Assembly (NCBI GenBank): GCA_020854145.1
Contig: JADZFZ010001118.1
Coordinates: 14,067-78,066, forward strand
Length of the DNA: 64,000 nucleotides
Direction of reading: 5' to 3'
Origin: Deltaproteobacteria bacterium
Lineage (GTDB): Bacteria; Myxococcota_A; Polyangia; Polyangiales; JADZFZ01
Under the pieces are notes generated by a model. The model searched no databases. It was given only the letters and a program-made list of their open reading frames with translations, and was not told the DNA's origin. The position numbers were made by a program, and so were the translations under genes. Positions 1 to 64,000 of the stretch are shown piece after piece (within the stretch, counting starts at the first letter, position 1; every line of letters starts with the position of its first letter).

Positions 1-164
1 GCCACTCCGGCTGCGCGCGCGCGATCGTACGCCTCGACGAGAATTTCGTCGCGAAACTGCTCGCCCGAGAACGGTCCGTCGGTGCGATAACGCGCGCCCG
101 GGGTGCGCGTGAAATCCAGGACTCGAACTCGGACCGCGGAGGTGGAGATGTTCGGAGCAGCCAT
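1..164 (-). CDS. STAS-like (DUF4325-type) protein, first 54 codons only; gene runs off the left edge
   Basis: ATG at 164 lies 2 nt after the stop of 167..1306. Translation MAAPNISTSAVRVRVLDFTRTPGARYRTDGPFSGEQFRDEILVEAYDRARAAGV resembles the start of STAS-like partners of GHKL ATPases. Confidence 0.45.
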   Translation of the reverse strand, partial: MAAPNISTSAVRVRVLDFTRTPGARYRTDGPFSGEQFRDEILVEAYDRARAAGV

Positions 165-166
165 GT

Positions 167-1306
167 TCAATTCTCGCGCGGGTGCAGTTCCCAGTAGACC
201 AGCGTGCCGTGTAGGGGTTTCTTCAGCTTTCGATACACGCCGGGCTCGACGTCGGCGTGGGCGTCATTAGCAACAACCACGAGTCTCCGCACCTGCCCAC
301 TTCGGCAGGTCTTGACCATGCCTGGTAAGCCTCGGCCGCGGTATGGCAACTCGGTACGAGAAGGAATCTCACCCGTGAGCACCTCGCGCAGCAGGTCGGC
401 CGGCGTCGCGATCCCTAGTTTCAGCCACAACTTACGGGCCATTCGAATGTTGGCGCTCTTGAGGATGCCGACGCCGAAGTCCAGAAACGAAAACGCCGAG
501 ATGTTCGTCTCAGGATCGAAGTGCACCGCCACCCACCACGGTTGCCGGCCACCGAATTGCTCCGTCGCGTGGTTTCGGGTGTTCGCCATGCACTCCAGAA
601 GGCATCGGTACGACGGCTTGTGCTCGGGCCTGCTGATGCTCCGTGATGAGGCGAAGTTCACGAAGGTATCGACGAGCGTCGGGTCGGCGAGGCCTTCATC
701 GTTTCGGCGCCGACGAATTTGTCCGAGGTCGCCGCGCACGGGGGCGGGAGGAACCATCGGCGTCACATGCTCGAAGAAGCCCGATCGCACCAGCAGCGCT
801 CGAGCGGCCTCGGCGCGTGGTGACGTTCCTCGCACGATCAACTTCTTGCGCCGGAACATTTCCATCACCGCTGCGAGCATCGCGCACGTCTCGGGTGTGA
901 GCTGCTCCACGGGCCGCATGTCCAGCGCAACCCCCTGGCCGCGGCGCCGATAGTCCTCGAGCACCGCAAAGAAGGCTGTCGCCGGGTCGGGATCGTCTCG
1001 GAGCGACAGACGCGCCGGCGCTGTGATCGGGACCAGCGAGCTGGGAAGCACCGAGCGGGCGGGAGACGGCTCTTGACGTCGGAACCGCTTCCACATGCGA
1101 TGCCTCTGAGCTCGCAGGAACCGACGGTGGGCAGCGTTCGCGATGGCGCGCTGCCGCTTCGCTGATGGCCTGAAACGCTTCACGACGAGAAGGGGCCGGC
1201 AGTCTGGTCCGAGCCTGGCTCGACGTCCACGCCGCTCGACGACAGGCGTACGCGCTTCGCGTCGGCGGCGAGCCCCTCCCGAAGGAGGGAACGATTCTTC
1301 GGGCAA
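167..1306 (-). CDS. GHKL-type ATP-binding protein (histidine-kinase-like ATPase fold); start uncertain
   Basis: The C-terminal half has an N-box-like LLECMANTRNHA and a G1-box-like FSFLDFGVGIL. The first ~70 codons are Arg-rich, so the true start may be internal (ATG at 1096, MWKRF). Confidence 0.6.
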   Translation of the reverse strand: MPEESFPPSGGARRRREARTPVVERRGRRARLGPDCRPLLVVKRFRPSAKRQRAIANAAHRRFLRAQRHRMWKRFRRQEPSPARSVLPSSLVPITAPARLSLRDDPDPATAFFAVLEDYRRRGQGVALDMRPVEQLTPETCAMLAAVMEMFRRKKLIVRGTSPRAEAARALLVRSGFFEHVTPMVPPAPVRGDLGQIRRRRNDEGLADPTLVDTFVNFASSRSISRPEHKPSYRCLLECMANTRNHATEQFGGRQPWWVAVHFDPETNISAFSFLDFGVGILKSANIRMARKLWLKLGIATPADLLREVLTGEIPSRTELPYRGRGLPGMVKTCRSGQVRRLVVVANDAHADVEPGVYRKLKKPLHGTLVYWELHPREN

Positions 1307-1371
1307 TCCTGGCCTACCCGGGCCTTTCTGCGCTTCCCCGGTGCCGGGGTTCTCGGGCGCGATCCGAATTC

Positions 1372-1593
1372 TTAGGGCTTCGCGAGCTTCGCTCTGACCG
1401 CTGCGTCCTTCGCCTCGAGCAGCTTGCGGAGCGCGACGGTACGCTCGGGGTTGCGCGGCAGCGTCGCGAGGATGGTCGTCGCGAGCTCGGCGAACGGGCG
1501 TGAGACCTCCTGCAGCGCCGGCGGGAGGTGCGCGTAGGCGAAGAACTGCGCGATGTGCTCGAGTTGGTCGGTGGGCTTCGTGGTCTGGTCCAT
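1372..1593 (-). CDS. Small helical phage-type protein (73 aa), function unknown
   Basis: GAGGAG RBS 5 nt upstream of ATG 1593. Translation MDQTTKPTDQLEHIAQFFAYAHLPPALQ...LRKLLEAKDAAVRAKLAKP. The ORF track offers an alternative GTG start at 1614. Confidence 0.6.
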   Translation of the reverse strand: MDQTTKPTDQLEHIAQFFAYAHLPPALQEVSRPFAELATTILATLPRNPERTVALRKLLEAKDAAVRAKLAKP

Positions 1594-1827
1594 GGGTCTC
1601 CTCAGGTCGAGCACGAGCGTCGCGATGCGGGCGACCCGATGACGTGCGGTGATGCCGTTGCCAGCGGCGGCGTCGCGGCGCGCGGCGAAGGCCTCGGCCT
1701 CAATGGCTGCAGCAGCTCGTCGGCGGTCACGGCTTGACGTTGGGGTGCCCGAGCGCCGACCCTCGTCGTGCGCTGGGGGACGCTCGTGACGGGTGCCGGA
1801 GCGCGGAACCGCTTGGGGAGGACCAGG

Positions 1828-2193
1828 ATGCGAGCGCTCGGTAGGGCCTGGGTGTTGCTTTCGGTGACGACAGTGGGCGCGTGTTGTTGCCCGCCGCCGT
1901 CCGGCGCATCGTTGACGTCGCCGGGCGCATCGCTGCGATTCCAGGAAGGCGATCGACGTCCCGAGGGATCGAACGGCCAGTGGTGCTACGTGAACGTGAC
2001 CGCAACGGCCGGTGAGCCGATCACGCGCTTCACGCTGGTCAGCGCCTACGCTCAGGACACGGCGGGCACCGTGCTCGACACATCGACCGAGTCGATCACA
2101 TCACTCGGTGCAGGACAGTCGCAGGTGTTGGAGTTCCACTTCATGCGCACACCTTGCTCGCAGATCCAAACCGTGCGCGTCGAGAGCCGCTAG
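1828..2193 (+). CDS. Small secreted lipoprotein
   Basis: GGGGAGG RBS before ATG 1828. Signal peptide MRALGRAWVLLSVTTVGAC with lipobox VGAC; beta-rich mature part. The track ORF starts earlier (1768). Confidence 0.6.
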   Translation: MRALGRAWVLLSVTTVGACCCPPPSGASLTSPGASLRFQEGDRRPEGSNGQWCYVNVTATAGEPITRFTLVSAYAQDTAGTVLDTSTESITSLGAGQSQVLEFHFMRTPCSQIQTVRVESR

Positions 2194-2201
2194 CGCGGCA
2201 C

Positions 2202-2378
2202 CTACCCCGGCAGGCGTGCCATCAGCTCGCGAATCCGCCGGTACCTCGCGCGCGCCGTGGCCGCGTCGCCCTCTCGCAGATCCCTCCGCGACGCGAACGC
2301 CTCGGCCTCGATGCGCTCGAGAACGTCGATCTCGTCGAGCGGTCGCGTGGGCGCGCAGGTCGGAGGGTCGAGCCTCAC
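2202..2378 (-). CDS. Small hypothetical protein (58 aa)
   Basis: GTG start overlaps the stop of the upstream gene (GTGA). Protein-like C-terminus RPLDEIDVLERIEAEAFASRRDLREGDAATARARYRRIRELMARLPG. Confidence 0.4.
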   Translation of the reverse strand: MRLDPPTCAPTRPLDEIDVLERIEAEAFASRRDLREGDAATARARYRRIRELMARLPG

Positions 2379-2569
2379 GTGACCCTCACGCTCACGCGGA
2401 GGGCCGCGATGTCGAGCTCCTTGGAGATCTCCTTGTCGGGGTGCACGACGCTCTCCGCAAGCGCGCTCGTAATCAGCTCGCGCACAGCGACGAGCCCGGC
2501 TGGGTCCCCCGCAAGCTCGAGGCGCTCGGGCTGCCACGGGTGCGAGCGGCGGCGGGCGACGAGCTTCAC
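2375..2569 (-). CDS. Small hypothetical protein (64 aa)
   Basis: GTGA start/stop overlap with 2566..3387. Translation VKLVARRRSHPWQPERLELAGDPAGLVAVRELITSALAESVVHPDKEISKELDIAALRVSVRVT. Confidence 0.4.
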   Translation of the reverse strand: MKLVARRRSHPWQPERLELAGDPAGLVAVRELITSALAESVVHPDKEISKELDIAALRVSVRVT

Positions 2570-3387
2570 GCGGCGAGCTCCGGGTGTGCCTCGAGCTCCG
2601 CGTGGATCTCCTCGTCGGTGAGCGTGACCATGCGATGGCGCGGAGCGGCCGGGCCCTCGACGGTCAGGTACCGCTGCCACCGACGCCGGCGCGGCGACGA
2701 GGGCGCGACGACGTAGTAGCCGCCGGTCCCGGCGAGCCGATCGCCGCCGCCGACCATCGCGCGGAGCAGCCAGTTCCGTGTCGCGTGACCTCGCGTCGAA
2801 TGCGCGAGGATACGGATCCAGACGAGCCCGCGCGCGACGAGCATGTCGCGGAGCACGTCAGCGATGCCGCCGTCGCCACCCGGAGCGTCGTTTCGCCAGC
2901 CGTCCTTCGCCCGCGGGCCACCGGTCCAGCACGCAGCCAGAAAGACGCAGGCATGTGGCGACAGAATGCGGGCCAGCTCATCGGCGAGCTCGTCGAGGGT
3001 CTCGAGGTCATGCCCGGTCTGCAGCCACCGTACGCCACCGTGCATGCACAGTTCGAGGGCGTCGACGGGCCCGTTCTGGGCGCGGAGCCACTCGATCACC
3101 GTTGCGCGCCGGCGAGGCTTGGGCAGGTTCTGGTCGAAGAGGAAGAGCTCGGAAGGCGGCTGCCGCAGCCAGGCGCCGAGCGGTGGGCCGTCGGCCCACC
3201 CGCCGCGCGACCACACGTACCGATCGCCCTGCTGCACGAGCCGGCGAGCGTTCGGACGAGCGCCGGGAACCCACACGCGACGGCCGATGCCCTCGACCCC
3301 GAACGTCGCAAGGAAGTCGCGCGCCTCCGGCCGGAAGACGTGCAGGCCGTTGCCTCCCTGTGGCGCGATCGCGAGGACGCGCGTCAC
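2566..3387 (-). CDS. Hypothetical 273-aa protein with His-Gly / Ala-Cys dyad (possible cysteine-peptidase-like fold)
   Basis: GTGA overlap with the upstream small gene. Motifs ELCMHGG and VFLAACWTGG. The Arg-rich N-terminal extension of the 347-aa track ORF is excluded. Confidence 0.55.
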   Translation of the reverse strand: MTRVLAIAPQGGNGLHVFRPEARDFLATFGVEGIGRRVWVPGARPNARRLVQQGDRYVWSRGGWADGPPLGAWLRQPPSELFLFDQNLPKPRRRATVIEWLRAQNGPVDALELCMHGGVRWLQTGHDLETLDELADELARILSPHACVFLAACWTGGPRAKDGWRNDAPGGDGGIADVLRDMLVARGLVWIRILAHSTRGHATRNWLLRAMVGGGDRLAGTGGYYVVAPSSPRRRRWQRYLTVEGPAAPRHRMVTLTDEEIHAELEAHPELAA

Positions 3388-3596
3388 GTGCCGCCTCCGA
3401 CCCGACGCCGGGCGCGATCCTCCTCGAGCTCGGTCTCGGTTGGCTCGGCGACGCTCTTCGTCACCTCCGCGGCGAGCTCGCGGAACGCGGTCGACTTCGC
3501 CGCCTTCGACGCGAGCAGTGCCGGCGCGATGATCTTCGCCGCCTCGATGACGGCGAGAGCGCCGTCGATGAGCAGCTCCATGACCTTGGGGTTCAC
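3384..3596 (-). CDS. Small hypothetical protein (70 aa; alternative ATG at 3581)
   Basis: GTGA overlap with the lipoprotein gene stop. Helical translation VNPKVMELLIDGALAVIEAAKIIAPALLASKAAKSTAFRELAAEV... Confidence 0.4.
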   Translation of the reverse strand: MNPKVMELLIDGALAVIEAAKIIAPALLASKAAKSTAFRELAAEVTKSVAEPTETELEEDRARRRVGGGT

Positions 3597-4270
3597 GACG
3601 CACCTCCATCGGCCCAGGGGTCGCGCGCGCCGGCGTCGGTGCCGGCGTCGCGCGTCGGGGTCGGGGCCGGCGTCTCGCCTCGAGGCGGGCCCGTGGCGAC
3701 GTCGTCGACGCCGGGGCACTCCCCGAGAGCGAACGCCCGGGCGGTGCCGCCGTAGGGCACGAGCGCGGTCAACGCTTGCTCGGCGACGACGGGCAACTCG
3801 AGCTCGAGCTCGCGGAAGGCCTGCGCGAGGACCTGCAGGGCGGTCGCGGCGCATGACAGCCGCTCGCGTAGGTCTCGCGGCGCGTCGCCTTCCTCGGCCG
3901 CCCAGAGGGCGAGCACCGCGGCGGCCGCGGTGTCCCTCGTCACGCGGACGGCGCGAGCGAGCGAGATGTACCGCGTGTGCCCGGCGTCGAGCGGGATCAG
4001 CCGGGTCAGGCGCTCGAGGCGCACGCGACACTCGGCGAGCTGCTGCGACGTGTACGGAGCGCCCGAGGTCGGGCAGATCGTCTCGTACTGCGTGTGCGCG
4101 ACGTCGTCCGCGATCTCCGCAGCCGACCACGTGAGGCGAGCGGCCGCGTAGCGCGTCGAGGTGTCGCAGCCCGAGATCGCCGTCACGACGATCGCCGCGA
4201 GCACGATGGCGCCCACGGTCCAGAGGGCGGCCTCGAGCACGACGGGGAGCCACCATGCTCGGCGCATCAC
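3593..4270 (-). CDS. Lipoprotein (225 aa), possible spanin-like lysis accessory
   Basis: N-terminus MMRRAWWLPVVLEAALWTVGAIVLAAIVVTAISGC (signal/TM plus lipobox ISGC). Start overlaps the holin stop. Confidence 0.6.
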   Translation of the reverse strand: MMRRAWWLPVVLEAALWTVGAIVLAAIVVTAISGCDTSTRYAAARLTWSAAEIADDVAHTQYETICPTSGAPYTSQQLAECRVRLERLTRLIPLDAGHTRYISLARAVRVTRDTAAAAVLALWAAEEGDAPRDLRERLSCAATALQVLAQAFRELELELPVVAEQALTALVPYGGTARAFALGECPGVDDVATGPPRGETPAPTPTRDAGTDAGARDPWADGGAS

Positions 4271-4695
4271 GACTCACCTCCGGTCGGCACCGGCGTCGTT
4301 CGCTCGCTCGCCCCGTTGCTCGTCGGGCTCGGTCGCAGCGCGTTCTCGTGGCCGAGCCTCGACTCGATGAGCCGCACGAGCTCGTCGCGCCCGAGCTCCG
4401 GCAGCCGCCGCCGGCGGATCTCGGCCTGCGCGTACTCGAGCGACGCCTCGAGCAACGCGTTGCCCACCGGCCGCGGCCGAGCCTCGCGGACCGCCTTCCG
4501 CCCGAGTTGCTCCGCATACGCCACTGCATCCTGCGCGACGCCGTCGAGGGCGCGCTCGGTGCGTTCCGGGATGTCGATGCGCAACCGGCGCTCCAGGTAC
4601 CGCACGGCCAGCGCGAGCAGCGCGGTGAGAGCACCGCCCGCGATCGTCACGAGCGACGGGATCACCCATTCGGACACGATGTCGTTCCAGGTCAC
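4267..4695 (-). CDS. Phage holin, LL-H-like family
   Basis: N-terminal TM (WVIPSLVTIAGGALTALLALAV) followed by the AVAYAEQLGRK...LIESRL pattern typical of LL-H-type holins. Confidence 0.7.
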   Translation of the reverse strand: MTWNDIVSEWVIPSLVTIAGGALTALLALAVRYLERRLRIDIPERTERALDGVAQDAVAYAEQLGRKAVREARPRPVGNALLEASLEYAQAEIRRRRLPELGRDELVRLIESRLGHENALRPSPTSNGASERTTPVPTGGES

Positions 4696-4697
4696 GG

Positions 4698-5111
4698 TTA
4701 CCTCTCTCGTCGGTTCTGGCGCTCCTCGAGCTGCCGAAGCCGGGTCTGCATGTCGGTCAGGACCTCGCGCGTGCGGCGCGCTTCGGCGCGCAGCTCCGTG
4801 AGGCCATCGCGGATCTCCACCACGAGCTGATCGCTGCCGGTGTGGCGCGGCGCCGCCGCGTGCTCGTGGTACTCACGCGCCGTCGTGGCGGTTGCGCTCT
4901 CGGTGCGGATCGTCGTCACCGTGAGCCACGCGGCCCACGCGATGACCGCTGCGATGCTCGCGCCGGCGATCCACCGCAGGACCGCCAGGCTCGACGCCAT
5001 ACGCGCGATGTCACGCTGCACGCCGCCGAGCTCCTCTCGGATGCGCGCGACGTCGTCTGGCGAGGGCGCGATTGGGCAGGCGGCCGCGTGACGGCCGGTG
5101 TCGTCGGACAT
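4698..5111 (-). CDS. Membrane protein with flanking coiled coils (XhlA-like topology), lysis-associated
   Basis: GAGGTG RBS before ATG 5111 (MSDDTGRH). Central TM (VLRWIAGASIAAVIAWAAWLTV). The track start at 5150 is a GTG inside the palindrome. Confidence 0.55.
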   Translation of the reverse strand: MSDDTGRHAAACPIAPSPDDVARIREELGGVQRDIARMASSLAVLRWIAGASIAAVIAWAAWLTVTTIRTESATATTAREYHEHAAAPRHTGSDQLVVEIRDGLTELRAEARRTREVLTDMQTRLRQLEERQNRRER

Positions 5112-5133
5112 CGAATCACCTCGCGCGGTAGGT

Positions 5134-5151
5134 CGTGCAGACGTCTGCACG
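5134..5151. repeat. Palindrome copy 1: CGTGCAGACGTCTGCACG (intergenic, fibre / lysis-side junction)
   Basis: Perfect 18-bp palindrome, 22 nt upstream of ATG 5111. Confidence 0.95.
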
Positions 5152-5162
5152 CGTGGCAGGCG

Positions 5163-7109
5163 TCAGGCGGGCGCTACCCAGGTCGCGCCGTTGATGGTGC
5201 CGGTGTTCGCCGGGCTCGCGGCCCAGCCCGAGATCGTGGCGGCGTCGTCGGCGATGCTCGTGCCCGTGCCCTCGTCGAGCTTCCAGAGCGACGTCAGTCC
5301 GCGGATGACGCGACGACGTTGGTAGTTCTGCGCGGCCTCCGAAGCCGTGAGCGAGAACGCGTACCAGGCGATCTCGTTCAGGTCGCCATTCCAGTAACCG
5401 CTGGGCCCCGCCCATCGGCCGAGCTCGACGGCTTGCGCGACGTCCGGGAGCGTCGCCGGGATCGTGCCGGTGAACGCGAGCACCTGCGCGACGCCGTCGA
5501 CGTACACCTGCAGCTTGTCGGCGTCCGTCGCGCCGCCGCCCTGGTAGACGACGCAGAGGTGGTGCCAGACGCCCGTCGAGGGCGCCGTGCATTCCCCGTA
5601 GATCGTCGTCGTCGAGAGGCGAACCTGCAGAACGGGGCCCGTGTCCATGCAGACCACGAACGCGCTCGCGGGGTCGGGCCCGTGCGACGCAATGCAGCGG
5701 AAACCCGAGCTCGCGTCCTGCTTGAACCAACAGTCGAAGGAGAATGCGACCGCGTTGCTCAGCGACGACGCATCGGGAATCGAGACGTAATCGTCGGTGC
5801 CGTCGAATGAGAGGCACCAATCGCCGAACCCGTAGAGATCTGGGAGGCGCGATTGTCCGACCGGCTCGGTCGCCTCGACGAAGCCGGTCACGTAGCGCGT
5901 GCCACCGGCGTCGTTCCGCACGTACAGAGCTCCGTCGCTCGAGTCGGCGAAGAGAGCGACCTTCTTCGCGGCGTCGAGGAAGACGGCGTGATTCGGGGCC
6001 GCGACGACGTAGCCGGTCGGCGCGCCACCCGAGAATGTCATCGACGCAACCCGCGGCGCGCGAAGCCCGGGCCCGGTGAATCCCGCCGCATCCCAGCTCG
6101 AGGCGCCGTTGTGATTCATGTCGCCCGCCTCGCCCGGACGAATCTCCGACGTGTGCACGCGTCCCATGCCGGAGAGGAATCGCTGACGCCAATCGATTGA
6201 CGAATCGACCAGGCGCTCGACGCCATTCGCGAGCGTCGCGCCGAAGAATCGCTTGTGACTGCCGACGAGGGCCTGCCGTTGCTCGCGAGCGACGAACGCT
6301 CCGAGCGTCGCGCTCCAATCGTTCGTGCGGCGCGTGCCGGTCGCGGGAATCGCCGGGCCCACGAGACCACGATCCGGACGCGCCTGCGGGCCGAGCGGAA
6401 TGCAATCGCTGTCGAGCCACGAACCCGCGACGACCGCATTGCCGCCGCGGAGCTGCACGAGCATCGCGGGATCCTGCAGCAGGTTCAGGTCGGCGGGCGC
6501 GATGGTCTGCCCGTCGCTCGCGAGGAGCGCGGGCACGGCCGACGGTGCCGTGTAGCGGATGCCCAGCCGCTCGCTCGCCCAGATCACGAGACCGATCGTC
6601 ATCCGCTCGTGGCCGGCGGTCGGCGCGACCTCGAGCGCAAGCGCACCCTCTTTCGCATCCGGCGCCGCAGTGCCCACCGCGAAGAGGTGCACGCCCGTCG
6701 CGAGTCGAATGTGTTGCGCCGCGACCGACTGTCCGATGTTCACGCCGTCGCGCGTGTAGCCGACGAACCAACCGAGCGACTCGAAGTCCGCGTCGTTCGG
6801 GTGACCGGGCCATGCCGCCGGTCCGGTCGCGAGCACCGGATGATGGAAGGCCGCGACGACGAGCAGCCGATCGCGCCACTCGGTCGACGCGTCGAGGATG
6901 CACGTATCGGCCGACGCACCCGGACGCGTCATGACGCGCGTGAGGCCGAAGCGTCGGAGCCCCCCGATTCCCGCGTACGACGCCCACGCATCGACGCCCG
7001 CGCCCGCCGCTTTGCGGAGCGATGCCCGATCGCGGAGCGACGTCGCGAACGACGCCGAGAGCTGCGTCAGCGGGCCAGCCTCGGGAAACTGATAGAGGTA
7101 GCCGGGCAC
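5163..7109 (-). CDS. Tail fibre / receptor-binding protein with C-terminal LamG (concanavalin-like lectin) domain
   Basis: 648 aa. The C-terminal ~200 aa (DWCLSFDGTDDYVSIPD...WHHLCVVYQGG...LQVYVDG...GDLNEIAWYAFSLTASEA) match the LamG/Laminin_G_3 pattern. Confidence 0.8.
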   Translation of the reverse strand: MPGYLYQFPEAGPLTQLSASFATSLRDRASLRKAAGAGVDAWASYAGIGGLRRFGLTRVMTRPGASADTCILDASTEWRDRLLVVAAFHHPVLATGPAAWPGHPNDADFESLGWFVGYTRDGVNIGQSVAAQHIRLATGVHLFAVGTAAPDAKEGALALEVAPTAGHERMTIGLVIWASERLGIRYTAPSAVPALLASDGQTIAPADLNLLQDPAMLVQLRGGNAVVAGSWLDSDCIPLGPQARPDRGLVGPAIPATGTRRTNDWSATLGAFVAREQRQALVGSHKRFFGATLANGVERLVDSSIDWRQRFLSGMGRVHTSEIRPGEAGDMNHNGASSWDAAGFTGPGLRAPRVASMTFSGGAPTGYVVAAPNHAVFLDAAKKVALFADSSDGALYVRNDAGGTRYVTGFVEATEPVGQSRLPDLYGFGDWCLSFDGTDDYVSIPDASSLSNAVAFSFDCWFKQDASSGFRCIASHGPDPASAFVVCMDTGPVLQVRLSTTTIYGECTAPSTGVWHHLCVVYQGGGATDADKLQVYVDGVAQVLAFTGTIPATLPDVAQAVELGRWAGPSGYWNGDLNEIAWYAFSLTASEAAQNYQRRRVIRGLTSLWKLDEGTGTSIADDAATISGWAASPANTGTINGATWVAPA

Positions 7110-7112
7110 GTC

Positions 7113-8288
7113 TCACCGCTTCCCGAGGTCGGTCGAGCCGAGGAGCATTCCCGCCACGCGACGCGTGCCGCCGGTCGTGTTGATCACGCGGACGCCGTAC
7201 GGTGCTCCGCTGTTGACCTGAGCGACGAGATTCGCCTCGAGCACGAGCTCGTACGACGCGCCACCCGTGCCGGTGTACCAGAGAGCGCGGGTCTGGGCGG
7301 CCACGGCCGCATCGTTGAACGAGGTGTCGGCGGCCTGGCCCGGGCGGATGTCGGTGTCGTCGACGGCGAGCGCCACCACGACGAGCCGGTCTCGCCAATC
7401 GACCGAGGAATCGACCTCGGCGGTCGCGCCGTTCGCCACCGAGAGCGCGAAGGCGACCTCGTCCATTCCGACCATGCCGCCGAACGTGGTGACGTCCGCG
7501 TGTACGCCGTTGACGCTGCACGCGAGCAGTCGAGCCTGGATCTCGTTCAGGTCGCGCGAGCGGAGCTTCGAGAGGTTCCCGAAGTCGACCAAGCGCGCCG
7601 GCGGATGCGTCGGCGCCGTCACCGCGCTCGCACCACCGCGAGACGCTCGAAGCGCGTCGCGGTCGAGTAGGTGTGTCGCCTCTGCCCAGATCGCTCCGAC
7701 GGTGCCGACGACCGGATCCTCGACGCCCGACGCTACCGCGGGCTGCCCGTAGCGCGCGGGGAGCATCCGCCGCGCGAGCTGCCCGATTGCGCGCCGGACG
7801 TAGGGCGATCCGTAGTCCGCGAGCGAGAGCTGCAGCGCGACGAGGAAGATCGCGGCATCGGCCGTCTTCTCGTCGGCGACGACCGTTCGAAGCACGCTCG
7901 TCGCCTCGGCCGTGACGTCGGTCAGCAGGCGGATGCTCGCCTCGACGTGGGCCTCATCGGCGCCGGCGTTCGCACGCTCGAGCGCCGCGAGCCGGAGTTG
8001 CCTCTCTTGGTCGTCGCGTGCCGCGTCGTTCGGGAGGTAGACCTCACGCTCGAGCTCGTCGAGCATGTCGGTCGCCAGCGAAACGAACCCCTGTTGCCCG
8101 GCGCGTTCGATCATCGCGCCGCCCGTCGCGAGCGCGGTCGCGTACGCCTCGAGCTCGCGCGACCAATTCGAGTCGTCGTCGGTCGGATAGCCGCCCTCGC
8201 CGTGGAGTCGGCGCAAGAGCGCGTGCACACGCTCGACGGTCGAGCCGGCCCCGAACGGGTTGAGGCCGAGCGGCGAGGGCAGGGTCAC
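7113..8288 (-). CDS. Baseplate/tail protein, Mu gp48 (DUF2313/YmfQ)-like N-terminus with extra C-terminal domain
   Basis: The N-terminal 100 aa follow the DUF2313 pattern (NWSRELEAYATALA...ATDMLDELEREVYLP...ERQLRLAA). The C-terminus shares the VDSSVDWRDR...DIRPGQAAD module with 5163..7109. Confidence 0.7.
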   Translation of the reverse strand: MTLPSPLGLNPFGAGSTVERVHALLRRLHGEGGYPTDDDSNWSRELEAYATALATGGAMIERAGQQGFVSLATDMLDELEREVYLPNDAARDDQERQLRLAALERANAGADEAHVEASIRLLTDVTAEATSVLRTVVADEKTADAAIFLVALQLSLADYGSPYVRRAIGQLARRMLPARYGQPAVASGVEDPVVGTVGAIWAEATHLLDRDALRASRGGASAVTAPTHPPARLVDFGNLSKLRSRDLNEIQARLLACSVNGVHADVTTFGGMVGMDEVAFALSVANGATAEVDSSVDWRDRLVVVALAVDDTDIRPGQAADTSFNDAAVAAQTRALWYTGTGGASYELVLEANLVAQVNSGAPYGVRVINTTGGTRRVAGMLLGSTDLGKR

Positions 8289-8298
8289 GGGCTACGCC

Positions 8299-8580
8299 TC
8301 ACGCAGTCGCCGCGTCGCGCTCGACAACGTCGCGGGCGAGCTCGTCGGCGGCGGCCGACTCGACGAGGGCGCGGCGGCGCTCGAGGGCGGCCTCGACGAG
8401 CCGCTGGCGCGTCGCGGTGAGGGCCTGCCCCAGATCGACGACGGCGCGTTGCGCGATTGCCGCCGCAAGCTGCGCCTCGCGGGCCCGCGTCTCGGCTAGC
8501 GCGAGCTCGAGCTGCTCTTCTCGGGTCAGCTCCGACTGTTGGATCTCGATGGGGCCCGCGGCCCCGGTCGTCGGTGTCAT
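8299..8580 (-). CDS. Small coiled-coil protein (93 aa), fibre-associated
   Basis: ATG 8580 overlaps the upstream stop. Translation MTPTTGAAGPIEIQQSELTREEQLELALAETRAREAQLAAAIAQRAV... Confidence 0.45.
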   Translation of the reverse strand: MTPTTGAAGPIEIQQSELTREEQLELALAETRAREAQLAAAIAQRAVVDLGQALTATRQRLVEAALERRRALVESAAADELARDVVERDAATA

Positions 8581-9005
8581 CGGATGCGTCTCTCTTCCTC
8601 GGCCGGCGCGGCCGGTCGGTCCTCGTCTCGTGCCAGTTCGGTCGCCGAGACGCGCGCCGCTGCGGCGACCTCGACCCACGCCTCGGCGCGCCGCTCCCAG
8701 CGACGACGGCCGCCCTCGGCCGTGAGCACCACCGCGCCCAGGCCCGCGGCGTCCGCTGCAGCGATCCCCGCCCGTGCGCCGGCCTCGGCACCCCGGTCGT
8801 ACAGGTCGCGCGCGGTGACGGCGACCTCGCGCGCACCGGGCGACACGGCGGTCGGCGACACGTCGCCGTGATCGAGCACGACGACGGTCTCGCCGCGCTG
8901 CCGTGCCGCACGCCACGCCGAGGCGATGGTCTCGACCTCGGCGCGCACGTCGGACTCTGCCGAGTCGATGCCGCCCGCGTGGCGTCGCTCTACACGGAAC
9001 CGCAT
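8577..9005 (-). CDS. Hypothetical protein (142 aa), possible fibre assembly factor
   Basis: ATG 9005 overlaps the stop of the large fibre gene (ATGA). Only the last 142 codons of the 317-aa track ORF look protein-like. Confidence 0.45.
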   Translation of the reverse strand: MRFRVERRHAGGIDSAESDVRAEVETIASAWRAARQRGETVVVLDHGDVSPTAVSPGAREVAVTARDLYDRGAEAGARAGIAAADAAGLGAVVLTAEGGRRRWERRAEAWVEVAAAARVSATELARDEDRPAAPAEEERRIR

Positions 9006-12000
9006 CAGACGCTCTCTTTCAGCGCGATGTCTCCCAGCATGTATCGGGTCACGGTGTCGACCTCGGCCTGCGTGAGCTCCGACGTGTAGACGACCGCGTC
9101 GGAGATGTCGGCGCCGCCGTACGCGTAGCCCGCGTGCGACATCGACACGCCGACGCAGAATCGGCCGTTCGTCACCCCGTCGGGCAGCGTGAGCGCGCCC
9201 GACGTCCCCATCAGCACACCGTCGCGGTAGACCTTGACCACGCCCCCGCTGGAACGGGTGAACCCGAGCACGAAGCCCCTGCCAACGGCCTGGCAAAGCT
9301 CCGTCGTCTCGAATCGCCGCTGTGTCGGGCCCGCGCCCGAATACCACTCGACGATCACGCTCGCCGAGTAGCCGAACATCATGCGCCAAGCGGTGTTGTT
9401 CGCGCCGCCGGCCGCGTCGCTCGCACCACACTCCATGAGCACGCGATTGACCTGGTCGACCGTCGCGCGAACATCGGTGATCGGATTCACCCGGCAGAAC
9501 GCGGACATCGCGCCCGTGAGCTGGGCCCACCCCGAGTTACCCGACGTGAGCTGTAGGCCGTCGCCGTATGCGGTGACGAGCGTGCGCCACGCGCGTTTGC
9601 TCGGCGTCGGGCCCTGGCAGTAGCGATTCGTCGCGCCGCCCGCGAGCGCCAAGGTCGTGCGGCCCGAGCCCGACGAGTCCGCCAGGGAATTGTCGAGCGA
9701 ATAGAGGGCCGTCGGCGTAGGGGACGACAGCGGCGGTGAACGAGGTAGCAGGGCGTCGGCGTGCAGCGGGCACACGAACGCCCAGATCGTCGTGTTGCTC
9801 GACGCCGCGCCGAGGGCGATCCCCAGCGGCGCCCCACGGAGCGTGGCCGATCCGGTGAGGCCCCACGCATTCGCCGCCGTCGTGCTCGTGATAAGCGTGT
9901 CGCCGCGCGCGATGTTCACGTTGTCGGTCGTGCGGACGTTGACCTTGCAGACGCCGAATTGGCAGACCCAGACCGTCGCCTCGGCGGCACCCCCAATCAC
10001 CACGACGCCGAGAGGGCGCACGCCTGCGGTCGTCGTCGTCGTGCAGGCCTGGTCTGTCGCGCTCGTGTAGGGCACGACGACGTCGCCGGGATTGAGCGTG
10101 CCCCCCGACTTGTTCACGTAGGGCACGCAGATCGGGGCCGAGCGCGAAACAGCCGCGCCGAACTTCACCGCTCCCTGACGCCCCGTGCCCGTCGGAGTGC
10201 CAAGCAAGACCTCGATGTCGGATGCGTCGACGTTCCCGCCCGTGCCGGCGTTCTGCGTCTCGATCCGCACGCCACCGGCCGCCCCACCCGTGCTCGAGCC
10301 ATTGCCGCCCGCTCCGCTTTTCAGGATCGCCTGTCCGCCCGCGCCGCCCGTCGCCCCAGAGGCGCCGTTGCCGGCCACCGTCTGCCCCACGCCACCGGCG
10401 CCACCGGTGCCGGACGACGAAGCGCCGCCGGCACCACCCAGGACGCTCGCTTGACCGCCGATGCCCCCCGTGCCGGCGCCCGACGTGGCGCCTCCGGCGC
10501 CACCATTCACGGCGCCCGAGGCGCCAGCACCACCGGCGCCCGACGATGTGTTAGCCCCCCCCGGTCCGGCGGTGACAGCCGCGGTGCCGCCCGTGCCGGC
10601 GGTCTGCGAGGTGTTGGACGCACCCCCGTTGCCGCCAAAGTAGGAGACCGAACCCCCGTTGCCTCCGGACGCCGAGGCGCCAGCGGCGCCACCGGTGCCG
10701 CCGCTGACAATGAGCACTCCGCCCTGCCGACCGGCCTGCGTACCGGCCGCTGCGGCGCCATCGCCGCCGACCCACGTCAGTCCCCCGCCGATGCCGCCTG
10801 CTCGGTTATTGCCAGCGTCCCCCGCGCCCCCGGCTCCCTGCGTGACGACGATCCCGCCCCCGGCGCCACCACTTTGGGCCGAACTCGCCGCGCCTCCGAT
10901 GCCGGTCACGATCGCCAATTGACCGCCCGCGCCCCCCGCTGCGCCCGCGGTCGCCGCTCCCCCCGCGCTGGTCGTGAGGGTCAGCGGCGCACCGGCCGTC
11001 GCTGCCGCTCCCGCCCCGCCCGTCAGAGCGACCGCGGCGAGGCTCGAGACAACCAGCGCGGCAGTGCCCGACGGGCTCACACGCAGCAGATCGCCCGTCG
11101 CACCGGCCGACGACTCGATCTCGACGGCGCGTCCGGTCGTCGTCGCGCCCATCGACACATAGAGGGCGCGACCCGCGCCGGCGAACGTGCGATAGAGCTG
11201 CAGCAGATCGGTCGCGTCTGCGCTGTTGCGGAGGATGATGGCGCCGTCGGCTGACGTGATCGGCACGTCGTTGTCGCCGCCGTCCTCGTAGACCGATTGC
11301 AGCGACGGGGCGGCCGCGCCCGCTCCGCTCGTGCCCGCGATGCGCGTCCACGCGGTAGACGGGCTGTCGGCGCTCTTGACCCACAGTCGCCCCTGGCGAT
11401 CGAGCGCGAGGGATCCCGCGTTGGGGCCAGCGATCCCGTTCGGGTCGCCGTCCACGATCATCACGTCGACGGAACCCGTCACGAGCGACGCGGGATTGAT
11501 GCGGTAGCCGATCCCGTAGTTGCCGCCCTGCGCCGGGTCGACCATCGCGGGCACGGCCTGATAGACCGCCGGGCGTGCAGTGCCCGCAGCCGTCGCCGTC
11601 ACCGCGGGCGCCGTCGCCGTCGCGAGCGAGCTACCACCGACCGAGAGGAGCGAGAGCGCGTCGCTCGCGGCCGTGTAGGCGCTGTCGTTGATCTCGACCG
11701 GCCCGTCGGCGTCGGTCGCCGCGATTACTTCGCCAGCGTCGTAGGCGGTCTGCAGCGTAGCGCCGCCGCTGTCGACGCGATTCCAGACCGTCGACGGGCT
11801 GTCGCCAGCCTTGATGTAGAGCCGCTTGTTCGTGAGGTCGGCGGCGAGCGAGCCTGCGGTCGCAGCGGCAAGCTGCCCGTTCGGGTCGCCCTCGACGAGG
11901 ATGAGCGACCACGGCACCACCGCGCTCGCGGGCGACACCGAGAGCACCGTCGCGACGTCGCGCGTGCCCTCCGTGCCTCCGGGCGGGATGAGCGAGAGCG

Positions 12001-13024
12001 CGTCCGACTGCACCTGGACGAGCGTCGTCGCAGAGCTACCGGCGATGATCTGCCGAGCCGTCGACGCTCCGAGGTAGATGCGGCCCGCGAGCCCGGAGCC
12101 GCTCTTCGCGCCTGCGTCGAGCGTGAGATCCGCGCCAGCGGTGTTGCCCGTGCCACCCGCGCCCGCCGTGATCGCCACGGGCTCGCCAGGGAGTCCCGCA
12201 CCGCCCGTGCCGCCGACGAGCGTGATCTGCCCGTCGGTGTCGATGTCGAGCACGTTGACCGCGCCAATCGTCACGCGCGGCCGGTGCTCGTGGTCGGCCC
12301 GTGCGGGCCCGGTCGCTGCGCCTGCGGCCGATGCGCCCGCGCCGAGCTGCGCGGGCGACGCGGGAGCTGCGACCGAGTGTGTGTGATCGGCGCGCGCGAA
12401 CGATGTCGAGGCGCCCTCCGCGGCGCTGTCCCCGATCAGGATCGCGCCCGCCGCCGCTGCCGCAATCGCGTGCCGGTGATCGACGCGCGAGGCCTCGGCG
12501 CTGACGCCGGCGCTCGCCGTGGCGTCCGGCTCGATCGTGACCGGCAGGGTCGCGCCGACCGAGGCGCCGCCCGCCGCGCCGGTGATCGTGACGTCGACCT
12601 CACCGCCAGCCCCGTCGTCGGCCACCGTGAGCGTGATGTTGGCTCCCTCGATGAGGTTCAGCCGTCGACGCGTTCCGACGTCCGCCCCGTTCTTCCGCAC
12701 CGTGAGGCCGAGCCAGTCGACCGTGATGTCGACTTCGTTGTCGGCGGGGTCGTCGACGACCGTGAAGTCGATCCCGGAGCCCTCGATCAGATTCAGCCGC
12801 GGGCGCGACCCGACGTTCGCGCCTCCATTGACGCGGATCGCGACGGTCGAGCTGCCCCCGATGATGGCCGCCTGCAGCTCGAGGATCGCCGTGACGACGT
12901 TGTTCCAGACGTACGCCGGCACCTCATAATCAGGCGACGGCACCCCGCGACCCGGCGCGTTTTGCTTGATGCGCCCGAGCCCCTTCGCGAGGTCGTCGCT
13001 CCGCTCCCATTGTCCGAGCGTCAT
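9005..13024 (-). CDS. Large tail fibre (1339 aa) with Gly-rich central block and C-terminal LamG domain
   Basis: Repeated N-terminal fibre modules (RPRLNLIEGSGIDFTV / RRRLNLIEGANITLTV) and DH-x-H motifs (SRVDHRHA, ARADHTHS, ARADHEHR). Gly/Ala-rich ~260 aa. LamG-like C-terminus (AFCRVNP...KVYRDGVLMG...AVVYTSELTQAEV). Confidence 0.85.
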   Translation of the reverse strand: MTLGQWERSDDLAKGLGRIKQNAPGRGVPSPDYEVPAYVWNNVVTAILELQAAIIGGSSTVAIRVNGGANVGSRPRLNLIEGSGIDFTVVDDPADNEVDITVDWLGLTVRKNGADVGTRRRLNLIEGANITLTVADDGAGGEVDVTITGAAGGASVGATLPVTIEPDATASAGVSAEASRVDHRHAIAAAAAGAILIGDSAAEGASTSFARADHTHSVAAPASPAQLGAGASAAGAATGPARADHEHRPRVTIGAVNVLDIDTDGQITLVGGTGGAGLPGEPVAITAGAGGTGNTAGADLTLDAGAKSGSGLAGRIYLGASTARQIIAGSSATTLVQVQSDALSLIPPGGTEGTRDVATVLSVSPASAVVPWSLILVEGDPNGQLAAATAGSLAADLTNKRLYIKAGDSPSTVWNRVDSGGATLQTAYDAGEVIAATDADGPVEINDSAYTAASDALSLLSVGGSSLATATAPAVTATAAGTARPAVYQAVPAMVDPAQGGNYGIGYRINPASLVTGSVDVMIVDGDPNGIAGPNAGSLALDRQGRLWVKSADSPSTAWTRIAGTSGAGAAAPSLQSVYEDGGDNDVPITSADGAIILRNSADATDLLQLYRTFAGAGRALYVSMGATTTGRAVEIESSAGATGDLLRVSPSGTAALVVSSLAAVALTGGAGAAATAGAPLTLTTSAGGAATAGAAGGAGGQLAIVTGIGGAASSAQSGGAGGGIVVTQGAGGAGDAGNNRAGGIGGGLTWVGGDGAAAAGTQAGRQGGVLIVSGGTGGAAGASASGGNGGSVSYFGGNGGASNTSQTAGTGGTAAVTAGPGGANTSSGAGGAGASGAVNGGAGGATSGAGTGGIGGQASVLGGAGGASSSGTGGAGGVGQTVAGNGASGATGGAGGQAILKSGAGGNGSSTGGAAGGVRIETQNAGTGGNVDASDIEVLLGTPTGTGRQGAVKFGAAVSRSAPICVPYVNKSGGTLNPGDVVVPYTSATDQACTTTTTAGVRPLGVVVIGGAAEATVWVCQFGVCKVNVRTTDNVNIARGDTLITSTTAANAWGLTGSATLRGAPLGIALGAASSNTTIWAFVCPLHADALLPRSPPLSSPTPTALYSLDNSLADSSGSGRTTLALAGGATNRYCQGPTPSKRAWRTLVTAYGDGLQLTSGNSGWAQLTGAMSAFCRVNPITDVRATVDQVNRVLMECGASDAAGGANNTAWRMMFGYSASVIVEWYSGAGPTQRRFETTELCQAVGRGFVLGFTRSSGGVVKVYRDGVLMGTSGALTLPDGVTNGRFCVGVSMSHAGYAYGGADISDAVVYTSELTQAEVDTVTRYMLGDIALKESV

Positions 13025-14634
13025 GACGTCACGTGCTCGATGGTGAGGCGGCCCAGCACGAGGATCTCCTGTGCCGCGGGCTCGTCGCCGCTCGAGCTCG
13101 GCGCGACGACGACGACCTTCGCGGCGCCCTCGAGCGACGCGAGCGCGTTGTAGACGTGCGACGGATAGAGCTTGTGGTCTGGCCCGGTGCTCGGGTGCCG
13201 CGCGTACGTGACGCCACCCGTCGTAATGCCCGGCGTGAGCGCGTCGAAGAGCCCCTCGACGGCCTCGATGACGTCATCGCAGAGAGGCCCGCCCGGATGG
13301 ATCGTCAGCGGCGAGACGGGCGCAGCCGCCATCGCGACGACGTCGAGGTAGTACGGAGCCGCGCTCGCGTTGACCGCGAGCACCTCGACGTGTGCGAGAC
13401 GCGCGCGGCCCGCGACCGTGAGAGGCACGAGCACGCGGTCTCCGATCTCCACGGAGCTCGGCGCGGTCACGAGATAGATGCGGCTCGCCGTGCTCGCCGG
13501 CGCCGCTGCTATCGCGTTCGCCGACCAGGCACCGTCGGGCTCGTAGCCGACGCGCGGCAGGAGCTGCAGCGTGATCGGGGTCGGAGTCGCCTTGTACGTC
13601 GGCACCTTGACGGTGACGTCGTCGGCGAAGCCCGCGACCGTCGCGAGGTGCGTCGCCACCGCGGCCCGCGTCGTCTCGGTCGGCTGCCGTTCGCCCGTCG
13701 GCCCCCAGAGCACGACGTCGACGGTGCCCAGGCCGCGGAAGCCGGCGTACACGAACGCGTCGGCGATGCGCACGCCGGGCGTCTCCCGAGCCCACGAGCG
13801 GAAGTCCTCGGGGTTGCCCGAGCCGGGTCGGTTCGCCATGTAGGCGCGGACGCGGTCGCGGAGCTCGTCGTCGGTCTCGAGATCGCCACCGCCTGACAGC
13901 TCCTGCACGTAGGTCGCGGCCTGGAAGTCGTTCGGTGACGCGCCCGCGGGCGACGCGAGCGTCAGCGTGTCGCCGACGACCTTGTTGCCCGCAGCCTCCG
14001 CATCGTCGGCCTGCACAAGCGCGACGACTCCCCGACGCGCGGTGATCGCGGCGCCGGGGAGCGGGGACTGATTCAGGGGGTGATAGAGGTCGATCGCGTT
14101 GACGCTGCTGATCACCTCTCGAATGGCACGGGGCACGCCCGAGATGTCGAGCACGTCGCCGGCCGCCATCGTCGAGACGTCGGGATTGACGACGATGCGC
14201 GTCGGCGTCGAGCCGTAACCGACCGTCTTGCCGGTCCACGCCGGTTTCGCGCTCGTCGCGTCGGCCGTCGTGGTGTAGCCGCGACCGTCAGCGTGCGTGA
14301 GCACGGAGCCCGACGATTGCGTCGTGTTGGCGTTCGATGCTGGCGTCTCGTCGAAGACGAGCAGCACGCGACCCGAGGCGCGCGTCGGCTGCAATCGGCT
14401 CAGCCCGCGGATGGCTGCGTGCAGCTCGAGGAAGGCGGCCTCGGCCGTGCTCGGGAGCACCTGGTCGGCGATGTACAGGCCTCGACGTTGCGAGCCTTGT
14501 GCGACGATCGCGACCGCGCGCGCGAGCAGGTCATAGTCGCTCCCGGGCGAGACGTCCGCGCCGGTGATCCGGGTACGAATCCCGTCGAGCACGAGCGCGT
14601 GCAGCTCGTCGAACGTGAGCGTCTCGAGAGCCAT
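13021..14634 (-). CDS. Baseplate J-like protein (Mu gp47 / P2 gpJ family)
   Basis: The N-terminus MALETLTFDELHALVLDGIRTRITGADVSPGSDYDLLARAVA... is typical of Baseplate_J. Position follows the gp46-like gene. Confidence 0.85.
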   Translation of the reverse strand: MALETLTFDELHALVLDGIRTRITGADVSPGSDYDLLARAVAIVAQGSQRRGLYIADQVLPSTAEAAFLELHAAIRGLSRLQPTRASGRVLLVFDETPASNANTTQSSGSVLTHADGRGYTTTADATSAKPAWTGKTVGYGSTPTRIVVNPDVSTMAAGDVLDISGVPRAIREVISSVNAIDLYHPLNQSPLPGAAITARRGVVALVQADDAEAAGNKVVGDTLTLASPAGASPNDFQAATYVQELSGGGDLETDDELRDRVRAYMANRPGSGNPEDFRSWARETPGVRIADAFVYAGFRGLGTVDVVLWGPTGERQPTETTRAAVATHLATVAGFADDVTVKVPTYKATPTPITLQLLPRVGYEPDGAWSANAIAAAPASTASRIYLVTAPSSVEIGDRVLVPLTVAGRARLAHVEVLAVNASAAPYYLDVVAMAAAPVSPLTIHPGGPLCDDVIEAVEGLFDALTPGITTGGVTYARHPSTGPDHKLYPSHVYNALASLEGAAKVVVVAPSSSGDEPAAQEILVLGRLTIEHVTS

Positions 14635-14635
14635 G

Positions 14636-15010
14636 TCACCTCACGCGATGCGTGTAACGGACGGTCTGCGTCGAGCCACCGCGGTCGCGGAAGCTGGCCT
14701 CGACGAGGAGCGCGCCGCGAGACCGATCGGCCGTCGCCTTCGAGGCGAGGTCGCGGATGCGACGCGATGCGACGAGATCGGCGAGGGCCTCGCGGATGTA
14801 GTGGGCGGCCTGACGCTCGACGCCGCGGCCGAGCTTGCGGATCGTGTGAAGGCGCGAGCCGAAGGTGGTGAGGGTGGGGATCGAGCCGCGGCGCGTCGCG
14901 ATCCGTCGGAGCACGTCGGTCGCGAGCGTCGGGTCGCCCTTCGGCGCGCCATGCTCGAGCACGAAGTCGAGCGTCTCGGGATCGGCGTAGCGGCGAATCG
15001 CGAGCGCCAT
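14636..15010 (-). CDS. Baseplate protein, Mu gp46-like
   Basis: 124 aa with the GP46 pattern (DFVLEHG...DVLRRIATRRGS...GSRLHTIRK). Synteny between the gp45-like and gp47-like genes. Confidence 0.8.
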   Translation of the reverse strand: MALAIRRYADPETLDFVLEHGAPKGDPTLATDVLRRIATRRGSIPTLTTFGSRLHTIRKLGRGVERQAAHYIREALADLVASRRIRDLASKATADRSRGALLVEASFRDRGGSTQTVRYTHRVR

Positions 15011-15594
15011 CAGGTAGGTACTCCGAGCTTGCTCGAGCCGGCCGTCGCCATGGTCGCGATCGAAGCTGCGTCGGGAGGCGCCCCTGCACTCGCGTGGGTG
15101 TGCGCGTTGAACGCGTCGCGGACCTTCTCCCAGATCGCCGCAGAGAACCCACCTGGCTCGACGCGCACGAAGCTGGACGCATCGAGGAGCACCTGCGTCG
15201 CTTCGATCTTCACGACGCCCGAGGGCTGCAGCCGGATCACCGCCTGCGTCGCACCGTCGCGACCGAGCGCGTGCACTGCGACCTCACCCTCGATGACCGA
15301 CACTTGGAAGCGCAGGTCGCGCGACGCGACGCCGACGAGCTCGTCGCCCGGACGCAGGATGAGGACCTCGGCACTCCTAGTCTGACCGCCGCTCGCCGTC
15401 GGCGCTTTCGGCCGCGATTGCAGGCCGGCGACGCCCCAGACCTCGCAGTCAGGCGCTTCCTCGTTGCCCTCGCTCCCCTCGGTGCCGCGCAGCGTCGCGA
15501 GCACGGAGTTGCCCGAGGTGAGCCGGCTCGAACGCACGCGCGCGAAGTCGAAGAGCCCCCCGAACGCGCGCTCGACGTCGGACCATCCCAGCAT
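15010..15594 (-). CDS. Baseplate assembly/spike protein, Mu gp45 / gpV-like
   Basis: 194 aa. Pattern EVWGVAGLQSRP...EVLILRPGDELVGV. Synteny. Confidence 0.7.
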   Translation of the reverse strand: MLGWSDVERAFGGLFDFARVRSSRLTSGNSVLATLRGTEGSEGNEEAPDCEVWGVAGLQSRPKAPTASGGQTRSAEVLILRPGDELVGVASRDLRFQVSVIEGEVAVHALGRDGATQAVIRLQPSGVVKIEATQVLLDASSFVRVEPGGFSAAIWEKVRDAFNAHTHASAGAPPDAASIATMATAGSSKLGVPT

Positions 15595-15606
15595 GGCGCC
15601 TCGCTC

Positions 15607-16944
15607 TCACAGGACGATCGAGCCCTTCTCGACGAGCCCGAGCTCCGTGCGCGTGCCGTGCTCGCGGCTCTTCGTGAAGGTCCGGTCGGTGATGAAGTAC
15701 TCGCCTCGAATGCCGGCGATCTCGTCGTCCACAGCTGCGATCCGGTGCGTCGCATAGAGGGGGCCGGTGCCATCGCGCCGGCCCTGCCCGTGGTGAGAGA
15801 CCGTGTATCGGAGCACCAGCGCGTTCGCGCGGCCCTTCGCGAGCTCGCGCTTCGCTCGTCGCTCGGCCTCGGCCTGCGTGCGGATCTGATTGTCGTGCAC
15901 GATGAGCGGACGGTGGAGCCCGAGAGCGGTCATCTCGGGATCTTCGACGCTTGCCTGCACGGACGCGCGCTCGAGGTCATCGCCTCGCGTGCGTCCGTAG
16001 ACCGTGACCTTCGAGACGCGGTCGGCTGCGTTTCGTACGACCTCGCCAGAGAGGATGTTGTTCGGGTCGTTCGGGTCGCTGCGCTCCCGACGCACGAGTC
16101 GATAGAGCGCCTCCTGGTCGTAGCGGATCGAACCGAGAACGAGGCGCCCATCAGGCGCCATCCACATCAGGACGCCGAGCCGGCGCGCGTGCCGATCGAG
16201 GTACTCCCACACGCTCTCGCCGGCGCGCGGACGCGCCTCGCGCGTCGTGAGCCTCGCGATGTCGTCGGCGACGAGCCCCGACGCGCTCCCCGCTCGCGTG
16301 CGCGCATCGACCTCGGCCAGCGCGTACTCGGAGATCGGCGCTCGAGCGGCCTCCGCTGCGAGGCGCGCTCGACGCGAGAAGCGGTCCGACGGCAATCCGT
16401 GGGCGCGCGCCTGGCGCCCGCGTCGCCGCCCTGCATCGGTACCATCGCCCCGGCCCGTGAGAATGTCGCGCCCCACGGTGTCATCCGTCGCGACCGTCGT
16501 GAGTCGGTATGGGTCACCACTCCACGGTGAGATCGCAGCAGCGACGAGATCGACCAATCGAGTGCCCGCGCTGCGCAGGAGATCGACGGGAACGCTCGCA
16601 TCGACGAGCGCGCTCGCGAGGTCCCTGCCCTCGACCGAGAGCACCGTTCCGCCGCCGCGTTCGCCCGTGATCTTGAGGTCGTCGATGATCCCGGTGAGCT
16701 GCAGGCTCCCACGCTGGCGGATCGTCGCGCCGGTGCCGACGTCCGGCGAGCCGACGAAGAGCTCGATGCGCTTGCCGGGCGTGAGCCGGCGGCGCATGTC
16801 GTCGCGATCGAGGCGCGTCGATGCGCCCACCGACATGCGGAAGCCGTCCGCCGGTGTGAGCAGCTTCGAGTCGATCGAGTACTCGAGCCAGGTCCGGAGC
16901 GTGACGCCGTCGGCGACGAGCTCGACCTGGTCGCTGAAGCGCAT
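15607..16944 (-). CDS. Baseplate hub protein, Mu gp44 / P2 gpD-like (late control D family)
   Basis: 445 aa. The N-terminus MRFSDQVELVADGVTLRTWLEYSIDSKLLTPADGFRMSV fits the gpD family. Synteny. Confidence 0.8.
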   Translation of the reverse strand: MRFSDQVELVADGVTLRTWLEYSIDSKLLTPADGFRMSVGASTRLDRDDMRRRLTPGKRIELFVGSPDVGTGATIRQRGSLQLTGIIDDLKITGERGGGTVLSVEGRDLASALVDASVPVDLLRSAGTRLVDLVAAAISPWSGDPYRLTTVATDDTVGRDILTGRGDGTDAGRRRGRQARAHGLPSDRFSRRARLAAEAARAPISEYALAEVDARTRAGSASGLVADDIARLTTREARPRAGESVWEYLDRHARRLGVLMWMAPDGRLVLGSIRYDQEALYRLVRRERSDPNDPNNILSGEVVRNAADRVSKVTVYGRTRGDDLERASVQASVEDPEMTALGLHRPLIVHDNQIRTQAEAERRAKRELAKGRANALVLRYTVSHHGQGRRDGTGPLYATHRIAAVDDEIAGIRGEYFITDRTFTKSREHGTRTELGLVEKGSIVL

Positions 16945-17903
16945 CAGTCCTCGCGCACCACCCGGAGCACCGTGCCTCGCGGGATGAAGAGCGGATCCGG
17001 CACCACGTTGCGCGTGAGGATCTCCTCGGCGCGGAGGCTCGTGCGGTAGAGCTCGGCCGAGATCTCGTAGATGCTCATCATGTCGCGCACGTAGTAGTCG
17101 CCGATGGGCGGCGCCGTCCTGCGTGCAGCTTCGGCGACGTCGGTGACCGACGCGATGAGTCGCTCGGCCGAGTAGAGCAGCGACCAGTTTCTCGGCGACT
17201 GCGTCTCGGGGAGCGAGCGCACTGCGTCAATCCGGGAGCGGATCTCGTCGAGACGTGCCGCGACCTCGTCCTGCATGAGCGCGCCCTCGTCGAGCGCGCC
17301 GGTGAAGTCCGTCACGAGCGACGCAAAGACGTTGCCCGCGCTGAGATCGACGGGATCGGTGTCAGCCAACGGCACGCCGTAGGCCTCGAGCGTTGTGGCG
17401 ATGTCGTCCCCGTCGAGGCCTGCGTCGATGAGCGCGCTGTCGAGTTGCGTGGCGAGACGCGCCGAGGTGCCTTGCGCGTCGCTGTCGCGCATCGCGAGCG
17501 TGCCCTCGTCGAGCTCGGCCCGCTCGATCGTCAGCCGGAGTCGGCCCCCGTCTCGTTCGTCGGCCGTGGTCTCCCACGACCAGTCAGGGACGATGCACTG
17601 GATCGGACCGAACTCCGGGTCATCGAACTCGAAGTGGCCGCTCGACTCGGTGTCCTCGAGGAGCAGTCGAAGCGCATCCCACGTAGCGGGCCAGAGCTCG
17701 GTCGGCCACTCGACGCCGTTGAAGATCGGTGCCTCGATCTCGATGACGACGGGCTCCAGGCCCGTGTTCTCTCCAGCCTGACCGTCGCGGTACGCGTAGC
17801 GGTGGCGACCGTATGCGCGGCCGCCAGCAACGCGACGCGACGAGACCGGGAAGGTGATGCCATCGAGCGCGGCCTCCTGCAGCTCCTCCTCGAAGGTCGG
17901 CAC
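16944..17903 (-). CDS. DNA circulation protein-like tail protein (Mu gp43 family)
   Basis: The N-terminus LDGITFPVSSRRVAGGRAYGRHRYAYRDGQAGENTG matches the DNA_circ_N pattern. Follows the tape measure gene. Confidence 0.75.
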   Translation of the reverse strand: MPTFEEELQEAALDGITFPVSSRRVAGGRAYGRHRYAYRDGQAGENTGLEPVVIEIEAPIFNGVEWPTELWPATWDALRLLLEDTESSGHFEFDDPEFGPIQCIVPDWSWETTADERDGGRLRLTIERAELDEGTLAMRDSDAQGTSARLATQLDSALIDAGLDGDDIATTLEAYGVPLADTDPVDLSAGNVFASLVTDFTGALDEGALMQDEVAARLDEIRSRIDAVRSLPETQSPRNWSLLYSAERLIASVTDVAEAARRTAPPIGDYYVRDMMSIYEISAELYRTSLRAEEILTRNVVPDPLFIPRGTVLRVVRED

Positions 17904-17906
17904 AGG

Positions 17907-19958
17907 TCACCCCCGCGGGCCACGACGGCCACCCGAGCCGGCGGTCGGCGCAGGGGCGACGCGGGCCGTTCCAGCGCCAGACCCAGGCTCGCCCGGCATC
18001 TGGACGACCAGGTTAGAGAGGCCCTGCAGGGCGCCCTCACGCACCGCCTGCTGCATCGCACGCAGCTGCTCGGCCGGCAGCTCCGCCCGAACCGGCTCGA
18101 GCGAGCCGCCCGCGCTCGGGATGGACCCACGAGCACGCGTGAGGGCGCGATTGGCCTCCTCTGTCCGGTACGCGTCGGCTGTCGTCACGTCCATCGTGCC
18201 GAGCTCCTTGCGGTCCATGTAGAGGCCACCGAGCCCCGCGACCAGAAAGCCCGCCCCGACGATGCCTCCGAGCGCCGCGGCGCCCAACGCGCCGGCACCC
18301 GCCGCAGAGGCGATGCCGGCGCCGCCCGCTGTCCCTGCTCCACCAGCACCGAGCGCGCCGAGTACGCCGGTCCCTCCGGCGCCGCCGCCCTTCAGCGCGC
18401 CGCCGAGCAGGCCGCCGGCGCCCGCACCGCCTAGCGTGTCGGTCAACGCGCCGAGTGCCTCCGTGAGGAGCGGGAACTGCGTCTCAATCGACGTCTTGAG
18501 CTCGACGGCCGGCATCATCGCGTCGAAGAGACCCTGCGCGTTGCGCTGAAAGTTGACCTCGGCGTCCACGATAGCGCGATCGACGCGCCCGACGATCGGG
18601 TCGGCGTCGAGGCGTTGGTTGATGTCCCCGATGAGGCGCTGACCCGCTTCGGGATCCGAACCTTGCAGCCGCCGCACTGAACCCGGCTGAACGCGCTCCA
18701 TCTGCAGCAGCGCGCCGACTGCCGATCGGGCGCGCTCTTCCTTGAAGATCCGTTGCAGCGCGGCGGGCGTGGACGCACGCGGGTTGGCGATGAGCTGATC
18801 CACGATGTCGGCGAGCGGCAGAATCTCCCCACCGAAGCGGGCATTCCGAAGCGCGCGGCGACCGCGCAGCTGGCGAGCCTGCCCTCGGGTAGGGCCTTCG
18901 CCCGTCCCTTCGCGAACGATTCTCACGCCGGCTGCGGCTGCCGAGACCTGCGTATTGACGTCGTTCAGCTCAGTCAGCAGACGGCGAACGCGCGTCGCGG
19001 TCTCCTCTGCTCCGAAGTGCCCCGTCGCTGTGACCTCCGAGATGCCGACCGCCTGCCTCGCGCCCTCCATTCCGCGGAGCGGGGACTCGCGACCGAATGC
19101 GGCGACCACGGATCCGAAGGCATTCGCGAAGTCGGCGAACTCTACAGCCCCGTCGGCAGCTGCTTGTGAGACCAGGCCCAGGAATTCGGGCAATTGGTCA
19201 TCGCGGAGCTGCAGTTGCTGTCGCGCGATGCCCCATGTTGCAACGACGTCCGCGATCTCGGCGTTCGCAGCACGGGCAGCGGCCGCGATCGCAGCGAGCC
19301 CCTCGCCACCATTCGCCACGAGCCCAGGAACTGCCTCGGGCGTTCGCGCCTGCGCGGCCTCGAGCCCACCCAGCAAAGCCGTCGGTGATGTGCGCGTGTC
19401 CGTGGCGACGTTGCGGATGGTCGAACCGAGTCCACTGCGGCCCGACTGGCGCTCGAGTCGAATCAGTCCGCGCTGAAATGCGATCGAGCGGCCGACGAGC
19501 TCGTCGCGCGATGGGATGCCGGCGGCGGACGCGAAGCCGCTCGTGCGGTTGACCGCCGTCGCACCCAGAGCGAGCGCACCGCCACCGAGAGCGCCGAGAA
19601 GAGCGCCGCGGCGGCCTCCTCCACCCGAAGATCGACGCTGCTCGCGACGCGCCTGCTGGTCTGACCGCCGCTGCGCGCGGTAACTCTGCTCGGCCTCGCG
19701 GAGCGTGTCCCGGATGGCCCTCTGCTTCCGGCGCTCCGCTTCGACGAATCGCTTTGCGACCGCTTCGATCGCCGTCGTCGCGACGTTGCGCTGCTGCTGC
19801 GCGGATGCTGCCGTGTCGCTCGCCGTGCGCCTCTGCTCGCTCCGAATCTTCGACTGCGCGCCCCGAGCATCCGAGACGGTGCCGTTCAGGACGGCGCGGA
19901 CGCGCTCACGGCCGACGGCGCGGAGCTCGATGCGAGCTAGCGCGCTTCGATTTGCCAT
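17907..19958 (-). CDS. Tail tape measure protein
   Basis: 683 aa, helical and Ala/Gly-rich with a C-terminal Gly-rich hydrophobic stretch. Lies between the chaperone and baseplate genes. Confidence 0.8.
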   Translation of the reverse strand: MANRSALARIELRAVGRERVRAVLNGTVSDARGAQSKIRSEQRRTASDTAASAQQQRNVATTAIEAVAKRFVEAERRKQRAIRDTLREAEQSYRAQRRSDQQARREQRRSSGGGGRRGALLGALGGGALALGATAVNRTSGFASAAGIPSRDELVGRSIAFQRGLIRLERQSGRSGLGSTIRNVATDTRTSPTALLGGLEAAQARTPEAVPGLVANGGEGLAAIAAAARAANAEIADVVATWGIARQQLQLRDDQLPEFLGLVSQAAADGAVEFADFANAFGSVVAAFGRESPLRGMEGARQAVGISEVTATGHFGAEETATRVRRLLTELNDVNTQVSAAAAGVRIVREGTGEGPTRGQARQLRGRRALRNARFGGEILPLADIVDQLIANPRASTPAALQRIFKEERARSAVGALLQMERVQPGSVRRLQGSDPEAGQRLIGDINQRLDADPIVGRVDRAIVDAEVNFQRNAQGLFDAMMPAVELKTSIETQFPLLTEALGALTDTLGGAGAGGLLGGALKGGGAGGTGVLGALGAGGAGTAGGAGIASAAGAGALGAAALGGIVGAGFLVAGLGGLYMDRKELGTMDVTTADAYRTEEANRALTRARGSIPSAGGSLEPVRAELPAEQLRAMQQAVREGALQGLSNLVVQMPGEPGSGAGTARVAPAPTAGSGGRRGPRG

Positions 19959-19970
19959 CGGCCTTCCGAT

Positions 19971-20531
19971 TCAGCTCGGCGAGGGCGAGCCCGAAGAAGA
20001 GGACTTGCTCGTTGGTGCATTCGCGCGCAGTTGCGACGCCATAGAAAGACACAAGCGCCGGAGCGTGTTGGCATCGAAGGCCGAGAAGGTTGCCTCCGGC
20101 TCGAGCCCTTTTCCCAGGGCGTCGATCAGCGCCTTCTGCCCTCCTTCATCGAGCGCTACGAGCGGTGAGACCCACTCCTGGTGCTCGCGGTAGACGTTGA
20201 AGAGCGCCCGCACCGTCACGCTGTCGAGCACGCGGACGTCGCGGTCGGACGGGAAGAACGGGGGCAGCTCCGGATCGTCGGGCACCACGAACGCGCGCCA
20301 GATCACCTGTCGCTCGATCTCGCGATCGAGGAGCTCGGGATCCACGTCGAGGTCGGCGCCGAGCTTCTTCACGTATCGCTGCGCCTCGATGCGTGCGTGA
20401 TCGAGGTCCACGTCGAGGAGGATCCGAACGCCGAGCGCGACGCTATCGGCCCCCGGGAACGGAACGCGACGCACGTCGCGACGGCCGCGGAGGATCGCCT
20501 GCAGACGCTCGTCGGTGAAGTCCGGGGGCAT
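19971..20531 (-). CDS. Tail assembly chaperone (positional call)
   Basis: 186-aa acidic protein between the tube and tape measure genes. No frameshift signal examined. Confidence 0.5.
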   Translation of the reverse strand: MPPDFTDERLQAILRGRRDVRRVPFPGADSVALGVRILLDVDLDHARIEAQRYVKKLGADLDVDPELLDREIERQVIWRAFVVPDDPELPPFFPSDRDVRVLDSVTVRALFNVYREHQEWVSPLVALDEGGQKALIDALGKGLEPEATFSAFDANTLRRLCLSMASQLRANAPTSKSSSSGSPSPS

Positions 20532-20908
20532 CAGGTTGAGCCGCGCGGTTTGCCGACGAACGAGAGGTTGGCCGACGCTGCGTCATCGACGCTGTTCGAT
20601 GCCTCGTACTGCGTGAATCGCCCGACGTGCGTACGACGCTTGCCCCCGTGCACGACGACGAGGCGGATCGGCGTGCGCGCGATGGTGATCTCCTCCCAAT
20701 CGACGGGGAAGCCAGCCTTCGGCACCGCTTGCTCGATGCTGGCCTCGCTCCTCGTGGGCCCCTTGGAGAAGCCCGCGAGGCCCTTCGTCATGGTGGTGAC
20801 CTCGCGGTCGTTCGTCGTGGTGGTCACACGGACGTTGCGCGCCTCGGCGATGAGGCGCCCGTTCGCGTAGACCTCGCCCGGGCCCTCGTAGTTGTCCAAG
20901 TCGGCCAT
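20531..20908 (-). CDS. Tail tube protein (positional call)
   Basis: 125-aa beta-rich protein immediately after the sheath gene. Its stop overlaps the next start. Confidence 0.6.
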   Translation of the reverse strand: MADLDNYEGPGEVYANGRLIAEARNVRVTTTTNDREVTTMTKGLAGFSKGPTRSEASIEQAVPKAGFPVDWEEITIARTPIRLVVVHGGKRRTHVGRFTQYEASNSVDDAASANLSFVGKPRGST

Positions 20909-20921
20909 TCGATGCCTCCGC

Positions 20922-22436
20922 TCACGCCACCTGGCGAACGTCGATCGCGAACTGGTGCGCGCCCTCGATCACGTCGAGCGGCACCGAGCAGTTGAATCGC
21001 CCCGCCGGAGCCGGCGCGAGCTCGACCACGATCTCGCTCTTGCGCAGCTCGACCGAACCGGGCTCCAGGAGCCCAGCGGCCTCGTGCCCGAGGAGCCGTG
21101 CATACATCCAGTCCTTCAGCATCAGCGGGGTGACGACGCCGTCGGGCGGCGGGTCGCCGTCCGGATCGTCGGCGCCAGCCTTGAAGCCGGGCGTCGTGCC
21201 ATGCGCCCCGAACTCGGCGGGCACTCCCACCGCGAAGTCGTCGGCGACGAAATCCGGCACCGTCACCTTCGTGGTGTCGAGCACCGAGTACGACGGGTTT
21301 GCAGCGGCGTCCTGCGAGCGCGTCGTGATCGAGCGCGTCAGCAGCTGCTCGCCCGCCGACACGCGCAGCGGAGTGATGCCGTTGTTGAGCGCGCTCTTGA
21401 GATTCGCGCCCGTCGGCCAATCCGCTGGGCTGTAGCTCGGCGCGATCCCCGACACGATGAGGTCGTCGAGGTTCACTCCCGGATCGCTCGACTCGTGTCG
21501 CGCACGGAGCGCGGCGGCCGCCGCGGCGATCTGCAACGGGAGCTGCTCGGGCTTCTTCTGCCACACGCACTGCATGCGCGCGGCGTTCATCCCCGTCGCG
21601 ACCGTCGTGGCATCCGCGAGCGTGCCCCCGAAGCCGAAGATCACCACCTGGCGCTTGCCGTGATCGGGCCCGGCGTACGTGTTGACGTGCGTCCGGTACC
21701 GCGTGAGGTCGGCCGTGTCCGGCGTCGCGCTCGCACCCTCGCCATCGCTCGCCGCGACGATGTAGTGATGCCGGAGCGCCGCCACTGCATCGAGTGCGTT
21801 CTGCGAGTTGTCGGGAGTCGCGCCGCCGGTCAGGTAGCCCGTCGCGGGACCCGTGATCGTGATGCCTGGCGTGTTGCTCACGACGCGCAAGCTCGCGCGG
21901 TTGCCGCGAGGGCCTTTGTGGATGAACGTAACCGTGCAGTTGGCCGCTGCCGCCATCGCGGTGCCCTTGTCGAGCGGCCAATCGGTCATGTCCTCGAGGG
22001 CGGCCTCGAGCGCGACCGCAACGTTCGCGGCCGTCGTGCCCGACGCGATGGGCACGTTGATAGTCTGACCGCAGTAGCTGACGTCGATGGTGCCATCGGC
22101 AGTCGCGGTACCGGAGGCGGCCAGCACTCCCGTTGCGGCCGTGCCGCCGCTCTCGGCGACCGCAATCGCGTACAACGGCACGCCCGGCCAGACTGCGAAT
22201 GCTGCCTGGCAGCCGAGCAGCAGCTCGGAGCCCGCCCCGAAGAGCGTCCGAGCGTCGTCTTCCGACGTGACCGCGTAGCGGGTCGCTACCGTCGCGGTCC
22301 CCGCCGCCGTCTTGTTGCCGCAGAGCAGCACGAGGCGCGGTGCATCGGCAGCGCTCGTGGCTCCGACGCCGAGCGTCACCTGCAGGAAGGTTCCCGGCCG
22401 CTTGTCGTCGGCCGAGAGGATGCTCGCGAGGGTCAT
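20922..22436 (-). CDS. Contractile tail sheath protein
   Basis: 504 aa. The N-terminus RPGTFLQVTLGVGATSA...LVLLCGNKT is typical of sheath proteins. Synteny. Confidence 0.8.
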   Translation of the reverse strand: MTLASILSADDKRPGTFLQVTLGVGATSAADAPRLVLLCGNKTAAGTATVATRYAVTSEDDARTLFGAGSELLLGCQAAFAVWPGVPLYAIAVAESGGTAATGVLAASGTATADGTIDVSYCGQTINVPIASGTTAANVAVALEAALEDMTDWPLDKGTAMAAAANCTVTFIHKGPRGNRASLRVVSNTPGITITGPATGYLTGGATPDNSQNALDAVAALRHHYIVAASDGEGASATPDTADLTRYRTHVNTYAGPDHGKRQVVIFGFGGTLADATTVATGMNAARMQCVWQKKPEQLPLQIAAAAAALRARHESSDPGVNLDDLIVSGIAPSYSPADWPTGANLKSALNNGITPLRVSAGEQLLTRSITTRSQDAAANPSYSVLDTTKVTVPDFVADDFAVGVPAEFGAHGTTPGFKAGADDPDGDPPPDGVVTPLMLKDWMYARLLGHEAAGLLEPGSVELRKSEIVVELAPAPAGRFNCSVPLDVIEGAHQFAIDVRQVA

Positions 22437-22723
22437 CCGGTCCGCTCCTCACGTCCGCCGCGCGCGGACTTGGCGGGCGCCGTGGGCGCCAGCGCGAGAT
22501 CTCCGTCGGTCAGTGCCTGACGGATCTCGCGCGTGTTGGGCAGCTCCTGCGGCCCGTCGTCGACGTACTGGTCGCCGCCCGGCACCGCGTACACGACGGG
22601 CGGCGTACCCGCCTCGAGCTCGCGCGCGAGCGCGCGCCGCACGCCGACGAAGCGTCTGCCGGGACGAGGGTCCGGATAGACCTTCCCCGGCACCCGCACG
22701 ACGCGGATGGTCTCGTTGCTCAT
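22433..22723 (-). CDS. Small tail-associated protein, FluMu gp38 (DUF2635)-like
   Basis: GGAGAGGA RBS before ATG 22723. Translation MSNETIRVVRVPGKVYPDPRPGRRF...REIRQALTDGDLALAP. The track ORF start at 22798 is rejected. Confidence 0.55.
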   Translation of the reverse strand: MSNETIRVVRVPGKVYPDPRPGRRFVGVRRALARELEAGTPPVVYAVPGGDQYVDDGPQELPNTREIRQALTDGDLALAPTAPAKSARGGREERTG

Positions 22724-22742
22724 GGTGTCCTCTCCTCGTCGG

Positions 22743-23462
22743 TCAGAGCGCGACGAGCAGCAGCTCGACGCCGGCGACGACATGCGCGGCCCCGCCATCG
22801 GAGATCGCGCGGAACATGATGTCAGTCTTCTGCGTGAACGCCTCGAGCGCGCGTGCGTTCGAGCCTCCGTGCGGCGACGTCGTGCGATGCTCGCGCCGCA
22901 TCTGCCGTGCGGATGTCGCGCCCGATGCCCGACGGTAGAGGCGACCGGTCGCTGCGCTCGAGCTCTCGATCCACTCGCGCAGCAGCAGTGCCTGGTAGCC
23001 GGCCGGCACCGTCCAGAGCGCCTGGGGCGACTCGCCGAGGCCCGCGGGGATGTGCGCCTGCAGTGAGCCGCCGATCGACACGGAGATCGCGCCGGCGTTC
23101 ACCTCGCCGCTGCCCGCCTCCTTCACCCGCACGCGCTGCACGCGGAGTCCGAGCTCGGTCGTCACAACGGGCGTCGCACCCGCCAGCGCGACGACCTTCG
23201 TCTGCTCGAGGTAGTCGCCGTCGAGGTAGTCGATCTCGACGCTGCGCGCGCCCGTGCCGGCTGCTGCGTCGTCCGCCGAGCTCGACACGATCGACATCGC
23301 GCCCGCGCTCGAGGGCACTGCGCGCGTGGTCGTGCCGCCGCTCTCGCCGCCCGTCCAGACGTCGTGCTCCGACGTCGAGAGGTCGGTGCGGCGCCCGACG
23401 ATCGTCACCGTGCGGTGACCGATGACCGAGCCCTTTGCGACGTCGATGAGCGATGCCGTCAT
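22743..23462 (-). CDS. Virion structural protein of unknown role (239 aa)
   Basis: Protein-like beta-rich translation (MSIVSSSADDAAAGTGARSVEIDYLDGDYLEQTKVVALAGATPV...). 4-nt overlap with the upstream gene. Confidence 0.55.
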   Translation of the reverse strand: MTASLIDVAKGSVIGHRTVTIVGRRTDLSTSEHDVWTGGESGGTTTRAVPSSAGAMSIVSSSADDAAAGTGARSVEIDYLDGDYLEQTKVVALAGATPVVTTELGLRVQRVRVKEAGSGEVNAGAISVSIGGSLQAHIPAGLGESPQALWTVPAGYQALLLREWIESSSAATGRLYRRASGATSARQMRREHRTTSPHGGSNARALEAFTQKTDIMFRAISDGGAAHVVAGVELLLVAL

Positions 23463-24154
23463 GTGTCCTCGTCGAGCTCGTCGTCGGTCTGCTCATCGGA
23501 ATCGACGAGCGAGCCGTGAAGCGGAATGCGGTCGTGCACGATGGGCTGCTCACCAGCCGGATGCGCCGGATCCTCGCGGTTCAGGTACCGGACCTCGACC
23601 GACAGCAGGTCCGAGAACGCCGATAGGTCCGCGGGTGGGCGCACGCGGAGCACGAACGCGCCCCGGAAGCCCGGATAGGCGACTCCCGGCGCGCCGGTGC
23701 GCTCGTAGTCGTAACGAACGTCCTCGTGATCGAGCGTGGGGTCGCCCATCGAGGTGGCAACGACGCCGACGAGCTGGAGCAACGGCGCATCGGAGCTCGC
23801 CGCTGGATGCCGGCCTCTGGCGAGGATCTCGATGAGGTGCTCCCAGACCATCGAGAGCAGGTCCCATCGCGGCGCGACCTTGTTGTGCCCGCGCATCGGC
23901 GACACGAAGTCGAGCCCGAGGATGATCTCCTGCTCGCGGCGCAGTCCTCGGCGCACCGACTGCTGTCGAGCCCGGTAGACCGAGAGCGCCGGCATGTCCG
24001 TGTCGGCGAGACCGAACTCGAGCGGGCGCGGGTGCCCGAAGACGGTCCGGATCGCATCGGTGCCGAGCGACGACGCTAGCTCGGCATTGACCCCGAGCTT
24101 CGCCAGCGTCGCGACGGCCGCAACGACGACATCGCTCGCAGCGTCGAGGCCCAT
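23459..24154 (-). CDS. Neck / tail-completion protein (positional call)
   Basis: 231 aa with an acidic C-terminal tail. Lies between the gp10-like head-tail gene and the tail genes. Confidence 0.5.
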   Translation of the reverse strand: MGLDAASDVVVAAVATLAKLGVNAELASSLGTDAIRTVFGHPRPLEFGLADTDMPALSVYRARQQSVRRGLRREQEIILGLDFVSPMRGHNKVAPRWDLLSMVWEHLIEILARGRHPAASSDAPLLQLVGVVATSMGDPTLDHEDVRYDYERTGAPGVAYPGFRGAFVLRVRPPADLSAFSDLLSVEVRYLNREDPAHPAGEQPIVHDRIPLHGSLVDSDEQTDDELDEDT

Positions 24155-24534
24155 CAGAAGCCCGAGCGCTCGAGCATGTCGTCGAGCTTTCCGACCATCG
24201 CGTCGGTCGCACGGCCAAGCTCCTGCTCGATCGCCGGCGCGAGGAACGGTCTCGGCGCAACATGCTTCGTGCCGCCCTCGAGGAACAGCGCGTGCCCCGC
24301 GTCGGCCGTCACGAAGCCCGATGCACCGAACGCGGTCTCACGGACATCGTCCACGGCCTGGATCGATGCACGCAGTCGGCCAGTGCGGTCGTGAAACGCG
24401 GTGGTCGCGCGAGCGTTCTCGGCGACGGGCTCGAGACCGGCTTCGATGCCGTCCACGATGGCGCCGTCGAGCTCGCGGGCGGCCTCGTGAGCGGCCCGCT
24501 CGATTCCGGAGACATCGATCGAAAATTCGAGCAT
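24154..24534 (-). CDS. Head-tail joining protein, HK97 gp10-like
   Basis: 126 aa from ATG 24534 (MLEFSIDVSG...FHDRTGRLRASI...ALFLEGGTKHVAPRPFLAPA), which fits the HK97 gp10 pattern. Confidence 0.65.
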   Translation of the reverse strand: MLEFSIDVSGIERAAHEAARELDGAIVDGIEAGLEPVAENARATTAFHDRTGRLRASIQAVDDVRETAFGASGFVTADAGHALFLEGGTKHVAPRPFLAPAIEQELGRATDAMVGKLDDMLERSGF

Positions 24535-24545
24535 CGAAGCCTCCG

Positions 24546-24857
24546 TTACGCGACCAGTGGACCCGCCGGGATCGTCTTCCGGAGGCGCTCCCACTCGGCG
24601 AGGTAGGTCGACGTCGTCGGGGGCTCTCCGTTGACGTCGGTCGTCATCCGCGCCTTCTCGCCGAACGACGAGATCGCGAGTGCGTGAGCTGCCCGCAGGC
24701 GCACCGAATAGGCGAGCTTCGCGGCGCTGTAGAGCTCGGCTGAGTGCCAGAGCTCGGCGTCTGCGAGAGCGGCCTCGACGGCGGCCTGCGGGAACTCCTC
24801 GACCTTGGCGAACTCGGGGTGCTTCGTGACGAAGTCGGCGTACGTGACGACGGCCAT
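24546..24857 (-). CDS. Head-tail connector protein (DUF4054-like)
   Basis: 103 aa. Translation MAVVTYADFVTKHPEFAKVEEFPQAAVEAALADAE... GAGGTG RBS. Confidence 0.65.
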   Translation of the reverse strand: MAVVTYADFVTKHPEFAKVEEFPQAAVEAALADAELWHSAELYSAAKLAYSVRLRAAHALAISSFGEKARMTTDVNGEPPTTSTYLAEWERLRKTIPAGPLVA

Positions 24858-24874
24858 CGGAGCACCTCATCGAG

Positions 24875-24896
24875 CGCGTGCAGACGTCTGCACGCG
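24875..24896. repeat. Palindrome copy 2: CGCGTGCAGACGTCTGCACGCG (intergenic, head / neck junction)
   Basis: Perfect 22-bp palindrome between stop 24907 and ATG 24857. Confidence 0.95.
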
Positions 24897-24906
24897 GGTT
24901 GGGCGG

Positions 24907-25254
24907 TCAGCGACCGCGGGGACCGCTGGTGCGGCGCGGAGACGACGGCTGCGTGCGCTCACCAGCCGGCTCCTCCGGCTCCGGAGCCCTGACGACGATC
25001 GGCGCCGGTGGCCCGATGACGACGGGTGCCGACCTGGCGCCGCGTGACGGCTTCGGCGCCTGAATCCCATCGACCGCCACCATCTTGCCGGCAACGTAGA
25101 TTCGCAGGCCGGGATTCTCGAGCATCTTCGCGGCCGACTCCTCGTCGATCTCGACCGACGCGCCGGGCTGCAACGTGTAGCCGGACGCGTGTTGCGTGTC
25201 TGGCACACCAGGCAGACCGACATCGGCGGTGTGCACGTTCGTGAAGGTGACCAT
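24907..25254 (-). CDS. Hypothetical head-associated protein (115 aa)
   Basis: ATGA overlap with the capsid gene stop. Folded N-terminal ~65 aa, then a Pro-rich tail. Confidence 0.5.
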   Translation of the reverse strand: MVTFTNVHTADVGLPGVPDTQHASGYTLQPGASVEIDEESAAKMLENPGLRIYVAGKMVAVDGIQAPKPSRGARSAPVVIGPPAPIVVRAPEPEEPAGERTQPSSPRRTSGPRGR

Positions 25255-26318
25255 CAGAGACCGTCCATGTACGCGGCGGCCTTCGGCCGGATGAAGTCCA
25301 CACCTCCCAGCCGCATCTCACAGGGGATGACGAACTGGAAGTTGCGAAGCTGTGGCGGCATCGCGACGAACTCGAGCGTCACGTGCCAGAAGAGGACCTT
25401 CGGATCCTTCACGTAGGCGACCGCGCGAGGTCCGTCGTTCTCCGCGTCGGCCAGGTCGGCAGCGACCCACGACGTGATCATGAGGTCACGACCCGTCGCC
25501 GCCCTCCACTGGTCCTTCAGCGCCTGCAAGACCGTGATGCGGTTCGTGGTGTCGACCTCCTTGACCGCGGCGAGGTTGTACTCGTCGGTGCCGAGGATGA
25601 GCGCGTTCGGGTAGTGGATGTTCTTCGTCGCTGCCGGAATCGAGTTGAGGAGCTTCGTGAGATCGCCCAGCATCTGCGCCGAGGTGGTGCTCGCCGTCCA
25701 GGTCCCCGTGACAGGCGAGACCGTCGGCACGTTGCTGTTCTTGAAGAGGCCGACGAGGCCGAACTCCGAGTCGCCGACGGCTGCGACATCGTCGGCGGTT
25801 CGCTCCATGATCTCGCGACACGCGTCGCCGCGCATGCGATCGATCGGACGGCCCGTCATCACCGCTTCACGCAGCTCGTCGGTGTCGTAGGCGTACCCCA
25901 GACGCAGGCCGACGATGGGCGAGCTGGCCTCCGCTCCCGTGGTTTGCACGAGCGGAATGTCGTCGCCCTTCGCGTTGCCGAGCCGCGCCTTTCCCTGAAC
26001 GTTCCAGATCTGGTGCGTCACGGTACGAGCACCGGGACCAGCTTCGCCGTTGATCGGGATGAGCTGGCGCGCCTTCAGCTCCGGGTACTCCTGCATGTAG
26101 AGCGTCCGGAGCACATGTTCGAGCTCGCGGGAGAACGTGGACGTATCGCCAGCGTCGTTGCGCCCTTCTCCCCCGATGATGCCCCCCTGCATGCCGAGCA
26201 TGCGGAGGACCTCGCGATGACGCTTGGGAGAGAAGATCTGCGGCGGCGCCTCGTCCTTGCGAATGAGGCGGCGTGCCGGCTTCTCGCCGACGAGCGGCGT
26301 GGCGTTCTGAGTCTGCAT
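25254..26318 (-). CDS. Major capsid protein (DUF2184-type)
   Basis: 354 aa. Sits in the typical portal / DUF2213 / capsid trio. Translation FSRELEHVLRTLYMQEYPELKARQLIPI... Confidence 0.8.
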   Translation of the reverse strand: MQTQNATPLVGEKPARRLIRKDEAPPQIFSPKRHREVLRMLGMQGGIIGGEGRNDAGDTSTFSRELEHVLRTLYMQEYPELKARQLIPINGEAGPGARTVTHQIWNVQGKARLGNAKGDDIPLVQTTGAEASSPIVGLRLGYAYDTDELREAVMTGRPIDRMRGDACREIMERTADDVAAVGDSEFGLVGLFKNSNVPTVSPVTGTWTASTTSAQMLGDLTKLLNSIPAATKNIHYPNALILGTDEYNLAAVKEVDTTNRITVLQALKDQWRAATGRDLMITSWVAADLADAENDGPRAVAYVKDPKVLFWHVTLEFVAMPPQLRNFQFVIPCEMRLGGVDFIRPKAAAYMDGL

Positions 26319-26336
26319 GATCGTCTGTCCCTTTCC

Positions 26337-27173
26337 TCAGCCCGCCGCCAGGTCGAGCTCGATCTCGCTGACGCCCGCTGCAGTGATCGTCCGAGCCCAG
26401 CGCGCGCCCCTCAGGAGACATGCGTCGGGCGCACCCGCCGAGCCGTCCGCGTCCTTTCGGAACGCACCGCGAACCTCGGCACCGCCGGCCACGAAGCGCA
26501 CCCAGACGGGCTCGCCCTTGGTCGTGACCGTCTCGCTCGTTACGAAGAGGTTCCCCTTCCGGCGCACCGAAACGACATCGTCCTCGGCGTAGTCCGTCTG
26601 TGTGACCTTGCCCGAGTCGTACATCGACGCGCCCACGACGTCGCGGCCGCTGATGGGCCCCATGTCGGTGCCGATGCCGATCGTCACCGCGCCACCCACG
26701 CCAGCCATCGGCGAGAGGCGCGCCTCGAGGAAGTACTCGAAGCACACCTTCCCGACGAGGGTCGTGTTGCCGGCATCGGGCACGTAGAGCGTCTCCTCGA
26801 CGACGTCACCCGCGGGCGTGATGCCCTTCAGGAGGAGCGTGCCGGCATCGACGTCGGCGTGGCTCGAGAACGTCGCGGTCAGGTTGCGAGGGGGCCAGAT
26901 CCTCGTCGCTCCGATGGCGCCGTTCGCGTCCGCCGTGCCCTTCGTGACTGCGGTCGCGGCCGTCGCGAAGCCCGACGCGATGATCGCCGTCGCGGACGCG
27001 GCCGCGGGAGCGGCCGGCTGTTTGACCTGCTCTTCGGCGGTACCGCGCACGACGGCGATACCGACGGGGACGGTACCCTCGGCTGCGAGAGCGAGGTCCT
27101 TCTTGATCCCGCAATCGGCCGGCGAACCGTTGAGCCCGATCGCGGGAGCGGTGAGGTAGCTCGTCTGCGGCAT
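26337..27173 (-). CDS. Head structural/decoration protein (278 aa)
   Basis: Lies between the protease/scaffold and capsid genes. Beta-rich, protein-like translation. Confidence 0.6.
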   Translation of the reverse strand: MPQTSYLTAPAIGLNGSPADCGIKKDLALAAEGTVPVGIAVVRGTAEEQVKQPAAPAAASATAIIASGFATAATAVTKGTADANGAIGATRIWPPRNLTATFSSHADVDAGTLLLKGITPAGDVVEETLYVPDAGNTTLVGKVCFEYFLEARLSPMAGVGGAVTIGIGTDMGPISGRDVVGASMYDSGKVTQTDYAEDDVVSVRRKGNLFVTSETVTTKGEPVWVRFVAGGAEVRGAFRKDADGSAGAPDACLLRGARWARTITAAGVSEIELDLAAG

Positions 27174-27175
27174 GG

Positions 27176-28336
27176 TCAGTTCCCCTTCTGCGCGTCGTAG
27201 CGCGCTGCGCGCTCGCGGATCGCATCGGCGCGAACCTGTTCGATCGATGGCTCGGCGTCGCGCTGCCCGACTCCCTCGGAGCCGGCATCGAACGTCACCG
27301 ATCGAGCGTGGTGGCGATGAGCGCGGACGCTGGCCTCGTACGCGCCGACCAGGAAGTCACCGCTCTTGCCGTCGAGCTTCGCCTCCGGATCGACTGCGAG
27401 GATCACCTGACGGCGTACCTCGTCGTCGGAGAGAGCATCGAACGTCGGTTCCTTGCCCGTGTCGTCGGGCCCGATGACCCGGGCTGCGTCCCGCTCGAGC
27501 TGCACGCGCGCACGCACGCGGCCGTCGAATCGCTTCGGGTCGCTCGCCTCAGCGAGCGCGGCCTCGGCCTTGTCGGCGCGCGCCTTTTCCGCGGCCGCCG
27601 TGCCCTCGGCCTTGTCGGCGCGGGCCGTGGCGCCGTCCGCCCTCTTCGTCTGCTCGTCCAGGTCCGCGAGCACACGCTCGATGAGCGGTGCGACGGACAC
27701 GGCGAGCTCGACGTCGACACCGTCCACGCGGACGGCCTTCGTCTTGTCGCTCATGTCGATCTCCTTGCCGTCGCGGTGCGCGGCCGGTTGCTCGATCGCG
27801 TCTCTCGCGTCGAGATGCATTCGGACCTCGGGTCCAGCGCGTCCCCACTCGCGCGGCCCGACCGCGACGTGGTTGTGGACGATGCCGCGCTGGATCGCGT
27901 CGTACTCCTCACCGTCGGCCGTCACGCCTGGCGTCGGATCGACGGTGCACGTGTAGCCACACGACACCTCAACGCGGTCACCGCGGAGGACCGCTGCACG
28001 CGTCGTCTCGGCGTGAATGACCAGGCTCGCCGCGACGTACTTCTCATCCCGGCGTGGATTCTCCACGTGCCCGACCGCGTACTGCTTCCAGTTAGTCGGC
28101 GAGACGAGCTCGTCGGGGTGGAGGTCGGTCACCGACACGCCACGAAGCGACTTCACCGCATCGTCCGCGAAGACCTCTTCGGGCAGTCGCAGCTCGCGCA
28201 CCTTCGAGTTGTCACCGCGCGTGTAGGTGAAGACACCCGTGCGCGTCAGGAACGCAGGGACGCGGATCCCCCCGTCCGCCATCGTCTCGACCTTGCCCGT
28301 CGAGCCGCGGTCGTAGCGGTTCACCCGCTCGGTCAT
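27176..28336 (-). CDS. Prohead protease/scaffold protein (DUF2213-type)
   Basis: The N-terminal half (GIRVPAFLTRTGVFTYTRGDNSKVRELRLPEEVF...VSCGYTC...HNHVAVGP) fits DUF2213. The C-terminal half is coiled-coil and scaffold-like. Confidence 0.75.
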   Translation of the reverse strand: MTERVNRYDRGSTGKVETMADGGIRVPAFLTRTGVFTYTRGDNSKVRELRLPEEVFADDAVKSLRGVSVTDLHPDELVSPTNWKQYAVGHVENPRRDEKYVAASLVIHAETTRAAVLRGDRVEVSCGYTCTVDPTPGVTADGEEYDAIQRGIVHNHVAVGPREWGRAGPEVRMHLDARDAIEQPAAHRDGKEIDMSDKTKAVRVDGVDVELAVSVAPLIERVLADLDEQTKRADGATARADKAEGTAAAEKARADKAEAALAEASDPKRFDGRVRARVQLERDAARVIGPDDTGKEPTFDALSDDEVRRQVILAVDPEAKLDGKSGDFLVGAYEASVRAHRHHARSVTFDAGSEGVGQRDAEPSIEQVRADAIRERAARYDAQKGN

Positions 28337-28347
28337 GTGTGCTCCTC

Positions 28348-29898
28348 TCAGGGAGTGACCCGGCCAGGCGTGCTGCCGTCGCTGGGCTCCGACGTCCCGG
28401 CGTCGGGTGATTGCGGACGTTCTGCCGCGCCCGTAGGAGCGACGGGCGGCGCGGGCGGATTGCGGGCCACCTCGAGACGCCGTTTCATGTCGAGCTCCCG
28501 GAGCTCGTGCCGAGCGTGGCGATCGATTGTCGTCTCCGGACTCCAGCCGTGATCGGTGAACCGGGACAGCGCGACCTCGTGCGGGGAGAGAATCTGTGCC
28601 TGGACGTACAGGGCATCTCTCTTCGCGATCGCCTCTTGCTCTGCCGCCCTGTCCTTCGGCGTACCCGTCCAGAGCGGGGGAAACGCGATCGACAGGCGCC
28701 GCGGCACACGGCCACCGGTCGGCCCATCTTGGGCGAGCAGGAGAATCGAGATTGCTCGCTTGATCGGTCGGCGCAGCCGTTGCCGTTGGTACTGTCCGAC
28801 GGTGTCGTACCAGACGGTTTGATCGCTCGTACCCGTAGCGTCGAACCCCGTCGGCGATTGACCCATGAGCACAGTCACCGGCATCTCGAATGCCGCCGCG
28901 AGCCGGAGCCAGGTCTTGTCGGCGAGCTTGTCGGCGCCGCTCATCTCCGAGCTGCGGCGCTCGAAGCTCTCATGCTCCTTGTCGACCGCGATGGCCCGAT
29001 TCGACGCCCGATTCTTGTCGAGGAACTCGAGCCGCTTCTGCACGACGGCCTCCTGGCCGCTGCGGATGAGCTCGACGAGGTCTTTCAGGCCGAAGACGCC
29101 CTGCGAGAAGTCGTGCATCAGGTGGCAGATCGATTGCCAGTTTGCGCTGCACGAAACGAGGGTGGCGTACACCCTCACGAGAACCGAGTCGTCCCATCCA
29201 CCGTTCTGCCAGAAGCGGAAACGCGTCGTCGCAGCACCACCGAAGACGACGAGCCTCGACTCGTGAATGACGCCGACCCGACCTTCCTCCTCGGCAATCG
29301 GATGGTGCCAGTAGGTCTCGGCCTGTCCGGCCTTCTGGTGAGGGGCGCGGTACCGCGACCTGACCGTGAACGAGCGCCGGTCATATGCGTGGATCCCGTC
29401 GATCGCGCGGATGCTCGACTCATCGAGCGGTTCGTGTGGATAGCGGCCGTCGTCGCAGTCGAAGTACAGAATCCCGCCGCCGAACAATCGACCCCATCCG
29501 GCACAATCGACGAACTTCGTATCGAGGTCCCACTCGTCGAGGTCCTCGATGATGTCACCGGCGAGCTCCTGTGCCTCCCCCGGATCGTCCTCGCTCTTCG
29601 CCGTGCTCGGGCGCACGACAACGTTGTAACCGAGCTTGAAGGCCTCTTTGACGATGGCGCCGACCCCACGATGCGCGAAGTCGTCCTCGGAGTAGAGCGC
29701 ATCGAGCTGGTAATCGGTGAGATAGAGGCCCGGCGCGAACTCGTGATAGGTCGCCTTGTCCCGAGACGTGCCGAGGCCGGTGACGAGGTTCTGCCAGCCG
29801 TCGCGGCGCGACGGATGCATCGACGCCGCGTAAGCCTCGCCGGGGCGCAGCCGGGCCGCATCCTCGACGAGTCGCAGGCTGGCTCTCGACATGCTCAA
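28348..29898 (-). CDS. Portal protein (DUF1073-type)
   Basis: 516 aa. Translation RRDGWQNLVTGLGTSRDKATY...LDALYSEDDFAHRGVGAIV. Follows terL with a 4-nt overlap. Confidence 0.85.
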   Translation of the reverse strand: MSMSRASLRLVEDAARLRPGEAYAASMHPSRRDGWQNLVTGLGTSRDKATYHEFAPGLYLTDYQLDALYSEDDFAHRGVGAIVKEAFKLGYNVVVRPSTAKSEDDPGEAQELAGDIIEDLDEWDLDTKFVDCAGWGRLFGGGILYFDCDDGRYPHEPLDESSIRAIDGIHAYDRRSFTVRSRYRAPHQKAGQAETYWHHPIAEEEGRVGVIHESRLVVFGGAATTRFRFWQNGGWDDSVLVRVYATLVSCSANWQSICHLMHDFSQGVFGLKDLVELIRSGQEAVVQKRLEFLDKNRASNRAIAVDKEHESFERRSSEMSGADKLADKTWLRLAAAFEMPVTVLMGQSPTGFDATGTSDQTVWYDTVGQYQRQRLRRPIKRAISILLLAQDGPTGGRVPRRLSIAFPPLWTGTPKDRAAEQEAIAKRDALYVQAQILSPHEVALSRFTDHGWSPETTIDRHARHELRELDMKRRLEVARNPPAPPVAPTGAAERPQSPDAGTSEPSDGSTPGRVTP

Positions 29899-31355
29899 CC
29901 TGCTTTCCTACCAGTCAGGCGCTCGACGAACTCGACATAGCGAGAGATGTCCGCCGGCGCGAGCTCGACGATGCCATGACATGCAGAGTCGACGCGGTCG
30001 TCGAGCTTCAGCCGCGGCCAGCCCACATGCTCGTCGATGAAGGCCTGATTCCAGGATCCGCGCAGCAGGTAGCCGTTGCCCGCTTGCCAGATTGCCGACG
30101 ACGAATGGGCGCGGGTGGCCTTGTTTCCATTCTCGACAGCTACGAATCCCGGAACCTTCCGCCGCATCGTCTGCACGCACGCCGCGCCGTTGGCCTGCCG
30201 CTCGACTGCCGACTTGAGAACCTTCGGCCACTTCTGTCGGGCGCGCGCCATTCGCACGAGCGTCTCATCGAATGTCGAGCGGCCCCAATCCACGTCAACG
30301 ACGTAGATGTCCGACTCGATGAGAACGAGAGTGGTGCCGACAACGGGATCCCGCTTGTCCGGATCGTCTTTGTCGCCGAAGTTGCAGTCCCACGCCTGGA
30401 TCCACACCCCCGGCTTGTTGGGCAGCTCATCGACGATCTTGAACCAGGCGCGCTGGAAGACTCCCCCGCTCTTTGCCTGAGGTCTCTGCTGTAGCTGAGC
30501 GGCGACGTTCGCCGGCGTGCGTAGCTTCCGCTTCAGGCGCTCGACAGCCTCTCGATCGAGACGCTCGGGACAGAGCAGCTCATAGGGGTCGCGCCGCCAG
30601 TCCTCGCCCCAGGGCGTCGCGCTGTGCTCCTCCGGGTCGTACTCCATCGGCAGCACGAGCTGCACGGTGTCTTCGTCTTCGATGACGACGCCCGTCAGGT
30701 CCATCTCATGGACGCGCTGTTGGACGATCACCGAAGTGACGTGCGAGGGCTCGCCGCGCGTGCCCCACGTGCCCGACCACGCATCCGCGGTCGCCTCTAG
30801 CGCCTTCTTGGTGACTCCCTTGGTCGCGTCCGCTTCCTTCGGCGGATTGGGGTCGTCAGCGACCTTGAAGTCTGGGTGCCAGCCGGTGACCTGACCGACC
30901 ATGGTCGTTGCGAAGCGCAACCCCCCGGCCGTCGTCGAGTACTCCTGCCCGCTCTCGGTCGTGTCGTGATCCAGCCGCGCAGACCAGCGAGCTCGGTACC
31001 ACTCCGAGCTAACGAGCTTGTGTGTGCGTTTCGAGTCGCGTCGGCTGAGACGCTCGCTGTAACTGCCGAATATCCACTTGGCGGATGGGTCGATCTCGGC
31101 CCAATGCCAGGCCGTCCACGCCCTGCAGATCAGCGACGACTTGCCGAGACCCGGGGGGATGTTGATGACGAGCGTCCGGCCCCGGAGCTCGCCCCGGGAA
31201 GCGGCCTCGAGGTGCCGGCAGATCAGCTCGAGGTGTCGCGCTCCGACGAAGGGCCGACCTTGCTCGATGATCGGCCAACACAGCCGGAGGAACGCGTAGA
31301 GCCCGCCGCGCCGGACCTCGTCGCGGTCGAGCTCGACTTGACTCGGCAGTCGCAC
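29895..31355 (-). CDS. terL: Terminase large subunit
   Basis: 486 aa. Walker A-like VINIPPGLGKSS and a nuclease-type C-terminal half. Position between the terS-like and portal genes. Confidence 0.9.
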   Translation of the reverse strand: MRLPSQVELDRDEVRRGGLYAFLRLCWPIIEQGRPFVGARHLELICRHLEAASRGELRGRTLVINIPPGLGKSSLICRAWTAWHWAEIDPSAKWIFGSYSERLSRRDSKRTHKLVSSEWYRARWSARLDHDTTESGQEYSTTAGGLRFATTMVGQVTGWHPDFKVADDPNPPKEADATKGVTKKALEATADAWSGTWGTRGEPSHVTSVIVQQRVHEMDLTGVVIEDEDTVQLVLPMEYDPEEHSATPWGEDWRRDPYELLCPERLDREAVERLKRKLRTPANVAAQLQQRPQAKSGGVFQRAWFKIVDELPNKPGVWIQAWDCNFGDKDDPDKRDPVVGTTLVLIESDIYVVDVDWGRSTFDETLVRMARARQKWPKVLKSAVERQANGAACVQTMRRKVPGFVAVENGNKATRAHSSSAIWQAGNGYLLRGSWNQAFIDEHVGWPRLKLDDRVDSACHGIVELAPADISRYVEFVERLTGRKAG

Positions 31356-31356
31356 G

Positions 31357-32013
31357 TCACGCCACCTGCGGCTTCGCTATCCGCGCCTTCGCGCAAAGCG
31401 CTCGGAGCGTCGCGGCTTCCTCGTCGGTCAGACGAGAGAGGTCGTACTCGACGTGCGCGTCGGCTATCTCTCGCTCGCGACGCTGGCGCGCGACGTCGGT
31501 CGCCGTCGCTGCGATCTTCTGCAGCTCGTTTGCCGTGTACGCGCCCTCGCGGCCGAGCTCGCGGCGAAGTGTCGTCTCGACGACCTCGAGCAGGTCACCT
31601 GTGCAGACGTCTGCACGCACGCGCGTGGCGTCGTCATTCGCTGCGCTCGCGGAAGTCAGCCCCGCAGACCCGCTCGCTTCGTCGGGGGTACTAACCGTAG
31701 TGGTGGCCCCCCCCGCAGGTCCGCCGTGCAGCGGGATGACGGCCGCCAGCGTCTGTTGCGGGGACCTCGGGCGGCCGTCCTCCGCGTCGATCCTCGCCTG
31801 CCAGCGCCATCGCAGCGACATCCGCTTCAGTGTCGTGATCGAGCGGCCGTCGCGAACGAGCCGCTTCAGCGATCGCGAGCTCGGCGGCAGTGCCGCGTAC
31901 TCCCGAAACGCGTCCCACGCGTCGCCGGGCTCCGACGGATCGCGCGTGGTCACTGGTACCAGCGTCCCTGGTACTGGTACCTGGTACCGGAATCGGCTCG
32001 GTACCAGAAACAC
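31357..32013 (-). CDS. Terminase small subunit-like DNA-binding protein; start uncertain (GTG 32013 or GTG 31953)
   Basis: Lies immediately upstream of terL. HTH-like SLKRLVRDGRSITTLKRMSLRWRWQARI. The first 20 codons of the long form are translated GGTACC repeats. Confidence 0.55.
   Translation of the reverse strand: MFLVPSRFRYQVPVPGTLVPVTTRDPSEPGDAWDAFREYAALPPSSRSLKRLVRDGRSITTLKRMSLRWRWQARIDAEDGRPRSPQQTLAAVIPLHGGPAGGATTTVSTPDEASGSAGLTSASAANDDATRVRADVCTGDLLEVVETTLRRELGREGAYTANELQKIAATATDVARQRREREIADAHVEYDLSRLTDEEAATLRALCAKARIAKPQVA
31601..31616. repeat. Palindrome copy 3: GTGCAGACGTCTGCAC (inside the terS-like gene)
   Basis: Perfect 16-bp palindrome. Translated RADVCT. Confidence 0.95.
31953..32005. 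repeat. Cluster of five GGTAC(C) motifs, including the 10-bp palindrome CTGGTACCAG
   Basis: TGGTACC at 31954, 31975 and 31982; TGGTAC at 31969; GGTACC at 32000. All read directly from the sequence. Confidence 0.95.
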
Positions 32014-32659
32014 GCTTGATCCACGGCACGAGCACTATTCGAGGAAGGCATTTTGATTGTCATGTCGATCACTTCCGACATGCCCCGTGTGCCACTCTAC
32101 CTATCGTGCACCGTGGTCGCTCCCCGCGCGATGGGCCACGCGGGGAGCACGGTATCGATGCAGCGTCTCGCGACAGCGGCACCCGTGCTCTGCATCGGGG
32201 TAACAGCCCGACCGGGCTGGTGCTCGTCCTCAAGGAGCTCGCGTCGATGTCCGATCTCCCGCTCCATGGGAGCTGCCCACCCTGCGGGGCCGACAGTCCG
32301 GACTTTGTAGGTAGCGGCGCCGAGAGTCGCACTCGCAGCCCGAGGGTATGAACCTCAGTGGGGCACTCGCCCCTGCACCGCAGTAGTCCCCAGCGTCGAG
32401 CGGGCCGTGGGATGCACGGACACCGCTCGACGCCAGGAGGGCCGAACCGAACCGCTCACGAAGGAGGTTGCGAGGAGGGCACCGAGCTGACGCCCACGTC
32501 TCGCGAGAATGAGCAGGTGATAGCCCTGTTCCGGGTGCGCGCAACTGGCCCGGACGCGCGGAACCCCGTGGAACCGGGCAATGCCCCGTGGTTCCCCGTG
32601 GTTCGGCGCGGAAATTCGACTGTCAGAGAGCATCGGGGCCCTGTACCGGGCTGCCCGAC
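32014..32659 (-). other. ~650-bp non-coding, hairpin-rich leader between the regulator genes and terS (candidate structured RNA / pac region)
   Basis: No protein-like ORF in any frame. Stems include 32061..32082, 32119..32148 (10 bp), 32156..32197 (8 bp) and 32394..32432 (10+5 bp). Confidence 0.5.
32564..32603. repeat. Three direct CCCCGTGG(A/T)(A/T)C repeats at 20- and 10-bp spacing
   Basis: CCCCGTGG occurs at 32564, 32584 and 32594, just downstream of the 32660..32920 HTH gene. Confidence 0.9.
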
Positions 32660-32920
32660 CTACCGATTCTGCTCGTGGTGCGTCGTCAGCCAGGCCGCCA
32701 GCTCGGTGCTGTAGGCCACGGCCATGCGGCTATCGCCTTCACGATAGACCGGAAGCGGGTGCTTTCGCTTCCTCGATTGCTTCACGCACCACCACTCGGA
32801 ACGCCCGAGGAACGCCGCGATTGCCGGCCAGCCCTTCAGGTCGCGCACGCCGACGTCGCGGCCGACGATGAGCCGCCGAGGTGCGCCGGCGTCCGGCGTG
32901 GGCTGCTCGGGCGCGGCCAT
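32660..32920 (-). CDS. Small HTH DNA-binding protein (86 aa)
   Basis: ATGA overlap with the upstream stop. Translation LKGWPAIAAFLGRSEWWCVKQSRKRKHPLPVYREGDSRMAVAYSTELAAWL (excisionase/MerR-like HTH pattern). Confidence 0.55.
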   Translation of the reverse strand: MAAPEQPTPDAGAPRRLIVGRDVGVRDLKGWPAIAAFLGRSEWWCVKQSRKRKHPLPVYREGDSRMAVAYSTELAAWLTTHHEQNR

Positions 32921-33684
32921 CACTCGCCGTGCTCCCGCAGCTCGTCGGCACGAGCCCGGATTGCCTGCAGCAGCCCCGTTCGCGGGTCTGGCATCGGCAG
33001 CAGGTCGCGCGCGGCGAGCTCGACGACGACGACGCGTCGGCCATGCTCGACGACGGCATGCACGGCGTGCTCTGCGAGGCCGTGCACGGCCGCGAGCTCG
33101 CGCAGCTTCACCACACGTCGATAGCTGCGCTTCGTGACCTCGGGCAGCCCGCAGACGGCCTCGACGAGCAGCTCGACGCACTTCTCGTAGCGCAGTCCCT
33201 GACGGGCTTCGTAGGTCGGCGCGGCCGGTCGGTACGCCTCGAGGAGCGCACGCTCGATGGGTGTGCTGGACATGCCACGCACGAGCGCCGTCTCGGTCCC
33301 GTCGCTCCGGTGCGATCCGCAACCGACGGTACCGCCCTCGAGCGCGGCGAGCTGACGACCGAGCGCGCTCGCAGAGGGGTCGTAGCTCCGACGCGCGGCG
33401 AACGTCAGGAGGGCAGCGTGCAGCGACGGCCACCCACGCTCGACGCCCTGACAGCGCGGCCCCCTCCACTCACCGAGGACCTCGTCGCAGAGCCCCTCGA
33501 GGACCTCGCGCCACAGGGCAGCCTGGCGCGGCGCCAGGGGCTCGTGCAGCGACCGCGGCCACCGCAGATCGTCGGGCTCCGGAAAGCGGTCGCGGGCGCG
33601 CGGAGTGCCGCGCGCCTTCCGCTTCGCCGGCTTCCTGGGCGCCTCGATCCCGAGGACGTCGAGCAGCTCTTCTTGCGTCGGCAT
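32920..33684 (-). CDS. Hypothetical protein (254 aa), possible late-gene regulator
   Basis: ATG 33684 overlaps the primase stop. C-terminal HTH-like RSYRRVVKLRELAAVHGLAEHAVHAVVEHG. Confidence 0.5.
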   Translation of the reverse strand: MPTQEELLDVLGIEAPRKPAKRKARGTPRARDRFPEPDDLRWPRSLHEPLAPRQAALWREVLEGLCDEVLGEWRGPRCQGVERGWPSLHAALLTFAARRSYDPSASALGRQLAALEGGTVGCGSHRSDGTETALVRGMSSTPIERALLEAYRPAAPTYEARQGLRYEKCVELLVEAVCGLPEVTKRSYRRVVKLRELAAVHGLAEHAVHAVVEHGRRVVVVELAARDLLPMPDPRTGLLQAIRARADELREHGE

Positions 33685-36600
33685 CAGCGGCCCTCCTTCG
33701 GTGGCTCGGCGAGCACGGCGAGCACGAGCTCGGCGCGGTGCGTCGCGATGTGTGCGCGCAGCTCGGCGTCGACGACGCCCTCGACGACCAAGCACTTGTC
33801 ACGGTCGCGCACCCAGACGCGGAGCCCGAGCACCCGCAGCTCCTCGAGGAGCACGGCACCGTTGCCGACTTCCTCGGGATCCTCTTCGGCCTCGCCGCGC
33901 CCGAAGAAGTGCTCCCCGCTTTGCGGGGTTGCGGGTGTTTGCGGAGTCTGTTCCCCCTCGCGTGCGCGTGTGTCTATCTCAGTCTGCGCCACTGCCGCTG
34001 GCAGTGGCCCTGATTGAATCTCTCGCGCGTGGGGGTTTGGAGACTCCGCAAGACCCCGCACCCCCGCAATCGTCCCTCCGGTGCCGGCCGCCCTGACGTT
34101 CTCCTCGGTCGCCTCGACGACCTGCCACTGCAGGATCTTCTCGTGGCTCTCGTAGACCGAGGAAAGGACAAGACCGGCAACAACCCGTCCGCGGAGCTTC
34201 TTGAGCGCCTGGCCGACGCGCGTCGAGCTCGGGACCTGGCCACTCTTGAGCCGACACAGCTCCTCGACGCTCTCTCGCAGGCCCGCGAAGTCCGCCGGCG
34301 GCGACCCTTCGGGGAAGAGGACCTCGATGGCGCGCTTCGCGCTGATGGCCGGCTCCTTGAGCCGTTCCTGCAGGCGCGCCCAACCCTCGAAGAGGCGTGC
34401 ATGCGTGGCCCCGCGCGAATCGGCCGAGGCCCGTAGACCTGGGCGCGTCTTGCCAGGGTCGTCGAGACCAGCCCACACAACCGCTTCGCGTACGAGCGCG
34501 CCCCAATCCTCGTACGTGTTCCACCCATCGAGCCCTTGCGACGGGCGTCCAGCGACGTGGTAGCCGCGGAGGATGGTGAGCGCGGCGCAGAGCAGCTCGG
34601 CTCTCTTGGCGCGCACGTAGGGCATCAGGGGGAAGTGCTTGAAGTCCGTGCGCTCCTCGGGTCGCTCCACCTTCGACAGCAGGCGCACGTGGCAGACACG
34701 GCGGTGCATGTCGTCGCTGATCGAGACGTTGTTTCCGGTCGCGTACCAGGTCACGACGAGCGGGCCCGTCCAGCTCGTGTTGCCGCCGAGGACTCGACCC
34801 CCGTACGCGGTTGCCGTGAGGGCGTTCTCGAAGCTGGCGCCCCCCATCGTCGTGTTGACGTTGTCGAGCAGGATCACCCGTTCGCCCGCCATGGCCCACG
34901 AGAGGATCCGCTTGTCCATCTCGTCGTCCTCTTCCGCGAACTTCGAGCGCGCCGGCGGGCGCGCGAGCGCGATGAGACCGACGACGTCGGCGAGCAGGCC
35001 CTTGCCCGTGCCCGGCGTAGTTGCGTCGATGAGGAACAGCGGCGAAGGCCCCCGAAACGCGAATCGTGCGATCGGCGTCAGGACACTGGCGACCCACGCG
35101 GCCAGGTGCGCGGAGCTCTCGAAGATGAAGTCGCACACGACCTCGCAGAGCAGCTCGACGGCCGCGAGGACCTGCGCGCGCGTCGGCGCCTCCGGTACCG
35201 GAGGCATCCGATCGTCGAGCAGGAACAGCCCCGTGGTGGCGTCGTAGCCCTTGGTCGCGAGCACGCTCCCATCGGGGCGCAGCACGGGACACTCGACGAT
35301 CGCCTCGAGGTGCCGGAGGTTGGGCCAGTCTCCGCGCGCCATGATCTCCTGCACGGTCCACTCGGGCACGTGCGCGGCGCGGTCCCATACCTCGCCATCG
35401 CGCGTCATGCGCTCCTCGACGAACCTGGCGACGCTCGAGAGGATCTCGCGCACGCGGGCCTGCGGAGCAGCGACGATCGACGGCGCGTCAGGGTCGCGAA
35501 TGAGCCCGCGCGGGAGCTTGCGGGGCTTGTGGATCGTGACGAGCGCCGAGCCACGCCGAAACAGTGGACGCGCTCTAACGAGCGCGCCGAGGGCTTCTTC
35601 GGTGACTTCGTCCTCTTCCGTTCGCACGACGATGCGGGTGCGTTCATCGGGCGCGGGCCCGTTTCCGTCGCCCGACGAGCTCGGCGGCGGCGCACCAGTG
35701 CCACCGCTCGCGCCCTGGCTGCCCGCTGGCTCGCGACCCTTTCCTGCGCGCGTGCGCAGCGATACGGGAGCGCGACGCGGCTGCTTCATTCCCGCCTCGA
35801 GCGCGCGGCCGAGCAGGTCCTCGAGCTTCTTCGCGGGCCACGCGCCCTGGCGATTCGCAGCGTCGCGCAGCGTCGCCCGCGCTTCCTCGAGATCGATCTC
35901 GTCGCCGGCGACGAGCTGTCCGATCGCGAACGCTTGCTCGTTCACCGTGTCATTGCGCGTTCCCTCATCGGCTCGCACGACGATCGCGAAGGCACGCTCG
36001 AGCGCGCCGCGGCCGTACTTCGTCGTGCGCTCGGACGCCGCTGGCGTGGTGCGAGCTCGCGGTGTGTCGGCGCCGACGCCGACCATCAGATCGTACAGCC
36101 AGCGCGGTAGCTCCGCGATCTCGGCCTCGACCGTCCACGCGTACCGGCCGCCGCTCTTGTGCACCGACGGCGCAACGACGATCTGCCCACCCTGCGCGCG
36201 CGCGTCGAGACCCCGCCCGATCTTGCCGGCGCGATTCTTCACGTGCGGCAGCTCGAGCGCCTCGGGACATCGGAAGATCCGGTGCTCGCCCCCATCGGCG
36301 CGGCCGCTCCGCGAGGTCAGCGTGACCGGCAACGGGCCGTGCGCCGCCTCGAGCGCGGCGAGGCTCTCGCGTCCGGGCGCACCGTCGACGTCGAGCGCCA
36401 CGAGACGCTCGTCGCCGCCCATCGCCATCCCGACGTTGCTGCCTGGCCATCGCGCCCACCACGCGCGGACGGTCTTCCGATCGCGTGACGCGTGCTTCTG
36501 CCACTCCTTGATCCGCGGATGCTTCCCCGCCGCGTCGTGCACCTTCTGATTGCACTGACAGCGCCCGGACGGCACGTTTGCAATCCCAAAGAGCGGCAAC

Positions 36601-37247
36601 ACGCGGAACCCGATGTGCGCGTAGTACTCGGCGGCCTTCGCGACCTCGAAGTCGTTCGCGCGGGTGATGCGGACCACGCAGGGCGCACCTGACCCGGGCC
36701 GGGCGGGTGACGGATTCGGTGACGGGTTCGCACCCCCGGAATCCGTCACCGGTGACGCATTCTCACCCTCGGGTGACGGATTCGCACCCCCAGATACCGT
36801 CACCGGTGACGCATTCTCACCCTCGGGTGACGGATTCGCACCCCCAGATACCGTCACCGGTGACGCATTCTCACCCTCGGGTGACGGATTCGCACCCCCG
36901 GATACCGTCACCGGTGACGCATTCGCACCCCCGGAATCCGTCACCGGTGACGCATTCTCACCCCCGGAATCCGTCACCGGTGACGCATTCTCACTCGGAC
37001 CCACGGAATCCGTCACCCGGAAGCGGATCCCCTGCCGGAGGGCGCCGTGCTTGGTACGCACCGGCGGGCCGACGACGACCGTAAGCGCGCGCGCGAGGGC
37101 GTTGTCGCTCAGCTCGACGCGGCCGTCCCAGCACCGCCACAGCGCGAGCAGGGCTGATGTCGAGACGCTCGACTCGGGGTCACGCTCGCAGCACTCGGCC
37201 ACGAATCGGGACACCACGACCTCGATGTCGTCGACGGAGCTCGACAT
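33684..37247 (-). CDS. Replicative primase-helicase: N-terminal small domain, repeat linker, PrimPol domain, P4/D5-type NTPase
   Basis: PrimPol-like GFRVLPLF...GKHPRIKEW...LVALDVDG...HRIFR...VVAPSVH. Walker A DATTPGTGKG. 1187 aa continuous. Confidence 0.85.
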   Translation of the reverse strand: MSSSVDDIEVVVSRFVAECCERDPESSVSTSALLALWRCWDGRVELSDNALARALTVVVGPPVRTKHGALRQGIRFRVTDSVGPSENASPVTDSGGENASPVTDSGGANASPVTVSGGANPSPEGENASPVTVSGGANPSPEGENASPVTVSGGANPSPEGENASPVTDSGGANPSPNPSPARPGSGAPCVVRITRANDFEVAKAAEYYAHIGFRVLPLFGIANVPSGRCQCNQKVHDAAGKHPRIKEWQKHASRDRKTVRAWWARWPGSNVGMAMGGDERLVALDVDGAPGRESLAALEAAHGPLPVTLTSRSGRADGGEHRIFRCPEALELPHVKNRAGKIGRGLDARAQGGQIVVAPSVHKSGGRYAWTVEAEIAELPRWLYDLMVGVGADTPRARTTPAASERTTKYGRGALERAFAIVVRADEGTRNDTVNEQAFAIGQLVAGDEIDLEEARATLRDAANRQGAWPAKKLEDLLGRALEAGMKQPRRAPVSLRTRAGKGREPAGSQGASGGTGAPPPSSSGDGNGPAPDERTRIVVRTEEDEVTEEALGALVRARPLFRRGSALVTIHKPRKLPRGLIRDPDAPSIVAAPQARVREILSSVARFVEERMTRDGEVWDRAAHVPEWTVQEIMARGDWPNLRHLEAIVECPVLRPDGSVLATKGYDATTGLFLLDDRMPPVPEAPTRAQVLAAVELLCEVVCDFIFESSAHLAAWVASVLTPIARFAFRGPSPLFLIDATTPGTGKGLLADVVGLIALARPPARSKFAEEDDEMDKRILSWAMAGERVILLDNVNTTMGGASFENALTATAYGGRVLGGNTSWTGPLVVTWYATGNNVSISDDMHRRVCHVRLLSKVERPEERTDFKHFPLMPYVRAKRAELLCAALTILRGYHVAGRPSQGLDGWNTYEDWGALVREAVVWAGLDDPGKTRPGLRASADSRGATHARLFEGWARLQERLKEPAISAKRAIEVLFPEGSPPADFAGLRESVEELCRLKSGQVPSSTRVGQALKKLRGRVVAGLVLSSVYESHEKILQWQVVEATEENVRAAGTGGTIAGVRGLAESPNPHAREIQSGPLPAAVAQTEIDTRAREGEQTPQTPATPQSGEHFFGRGEAEEDPEEVGNGAVLLEELRVLGLRVWVRDRDKCLVVEGVVDAELRAHIATHRAELVLAVLAEPPKEGR
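36706..37020. repeat. Nested tandem repeats (54-bp x3, then 33-bp units) inside the primase gene, each carrying the palindrome GTCACCGGTGAC
   Basis: GTCACCGGTGAC occurs at 36745, 36799, 36853, 36907, 36940 and 36973. In frame it encodes ENASPVT(D/V)SGGAN(A/P)SPEG repeats. Confidence 0.95.
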
Positions 37248-37323
37248 GGGCGCCTACGCGCTTCCCGCCGACGACGAGCAGCAGCTCGGGATCTCGACCA
37301 CGTCGAGCTCGCGGGCCTGCGTC

Positions 37324-38163
37324 CTACTTCCCGCCGACGACGAGCAAGAGACCCGCCGGGACCTCGAGCTGCTTCGCGATCACGAAGCCAGCCAGCTCGA
37401 GGACCTCGATCGCGGGATGACGACCACGCGGCAGATCGGCGACGGTGGCGACCGCGGGGCGCGCGGGCGCGCGACGACGGCGCGGCGGCTTCTCGGCCGA
37501 CGACGCCGGACGACCCGATGCGCTGCGCGGTGCGAGGATCTCGGCTGGCGGCTTCCCCCGCGACAGCCGGTAGTGGATCAGCGATTCACCGAGCCCCTTG
37601 ATCTTCGCCCACTCGGCCACGGTGTGCGTCTGTCCCTCGTGGGTGATCGTCGCTGGCTTTTTCGACATCGGCTCCTCCTCCGGTTGCGGTTCCATCGGGT
37701 CCGTTCGGTTCCAGTCGTCGGGGTTCGCCAGGGACGTCGTCAGGCGGCGCGCGGGCACGGGCGGCGGCGGCGCGATGCCGGAGTCCTCGGAGTCGTCCTC
37801 GACGAGAGGCAGGTAGACGCGCGGGGGGTCGGGGCGGCGGACGCCCTTGAGCTCATCCGCGTGAATCGCTCCGACCGGGCATCCGCGGCAGGCGGCGAAC
37901 TTCAGGGCGCCTGCGGCGCGACCGTGCGCCGACTCGAGCGCCGCTGACACGAGGCCGCGATCGCTGGTGCGCAGCGCGCCCGCCTGACGCCAGCGGGTGG
38001 CGCAGTCGAAGCGCGTCAGCTTGCACCGCAGGTCCTCGCAGACGAACCGTTCGACGCCGGCGACGACGTCGAGGGTGGTCGGTCGCTCGCGCATCAGGCG
38101 CGGCGGGGTCACCGATGCGGGCGGAGCAGCGATCCCGCTGCGCGTGCGGCCGAAGGTCGGCAT
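37324..38163 (-). CDS. Hypothetical protein (279 aa) with Cys cluster and small HTH-like motif
   Basis: Motifs FVCEDLRCKLTRFDC...KFAACRGCP and HTVAEWAKIKGLGESLIHYRLSRG. Confidence 0.5.
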   Translation of the reverse strand: MPTFGRTRSGIAAPPASVTPPRLMRERPTTLDVVAGVERFVCEDLRCKLTRFDCATRWRQAGALRTSDRGLVSAALESAHGRAAGALKFAACRGCPVGAIHADELKGVRRPDPPRVYLPLVEDDSEDSGIAPPPPVPARRLTTSLANPDDWNRTDPMEPQPEEEPMSKKPATITHEGQTHTVAEWAKIKGLGESLIHYRLSRGKPPAEILAPRSASGRPASSAEKPPRRRRAPARPAVATVADLPRGRHPAIEVLELAGFVIAKQLEVPAGLLLVVGGK

Positions 38164-38166
38164 CGC

Positions 38167-38799
38167 TCACCACCACTCGACCTTCGGGCGATCGGCCTCG
38201 CCTGGCGCGCGCGGGAGCGGGCGAGACGAGAGCTCGAAGACCGCGAAGTCGCTCAGCGGGGAGCCCGACACGGGGCCCTCGAAGCGCGGCCGCTCCGCGA
38301 GCTCGACGACGCGGAGCAGCTCGGCCCATCGCCACACCTGGTTACGGCGACGAGCACCGTGGCGGAACGCGGAGCGCAGCAGCGCGACGACGCGCGGTGC
38401 GTGCTCGAGCGCGTGGAGCACGAAGCCGATGTCGCGGTCGTCCTCGTACGGCGGATTCTGCAGCGCCAGGTCGCAGCGGCCGACGTCGGTCGCGAGGAAG
38501 TCGCAGTGTCGAACGTCCACGTTCAACCCGTGGTAGCGGGCCCGCAGGACCTCGACGTTGGCCTCGTCGAGCTCGCACGCGACGACTTCGATCGCACGCG
38601 ACTCGAGGAGCGGCACGAGCGGGTCGATGAGCGCACCCCGCCCGGCGGCGGGCTCGAGGATACGCATCCCGATCGCCGGCAGCGACCACCGCACGATCCG
38701 TCGAGCGAGCTCGGGCGCCGTGTACCACTGCGAGAGCTCGGCGCACGGATGGTGCTCCGGCTCGAGCCCGCCAAGGAACGGCTGCGTCATGCTGGGCAC
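38167..38799 (-). CDS. DNA methyltransferase, N6-adenine type (orphan)
   Basis: SAM motif ILEPAAGRGAL and catalytic LQNPPY. No adjacent endonuclease. Confidence 0.8.
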   Translation of the reverse strand: MPSMTQPFLGGLEPEHHPCAELSQWYTAPELARRIVRWSLPAIGMRILEPAAGRGALIDPLVPLLESRAIEVVACELDEANVEVLRARYHGLNVDVRHCDFLATDVGRCDLALQNPPYEDDRDIGFVLHALEHAPRVVALLRSAFRHGARRRNQVWRWAELLRVVELAERPRFEGPVSGSPLSDFAVFELSSRPLPRAPGEADRPKVEWW

Positions 38800-39008
38800 G
38801 TCCCCCCCCGGCGGGGTGCACGAGCACCTGGGCGTCGCGGAGCGACGCGCGAACGGCCCCGTTCGGTCTCGATGGTCTCGATGAGCCTGAGCACGACCGC
38901 TGCCGGCAGCACGGCCATGGCAGGGCCGTCACCGGAATGCTCGCGCAGCTCGCACTCGATGTTGCTGCGGAGCTCCGCGAGCTCGACATCGGTGAGGACG
39001 GCGCTCAT
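38787..39008 (-). CDS. Small hypothetical protein (73 aa)
   Basis: ATGA overlap with the upstream stop. The N-terminal 50 aa are protein-like (MSAVLTDVELAELRSNIECELREHSGDG...). Confidence 0.4.
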   Translation of the reverse strand: MSAVLTDVELAELRSNIECELREHSGDGPAMAVLPAAVVLRLIETIETERGRSRVAPRRPGARAPRRGGTCPA

Positions 39009-39556
39009 CGCGCCTTCCGGGGGCCGCCGCGGCCGACGTCCAGCTCGGCCACGCGCGCCGTCAGCCGGCGCTCCATCACGACGCCGGCGGCGATGCTCTC
39101 GCGCACCTGGCGACGCGCCTCGAGGAGCGCGCTGCGATCCGTCGTGCGCAGCGTCGAGCCGAAGTGCGAGACCGCCTCACCGTACTCCTTCGCCCCGCTG
39201 CCGAGCGTGTCGACGTCGTCGTCGCCGCTGGCCACGTGCGGCAGCTGCGCGACGATCGCCCGCCCTTCCATCGCGAGCTCGCCCATGAGCCCGAGCCCGA
39301 GCGCACGGAGCCGCGGCACCTCCGATCGGAGCAACGCCAGGAGCGCGAAGGTCGGCAGCGTCTCGGTCTCGGCATCGCTGGCCCACCGCGAGACACGCGA
39401 TTGCTCGACGCCGACGCACGTGGCGAGCTCGAGCTGATGGACCTCGTGCAGGTGCAGCTGCGACCGGAGCAGCTGCGAGCTCCAGCGCTGCAGCTCGCGT
39501 CGTGGCGCGTCGTCCGGGCTGATCTCTCGTGCAGCGATTCCCGTCGGTGCCCTCAT
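39005..39556 (-). CDS. HTH (XRE-like) DNA-binding protein (183 aa)
   Basis: ATG 39556. Translation LHEVHQLELATCVGVEQSRVSRWAS. The Arg-rich upstream part of the 431-aa track ORF is rejected. Confidence 0.6.
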   Translation of the reverse strand: MRAPTGIAAREISPDDAPRRELQRWSSQLLRSQLHLHEVHQLELATCVGVEQSRVSRWASDAETETLPTFALLALLRSEVPRLRALGLGLMGELAMEGRAIVAQLPHVASGDDDVDTLGSGAKEYGEAVSHFGSTLRTTDRSALLEARRQVRESIAAGVVMERRLTARVAELDVGRGGPRKAR

Positions 39557-39963
39557 GCCTGGTCTCCACTCGGTTTCCGCGTGACGCTCGGCGTGTGGCC
39601 GAGCAGCTCGAGCAGGCCCTCCAGCAGGTCGGCCTCGGTGGACCAGGTCGCGCTCGCGGCCTCGTGCGCGACGCGATCGAGGCCTCCGGTGCTCGCCGCG
39701 CGCGTTCGGTGCCCGGCGGCGACGTTGCGCGCGTAGTCGCGCTGGACTGCGATCCGGACCGGAGCGGGGCGCCCGTCGTGCGCGCTCCGGTCGCTCGCTG
39801 CGAGCTGGCGCATCGCCCGCACGCGCAGCACCACGTCGAGGTCCTCGTCGTCGAGGCCGAGCACGAGGAGCGCGGCCCGTCGCTGCGAGAGCACGATGCG
39901 ATCGCACTCGTCGCAGCCCTCGCGGGCGCGGTCGTGGACGCAGTGCCGCACGCGACCGCTCAC
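39553..39963 (-). CDS. Hypothetical protein (136 aa)
   Basis: GTG 39963 overlaps the upstream stop. Its stop overlaps the next ATG. Confidence 0.45.
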   Translation of the reverse strand: MSGRVRHCVHDRAREGCDECDRIVLSQRRAALLVLGLDDEDLDVVLRVRAMRQLAASDRSAHDGRPAPVRIAVQRDYARNVAAGHRTRAASTGGLDRVAHEAASATWSTEADLLEGLLELLGHTPSVTRKPSGDQA

Positions 39964-40136
39964 GACGCGTCTCCATCGATCGGCGCGAGCAGCTCGCGCC
40001 CGCGCGCGCGGAGAACCTCGACGAGCTCGACGAGCTCGCACGCGATGACGGTCGTCGGCGCCACGACGCACCAGCCGAACGTCGCGATCCCGACGATGGT
40101 GCAGTCGATGACGAGCTCGCGGAGAGGGCGGCGCAT
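39960..40136 (-). CDS. Small membrane protein (58 aa)
   Basis: Translation MRRPLRELVIDCTIVGIATFGWCVVAPTTVIACELVEL... Hydrophobic core. Confidence 0.4.
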   Translation of the reverse strand: MRRPLRELVIDCTIVGIATFGWCVVAPTTVIACELVELVEVLRARGRELLAPIDGDAS

Positions 40137-40137
40137 G

Positions 40138-40305
40138 TCAGCCCTCCCCACCGAAGTCGACGAGGACCTCGTCGAGATCCGGAGCAGCCGACGCGGACAC
40201 CGCGACGCGCTCGAGCACGATGTACTCGTGCGACCACGGCGCGTCCGCGCGCACGTCGGCCGCAAGGTCGAACAGCCACTCGCCCAGGTCCTCGGAGCAC
40301 CCCAT
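40138..40305 (-). CDS. Small acidic protein (55 aa; below track cutoff)
   Basis: Hand translation MGCSEDLGEWLFDLAADVRADAPWSHEYIVLERVAVSASAAPDLDEVLVDFGGEG. Fills the gap between flanking genes. Confidence 0.35.
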   Translation of the reverse strand: MGCSEDLGEWLFDLAADVRADAPWSHEYIVLERVAVSASAAPDLDEVLVDFGGEG

Positions 40306-40308
40306 CTC

Positions 40309-40653
40309 TCAGCCCTCCTCGAGGACGAGCTGCGACTGCCCGATGAGCGCGCGCGTTCGGCGCGCCTCGACGGACGACACGCTGGACGCCGCGGAGGCGA
40401 TGGCCGCGGGCGCACCCGGGCGCCCGGGAGCGACGTCGCGCAGGCCTCCGCGCAGCGTCTCGACGCGCCTCGCCTCGGTGATACGCGCCTTCGCGGAATC
40501 GAGCGCCGCCTGCTCACGCAGCGCGCGCTCGATCCAGTGCCGCCAGCAGCGGCGGTCACCGGCCTCGAGCGCATGGCGTGCGCGCGAGTCGTAGAGAGCC
40601 ATCCGTGCAGCGATGGCATTGGCGGCGGTGACGAGCTGCTCGACGGTCGCCAT
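40309..40653 (-). CDS. Hypothetical helical protein (114 aa)
   Basis: Protein-like translation. Second gene of the leftward early operon. Confidence 0.5.
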   Translation of the reverse strand: MATVEQLVTAANAIAARMALYDSRARHALEAGDRRCWRHWIERALREQAALDSAKARITEARRVETLRGGLRDVAPGRPGAPAAIASAASSVSSVEARRTRALIGQSQLVLEEG

Positions 40654-40656
40654 GGG

Positions 40657-40878
40657 TCAGCTCGCGGCTCGCTGCTCGACGGCCTCTGCAGGCTCGCAGA
40701 GCTCGGCGATGCTGACCGCCCCCCCGGTGGCTTCCGAGATTCGCTTGGCGGTCGCGTACTCGCCGATCAGCTCGCCGCGGCGGGCCCGCATCAGCGTCGT
40801 GTAACCGACGCCGGTGTCCCGCTGGATCCGGGTCATTACGCCGTGGCCCTGACTGTCCACCCACTCCGGAAAGCGCAT
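40657..40878 (-). CDS. Cro-like HTH regulator (YdaS/Cro family)
   Basis: 73 aa. Translation VMTRIQRDTGVGYTTLMRARRG...ISEATGGAVSIAEL. Divergent from the cI-like gene. Confidence 0.7.
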   Translation of the reverse strand: MRFPEWVDSQGHGVMTRIQRDTGVGYTTLMRARRGELIGEYATAKRISEATGGAVSIAELCEPAEAVEQRAAS

Positions 40879-40906
40879 CTCTCACCTACCGCAAGCGGTC
40901 TACCGA

Positions 40907-40947
40907 ATAGGGTCCACCGTGTCAAGCATTGCTGAGATAGACCCTAT
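40907..40947. promoter_or_regulatory. Candidate operator: inverted repeat ATAGGGTC (40907..40914) / GACCCTAT (40940..40947) in the cro/cI divergent region
   Basis: Read directly from the sequence. A third related half-site, ATGGGGTC, follows at 40946..40953. Confidence 0.4.
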
Positions 40948-41548
40948 GGGGTCGATTGCTCGCGGTCGGCCGCCTTGGGATGGTGCCCTCGTGGGTCGCT
41001 CCGACGTTGACCAGGCTCGCGGTGTTCGGCTGCGCGACGCGCGGGAAGCCGCCGGCAAGACCATTGCCCAAGCTGCCGATGCGATCGGAGCCCGGTGGCA
41101 CACGGTCAAGCGGTACGAGCAGGGAATGGCACCGTCGCCCGAGCGCCTGGTGTTGCTGGCGCAGTTCTACGGCACGACCGCCGAGCGCCTAATGGGTCAG
41201 GACGGCGCAGCGGGTGCGCCGGCAGTCGCCCACGTCGAGGCCGAGCTCCCGGTGATTTTCGCAGCGTTCTACGCATCACCCATCGGGGCCGACACGACCG
41301 ACGAGGAAAAGCAGCGACTGCAAGATCGGCGGTGGCGCGAAGGTCTCGAGCTCACACTCGAGGACCTCTTCTCGTTCCGCACGATGATCCGGAACGCGAA
41401 GAAACGCGGGCTCCCTCCCCTCACCGAGCAGGAGCAGGAGCTCGAGCGCACCCGCATCGCGAAGGGCCGCCCCCGCAACGTGCTCGTCGGCGACGGGAAG
41501 TCACCGCCGCCGCCCCGACCTCGCACGAAGCCCCGTCCCAAACGCTGA
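40919..41548 (+). CDS. cI-like repressor, XRE-family HTH (start uncertain)
   Basis: Translation GVRLRDAREAAGKTIAQAADAIGARWHTVKRYEQGMAPSPERLVLLAQFYGTTAERLMG. Basic C-terminal tail. Confidence 0.75.
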   Translation: MSSIAEIDPMGSIARGRPPWDGALVGRSDVDQARGVRLRDAREAAGKTIAQAADAIGARWHTVKRYEQGMAPSPERLVLLAQFYGTTAERLMGQDGAAGAPAVAHVEAELPVIFAAFYASPIGADTTDEEKQRLQDRRWREGLELTLEDLFSFRTMIRNAKKRGLPPLTEQEQELERTRIAKGRPRNVLVGDGKSPPPPRPRTKPRPKR

Positions 41549-41552
41549 CCGC

Positions 41553-41840
41553 TTGCAGCACGCCCCACGCGCGGGCCATGCTGCCAGGGTGACCACCGCC
41601 GCCGAGCGAGTCCGCGCCGAGACGATGCTCTTCAGAGCCGCGCTCCCTGGTCTGTTGACGACGCACGCCGGCAAGTGGGTCGTGTTCCGCGACGGACACA
41701 TCCAGAGCGTCCACGACGACGAAGGCGATGCCTACAGCGCTGGCATCGATGCGTTCGGTGTCGATGGCGGCTTCGTCGTGGCACCTGTCGTGCCGATCAA
41801 GCCGACTCTCATGACGGCTGCGCTCGCCTTCGGTCGGTGA
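41553..41840 (+). CDS. DUF5678-like small protein (start may be GTG 41589 or ATG 41625)
   Basis: Translation HAGKWVVFRDGHIQSVHDDEGDAYSAGIDAFG. Its stop overlaps the start of the protease gene. Confidence 0.55.
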   Translation: MQHAPRAGHAARVTTAAERVRAETMLFRAALPGLLTTHAGKWVVFRDGHIQSVHDDEGDAYSAGIDAFGVDGGFVVAPVVPIKPTLMTAALAFGR

Positions 41841-42385
41841 CTCGAATCGCGCACTGGGGCGCCGTCAACGATCCTCCCCACGGGCTCGTCGCGATCGGGC
41901 CGCTCGTCAACGTCAGGCTGGTGGCGCATCCCAAACATCGCGCTTCGGTGCCCGACGTCGGCCCGGTCCGCCTGATGATCGACACAGGCGCACAGCGCAC
42001 CCTCGTCGACGACGCGTTGTGCGTGAAACTCGGGCTGCCACCGATTCGGTTCGACGAGATCGTTGGTGTCTCTGGCAAACCCGAGAGCTGGCCTGTGTAT
42101 CTGTTGGGCGTTCGTCTCGGTCTGAGCTCCCATCCCAAGGCGCAGGAGAACGCGTTCGCGGTATTTGGCGCGGAAGTGATCGGCATGCCCGTCGGGCCCC
42201 ACGACCAGCACCGCGGGTTGCTGGGGCGCGATTTCCTCGCGAATTTCGAGCTCGGGTACGATGGCCCCAACGGGAGCTTCGCGATCATGGTACCGGCGAC
42301 GCGAGCCGCTGCCCTCGCGGGCCCGACCGCCACGCCAAATCGCGCAGAGCGACGACGATTGGCGCGGCAGAAGACGGGCCCCTAG
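41837..42385 (+). CDS. Retropepsin-like (clan AA) aspartic protease
   Basis: GTGA overlap start. Motifs VRLMIDTGAQRTLVD (D-T-G-A) and GLLGRDFLANFEL, typical of bacterial retropepsin-like domains. Confidence 0.7.
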   Translation: MTRIAHWGAVNDPPHGLVAIGPLVNVRLVAHPKHRASVPDVGPVRLMIDTGAQRTLVDDALCVKLGLPPIRFDEIVGVSGKPESWPVYLLGVRLGLSSHPKAQENAFAVFGAEVIGMPVGPHDQHRGLLGRDFLANFELGYDGPNGSFAIMVPATRAAALAGPTATPNRAERRRLARQKTGP

Positions 42386-42428
42386 GGGACGGCTTGACCG
42401 AACGGCCGCCTCCTGGCTCGATCGGGCG

Positions 42429-43142
42429 GTGCGCCATCGGGGGACCCGCGGACATCTCGCGACCGACGAGGCGCACCTCGAGGCGATCGCCGAGCGCTGG
42501 CGCGCCGAGACCCACTGCGAGCCTCCGGTCTCCGGTGCCGAGGAGCTCTGGATCGCCGGCGTGCGCGTGATCCCCGACGCGGCGCGGGCCGCTGGGCGCG
42601 CCTGCCTCGACGGCGGCGTCGTCTACTACCACCCGGGATGGCCCCCCGACGTCGTCAACTTCGCTCTGCTCCACGAGCTCGGCCACCTGCTCGCCCAGCG
42701 CGATCGCTGCGACGGCGAGGCGGCTGCCAGCTACGTCGCGGCCGCCCTTGCGATGCCCCGTGCGCAGGTCCTCCGCGTCGTGCGTCGGGTCGGGCGCGAC
42801 ATCCCAATGGTCCGCTGGGCCTTCGGTGACTCCGTTAGCCACGAGGTCGTCGGACGCCGGCTCGTGGACGTGTACCCCGAGCTCGTGCTGTCCGTGTGGC
42901 CGGAGGGACGACTCCTGGTCCGCTACGAGCGCGGCATCGCGGCACCGCTGTCGGTGACCGAGCGGGACGCCGTTGCACAGGGCGTGACGGCCGGCGAGCC
43001 CGGTTGGCGCGACGACATCGGCGCCGGAGCGTGGGTCGTCGAGGAGCGACGCGGGCGCGTCACCTACGTCCTCGTCGACCGCGAGCAGCTCGACTCACGC
43101 GGGGCGCGCGCTGCATACGACGAGGCCGTCGGCGAGGGCTAG
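42429..43142 (+). CDS. ImmA/IrrE-family zinc metallopeptidase (start approximate)
   Basis: HEXXH in FALLHELGHLLAQ. The in-frame GTG at 42429 is chosen because the track ORF start (42261) overlaps the protease gene. Confidence 0.7.
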   Translation: MRHRGTRGHLATDEAHLEAIAERWRAETHCEPPVSGAEELWIAGVRVIPDAARAAGRACLDGGVVYYHPGWPPDVVNFALLHELGHLLAQRDRCDGEAAASYVAAALAMPRAQVLRVVRRVGRDIPMVRWAFGDSVSHEVVGRRLVDVYPELVLSVWPEGRLLVRYERGIAAPLSVTERDAVAQGVTAGEPGWRDDIGAGAWVVEERRGRVTYVLVDREQLDSRGARAAYDEAVGEG

Positions 43143-43429
43143 CGATAGACGGCCGGCGCCCGGCTGCTGCGTTCGAAGGTGTTGCACGCGCCCATCCCGC
43201 ACGCCGTGCACGAGCCCATCACGAGACCCGCCATCGCGAACACGGGGATCAGCTTGAAGGCTAGACCGATGCTGGACCCGAAGCTGATGTCCACGTCCGT
43301 CACGGTGACCTTCACGACGTTGTTCGAGTCACGCGGAACGGCGAGATCGACCACGGGCGGGCCGACCGGTGGAGGCGCAGACGGGCGCGGTGGCTGGTCT
43401 CCGAAACCCTGGCGATCCCCCGTTTCCAT
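43139..43429 (-). CDS. Small membrane protein (96 aa), antisense to the flanking operons
   Basis: ATG 43429. C-terminal TM region IGLAFKLIPVFAMAGLVMGSCTACGMGAC. Only the tail of the 333-aa track ORF is protein-like. Confidence 0.5.
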   Translation of the reverse strand: METGDRQGFGDQPPRPSAPPPVGPPVVDLAVPRDSNNVVKVTVTDVDISFGSSIGLAFKLIPVFAMAGLVMGSCTACGMGACNTFERSSRAPAVYR

Positions 43430-43534
43430 GTTTGCACGGTCGCCGGTCCACCGCGGCTGATCAATCGACCCGTCGAGGTGTACCCTTGACGGTATACCGT
43501 TACGGGGATACTCATCGGGCCTGGAGGTGCACAC

Positions 43535-44035
43535 ATGCCCAGGCCCGCTTCGTCCCCGTCCATCTCGCGCGCTGAGCGCGTGCTCCGCGCGATCGACCAA
43601 GGCTCTGGTCACGAGCTCTCGGTACTCGCGGCGGTCGTCGTCTGCGCGCCCGACGCGCGATCCGTCATCGTCGAGCAGCACACGTCGTGGAGCAGCGCCC
43701 TCGCCGACGCGGGCGCGATCGCCGTCGAGCTCGCGCTCGCGGGGGAGCGCAACGCCGGCGTCGTCGTGATCTCGACGCTGTTCCGCGCGTCCACGTCGGA
43801 AGGCTGGCCGACTCGCGCCGATCGCCAGGTCCTCGTCGCCGACGTCGCCGCGGTGATCGCGTTCGCGCGCTTCATCGCGTGGCTCGTCGAGCAGCTCCAG
43901 ATTCGCGCGATGCAGGCGGGCGCTTACGACCACCCCCGCGCGCAGACGAGCAACCTCGAGCTCTTCGGCCAGCTGATCGGCCGTGGCTTCCCCGCTGACG
44001 CGGCCGCTGCGATCGCGACGGGGAGGGTCCAGTGA
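43535..44035 (+). CDS. Hypothetical protein (166 aa), first gene of the rightward early operon
   Basis: GGAGG RBS 8 nt before ATG 43535. Protein-like translation. Confidence 0.5.
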   Translation: MPRPASSPSISRAERVLRAIDQGSGHELSVLAAVVVCAPDARSVIVEQHTSWSSALADAGAIAVELALAGERNAGVVVISTLFRASTSEGWPTRADRQVLVADVAAVIAFARFIAWLVEQLQIRAMQAGAYDHPRAQTSNLELFGQLIGRGFPADAAAAIATGRVQ

Positions 44036-45771
44036 ACGCGCTCGCGCCCCCGGAGACGGCGGTGGCTGGAGCGACGACGACGCCATTGCCAACCTCATCG
44101 GTGGCGTCGTCAACGAAGCCCTCGACGAGCTCGTCATCACCGGGCGAGTACATCGAGCGCTTCCCTCTCAAGCGCCTGCGCGAGAGCGCGACGAACCCGC
44201 GACGCATCTTCGGCAAGCTCGACGAGCTCGCCGTCAGCATCAAGCGACACGGCGTGCTCGAGCCGCTGCTCGTGCGCCCGGTGCCGGGCAAGCCCGACAC
44301 CGAGATCGTCGCAGGACACCGGCGGTTCCGCGCGGCCACCATCGCCGGCGTCGAGCACGTGCGCGTCATCCTGCGCGAGCTCTCCGACTCCGACGCTCTC
44401 GAGATCCAGCTCATCGAGAACGTGCAGCGCGAGGACCTCCACGAGCTCGACGAGGCCGACGGCTACGCGCAGCTCATCGAGCGGTGCGGCTACACGCCGG
44501 CGACGCTCGCCGAGAAGGTCGGCGTCTCGAAGGCGACGATCCACGCGCGCCTCAAGCTGCGCTCTCTCGGGCAAGCGTGTCGTGACGCATGGCTGAACGG
44601 CGAGCTCGACGCGAGCCGTGCGCTGTACCTCGCGCGCATCCCGACGCAGGCGTTGCAGGAGCAGGCGCTCGAAGAGATCACCAAGGGCACTTTCAACGAT
44701 GGCCCAATGAGCGCGCGCGAGGCGCAAGCTCACATCGCGCACCACTACACCATCGCGCTCGATGAGCGCGCTCGCTTCGACACTGCAGACGAAACGCTGG
44801 ATCCCGTCGCTGGGCCCTGCATCACGTGCCCGAAGCTGTCGGGGAACGCGCGCGACCTGTTCCCCGAGATCCAGCGTGCAGACGTCTGCACGGACCCCGA
44901 GTGCTTCAAGGGCAAGAGCCAAGCGCACTGGAATCGCACCGCCGAGAAGGCGGCCAGGACCGGGTTGCGCGTGCTGAGTGCGAAGGAAGCCAAGAACGCG
45001 ATCGACCCATATGGCCCCACCGGACGCCCCAAGGAGACCTCGGGATATGCCGCCCTCGACCAACAGGCCCCGTGGGTCATCGGCAGAGGCAAGACCTGGA
45101 AGCAGCTGCTCGGGAAGAAGGCCCCCGCTCCGACTGTGATCGCGAGAGACCCTCGCACCGGCGACGCCGTGCAGCTCATCGAACGCAACAGACTCGAGGC
45201 GGTCGCTAAGGAGCACGGCATCGGTCAACCGACCGAAGAAGAGCGGCGAGCGCGAGACGAGGCCAAGGCCAACCTAGAGCGCGCGAACAAGAAGGCTGAG
45301 GCCGACCAGCGAGCACAGCGCGACGTTGCGCTCGCCCTGGTCGCTGCGGCAGAGGCGGGGGGCGGCGAGCAGCTCTGGCCGCTGGTCGCGGCACACCTGA
45401 TCACGATCGAGCGCGAGGGCTACTCCGACAACCTCGACGAGACCGAGATGGCGCAGCGGCGAGGCCTCGACGGCGCGGAAGACGCCTCTGCGCTGCTGCG
45501 TGCTCTGCCGACGATGAAGTCGGCCATCGCGCGTGGGGTCGCCGTCGAGGTCCTCGCGCTCACTGACTACACGGGCGCGATGCGGAGCGAGCTCTGCAAG
45601 CTGCTGGGCGTCGACCCCAAGCGGCCCAAGACGCCAGCGAAGAAGTCGACGGCGAAGGCCGCCAAGAAGACGCCAGCGAAGAAGTCGACGGCGAAGGCCG
45701 CCAAGAAGACGCCAGCGAAGAAGTCGACGGCGAAGGCCGCCAAGAAGACGCCAGCGAAGAAGGGCCGCTGA
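44032..45771 (+). CDS. ParB/Spo0J-like protein with Cys cluster and Lys/Ala-rich repeat tail
   Basis: ParB N-domain (LEPLLVRP...IVAGHRRFRAA; IENVQREDL), HTH (ATLAEKVGVSKATIHARLKL), Cys cluster PCITCP...CTDPECF, and TPAKKSTAKAAKK x3.5. Confidence 0.85.
   Translation: MNALAPPETAVAGATTTPLPTSSVASSTKPSTSSSSPGEYIERFPLKRLRESATNPRRIFGKLDELAVSIKRHGVLEPLLVRPVPGKPDTEIVAGHRRFRAATIAGVEHVRVILRELSDSDALEIQLIENVQREDLHELDEADGYAQLIERCGYTPATLAEKVGVSKATIHARLKLRSLGQACRDAWLNGELDASRALYLARIPTQALQEQALEEITKGTFNDGPMSAREAQAHIAHHYTIALDERARFDTADETLDPVAGPCITCPKLSGNARDLFPEIQRADVCTDPECFKGKSQAHWNRTAEKAARTGLRVLSAKEAKNAIDPYGPTGRPKETSGYAALDQQAPWVIGRGKTWKQLLGKKAPAPTVIARDPRTGDAVQLIERNRLEAVAKEHGIGQPTEEERRARDEAKANLERANKKAEADQRAQRDVALALVAAAEAGGGEQLWPLVAAHLITIEREGYSDNLDETEMAQRRGLDGAEDASALLRALPTMKSAIARGVAVEVLALTDYTGAMRSELCKLLGVDPKRPKTPAKKSTAKAAKKTPAKKSTAKAAKKTPAKKSTAKAAKKTPAKKGR
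44875..44892. repeat. Palindrome copy 4: CGTGCAGACGTCTGCACG (inside the ParB-like gene)
   Basis: Perfect 18-bp palindrome. Translated RADVCT and overlaps the CTDPECF Cys motif. Confidence 0.95.
45631..45765. repeat. 39-bp perfect tandem repeat x3.5 (encodes the TPAKKSTAKAAKK tail of the ParB-like protein)
   Basis: Units at 45631..45669, 45670..45708 and 45709..45747, plus a partial copy. Confidence 0.95.
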
Positions 45772-45772
45772 C

Positions 45773-46345
45773 GTGGGCGCAGCGGCCGCTCCGCGCGTCC
45801 CGCTCGTGCGGGCGCGCACCATCGCCGAGCAGCTCGTGCGCATCCTCGCGCCGGCCTGCGAGCGCATCGTCATCGCCGGCGCGATCCGTCGGCGCAAGCT
45901 CGAGGTCGCCGACATCGACATCGTCGCGCTGCCGAGGGTCCGACGCGACCTCGCGGGCCTCGTGCTCGACGACGATCTCGAGCCGCTCGTGACGCGGCTC
46001 CGAGCAGCCGGCACGCTGCGATGGCGACGCCGAGGCGACGGCGGCTACATGGCGACGGGCCCTCGCCGCTATGCCCTCGTGCACGAGGACAGCTGGATCC
46101 CGATTGACCTGTTCAGCGTCCGCCCGCCCGCGCAGTGGGGGGCAATCCTGGCAATTCGCACCGGCCCCGCGGAGTACTCCCAGGCGCTCGTAGTCGGCGC
46201 ACGCAAGCGGGGCCTCCGGTGCGAAGACGGCCGGCTCATCCGGAACGACGACAGTGTCCCTCCCGTCGAGCGTGCGACGCCGGAGGAACGCGACTTCATT
46301 GCAGCCTGCGGATTCCCGTGGGCCGACCCCGAATGGAGGCGATGA
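45773..46345 (+). CDS. Pol X (DNA polymerase beta)-like nucleotidyltransferase, minimal palm/thumb
   Basis: Motifs RIVIAGAIRRRKLEVADIDIVAL (GS-x-RRG-x-x-x-x-D-x-D pattern) and IPIDLFSV...RTGPAEYSQALVVGARKRGL. Confidence 0.7.
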   Translation: MGAAAAPRVPLVRARTIAEQLVRILAPACERIVIAGAIRRRKLEVADIDIVALPRVRRDLAGLVLDDDLEPLVTRLRAAGTLRWRRRGDGGYMATGPRRYALVHEDSWIPIDLFSVRPPAQWGAILAIRTGPAEYSQALVVGARKRGLRCEDGRLIRNDDSVPPVERATPEERDFIAACGFPWADPEWRR

Positions 46346-46602
46346 CAATGGCTCGACCCCGATTGACCAATCGAGTGATGGATGGCCTCGCCCGCCTGGC
46401 GCGGGAGGTCGATGCGAAGCGCGACGAGCTGCTGCAGCAGATCGAGGAGATCCGGGATCCCCGTGAACGTCGCGAGGCGAGGCGCGAATACGCGTCGATG
46501 GAGCACGCGCGCAATTGGATCGAGCGGATGCGCGTCGCTCGCGCAGAGGGCTGCGCCTACGACGAGATTGGCGCGGAACACCAGGCGGCGGCGCATGGGT
46601 AA
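46342..46602 (+). CDS. Small hypothetical protein (86 aa)
   Basis: GGAGG RBS. Helical translation MTMARPRLTNRVMDGLARLAREVDAKRDELLQQIEEI... Confidence 0.45.
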   Translation: MTMARPRLTNRVMDGLARLAREVDAKRDELLQQIEEIRDPRERREARREYASMEHARNWIERMRVARAEGCAYDEIGAEHQAAAHG

Positions 46603-46831
46603 GCGGCGCAAGCGCCGACGATTGCACGTCGTCGAGCACGGCACGATTCGCATCCGGGCCTATCCCGTCATCGAGCGCGCCGTGAATGAGGGCCTCTCCG
46701 CTGGCTGGCGTCGGGCGCACAAGCACACGGACACACCAACCGTCGAGGCGATCCTCGAGCAGCTCGAGCGCGACGTGCTCGCGTGCCTCGACGGAGTCGT
46801 CGCCTTCGATCCGCACGAGCCCGCACCGTGA
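46595..46831 (+). CDS. Small hypothetical protein (78 aa)
   Basis: ATG 46595, in frame with the track ORF 46382..46831. Only the last 78 codons are protein-like. Confidence 0.45.
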   Translation: MGKRRKRRRLHVVEHGTIRIRAYPVIERAVNEGLSAGWRRAHKHTDTPTVEAILEQLERDVLACLDGVVAFDPHEPAP

Positions 46832-47241
46832 CGCGCCAGCTCCCGGCCATCCTCGTGGAGCCCGACGTGCTCGATCACCTCGAGGAGAAAGTTGTCGTCG
46901 TCTCACGTCGAGCACGGCCACATCCGAGCGGCACACGGGTCGTCTACATCGGACGACCCAGCGCGCTCGGCAATCCCTACCGCATCGCCCCCGGATACGA
47001 CGTCGCGCGGGATCCCGACGATGTCCTCGGGCGGTACGCCCGATGGCTCGAGCGGCAGCTCGACACGGACACGGCGGCGAGGCGCGCCATCCTCGAGATC
47101 ATCGCGGCCGTCTGTATCGGCGAGACGATCGCCCTCGAGTGCTGGTGCGCTCCGGCGCGATGCCACGGCGACGTCGTACGCAGCCTGGTGCTCGACACCA
47201 TTCGAGGCGCGATGCACGACGTGCTCGCGCTCGAGCAATGA
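46828..47241 (+). CDS. DUF4326-domain protein
   Basis: Translation VVYIGRPSALGNPYRI...LGRYARWL...ALECWCAPARCHGDVV. GTGA overlap start. Confidence 0.7.
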   Translation: MTRQLPAILVEPDVLDHLEEKVVVVSRRARPHPSGTRVVYIGRPSALGNPYRIAPGYDVARDPDDVLGRYARWLERQLDTDTAARRAILEIIAAVCIGETIALECWCAPARCHGDVVRSLVLDTIRGAMHDVLALEQ

Positions 47242-47711
47242 CCGCCGACCTCCCGCGGTGGCTCACGGCCGACGAGGTCGCGACGATGTTGCACTACCGG
47301 TCGCGCGCCGGCGTGCACATGGCCGTGAGGCGCGGCGAGCTCGTCGGCTATCGCCGCGGCCGCCGCGTGCTGTTCCTGCTCGAGGACGTCGATCGTATGC
47401 TCCGGGGCCGTCCGGTCGTGCGCCCCAGAGGAGAGGACTCCAATGGGCACCACGACGAAACCGAACCGACGAATCGCACCGGGTCTCTGGCAATTGGATA
47501 CGGAGAGGTGGCTCATTCGCGTCAAGGCGCGGAGCCGCAAGACGGGGAGAATCGGGGAGCGCCTCGAGCAGTTTCGGGGGACGCGAGCGGAGGCGATTGC
47601 CACGCGCGAGCAGTGGCGACTCGAGCTCGTCGGCGACGTCGTCCAGCGCGAGAGGCAGACGCTCGAAGCTGTCGCGAAATCGTGGCTGCAGCTCAAGATC
47701 GCACGCGGTGA
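47238..47711 (+). CDS. xis: Excisionase-like HTH protein; ORF tail overlaps int out of frame
   Basis: Translation WLTADEVATMLHYRSRAGVHMAVRRGELVGYRRGRRVLFLLEDVDRML. No stop until 47711, 269 nt into int. Confidence 0.6.
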   Translation: MTADLPRWLTADEVATMLHYRSRAGVHMAVRRGELVGYRRGRRVLFLLEDVDRMLRGRPVVRPRGEDSNGHHDETEPTNRTGSLAIGYGEVAHSRQGAEPQDGENRGAPRAVSGDASGGDCHARAVATRARRRRRPAREADARSCREIVAAAQDRTR

Positions 47712-48606
47712 TCTCGCGACGAGCACCGCCGACCGATACGCGCGCGCTCTCGACGATCACATCCTGCCCGCCCTCGGTGACGTCTTCCTCGAGGAGCTCA
47801 CGCGTGCGGATGTCGATCGATGGCTCGCCGGCGTCGGCCAGGAGCCGAGCACGTGCAATGGGTACCTGCGAGTACTTCGCTCCGTGCTCGAGGGCGCCGT
47901 CGCCGACGAGCTCGTGCCCGCAAACGTCGCGACGCGCGTCGCACCGCTGAAGGAACGCACGCGCGACGAGCCGAACGCGCTCACGGCCGACGAGCTCCGG
48001 CGCGTGCTCGAGCACTGGCGCGCGACGCGGCCGGAGCAGTATCCGCTCGTGCTCGCGCTCGCGCTCACGGGAGCGCGGTGGGGCGAGATCACGGCGCTGC
48101 GATGGAGCGACATCGACGCCGCGGCCGCGGAAGGCGCGCTGACGATCCGTCGCGCCCACCATCGCGGAGAGGTGAAGGAACCGAAGACGGGCGTGCGGCG
48201 CATCGTGCCCTTCCCTCGCGTGCTCGCGCGCGTCCTCGAGGAGCACCGCAAGCGGTGCCTCCGGGAGCAGCGACCGGGCTTCGAGGACGGTTGGGTGTTC
48301 ACCTCGAGCGAGGGGACGCTCCTCGACAATGGTCGATTGTCGAAGCCCTGGCGCGAGGTCCTCGGCGAGCTCGAGATCGCGAAGCGAGTCACCATGCACG
48401 GGCTCCGACACACGATGACCGACCTGCTGCGGCACGCGCGCGTCGACCAGGTGACCTCGGCCGCTCTCATCGGCCACACCACCGAGCAAATGCGGCGACG
48501 CTACTCCACCGTTCTGCCCGCCGAGGCGCGCGCTGCCGGCGACCAGGTCGTGAGAATGGCCGGGCTCGCGGGTGGGAGAATCGGTGGGAGCCGGCGACGG
48601 AAATGA
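47443..48606 (+). CDS. int: Tyrosine integrase
   Basis: GGAGAGGA RBS. Motifs ALALTGARWGEITALRWSDID, HGLRHTMTDLL and IGHTTEQMRRRY (R..HxxR..Y). Confidence 0.9.
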   Translation: MGTTTKPNRRIAPGLWQLDTERWLIRVKARSRKTGRIGERLEQFRGTRAEAIATREQWRLELVGDVVQRERQTLEAVAKSWLQLKIARGDLATSTADRYARALDDHILPALGDVFLEELTRADVDRWLAGVGQEPSTCNGYLRVLRSVLEGAVADELVPANVATRVAPLKERTRDEPNALTADELRRVLEHWRATRPEQYPLVLALALTGARWGEITALRWSDIDAAAAEGALTIRRAHHRGEVKEPKTGVRRIVPFPRVLARVLEEHRKRCLREQRPGFEDGWVFTSSEGTLLDNGRLSKPWREVLGELEIAKRVTMHGLRHTMTDLLRHARVDQVTSAALIGHTTEQMRRRYSTVLPAEARAAGDQVVRMAGLAGGRIGGSRRRK

Positions 48607-48610
48607 AAAA

Positions 48611-48648
48611 GGCCCCCGAGACCCTAATGGTCTCGGAGGCCTACTTTT
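48611..48648 (+). terminator. Intrinsic terminator-like hairpin (A-run upstream, T-run downstream: possibly bidirectional)
   Basis: aaaaa-GGCCCCCGAGACC-ctaat-GGTCTCGGAGGCC-tactttt, immediately after the int stop. Confidence 0.6.
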
Positions 48649-48666
48649 CCGGGGCGATCACGCCGG

Positions 48667-48732
48667 AGCGGGAGAAGGGATTTGAACCCTCGACTTCAAC
48701 CTTGGCAAGGTTGAGCCCGTTTCCACTGAGCA
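48667..48732 (-). pseudogene. tRNA-Gly(GCC) remnant lacking the 5' acceptor strand (att-site fragment)
   Basis: Minus strand reads D arm GCTC-AGTGGAAAC-GGGC, anticodon arm CAACC-TTGCCAA-GGTTG, T arm GAGGG-TTCAAAT-CCCTT and 3' acceptor CTCCCGC-T. The 7 nt 5' of the D arm (TGTAGAA) cannot pair. Confidence 0.7.
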
Positions 48733-48751
48733 CTTCTACACATTCTTGAAA

Positions 48752-50068
48752 TCACTTCGCTTCTTGAGCCATGTCGTGCCGGCGCGCCTCGGCGTCTTCG
48801 CCTCGGTGGACACCGGAGTGGACACCTCCGGGGATGAGCCGCAGCGCTTGCTCGCCTGCGGCGCGAGCTTCGTCGGGCCGCACCTTCGAGTACCGCCTCT
48901 GCATCGCGTCGCTCTCGTGCCCGACGATGGACTGTCGGATGAACGAGTCGACTCCCGCCTGCCGCAGCAGGTCGACCATCGTGTGCCGCAGTCCGTGGAA
49001 CGTGACGCGCCGCTCGATGCCCACGGCCTTCAGGACGTCACGCCACTCCTTTGACAGGCTCCCGTTGACGAGCAGCGTGCCTTTCTCCGTCGTGAAGAGG
49101 TAACCCGCCGCGATGCCGGGATGCTCGACGGCAACCATCCACCGCCGGTACTCGCGGAACAGCTCGGAGAGCGCGTGGGGCCATGGAACCGAGCGCCGCC
49201 GCCGCCCCTTGGTGCCCTTGAGCTGACCTCGATAGTGCGCGCGCCGAACCAAGAGCGCCCCCTCTCGCTCCGCCTTGTCGAGATCGGCAGGTTGCAGCGC
49301 GGTGACCTCCCCCCACCGCATACCGGTGACGGCCGCGGCAAGCACTATCAGGAAGCCCTGCACCTTGAGATCACGGCGGTGCCGCCCGTGGAATCGAGGG
49401 TGGAGGTACTCCGGCGCGTCGGGCCACACGAGAGCGCATCGCCGTCGCCACTCCTCGATGATCGCACCCAGCTCCTCGGGCTCGAACGTGTTGTCGCCGT
49501 CGTCGGGGTGCTCGTCCTCGGGGATCGGCTTGACCAGGGCGGCCACGTTGCGGGCGATGAGTTTGTCGCCCACGGCGTCGTTCAGCAGGCTTACCAGCAC
49601 CCGCAGCCAGCCGTTGCACGACGTGGCTTGCCATCGCTCTGCTTCTGCCTTGAACCACGCCACCACGTCGGCCTTCTCGAGCCTGGCTAGGATCATCTGC
49701 CCGAGCGCCGGCCTAATCTGTCCGTCGAGCCCGACCGTGTTCAGGATGTGCTGGTCCAACGCGGTGGTGTAGCGGTCCACCGTGCTCGGCGACCATCTTC
49801 GAAGTGCGAGCCCGGTGCTCATCCACGACCGCGCGAATGACTCCACGGTTTCGCGGCTCTGTACTTTCACCGGCTCGTTTGCCGCCAGTTCGGCCCGCAC
49901 CTTCTCGCGTTCGATCAGCGCCTCCGCCTTCGTTCCGTCGAACTGCTGCCACCGGCTTCCGACGAGGCCGGTCTTCGAGCTGCGCGCCTTCACGCGAAAC
50001 TCGAACTTGTCCTTCTCCAATTGCCAAAGACCCGGCGCTACGCGCCTCTTCTTGCTTGTGCGTGCCAT
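48752..50068 (-). CDS. int: Tyrosine integrase (paralogue of 47443..48606)
   Basis: N-terminus RRVAPGLWQLEKDKFEFRVKARSSKTG versus RRIAPGLWQLDTERWLIRVKARSRKTG in int1. Motifs HGLRHTMVDLL and VGHESDAMQRRY. Confidence 0.9.
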   Translation of the reverse strand: MARTSKKRRVAPGLWQLEKDKFEFRVKARSSKTGLVGSRWQQFDGTKAEALIEREKVRAELAANEPVKVQSRETVESFARSWMSTGLALRRWSPSTVDRYTTALDQHILNTVGLDGQIRPALGQMILARLEKADVVAWFKAEAERWQATSCNGWLRVLVSLLNDAVGDKLIARNVAALVKPIPEDEHPDDGDNTFEPEELGAIIEEWRRRCALVWPDAPEYLHPRFHGRHRRDLKVQGFLIVLAAAVTGMRWGEVTALQPADLDKAEREGALLVRRAHYRGQLKGTKGRRRRSVPWPHALSELFREYRRWMVAVEHPGIAAGYLFTTEKGTLLVNGSLSKEWRDVLKAVGIERRVTFHGLRHTMVDLLRQAGVDSFIRQSIVGHESDAMQRRYSKVRPDEARAAGEQALRLIPGGVHSGVHRGEDAEARRHDMAQEAK

Positions 50069-50294
50069 CGATCAACTCCCCGGCGCGCACGACCGATCGA
50101 GGACGAATCATAGCGTCCAAATCCTCGCGCCGAAACAGCAAGATGCGTCCACGCTTGCCGACCGCTTTGAGGGCGCCGCGGCGAACGGCCATGAGCACGC
50201 CCCCGCGCGATTGGTAGCGGAGGTAGAGCGCCGCCTCGGCCGTCGTCAAGAACGGCGAAGTTGTCGGCGAAGCCTGCGAGTCGGAGAGAAGCAC
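49713..50294 (-). CDS. xis: Excisionase-like HTH protein (paralogue of 47238..47711); tail overlaps int out of frame
   Basis: Translation FLTTAEAALYLRYQSRGGVLMAVRRGALKAVGKRGRILLFRREDLDAMI. The int ATG (50068) lies inside this ORF. Confidence 0.55.
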   Translation of the reverse strand: MLLSDSQASPTTSPFLTTAEAALYLRYQSRGGVLMAVRRGALKAVGKRGRILLFRREDLDAMIRPRSVVRAGELIDGTHKQEEARSAGSLAIGEGQVRVSREGAQLEDRPRRKPVAAVRRNEGGGADRTREGAGRTGGKRAGESTEPRNRGVIRAVVDEHRARTSKMVAEHGGPLHHRVGPAHPEHGRARRTD

Positions 50295-50743
50295 CGAGAC
50301 GCAGATTTGTGCGGATCCACGACCGAGTCTTCAGACACAATTCAACGTCCGAGGTCCGGTCCAGAATGCGGCCCCAAATCAGATCCTCGAGAGACCCGCG
50401 GCGAGGCCACTGAACGCCTGTTTACCCACCCAGACCGCACTTGAACAACGCAACATCACCGCGGCGGGTCGCCCGCGGCCCGCCCTCCTAGGGGACCCTG
50501 GGGTCACTTTTCTCCAGCCGTTTCGCGCCGTTACCAGGGCCACGGCCAGTGCCCGGGGGGATCCCTTCCAACGTAGAAGGGGGGCCGCGGTGGCTAGATT
50601 CTTAACTCGAAAGGCTCCCCAGCCGGATGCCCCAAGGGCCTCAAGCTGGCGTGGAGCCCAGGGCGGCTTCTGAACGGCAGCGCGCGGCGGTCCTCGAAGT
50701 CGCCAGCGACATGCGAGAAGGCAGTCCAAGAGTATTCCACTCC

Positions 50744-50759
50744 TCTCTAGATCTAGAGA
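50744..50759. repeat. 16-bp perfect palindrome TCTCTAGATCTAGAGA
   Basis: Read directly from the sequence. Overlaps the stop codon of 50753..51943. Confidence 0.95.
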
Positions 50760-51943
50760 CCCGGTGGACGGAATCGCCAGCTCGCACAGGGGAGTTGCCT
50801 CCGAACGAAAGGCACAAGCCCACGCTGAGTGGCCAACACCTCCTGGTGGGCGTCACACGCCCAGCCGACGCGCTCGATTGGGCCCAATTGGGCGCCCAGG
50901 TAGGGACTCCCGGCGGCGCGTCGAGACCGACCACGCCGAAAGCCAAAGATGCACTCGTGCGAACAGACTGCACCGCAGATCTCGCAGTGTGCATGGGGAC
51001 CCGGTGGCAGAGCGTCAGGGTCAGAGGACACCGGAGGGCAGCAATTCGGCCACGCCGCCGGCATACCCATCACCGGCAAGGAGGGCGCGCGCCTGGGGCG
51101 ATGAAGCGCGATACCGCCCCTGTCCAAACGCCCCTTTGGGTCCGAATCACCTTGCCCAACGGCCCCATTCGATGGGCCGGCAGACGGCCGACTGTCCGTC
51201 CAACTGCCAGCAGGGGTGCGCCCGCCTCGGTCCGACTGCGATTGCTCGGCACTCGGCTCGACCTCTCGAAACGGTCTGCTGAGACGGTCCTTTGCCTTCT
51301 GTAGCTTAAACGCGGTCGTACGCAGCGCCCGAGCTAGCGCAGCCGCCTCCGGGCTCTCGCGAACACCGTCGGCGCGTCGCCGAACACTGGTCTTGCGCGA
51401 GGCCTCGTGGTCCCAATAATCGTCAAGGCCACCAAGCAGCGTCGTGATGCTCCGAAAGTGGTTTCCCCGGCCCGACGACGTCCGAGTGGCCTCCAGCCAA
51501 GCCAGTGCACGATCGAGTTCTCCGCGAAGCCCGGGATACTCGCGACGGACGATAGCGACGGACAGCCTAGCAATTACCATCACTCCTGTGTCCGCGCCCT
51601 CGCCCCACAACTCCTCCACCAGCCTCCACACATCCACAAGTTGCTGTCCAGGCTTGGGCCCTCTGGCGCTCTCGAGGGGCGCGCCGGGAACCTCCATCGT
51701 GTAGGCCACCCGGATCGCGGGCGTCTCTGGTCTCGCTGCGAACCTCCAGGCAACTCCAACGAACGTGCCTATCGCACCCGCGATACTCCAGTTTCCAGAA
51801 CGGCGCACAAAGGGCACGATCCCACCGGAACTAGCCTCCGCGCCCTCCTCCGCGGTGGTCCCAGCGTGCGGCGCGCCGCTATCGCCTCCCCCACCGGCCT
51901 TAGCGACAAATGTGTCTGTTGAACAATCGTCTGACTTCGACAT
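50753..51943 (-). CDS. Hypothetical protein (396 aa) with one hydrophobic segment and a C-terminal Cys/His cluster
   Basis: Long ORF in a lower-G+C stretch. Motifs WSIAGAIGTFVGVAW and HAHCEICGAVCSHEC...WACDAH. The C-terminal third is less protein-like. Confidence 0.45.
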   Translation of the reverse strand: MSKSDDCSTDTFVAKAGGGGDSGAPHAGTTAEEGAEASSGGIVPFVRRSGNWSIAGAIGTFVGVAWRFAARPETPAIRVAYTMEVPGAPLESARGPKPGQQLVDVWRLVEELWGEGADTGVMVIARLSVAIVRREYPGLRGELDRALAWLEATRTSSGRGNHFRSITTLLGGLDDYWDHEASRKTSVRRRADGVRESPEAAALARALRTTAFKLQKAKDRLSRPFREVEPSAEQSQSDRGGRTPAGSWTDSRPSAGPSNGAVGQGDSDPKGRLDRGGIALHRPRRAPSLPVMGMPAAWPNCCPPVSSDPDALPPGPHAHCEICGAVCSHECIFGFRRGRSRRAAGSPYLGAQLGPIERVGWACDAHQEVLATQRGLVPFVRRQLPCASWRFRPPGL

Positions 51944-52011
51944 TGTGCTCTCCTACAGCGCCATTGCGAGCAACGTATGTTGTTGCTTCTTTTGGCGTGT
52001 AAGGAGACAAT

Positions 52012-52233
52012 ATGACAACAAACGCGAAGCAATGCCAATCCATGCTAAGAGTAGTCGAGGCCGCCGCCCGAACCGGGCTGTCGCCCGCAACTATCTACCG
52101 GATGATGAGGAGTGGACAGCTGCGTGCTTGGACCGTCGCTGGACGAGCGCGTATCGCAGCGGAAGACCTGGACGAGCTGTTCACACCAGTCCTGCGACCC
52201 GCAAACGACGGGCGGAAGGGTGCGGCGGAGTGA
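52012..52233 (+). CDS. AlpA/excisionase-family HTH regulator
   Basis: AAGGAG RBS. Translation MLRVVEAAARTGLSPATIYRMMRSGQLRAWTVAGRARIAAEDLDELF. Confidence 0.7.
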   Translation: MTTNAKQCQSMLRVVEAAARTGLSPATIYRMMRSGQLRAWTVAGRARIAAEDLDELFTPVLRPANDGRKGAAE

Positions 52234-52361
52234 GGGGGCCTGGCGCGTCTCTTCGCGAATAACGCTGCACTGAACGGTGCGGCGAGAGACTGGGCTCCAA
52301 AAACTGCGCGAGCCGGGGCACCGCCCGACCCGCGCTGCACAACCCCTACTGCTGAGGGATC

Positions 52362-53021
52362 ATGTACACCTACTCTGTTTCTCATGTCGAAAATGCGCAA
52401 CCACATGCCAGTCCGGCTCCGACGGCGAACGCCGCCGTGTCGTCCGCCCCGCTCCTGTCCGCAGATCACCTAGCGTTCCTCGCGGCTCGGGGCATCTCGC
52501 CGGACCTCTCGGCGAGCGCCGAGCTGTACTCGGTCGACCCGCAGCAAGCCTCGGAGCTACTGGGGGACACCGTCGCGTCCTGGGGCATCGCCGTCGCATG
52601 CTGGATCTCCGACGCGTCAGGACTGGGGCACCGGGAGATCTGCTGTGTCCGGCTGGACCACGTCGCGCCGGGAGAGGCGCACTGCGCGCGCCCGCGTGGG
52701 AGGCCTCGTCCCACCTACCTCCCGACCGTCGTGACCCGAGAGACATGGCGCGATCCCACTGCTGAGCTGGTCGTGGTCGACTCGCCCATCGCAGCGCTAG
52801 CCCTGGCAGCCGCCGGAATCGCGGCTCTCGACATTGGCGACGACGGTGCGCCGAGCGTCGAGTGGCGCGGGCGGCGCGCCACTCTCCTCTACAGCGGCCG
52901 CCGGGCGTGGAACGCGGACGTCGCTCTGCGTGAGGTGCGGGTCGCCCGCGACCTCCTGGGACGCGGCGCCAAGGTGCTAGTCGCGGAGCTGCCAACCCTG
53001 GAGCGAGGAGGTGCGCTGTGA
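52362..53021 (+). CDS. DUF3854/Toprim-like domain protein (primase-associated)
   Basis: Motifs LSADHLAFLAARGISPD and LVVVDSPIAALALAAAGIAALDIG. 4-nt overlap with the helicase gene. Confidence 0.6.
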   Translation: MYTYSVSHVENAQPHASPAPTANAAVSSAPLLSADHLAFLAARGISPDLSASAELYSVDPQQASELLGDTVASWGIAVACWISDASGLGHREICCVRLDHVAPGEAHCARPRGRPRPTYLPTVVTRETWRDPTAELVVVDSPIAALALAAAGIAALDIGDDGAPSVEWRGRRATLLYSGRRAWNADVALREVRVARDLLGRGAKVLVAELPTLERGGAL

Positions 53022-55267
53022 GTAAGCCCATCCCGTCGCTTCCGGTTGCCTGGTCGCCGCGCGGTCGAGACGATCTCTGCCCCGATGACCTGGTCGCCCA
53101 GTCCAGCGTGGAGCGAGTCCGAGGGCTCCTGGCGGTAGCTCGTCCCGCCACGGCGCGGGAGCACGCCGTGGCGGTCCTCGAGCGCGAAACCGATCACGAG
53201 CGCAGGAGCGCGCGTGCGCGCGAATTGCTAGATGATCTGCCGTACGTGGCAGCGCTCGCCCTCGAGGACCGCGCCGAACGCGAACGCGCCATCAAACTGC
53301 TGACGAAGAGAACGAGCGTCACCAAGGCTGCAGTCGAGGAGCGCCTACAGGCGTTCGAGCGCGCGACCGAGGGCCAAGACTCGGACGAGGGACAGGGACA
53401 GGACGGGAGCACCCACCCCGCCGTCGACAGCGTCAGCCTCGAGGCCGGCTGGCTCTGCGCGACAGGCCACCGCGGGAAACCACTGCGGCTGGCTAACTTC
53501 GACGCGCGGATTGAGGCGGAGGTCACGCACGACGATGGTGTTGACCGTCGGAAGCGCTACCGCATCACAGGCAGCCTCCTCGCGACGGGCGAGGCACTCG
53601 AGGCAGTAGAGGTGCCCGCCGCAGACTTTTCTGCGATGAAATGGGTACACCCAGCCTGGGGCGCACGTGCGGTGGTCGGTGCTGGTCCTGGCGTCGGAGA
53701 CAGGCTGCGCGAGACGATCCAGCTCCGCTCCACCCCGACCCGCGAGACAGTCTACTCGCATCTCGGCTTCCGGAAGGTCGATGGCGTCTGGACCTATCTC
53801 GATGTCGGGGGCAGCGCCTCGAGCGTAGCGGCGCGTGTCGAGGTGCCGCACGATCTACGTCGGTTCCAGCTGATCCGCTCCACTGCTACCGCGGCCGATG
53901 CGCTGCGTGCGTCGATAGGGATCCTGGCGTGCGCACCGCTGGCGATCACTGTCCCGCTGCTCGGTGCTGTGTACGCTGCACTCCTCGCGTCCATCCTCCC
54001 GATCGACGTGGTGCTCTGGCTGTTTGGGCAGTCGGGCACTCGGAAAAGCAGTCTCGCAGCGATCGCACAGGCGCACTACGGCTCGGCGATGATTGACCGC
54101 CGTAACCTCCCGTGCTCCTGGACGTCGACGGCCAACGCGCTCGAGGAGACCACGTTCCTCGCGAAGGACGCGCTGGTCGTGTGTGACGACTATGCGCCGG
54201 CCTCGAGCGCAGCTGCGCGCCAAGAGCAAGACGCGAAGGTGGAGCGCATCGTGAGGAACGCGGGCAACCGGGCTGGACGACAGCGCATGCTCGCAGACCT
54301 GAGCCTCGCACCGGCACATCCACCACGATGTCTCCTCCTCTCGACCGGGGAGGATGCGCCGAGGATTGCCTCGATCCGCGCGCGCACCTTGCTGGTCGAG
54401 GTGCAGGATGTCGACCTGAATGCCCTGTCTGCGGTGCAGCGGTACCCCGAACTCCTCCCGCACGCCCTCGCCGAAGTCGTCGCCTCGATCTGCGGTCACT
54501 ACGATGCGTGGGTGGCGTACGCGCGAAGCCAGCAGGCCGAGGCCACCAGGAACCTATCGGCGCGGCTCGGCCCCAAGGCGCACTCCCGCACCGCGGGCAA
54601 CGTCGCGCAGTTGTACGTCGGCATCCTCTTGGTGAGCGACGTCGCCAACCAGGCGGGTGCTCTCGATGCCGCCGAGAGAGACCGACTCCGGAACGATGCG
54701 TTCGAGGCGCTCGTCGCTGTCGGCCGGCGACAAGCCTCGCTCGCCGAGGACGAGTCGCCCGCGGAGCAGTACGTCCGGACGCTCAGCGGCCTACTTGCAT
54801 CGGGTGCTCTCTGGCTCGCCCCACGGAGCGCGAGCGTGGCGGCGGAGCCTCCCCGCGGCGCCAGGACGGTTGGGTGGCGTGACGACGAGTGGGGGTACGT
54901 GCTGCCTACGGTCGCTTGGGAGGAAGTCAGTCGCGCGCTGAAGGTCAGTGGCGCCGGCCTCCCGGTCTCGCCTCGCATGCTCTATCAGGAGATGCTCGCC
55001 CGAGAATGGCTGGTAGCCGATCCCGACGGCAAGCACCAGGGCCGTGTCCTGAACGTCGGAGGCAAGTCGAAGCGTGTGTTGAAGCTCCCGATCGAGGTGC
55101 TTGAGGGTGCTCCTGGGAGCGACGCCGAACGCATCGAACCCGGGCCGAGTACCACAAGTACCAGTTCCACAGTGGAGGGGAGATCTACCGACCAATGCGA
55201 TGTACGAGACGATGCCGTGAGAACTCGTTGGCAGCGATGCCTTGCGCGAGACTCTCCTACCTCTTGA
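53018..55267 (+). CDS. DUF927-type replicative helicase/initiator
   Basis: 749 aa. Walker A LFGQSGTRKSS and Walker B-like ALVVCDDY. Confidence 0.8.
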   Translation: MSKPIPSLPVAWSPRGRDDLCPDDLVAQSSVERVRGLLAVARPATAREHAVAVLERETDHERRSARARELLDDLPYVAALALEDRAERERAIKLLTKRTSVTKAAVEERLQAFERATEGQDSDEGQGQDGSTHPAVDSVSLEAGWLCATGHRGKPLRLANFDARIEAEVTHDDGVDRRKRYRITGSLLATGEALEAVEVPAADFSAMKWVHPAWGARAVVGAGPGVGDRLRETIQLRSTPTRETVYSHLGFRKVDGVWTYLDVGGSASSVAARVEVPHDLRRFQLIRSTATAADALRASIGILACAPLAITVPLLGAVYAALLASILPIDVVLWLFGQSGTRKSSLAAIAQAHYGSAMIDRRNLPCSWTSTANALEETTFLAKDALVVCDDYAPASSAAARQEQDAKVERIVRNAGNRAGRQRMLADLSLAPAHPPRCLLLSTGEDAPRIASIRARTLLVEVQDVDLNALSAVQRYPELLPHALAEVVASICGHYDAWVAYARSQQAEATRNLSARLGPKAHSRTAGNVAQLYVGILLVSDVANQAGALDAAERDRLRNDAFEALVAVGRRQASLAEDESPAEQYVRTLSGLLASGALWLAPRSASVAAEPPRGARTVGWRDDEWGYVLPTVAWEEVSRALKVSGAGLPVSPRMLYQEMLAREWLVADPDGKHQGRVLNVGGKSKRVLKLPIEVLEGAPGSDAERIEPGPSTTSTSSTVEGRSTDQCDVRDDAVRTRWQRCLARDSPTS

Positions 55268-55270
55268 GAA

Positions 55271-55302
55271 GTGGTAATGAGGTAATGGTAGTAATGGTAA
55301 GA
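55271..55302. repeat. Iteron-like GTAATGG repeats just after the helicase stop
   Basis: The sequence gtGGTAATGaGGTAATGGTAGTAATGGTAAGag carries copies at 55273, 55281 and 55291. It is locally A/T-rich. Confidence 0.9.
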
Positions 55303-55429
55303 GTCCCGACGCGGGGGAACATGCACGAGCGGGTGACCAATTGCCAGGAAAGCCGGGGCTCGGGACACCGTCCCGGCCCGTGACACCCACGACACCTCCC
55401 AACTTGCGTCACAGAGCGCGAGGCGACCG

Positions 55430-55753
55430 ATGGAACCGGAACCACATCAGCACGGAAGCCGCCGATCCAACACGGCGAATGAAACGCTCGGAACATTGGA
55501 TAGGCGTGATCCCCGAATCCTTGGCGCCATGGCGGCGCTTGCCGCAGCTGCAAGGCGACTCACAGCGCTGAAGCGGAAGGGAGCCAAGGCGCAGCACCTC
55601 GTGGACGAAGCCGTCGGGTGCCTTCGCACGTTGGGTGTGCCGTGGCGCCGGATTACCCACGCTGTGGCCCGGGCAACGGGCCAGCCTGCCGACCAGGAAC
55701 TGCGACAGTGCCTACGTAAGCGCGAGTCCCGTCGCCGGCACAGACGCCGCTGA
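55430..55753 (+). CDS. Possible small basic protein (start uncertain)
   Basis: The C-terminal 75 aa are moderately protein-like (MAALAAAARRLTALKRKGAKAQHLVDEAVGCLRTLGVPWRRITHAV). Weak support. Confidence 0.3.
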   Translation: MEPEPHQHGSRRSNTANETLGTLDRRDPRILGAMAALAAAARRLTALKRKGAKAQHLVDEAVGCLRTLGVPWRRITHAVARATGQPADQELRQCLRKRESRRRHRRR

Positions 55754-56057
55754 CAGTGGTGGGATGTGAGCCCGGAGTCGGGGTGGAAGCCGCCGTCTGC
55801 CCGCGTCACCGGGTGCGCGGAGGCCAATAACCGGCTGACCACCCGAGAGGCGTTCCTCGTTCCCCCATCGAGACTATCACATCAAGAGTACGCACTCAGC
55901 GCGAGGAGTCTCATTGCGACGGCGTGGCTCGCATCAGGACGCAAGTCGAACCAGCCAAGAATTCGGTGACAGCCGTCACGCAATTCCACTCGACCCGACC
56001 CGTGGACGCTGGCCAATCGGACGGCGGGGCGATATTGACTCCTTCATAGGAGGCACA

Positions 56058-56222
56058 ATGCCAAGGATTATCCGCCGGAAGACAACGACTGTCGAGTGGT
56101 TCGAGAAGAACGTCGACGAGGACGACGACGTGAGCGAGGCTGAGGCCGACGGCGACGACGACGATCTCGACGACGACGATCTCGACGACGATCTCGAGGA
56201 CGACGAGGAAGACGACGAGTGA
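56058..56222 (+). CDS. Hyper-acidic 54-aa protein
   Basis: AGGAGG RBS 5 nt before ATG 56058. Translation MPRIIRRKTTTVEWFEKNVDEDDDVSEAEADGDDDDLDDDDLDDDLEDDEEDDE. Confidence 0.6.
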   Translation: MPRIIRRKTTTVEWFEKNVDEDDDVSEAEADGDDDDLDDDDLDDDLEDDEEDDE

Positions 56223-56225
56223 TCG

Positions 56226-57023
56226 ATGTTGCCGTGCTTCGCTCGAGCGGGACCGCGCCCGTCGGCCGAGACCGATGAAGTGACGGTGGTGCTAGAGCGC
56301 CTGGACCCCCGATCGTCGAGGCGCACGATGGCGTCGGCGATGGATCTCATCGCCCGAACGCTGAGCAATGATCAGTTGCTTACAAGGCACTCACTCGCGT
56401 GGGCGCGGATCAGCTCGCCGGTCGGCAACTACGTTCTACGTAGGCTTGCAGATCAGGGGTACTCCCGAACTACCGTCGCACGCTGCGCATATGCGCTGCG
56501 TTCCATGCGACGGCTGTACCCCGATCTACCGCCGCTCGAGTTGGAGCCGCTTCCCGTCACGCAGCCGGCAAGCCGTGTCGTTCAGCCCGTCGGCTACGCT
56601 ACGCTTGGCCGGCTGCGTGACGGCTGCGACGACGGGACCCCTCTGGGGTGCCGGGATGGTCTGGTGGTCGAGTTGCTGCGCGAGAAACTGAGCGCAGGCC
56701 AGATCGTCCGCCTCCGACTCGGCGATTGGGAGGACCGGAAACTCGTTGTCCGGCTGCCGAAGTCAGTGCGTCGCATTCGGCTCGCGGACCCGACGATCGA
56801 CGCGATGGAGGCGTGGGTCGCGCACCGCGGCCCGGAGGACGGTCCGCTGATCGCGCCGGTCCGTCGCCACACCGGCGCGCCGGTGCTTCGCGCCCTCCGA
56901 CCGGAGGCGGTCGGCGAGATCCTTCGACGTCGCGCACGCCTCGCCGGGCTCGCGCGGGTGCCCAGGGTGGTAGACGTCCGCGGTCCAGCTCTTCGAGCCG
57001 GTTGCCACGATGGGCAAGGCTAG
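56226..57023 (+). CDS. Tyrosine-recombinase-like protein lacking the C-terminal HxxR/Tyr region
   Basis: SAM-like N-domain (YSRTTVARCAYALRSMRRL) and the first half of the catalytic domain (LSAGQIVRLRLGDWED...VRLPKSVRRIRL). Ends before any HxxR...Y. Confidence 0.6.
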   Translation: MLPCFARAGPRPSAETDEVTVVLERLDPRSSRRTMASAMDLIARTLSNDQLLTRHSLAWARISSPVGNYVLRRLADQGYSRTTVARCAYALRSMRRLYPDLPPLELEPLPVTQPASRVVQPVGYATLGRLRDGCDDGTPLGCRDGLVVELLREKLSAGQIVRLRLGDWEDRKLVVRLPKSVRRIRLADPTIDAMEAWVAHRGPEDGPLIAPVRRHTGAPVLRALRPEAVGEILRRRARLAGLARVPRVVDVRGPALRAGCHDGQG

Positions 57024-57112
57024 GCGCAAGGTCGCGCACAGCCTCGGATGTTTCCTTTCGACGCCAGGGCGTCAAACCCAGGAAGGCGCGGCGCGCCAGA
57101 GCGGAATGCCAA

Positions 57113-57991
57113 ATGACTGCACTGCGTATTGCACTGGTACAGGCGGACGCCGGAGGGGATTGGTCCCTGAGGATAATGCCTACGTATCTGAAGGTTGCCG
57201 CCGACCTCAAGGCTGATGTCGTCGTGTTCCCCGAGACTTTCCCCTTCTGGCGCGACAAGTGTCTGGCCCCGAGCACGGCAGAAGCGCACAAGGCGCTCGC
57301 GTCGGTCGATTGCCCGCCAGGCGTCGCTTTCGTTGCGGGTGGGTACGTGTCCTTCTCTGACGGATTGGGTAATGCGGTGTTCCACGTTCACGGGGGGGTC
57401 GTGTCGTACACATACAGCAAGCGAACGCCGTGGCGAGGCTTGGGGAGGGATGAGAACTCTTGGCCTTACTTGACTATCCCGGGGGTGGACCGCTCCACCA
57501 TTTGGAGCTGGCCATCTGGGTCTTGCGTGCCGCTGATCGGCGCTGACATCTACGGGTCCGAAGACGCCGCCTATGGTGCGCACCTGGACTGGGTGCGACG
57601 TGCGCTCCAATGCGCGGTGCCGTCGAAGCCGGACGTCTTCCTCGTGTCGGCAAGGGCGAACTACCCGAGCGACGGGAGGTGGCCGAGCCGCCTCCTCGAG
57701 GTGGCCGGAAAGGCACAGATTCCGGTCGTGTTCTGTAACGCGGTTGGGCCCGCCGAGCAGGGCTTCGGCGGCGGGGGCAGCGCGGCCTATTTCCCGGACG
57801 GCACGACGGATCCTCCGACTCCGCCGGCTGGTCCCGGGGTCTTCGTTGTCGAAGTTCCGAAGCGAAACTGGGGCTCTCCGGCGGAGGGCTGGTGTTGGCG
57901 CCCGGAATTTCCCAATCCGCAGGATCAGTGGGCGGGCGCTCCTAAGCCACCCCCCCGCGGCAATCGGGAACTGCCCCCCAAACGGCCGTGA
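57113..57991 (+). CDS. Carbon-nitrogen hydrolase (nitrilase superfamily)-like protein, catalytic Cys position apparently Gly
   Basis: Translation MTALRIALVQ...VVVFPETF (Glu), YSKRTPW (Lys). PLIGADIY sits where the family has l-I-C-y-D. Confidence 0.7.
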   Translation: MTALRIALVQADAGGDWSLRIMPTYLKVAADLKADVVVFPETFPFWRDKCLAPSTAEAHKALASVDCPPGVAFVAGGYVSFSDGLGNAVFHVHGGVVSYTYSKRTPWRGLGRDENSWPYLTIPGVDRSTIWSWPSGSCVPLIGADIYGSEDAAYGAHLDWVRRALQCAVPSKPDVFLVSARANYPSDGRWPSRLLEVAGKAQIPVVFCNAVGPAEQGFGGGGSAAYFPDGTTDPPTPPAGPGVFVVEVPKRNWGSPAEGWCWRPEFPNPQDQWAGAPKPPPRGNRELPPKRP

Positions 57992-58257
57992 CGCAGACGG
58001 CGCGCGAGTCAGCGCGCCTGGGTGGCCTCCGCAGATCCGCATGCAAGCCGCTCGATGTCGTCGGGCGGAGGAGCACCTGTCACGGTAAACAGAAGCCTAC
58101 CGTGGTCGTTGCCGAGATCTCTGTCGTTGACGCCGACGAGGAGCTGGCCGTGGAGGTGTGCGAGGAATTCCAGCAGGGCTCCGGCGGGGCGCCGTCCGTT
58201 ACGCTGATCGCCCGCACGCCCGGACCGGAGCCGGGTAATACGACGGCGGAGCCGTGA
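57988..58257 (+). CDS. Small hypothetical protein (89 aa), coupled to the nitrilase-like gene
   Basis: GTG overlaps the upstream TGA. Translation KPTVVVAEISVVDADEELAVEVCEEFQQG. Third-position G/C bias is shared with a mirror minus-strand ORF, so the call is uncertain. Confidence 0.4.
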   Translation: MTQTARESARLGGLRRSACKPLDVVGRRSTCHGKQKPTVVVAEISVVDADEELAVEVCEEFQQGSGGAPSVTLIARTPGPEPGNTTAEP

Positions 58258-58904
58258 GGTGCACCTTGCAGCTCGCGGTGCTCGAGCCCAGCAGGGGCCA
58301 GGGAATCGGGGGAGGCGTAGGAAGCGAATGTCCAGTTCGGCCGCACGGTGTCGAACAACACGGACGACTCCACGGCCGGGGTCGCGCCTGATGAGTCCAA
58401 CGTCATGCGAACGAAGGGCGTGGCCGGTGCGTCGGCGGGCGCTGGAGAGGACGAAAGCGCCGAGAACGCCGAGAGCGCCGAGAAGAGTGGGCCGAGAGCG
58501 GGATGCGCCAGGCCCAGCAGCCCGGCAATCGCCTCGGTCGATTAGGCGTCTCGCTCCGCGGTGGCCGCGGAAGGATCCTGGTTCCAGGTTCCTCCGGACA
58601 AGAGCGTCTCCGAAATACGGGCCGACTCTATGCTGACGAGCACCCAGCGATTCGACATTCCACCGGCGGTAGAGCATCCCGAAGGAACGACGGCCAGCGC
58701 CCATCCGCACGCGCTCCTCACTGCCGCCCCAGTCCCCCCGACGATACCACGACCCGCCGGCCGGCTCAGAAGTGTCAGTGGTGCCGTCGCCGACGATCGT
58801 GTCGGGGTTTCTTCATGCAAGTCGGACGGGCGCCGAGGCGTCCAGCCCGGGCGATCGTTCCCAATCGGCACCCGAGGGTCGCAGGCAGCTCCGACGCAAC
58901 GACC

Positions 58905-59864
58905 TCACTTCTTCTCGTATTCGTCGACCAAGAGACGGGCGGCCGCATCTCCGACTTCGCGGGCGGCATCGTCGTAAAGTTCGGTCGACCGACTGCTCTT
59001 GTGGCGTCCGAAGTGCTGCGCCGTTCGGAGGTTCCCAGTGGCGTTGAGCACTGCCGTAATCGCGGAGTGGCGAAACGAATGCGGGTGCACGACGACGCCG
59101 ACGCGCGCGCCAGCCTCGCGAATGATCTGGAAGATCGCGCTGCCAGTCAGCCGCTTGCCTTTGCTGGCGGAATGAACGCCGCAGAACACCGGTCCGGGCG
59201 CGTCACCGCGGATCCGAAGCCACGCGACGAGCGCCGCCTCGGTCGCGGCAGGCAAGGACCAAGTCTCAAACTCGCCCTCTCGCTGACCTTTGAGGCGCAT
59301 GGACACTTCGTGTTTCGCGAGGTTGACGCGCTCCCGGTCGAGGGACATCACGGAACCCCGTCGGACGCCGAGATCGCTGAGCAGCCTGAGAATCGCGAAA
59401 TTGCGCACGTCCCGCGGCGCGCCGGCAGCCGCTGCTTCTCGAGCCTTGTTGAGCATGTCACGCACGACGCCGAACGCCGGTCCCTTCGTGTTGTAACGGA
59501 CGCGAGTCCCGGGGACTTGCGCCACGTCGAGATGCCAGTCCACGACGCCCAATTCCCTTCCCACGCCGACGACCGAACGGATTGACGCCAATCGCCGATT
59601 GACCGTCGGGGGACTCAACCCGCGCGCGATCATCGCGTCTCGGTAGTCGCCCACGGCGGCGTTGGCGTCGCCACGCGCGAGCGACAAGAGTCGCATGACG
59701 GCTCGTGTCGAATCTCGCTCCCCCATGAAGGCGGCGAAGTGCTGAAGGTCTTTCCGGTAGGCGCTAATCGTCTCGCGGCTCTTCTCAGTCTCGAGGCGCG
59801 CCATGAGTTGCCCCAGCCGCGACTGGGAGTCCGGCGGCTCCCACCGACTGATTGAATCCGCCAT
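58905..59864 (-). CDS. Tyrosine recombinase, XerC/D-like, apparently intact
   Basis: SAM-like N-domain (ETISAYRKDLQHFAAFM). Motifs ILRLLSDLGVRRGSVMSLDRE, HPHSFRHSAIT and GRHKSSRSTELY. Confidence 0.85.
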   Translation of the reverse strand: MADSISRWEPPDSQSRLGQLMARLETEKSRETISAYRKDLQHFAAFMGERDSTRAVMRLLSLARGDANAAVGDYRDAMIARGLSPPTVNRRLASIRSVVGVGRELGVVDWHLDVAQVPGTRVRYNTKGPAFGVVRDMLNKAREAAAAGAPRDVRNFAILRLLSDLGVRRGSVMSLDRERVNLAKHEVSMRLKGQREGEFETWSLPAATEAALVAWLRIRGDAPGPVFCGVHSASKGKRLTGSAIFQIIREAGARVGVVVHPHSFRHSAITAVLNATGNLRTAQHFGRHKSSRSTELYDDAAREVGDAAARLLVDEYEKK

Positions 59865-60312
59865 TGTCGAAGATTGTCACGGAATTCAATTGTGGCACGC
59901 CGGATCGGCTTCGGAGCCACCGCCAAAGTGCCCCGATCGGCCCCCGAAATTGTTGACCCTGTTTCCCGGCGTGACCCGTGTCAGCTTGCAGAAATGACCT
60001 ATTGACGACAGCTCCCGAATCGCGGTTTGGCCTGGGGTCAACAGGGTCCAAGGCGATCGGCGGCCCCTCCGCTTCGGGGTCCTGTGCGGGGATGGGAAGC
60101 GGGTCATCGAGCACGGGAGCGGCCCGCCGTTCGAGTTGCGAACTCGCCGTCGGGCGCCGGGCCACTGGCCGCGCGCAGCCGTCGGGAACGCCGCCCGCCC
60201 ACGGGCCGCTGTCGCGTTGCGACTCGGAGCGACGCTCGTGCAACGCCGTGCCTCCATGGTCCCCGGATGTAACGCAGGAGACTTCGGCGACGGACACCGC
60301 GCCGCCAGTCGT

Positions 60313-61122
60313 TCAGATGTCGTCTTCGTCACCGCGATCGTCGTCGTCCCTGCCACCCGCGTCGCCGATATCGTCCACATGGCGACGCGGGTACTCGTCA
60401 CGCGGACGAGGGGGCCACTCGTAGACGCCGACTCGGAGCCTGCCAGAAAGGTAGCTGGTGAGCGTGTGCTCGGCGTCTTTGAGCCGTACCTCCCTCGACT
60501 GTCGCGGCTTCGCGTCGATGTCTGCGCGATCTTCTACGATGGCACCATCCGTCGGATGGGGGCACGGCCTGTGAAAGGTGTAGCCGCCGCCCGAAAGCAA
60601 CTCGGCGTAGTTTCCATCGAGGAAGCGATGATATCCGGCATGCTGGAGCACACCATCAGTGACGAGGTGATGTAGCGCCTGGGCCTTCAAGGCGTAGAGC
60701 GACTCCTTCCTTCGCTTCGACGATGACGCGAACTGATGCGCACGCTTGTTGTACTGCCCTCGCGCGGCGTTGCGCCAGCGCTTCGCGGAACGGTTCGCGG
60801 CCCAGAGGGCAGCCAGCAAGTCGACGGTCTTGGCGGGGCTGTGCTTCCGCTGAGCCTTGGGGAGCACCTGATCGTCGCGGTAGACGTGCCACGACCTCGT
60901 CTTGCCGCCGGCCGCGCCGCCAACGTGACCGGTCAGGGTGGCGTGAGGCTCGGCGTCATCGCGAACCCGGCAGCCCTTCTCGCCCCACGCAGTGGCGGAG
61001 AGCGCGGCCTTCGGGTCTCGCGCAAGCAGCTGTCCTTTCAGGGTGATCTGCTCCCCTCCGTACTCGCCTTTGCGTAGCTCCCGAAACCCAGCGCTCTTGG
61101 CAGCTTTGATGGTGCGAAACAT
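60313..61122 (-). CDS. Hypothetical protein (269 aa) with acidic C-terminal tail; distant paralogue of 63070..63999
   Basis: Shares NR-x-AK...(E/S)(I/L)Y-x-LK...L-x-x-L and F-x-(W/F)-H-(Q/R)-P motifs with 63070..63999. Tail DDIGDAGGRDDDDRGDEDDI. Confidence 0.6.
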   Translation of the reverse strand: MFRTIKAAKSAGFRELRKGEYGGEQITLKGQLLARDPKAALSATAWGEKGCRVRDDAEPHATLTGHVGGAAGGKTRSWHVYRDDQVLPKAQRKHSPAKTVDLLAALWAANRSAKRWRNAARGQYNKRAHQFASSSKRRKESLYALKAQALHHLVTDGVLQHAGYHRFLDGNYAELLSGGGYTFHRPCPHPTDGAIVEDRADIDAKPRQSREVRLKDAEHTLTSYLSGRLRVGVYEWPPRPRDEYPRRHVDDIGDAGGRDDDDRGDEDDI

Positions 61123-61673
61123 GAGTCCTCCGCGGTTACGAGCCTACCTCTGCCGTCGTCACGAAGCATCCGGCTTTGACCTGAACCACGTTCGCCGTTG
61201 TATGGCCGGTGTCTCGGTGTCGAGTGCCCGAAACCGCGCTGCCACGATCGAGGGCATTCGGGGGTAGAGAATCCAACCAGCAGGCCAAAGGCGCCGTCGC
61301 CGTCGGGTGCCAGTGCGGACCGAACCGTCGGATCAACGTGACGTGCTCCGTCCGTAGCGACGCTTCGGTGCCGGTCGTCGCCCGCGTCTCCGCGAGGGCG
61401 GAGAGCGGCACGCTCGGCGTCAACAGTCGTGGTTCCGGCAGCGTCTGGGTGGGGCCCCGGTCGAGCACGCTCGTCTCCGTGAGCACGAGGCTGGGTTGGC
61501 TGCTGCCGGTCGCCAACTGCGCGAGCGCCACGAACTGCCGCTGCTCACTCGCGGGAGCTGATGTCGCGGAGTGACGGCCGCAGCGCCAGCTCCTGTCCGT
61601 TGGGGTCGGGCTCGCTCGAGGCTGCTGGTGACGTTCGGCTTTGCCATCGCGCTCGGCGAGCACCGGCTGTAGC

Positions 61674-62597
61674 TCATTCAGGCGCGACGGTTGATGCAGC
61701 ACCGGTTCGCCGCCGAACGACTCTTGCGGGAGCGCATCGCGCGTGAATGAGCTTCCAACCATTGCGCGCGCCACTCGCTTCTTCGACAATCGCCCCGAGT
61801 TGATTCAGATCGACGTGGTGTTCGGAGATGCCGGGGTCTCTGCGATACTCGGCCCCAAGGGCGAGGCGTTCCTTCGGCGACCTCGCCCGCTCTACAATTC
61901 GCGAGAACGCCTCGCACGAATAGGCGAATAGTTCTCGTTTTCGGTACTCGATATCGAGCAGCCACTGGCGACGTCGCGTCTCCTTGAGCCCGACCGTGCC
62001 GCGCTTGCAGTTGTGGAAGATGTGGGCGACCTCGTGAACGAGGAAATCAGCGAAGGGATCGTCGTCCTCGAAGTACTCGGCCGACACGTAGCAGGTCGTC
62101 TCCGGATCGTCGTCCTCGAAGTACTCGGCCGACACGTAGCAGGTCGTCTCCTCGGAGAGACCGACAAGTCGTGGCGCGTCGTCGCCAAGCACGTCGGCGC
62201 CAATGCTGACCAGGAAGAGATTCGCGAGGACCCAGCTCGAATGAAGCCAATGGGAATCTCGCAAGAGCCGACCGATGTTCTCCCTGGTGAGGAAGACGAC
62301 CGACTTCTCCAACACGGCCAGCACGGGGTCTTGCTCGGCCCGCGGGAATAGCCCGCGAACCATGGGGGCGACCTTCCGTCGTGTGAGCGCGACGGTGTCG
62401 ATGCTGGGTATCGTGCGCAACCGCGGTGCCGCATCAGCGCGACGTTCCACCTCGGCCGCCAGCGCGTCGGTGAGATCGTCGTGGGCGCGCTTCGAGCCTT
62501 CGAAGAAGCCTCCCGGCCACGCAGCGTGATGCGTCTCGTACTTGCCGGTGCGGATGTACCGCTCGATCTCGTCGGCGATCGTCGGCCGCTGCGTCAT
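61674..62597 (-). CDS. HEXXH-motif protein (putative zinc metallopeptidase), contains a 16-aa perfect tandem duplication
   Basis: Motif FLVHEVAHIFHN. ATG 62597 (MTQRPTIADEIERY) is preferred over the track start 62702, which overlaps the upstream gene. Confidence 0.65.
   Translation of the reverse strand: MTQRPTIADEIERYIRTGKYETHHAAWPGGFFEGSKRAHDDLTDALAAEVERRADAAPRLRTIPSIDTVALTRRKVAPMVRGLFPRAEQDPVLAVLEKSVVFLTRENIGRLLRDSHWLHSSWVLANLFLVSIGADVLGDDAPRLVGLSEETTCYVSAEYFEDDDPETTCYVSAEYFEDDDPFADFLVHEVAHIFHNCKRGTVGLKETRRRQWLLDIEYRKRELFAYSCEAFSRIVERARSPKERLALGAEYRRDPGISEHHVDLNQLGAIVEEASGARNGWKLIHARCAPARVVRRRTGAASTVAPE
62056..62151. repeat. Perfect 48-bp tandem duplication (2 copies)
   Basis: 62056..62103 equals 62104..62151. 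Encodes ETTCYVSAEYFEDDDP twice, just N-terminal of the HEXXH motif. Confidence 0.95.
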
Positions 62598-62677
62598 GGT
62601 CGGCGATGGTACACGCGGCGTGACCCCCCTGCGTAAGCCCCCGTGCGAGACGCTCGGCTCGGCATCACGAAGCCCGC

Positions 62678-63073
62678 TCACCGGCGTCGTCTGGGTCCCC
62701 ATTTGTCACCGTACTGGGGAGGATCAGGAATCCGCTGAACAGGCTCGCTCGCTCGTTCCGCGATGAAAGTGCTGCCGTCGCCATTCGTGATCTTGATGCG
62801 ACCGCGGAGCCTGCCGTCCTTGCCGAGCCTGACGCTGCCCGTGCCGGTCATCTCGTCGTACTCCCAGGCGCCCTCCCAGGTGAACGACGCCCCAGTCTTC
62901 GTGGGTGTCACGTTCACGTACGCGAGCAAGCAATGCATCCGAAGTCGGTCCGCGCCGCCAGTGATGGAGATCATCGCCGGGCCCAGGTCGTCGAGCCCGT
63001 CGTTCACCCAGGTTGAGGTGTCCGTGATTCGCCACCAGCCGCACAGACCCGGATCCAAGCCCTTGCTCGTCAT
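62678..63073 (-). CDS. Small beta-rich hypothetical protein (131 aa)
   Basis: ATGA overlap with the upstream stop. Translation CGWWRITDTSTWVNDG...ASFTWEGAWEYDEMTGTGSVRLGKDGRLRGRIKITNGDGSTFIAER. Confidence 0.55.
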   Translation of the reverse strand: MTSKGLDPGLCGWWRITDTSTWVNDGLDDLGPAMISITGGADRLRMHCLLAYVNVTPTKTGASFTWEGAWEYDEMTGTGSVRLGKDGRLRGRIKITNGDGSTFIAERASEPVQRIPDPPQYGDKWGPRRRR

Positions 63074-63999
63074 GACGGGGGATTGCTGCGCGCCCGACGC
63101 GATTCACCGATGACCCAACCGACGAGGTCCTTCGCCTCCGCGAACCTCCTCCTCGGCATCGGAGTGGGCTTCCCGCCTGGTTCGGGCGTCCACTCCGAAG
63201 ACTCGGTCGGCTGGGGATACTCCCAGCCGACCTCGATCGAGGGCTGGTGCCACGCGAACCGCCGACCATCCACCACGAACCTGAACGCCACGTAGCGCAC
63301 GATTCGAGGTGGAAGGTACCAACCGGTACCTGCGCACCGTCGGCACGACGAATGGCCGGCCGAGCCGTCATCCTCCACCCCGTCGGGATTGCACGCCCGA
63401 CACGACTTGCCGGCCTGATGCTGATCGTGGTGCTTCACCTCCACGACCATCCCTTCCTCGCAGAGGAGGTGGAGCAGACCTGACTTGAGGCTGTAGATCT
63501 CGTCCCGGTGTTCTGGGCGACAACTGGCGTGCTTCGCGTACCGATTCAGCGAGAACATCGCCTCGGCGGCGTCCCGAAGGGCAGTGCGCCAATCGCCGTA
63601 GCGCTCCCGGAACTCTGCTCGACGCTTCTCAGGCTTGAGTGCTCGAGCCTCTTTGGCCCGCCGCGATCGCTCAAGGACCGCGGTTACCTCGGGACCAGCC
63701 ACGAGCGCCGCGATGGGCTCGGGAGGCCAGAGCGGGCATTCGGGACCCGTGAGATGGTTTGGATTCCGATACCAGCTTTCCGGCTTCAGGGCGAGGTCGG
63801 TGGCGAGCTTGCGGAACTGGGACGCTGTCAGGCCCAGCCGTTCGGCCGCTACCGGTGTGGGGAGCAGGAGCTTGCGTCGCTGCCACTGCCGCTCCTCTTC
63901 CGCTTTCTGCGATTCTCGCTCGGCTGCCTTCTGCTCGGCCTTCTGCTTCTCACGTCGGACCTTCTGCTTCTCACGTTCCGCGAGGCTCGCCCGTGCCAT
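63070..63999 (-). CDS. Hypothetical protein (309 aa): Lys/Glu coil, HTH-like segment, CxxC..CxxC insert
   Basis: ATG at 63999; could start beyond the window edge. Motifs AAERLGLTASQFRKLA, SLNRYAKH...EIYSLKSGLLHLL and CRACNPDG...CRRCAGTGWY. Confidence 0.6.
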   Translation of the reverse strand: MARASLAEREKQKVRREKQKAEQKAAERESQKAEEERQWQRRKLLLPTPVAAERLGLTASQFRKLATDLALKPESWYRNPNHLTGPECPLWPPEPIAALVAGPEVTAVLERSRRAKEARALKPEKRRAEFRERYGDWRTALRDAAEAMFSLNRYAKHASCRPEHRDEIYSLKSGLLHLLCEEGMVVEVKHHDQHQAGKSCRACNPDGVEDDGSAGHSSCRRCAGTGWYLPPRIVRYVAFRFVVDGRRFAWHQPSIEVGWEYPQPTESSEWTPEPGGKPTPMPRRRFAEAKDLVGWVIGESRRARSNPPS

Positions 64000-64000
64000 G

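Follow-up and report, generated by a model that had tools for sequence, protein, structure and literature searches.

Four genes of one integrated element

The question raised by this locus is whether four neighbouring minus-strand genes, encoded towards the end of the window (the whole analysed stretch of 64,000 nucleotides of a Myxococcota contig), constitute a single system. They belong to an integrated element of a Myxococcota metagenome-assembled genome, whose integrase adjoins tRNA-Gly and which also encodes a DUF927 helicase-type protein. No att repeat was found within the window, and the element extends past the window end. The original prediction interpreted the genes as a defence, toxin–antitoxin or interference module. 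We favour a different answer, which we hold as probable: four genes, each mobile on its own, would have accreted side by side in the integrated element, with protein D and, more distantly, protein A being diverged members of the YkyB/Kre/KrrA superfamily. The main features are as follows.

63070..63999, minus strand: gene A, 309 aa (ORF, 12-member family and AlphaFold model)
62678..63073, minus strand: gene B, 131 aa (ORF and family of 372 representative clusters)
61674..62597, minus strand: gene C, 307 aa from the conserved start, HExxH protein
61209..61574, plus strand: remnant ORF of an opposite-strand gene in the C–D gap (comparison with contig L005)
60313..61122, minus strand: gene D, 269 aa, remote YkyB/Kre family member
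58905..59864, minus strand: XerC/D-like tyrosine recombinase downstream of D (Phage_integrase E 2.6e-17; TIGR02224 E 7.7e-26)

All four minus-strand ORFs are real genes, as had been proposed, each with a family of homologues (12 and 10 clusters for A and D, 372 representative clusters for B and more than 1,951 clusters for C). The dN/dS values of B, C and D (0.32, 0.22 and 0.37, respectively), calculated against L005, a contig of a relative that is ~92.5% identical, accord with this. The ORF of C as listed spans 61674-62702 on the minus strand; the alignment of homologues favours the start at 62597, which had also been chosen in the original prediction. The start of B overlaps the stop of A in an ATGA, as previously read, which suggests that the two are co-translated in this locus. 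The protein motifs quoted earlier were all located at the expected residues.

The outer proteins A and D

The following features of A and D were recognised.

63703..63858, minus strand: A residues 48-99, winged HTH, probably of excisionase/MerR type (HTH_17-like; AlphaFold model and Foldseek)
63073..63591, minus strand: A residues 137-309, Kre/YkyB-like domain (hhalign against the D family)
63322..63414, minus strand: A residues 196-226, CxxC..CxxC zinc ribbon (CRAC 63391-63402, CRRC 63334-63345)
63532-63549, 63463-63501, 63241-63255 and 63130-63144, minus strand: A motifs LNRYAK, EIYSLK..HLL, AWHQP and FAEAK, in this order
~60448-60840, minus strand: D Kre-like domain (PF14177 E 1.4e-3)
60316-60375, minus strand: D acidic tail (D also has an N-terminal extension)

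Protein A combines a K/E-rich coil, a winged HTH and long helices with a Kre/YkyB-like domain into which a DnaJ-type zinc ribbon is inserted. The accessory parts noticed earlier (coil, HTH-like segment, CxxC..CxxC insert) are all visible in its AlphaFold model (pLDDT 88.5), where the ribbon lies within a beta-sheet, and the acidic tail ascribed to D is likewise present. The winged HTH of A is built of elements H48-55, H59-68, E75-77 and E88-91, and Foldseek placed the model next to RacA-DNA and MerR DNA-binding domains (TMt 0.56, probability 0.96). The window protein gave no match to Pfam HTH_17; family member P0129 matched it with E 1.1e-3 and 19.7 bits (cut-off 27), and matches of family members to DUF6397 were below threshold.

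The zinc ribbon is inserted between beta-strands of the Kre-like domain, and within the A family its cysteines C200, C203, C219 and C222 hardly vary. With its two CxxCxGxG-like knuckles it resembles the DnaJ-type CXXCXGXG ribbon and the lambda Q antiterminator (TIGR02642/PF27659 CHP02642): the A profile matched lambda Q zinc finger structures with E 2e-4, two family members have a weak precomputed PF27659 match, and DnaJ_CXXCXGXG matches of A and its family stayed below threshold. However, the resemblance to lambda Q does not reach beyond the ribbon and the segments flanking it, A showed none of the other features of Q, and the whole ribbon is missing in member P0125.

A and D had been called distant paralogues on the grounds of two shared motifs, and this sharing exceeds chance. 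BLASTP aligned the proteins with E 3e-4 over 50 aa, hhalign aligned the families with E 1e-4, and after removal of the zinc-ribbon columns the latter comparison gave 87% probability, E 4.2e-6, over 115 columns, with the motifs NRxAK, LYxLK, (F/W)HxP and KP..(F/L)xxA being colinear. The relationship thus stands, but it had been overlooked that the common domain belongs to a known family, YkyB/Kre (PF14177). D matched this model with 19.6 bits (E 1.4e-3; gathering cut-off 28.4 bits), A did not match it, and neither window protein reached the gathering score. Further sub-threshold matches came from P0139, P0135, P0140 and the A-family member P0129; the best scores among relatives were 27.3 bits for P0139, which also has a precomputed PF14177.12 match, and 15.9 bits (E 0.019) for P0129. 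The YkyB-family protein of Clostridium phage c-st, which exceeds the cut-off with 39.1 bits, was found from D by tblastn (E 6e-6) and aligned with the D family by hhalign with 95% probability (E 2.1e-8, 170 columns), whereas with the A family the same true YkyB protein reached only 29% probability. PF14177 is characterised by a conserved Asn and a conserved His; in the A family the Asn of NRxAK (N152) and the His of (F/W)HxP (H251) are invariant or nearly so, and in the D family H184 is invariant and N109 is replaced by Thr in two members.

Kre of B. subtilis and KrrA of B. anthracis are RNA-binding proteins that affect mRNA stability, and in Bacilli the family acts as a post-transcriptional regulator lowering the stability of mRNA (PMC4482431, PMC8938561). 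Given the domain common to D and, more distantly, A, with its colinear motifs and C-terminal helix, RNA binding and control of mRNA stability would be expected for both by homology. Unlike the Bacillus proteins, A and D reside in a mobile element of Myxococcota and not in a ComK-bearing Bacillus; D carries its N-terminal extension and acidic tail, and A adds the coil, the probable HTH_17-type winged helix and the zinc ribbon inside the beta-sheet. D retains the domain layout seen in the YkyB protein of phage c-st, and A has probably gained its excisionase-type winged HTH, coil and DnaJ-type ribbon, both being putative regulators that bind nucleic acids and govern the expression of element or host genes. 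Such a role would parallel that of homologues located in early/replication regions of temperate phages: A-like genes in viral contigs adjoin genes for Prim-Pol/D5_N, TerL, portal and integrase, and D-like genes are found on contigs with a portal or HTH-M78 gene. Homologues of A (L003, L004, L054, L055) and of D (L056, L057) occur singly in phages or elements, in neighbourhoods that are thinly sampled because both families are small and mostly confined to short contigs. The YkyB/Kre family is extended by these divergent relatives from temperate phages and from elements of myxobacteria, and the fusion of some of them to a DNA-binding winged helix, zinc ribbon or zinc knuckle suggests that mobile elements use the domain for gene-expression control.

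Protein C, a conserved HExxH protein

The following features of C are relevant.

62022-62036, minus strand: HEVAH motif
62001-62015, minus strand: HNCKR motif
62056..62151: perfect in-frame tandem duplication of 48 bp in C, doubling ETTCYVSAEYFEDDDP

The HExxH motif of C is present as described, and so is its isolation from named peptidases: Pfam, NCBIfam and PHROGs gave no match to C, nor did curated peptidase models and solved zincin folds, and Foldseek found no neighbour of its model in PDB and BFVD. The model (pLDDT 84) shows a large N-terminal helical domain and a hairpin (E146-155) followed by the helix H169-178, which bears HExxH. Among 35 aligned sequences, 66 columns are invariant, including H172, E173, H176, H179 and four cysteines. 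C therewith resembles zincin-type metallohydrolases in its invariant HExxH helix after a small beta-sheet, and those of mobile elements in being carried by such elements, but it has no sequence or Foldseek match to ImmA/IrrE (Peptidase_M78), SprT-like proteins or the ArdC C-terminal domain. In contrast to these zincins, it possesses an additional invariant His (HExxHxxH), four invariant Cys and the N-terminal helical domain, and it stands alone, not being accompanied by any conserved HTH or ssDNA-binding partner. C would accordingly appear to be a stand-alone, strongly constrained metal-dependent hydrolase, as its HExxH, extra His and four Cys suggest, and it travels as cargo of a single gene on integrative elements and megaplasmids.

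The family is abundant, exceptionally conserved and unnamed: Myxococcota, Acidobacteriota, Planctomycetota and Burkholderiales all contain members, which form >1,900 clusters at 90% identity and share 60% identity across phyla, and metagenomes contributed at least 573 loci. Its genes are scattered over integrative elements, defence islands and megaplasmids, including 16 plasmids of Burkholderiales and Thauera, and occur near Tn7-like genes; in Acidobacteria elements they adjoin int and HTH_17 genes, beside CBASS, Bil, RM and AbiE systems. As C recurs at the edges of defence islands, it is a reasonable candidate for functional screening. One tentative reading, to which we give low credence, goes further: C would found a large unrecognised family of mobile-element-borne metalloenzymes and act as a stand-alone defence or counter-defence effector, hitting a highly conserved cellular or invader target, with B as an occasional modulator.

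The copy in the window was probably damaged recently. Its duplication adds 16 aa in the active-site region, namely a beta-hairpin that contains an invariant Cys and immediately precedes the HExxH helix, and is missing in L005 and in 35 homologues; a loss of function would be predicted.

Protein B and its proximity to C

B is a small protein with a GxWRI...F.A.R domain and an Arg-rich C-terminus; GxWRI and F.A.R are conserved in the family alignment. It had no match in Pfam, PADLOC, PHROGs or NCBIfam, and a calycin comparison with the FABP4 HMM covered the whole domain weakly, at E 1.1. Calycins (lipocalin/FABP-like) are barrels of 8-10 strands with an initial GxW motif and a conserved Arg near the end. 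The same domain constitutes orf2 of IS5-family insertion sequences (DUF772 and DDE_Tnp_1) in alphaproteobacterial (rhizobial) plasmids, with 35-44% identity over 75-95% of B (E 1e-9 to 3e-13), and is free-standing elsewhere. These homologues (L148, L150, L151) lie downstream of the DDE transposase between 16-bp terminal inverted repeats, occur in multiple copies, and their start overlaps the transposase stop, as B overlaps A in the window. Unlike them, B has no transposase beside it either in the window or in 48 B loci of delta-, Acidobacteria- and Planctomycetota-type. B may be regarded as one of the small domain proteins that circulate among mobile elements.

A synteny census covered ~140 related loci, among them 48 B loci and 88 C loci. 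Neither the B loci nor the C loci have a conserved neighbour, and none of them contains A or D. B and C were found within 0.5 kb of each other at 5 independent loci out of ~136, in three arrangements: B lies immediately upstream of C in L008 and L028, which are two diverged genomes of Myxococcota, is divergent from C in L116, and is situated ~0.4-0.5 kb downstream of it in L118 and L133. As this is far above random genomic placement, a functional link is conceivable. B and C could represent a two-gene unit in which the small, putatively beta-rich protein inhibits, chaperones or targets the HExxH hydrolase, by analogy with protease-inhibitor or toxin-immunity pairs, A and D being unrelated neighbours. 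The gaps of 20-80 nt in the window, L005, L008 and L028, although C is only ~54% identical there, the three further loci with B close to C and the unusual conservation of both families (60-75% identity across phyla) argue for such a unit. We nevertheless consider it unlikely, since C accompanies B at only 2 of the 48 genome loci and B accompanies C at only 3 of the 80 metagenome loci, order and orientation vary, and B occurs as orf2 in Alphaproteobacteria without C. In Burkholderiales plasmids, moreover, B shows no relationship to the gene that lies upstream of C, nor do the two such genes that were compared resemble each other. Across the ~136 loci no gene pair or order proved conserved between divergent genomes in the manner of a type II toxin–antitoxin system or another conserved operon.

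One system or an accreted patch

Integrative elements often pair an HExxH protease with an HTH regulator, ICEBs1 ImmR/ImmA being an example. C might by analogy serve the element as its regulatory protease, an anti-repressor similar to ImmA/IrrE with the HTH protein A as its substrate or partner, and both the winged HTH of A and the location of C directly beside int and HTH_17 in Acidobacteria elements agree with that. We judge this quite improbable. When the C family was aligned with three Peptidase_M78 (ImmA/IrrE) proteins by hhalign, only the HExxH helix matched (3% probability, 21 columns); the Acidobacteria islands with C already hold separate HTH-M78 genes; an HTH_17 neighbour was seen at only 6 of 88 C loci and an A homologue at none; and a protease adapted to the repressor of one particular element would not typically retain 60% identity across phyla.

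A novel anti-phage defence, toxin–antitoxin or interference system comprising the whole set and carried as cargo of a satellite, as first proposed, is very improbable: its location in an element with integrase and DUF927 protein, the presence of C homologues in defence islands and the lack of a known housekeeping role for any of the four proteins accord with it, but PADLOC gave no match, the set is kept only in the ~92.5% identical relative, C and D were once separated by an opposite-strand gene, and C bears a probably disruptive duplication. The cluster does share with the defence hotspots of phage satellites and integrative islands its position in an integrase-bearing element and, through the homologues of C, the neighbourhood of CBASS, Bil, RM and AbiE; none of the genes here, however, matched any known defence protein, and as a set they are not conserved. 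That no named defence system would be found was rightly anticipated: PADLOC-DB 2.0 returned no family for the four proteins at E up to 1, and PADLOC, Pfam, NCBIfam and PHROGs provided no system name.

The gene order speaks for an accreted patch. Apart from L005, where the full A–B–C–D order recurs, A or D was never found together with B or C among the ~140 related loci, so that the four genes are essentially never syntenic elsewhere. A plausible-looking set of HTH protein, small partner and protease can thus be a chance juxtaposition.

The comparison with L005 also clarifies the gap between C and D, formerly described as an unclear stretch of ~540 bp. It is a deleted remnant of a plus-strand gene (ORF 61209..61574, with no match in Pfam or Rfam), as the sequence comparison indicates: L005 has 654 bp more than the window at the junction 61292/61293, and its version of the gene shows a GC3 periodicity of 0.86-0.92.

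Gene calls and genomic setting

Four open reading frames, referred to here as A to D, form the cluster:

63070-63999, minus strand: gene A, outer protein
62678-63073, minus strand: gene B, small protein
61674-62597, minus strand: gene C, HExxH protein
60313-61122, minus strand: gene D, outer protein

The four frames were present as the original prediction had described them, with the ATGA overlap between A and B found in the sequence and all quoted motifs in place, and each has a homologue family. An alignment of 35 homologues favours 62597 as the start of C, the position assumed in the original prediction, over an ATG further upstream in the frame. A Logan contig (L005), ~92.5% identical to the window, carries B-C-D in the same order, and the dN/dS values between the two (0.32 for B, 0.22 for C and 0.37 for D) therefore place these genes under purifying selection. 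None of the four proteins had an above-threshold match in Pfam, NCBIfam, PADLOC or PHROGs. At the DNA level, the phage collection returned no match, and the sole match in the plasmid collection covered 100-120 bp around the HExxH codons.

The cluster lies within an integrated element, in a window of 65-73% G+C. To the right of a tRNA-Gly gene follow, in this order, a DUF927 protein (749 aa), an XerC/D-like recombinase and the four cluster genes:

47443-48606, plus strand: tyrosine integrase 1, flanking tRNA-Gly
48665-48739, minus strand: tRNA-Gly
48752-50068, minus strand: tyrosine integrase 2, flanking tRNA-Gly
58905-59864, minus strand: XerC/D-like tyrosine recombinase, the second inside the element

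The two integrases on either side of the tRNA gene are paralogous (43% identity), which may reflect either the presence of two elements or an insertion in tandem or nested form. The 64-kb window contains no att repeat of the tRNA gene, and the element continues past the window end, so that the satellite-cargo location originally proposed is a putative one. Searches for the exact window proteins, aimed at sequence past position 64000, retrieved no record. Near the XerC/D-like recombinase, a 265-aa frame (56226-57023, plus strand) weakly matches an integrase SAM-like N-terminal domain (E 0.13).

A and D share a Kre/YkyB-like domain

The paralogy proposed for the two outer proteins is real, and the description of them was right; the domain in question comes from a family that is already known. 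Pairwise BLASTP between A and D was marginal (E 3e-4), and hhalign of the untrimmed family alignments was confined to the central helix (E 1e-4) because a CxxC..CxxC ribbon (residues 196-226) interrupts the shared domain of A, being inserted between its β-strands in the AlphaFold model (pLDDT 88.5). Once the ribbon columns were removed, the two families aligned over 115 columns (87% probability, E 4.2e-6), with NRxAK, LYxLK, (F/W)HxP and the C-terminal KP..(F/L)xxA helix all in register.

D matched the PF14177 (YkyB) model below the cut-off (E 1.4e-3), as did four relatives, three from the D family and one from the A family. A tblastn search with D retrieved the ‘YkyB family protein’ of Clostridium botulinum phage c-st (E 6e-6), which passes PF14177 with 39.1 bits and aligns with the D family over 170 columns (hhalign, 95% probability, E 2.1e-8), including the N-terminal extension of D. 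These profile comparisons assign the domain common to A and D to the YkyB-like (PF14177) family. YkyB, also named Kre, lowers comK mRNA stability in Bacillus subtilis (PMC4482431), and its B. anthracis homologue KrrA is described as an RNA-binding protein modulating mRNA stability (PMC8938561). The PDB sequence-profile search with D yielded noise only.

The A protein is a new architecture among Kre/YkyB-like proteins, as it also carries a predicted excisionase/MerR-type winged helix, a DnaJ-type zinc ribbon and a Lys/Glu-rich coil. The coil is unique to this copy, being absent from the other 11 family members, and is encoded in part by a short repeat:

63935-63976: 21-bp tandem repeat, two copies, at the 5′ end of gene A

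Two other identities for A were rejected. The DnaJ-type ribbon accounts for its weak lambda Q and TIGR02642-type signals, and since the PDB profile match to lambda Q comprises the zinc ribbon only, A is not regarded as a Q-type antiterminator. Similarity to Nop7/pescadillo of pre-60S ribosomes reached E 1e-5 in Foldseek, but with a TM-score of ~0.26 and an rmsd of 17 Å (E 0.1 in the PDB sequence-profile search), and is probably a long-helix artefact.

Homologues of A occur in unrelated neighbourhoods (L003 and L004) or on viral contigs (L054 and L055) beside Prim-Pol/D5_N primase-helicase, TerL, portal and integrase genes, and those of D on viral contigs with a portal or HTH-M78 gene (L056 and L057). 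Neither B, C nor the other paralogue was found near any of these six. At its C-terminus, the D-like protein of L056 (139-708) has a CCHC zinc knuckle (zf-CCHC, E 3.6e-4), a predicted further nucleic-acid-binding add-on to the Kre-like domain.

B is related to proteins of insertion sequences

The family of B comprises 372 representative clusters, has no Pfam domain and shows varying neighbours across 48 genome loci. Its distant homologues occur in alphaproteobacterial plasmids (74 records, some multi-copy), where the start of the B-like frame overlaps the stop codon of an IS5-family transposase (DUF772 and DDE_Tnp_1) and the frame is enclosed by 16-bp terminal inverted repeats; it is therefore orf2 of an insertion sequence:

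L150 (plasmid locus), 2792-4338, ~1.55 kb: IS5-family insertion sequence with B-like orf2; also in L148 and L151, degraded in L147 and L149

The PDB profile search with B gave an insignificant acylphosphatase/FABP match, which in the case of FABP4 spans the whole domain (E 1.1). Together with a GxW...R pattern, this hints at a calycin-like barrel for B.

C represents a widespread family of putative hydrolases

The most interesting remainder of the cluster is the family of C. Over 1,951 clusters of it were counted in the scored candidate set, and at least 573 loci were found in metagenomes. Its conservation is unusual, with members from Sorangium, Archangium, Terriglobales and other groups sharing ~60% identity. 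In the alignment of 35 homologues, 66 of the 291 columns are invariant, among them H172, E173, H176 and H179 and the cysteines C153, C181, C212 and C272. As originally predicted, C matches no named metallopeptidase family, the same four libraries being silent; the PDB sequence-profile search was empty, and Foldseek searches of PDB and BFVD with a confident structural model (pLDDT 84, pTM 0.79) returned no neighbour. When C was compared with three ImmA/IrrE proteins, the match was limited to the HExxH helix, and kinship with them is regarded as unlikely.

The neighbourhoods of C are mobile and variable. In two Acidobacteria islands (L002, 6056-13062, and L058, 5685-13868) its homologue is the first gene after the integrase and HTH_17 genes, at the island edge, and the cargo that follows differs: Bil, AbiE and type I RM in one island, CBASS with SAVED and E2 in the other. 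An HTH-Peptidase_M78 gene is present in both islands as well. Further copies reside near Tn7-like TniB/TniQ genes and on 16 plasmids of Burkholderiales and Thauera, pHG1 among them; no homologue was found in IMG/VR. Clustering of neighbours revealed no partner gene in more than 6 of 88 loci. In two plasmids, C is preceded by a 155-aa gene considered as a relative of B, but neither gene is related to B, nor are the two related to one another. C most likely represents a solitary, uncharacterised family of putative metal-dependent hydrolases.

The copy of C in the window carries a duplication immediately ahead of the active-site helix:

62056-62151: perfect 48-bp in-frame tandem duplication in C, doubling a 16-aa hairpin that carries the invariant C153

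As it is absent from L005 and all 35 aligned homologues, the duplication is either recent and probably damaging, or an assembly artefact; this copy of C is probably crippled.

The cluster as a probable mosaic

The original suggestion of a defence, TA or interference module fails on synteny, the set not being kept together beyond the ~92.5% identical L005. We regard a functional link between B and C as possible but unlikely. B immediately precedes C in the window and in L005, L008 and L028; the two genes are divergent in L116, and in L118 and L133 B follows C at a distance of 0.4-0.5 kb. This gives five independent cases among ~136 loci, in three arrangements. Such proximity exceeds what random genomic placement predicts, but two members of one cargo pool could yield the same. 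A and D never join B-C at related loci.

With moderate confidence, we consider the cluster most likely a mosaic of four separate parts. A and D would be two Kre/YkyB-like regulators of phage or element type that putatively bind nucleic acids, B a small IS-associated protein and C a solitary, uncharacterised putative metal-dependent hydrolase, probably crippled in this copy.

The gap between C and D (61123-61673), in which Rfam and promoter/terminator scans detected no features, retains part of another gene:

61209-61574, plus strand: remnant frame, leftover of an opposite-strand gene; L005 counterpart at 1462-2400

An opposite-strand gene thus once lay between C and D, so that the four genes are not one operon. 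In L005 this interval holds 654 extra bp (at window position 61292/61293), whose opposite strand shows strong G+C periodicity at third positions. The gap gene has no Pfam or Rfam match; the extra bp encode a putative transmembrane helix, an Ala/Arg/Glu-rich linker and a Cys-containing C-terminal domain, and the L005 copy possibly carries a frameshift.
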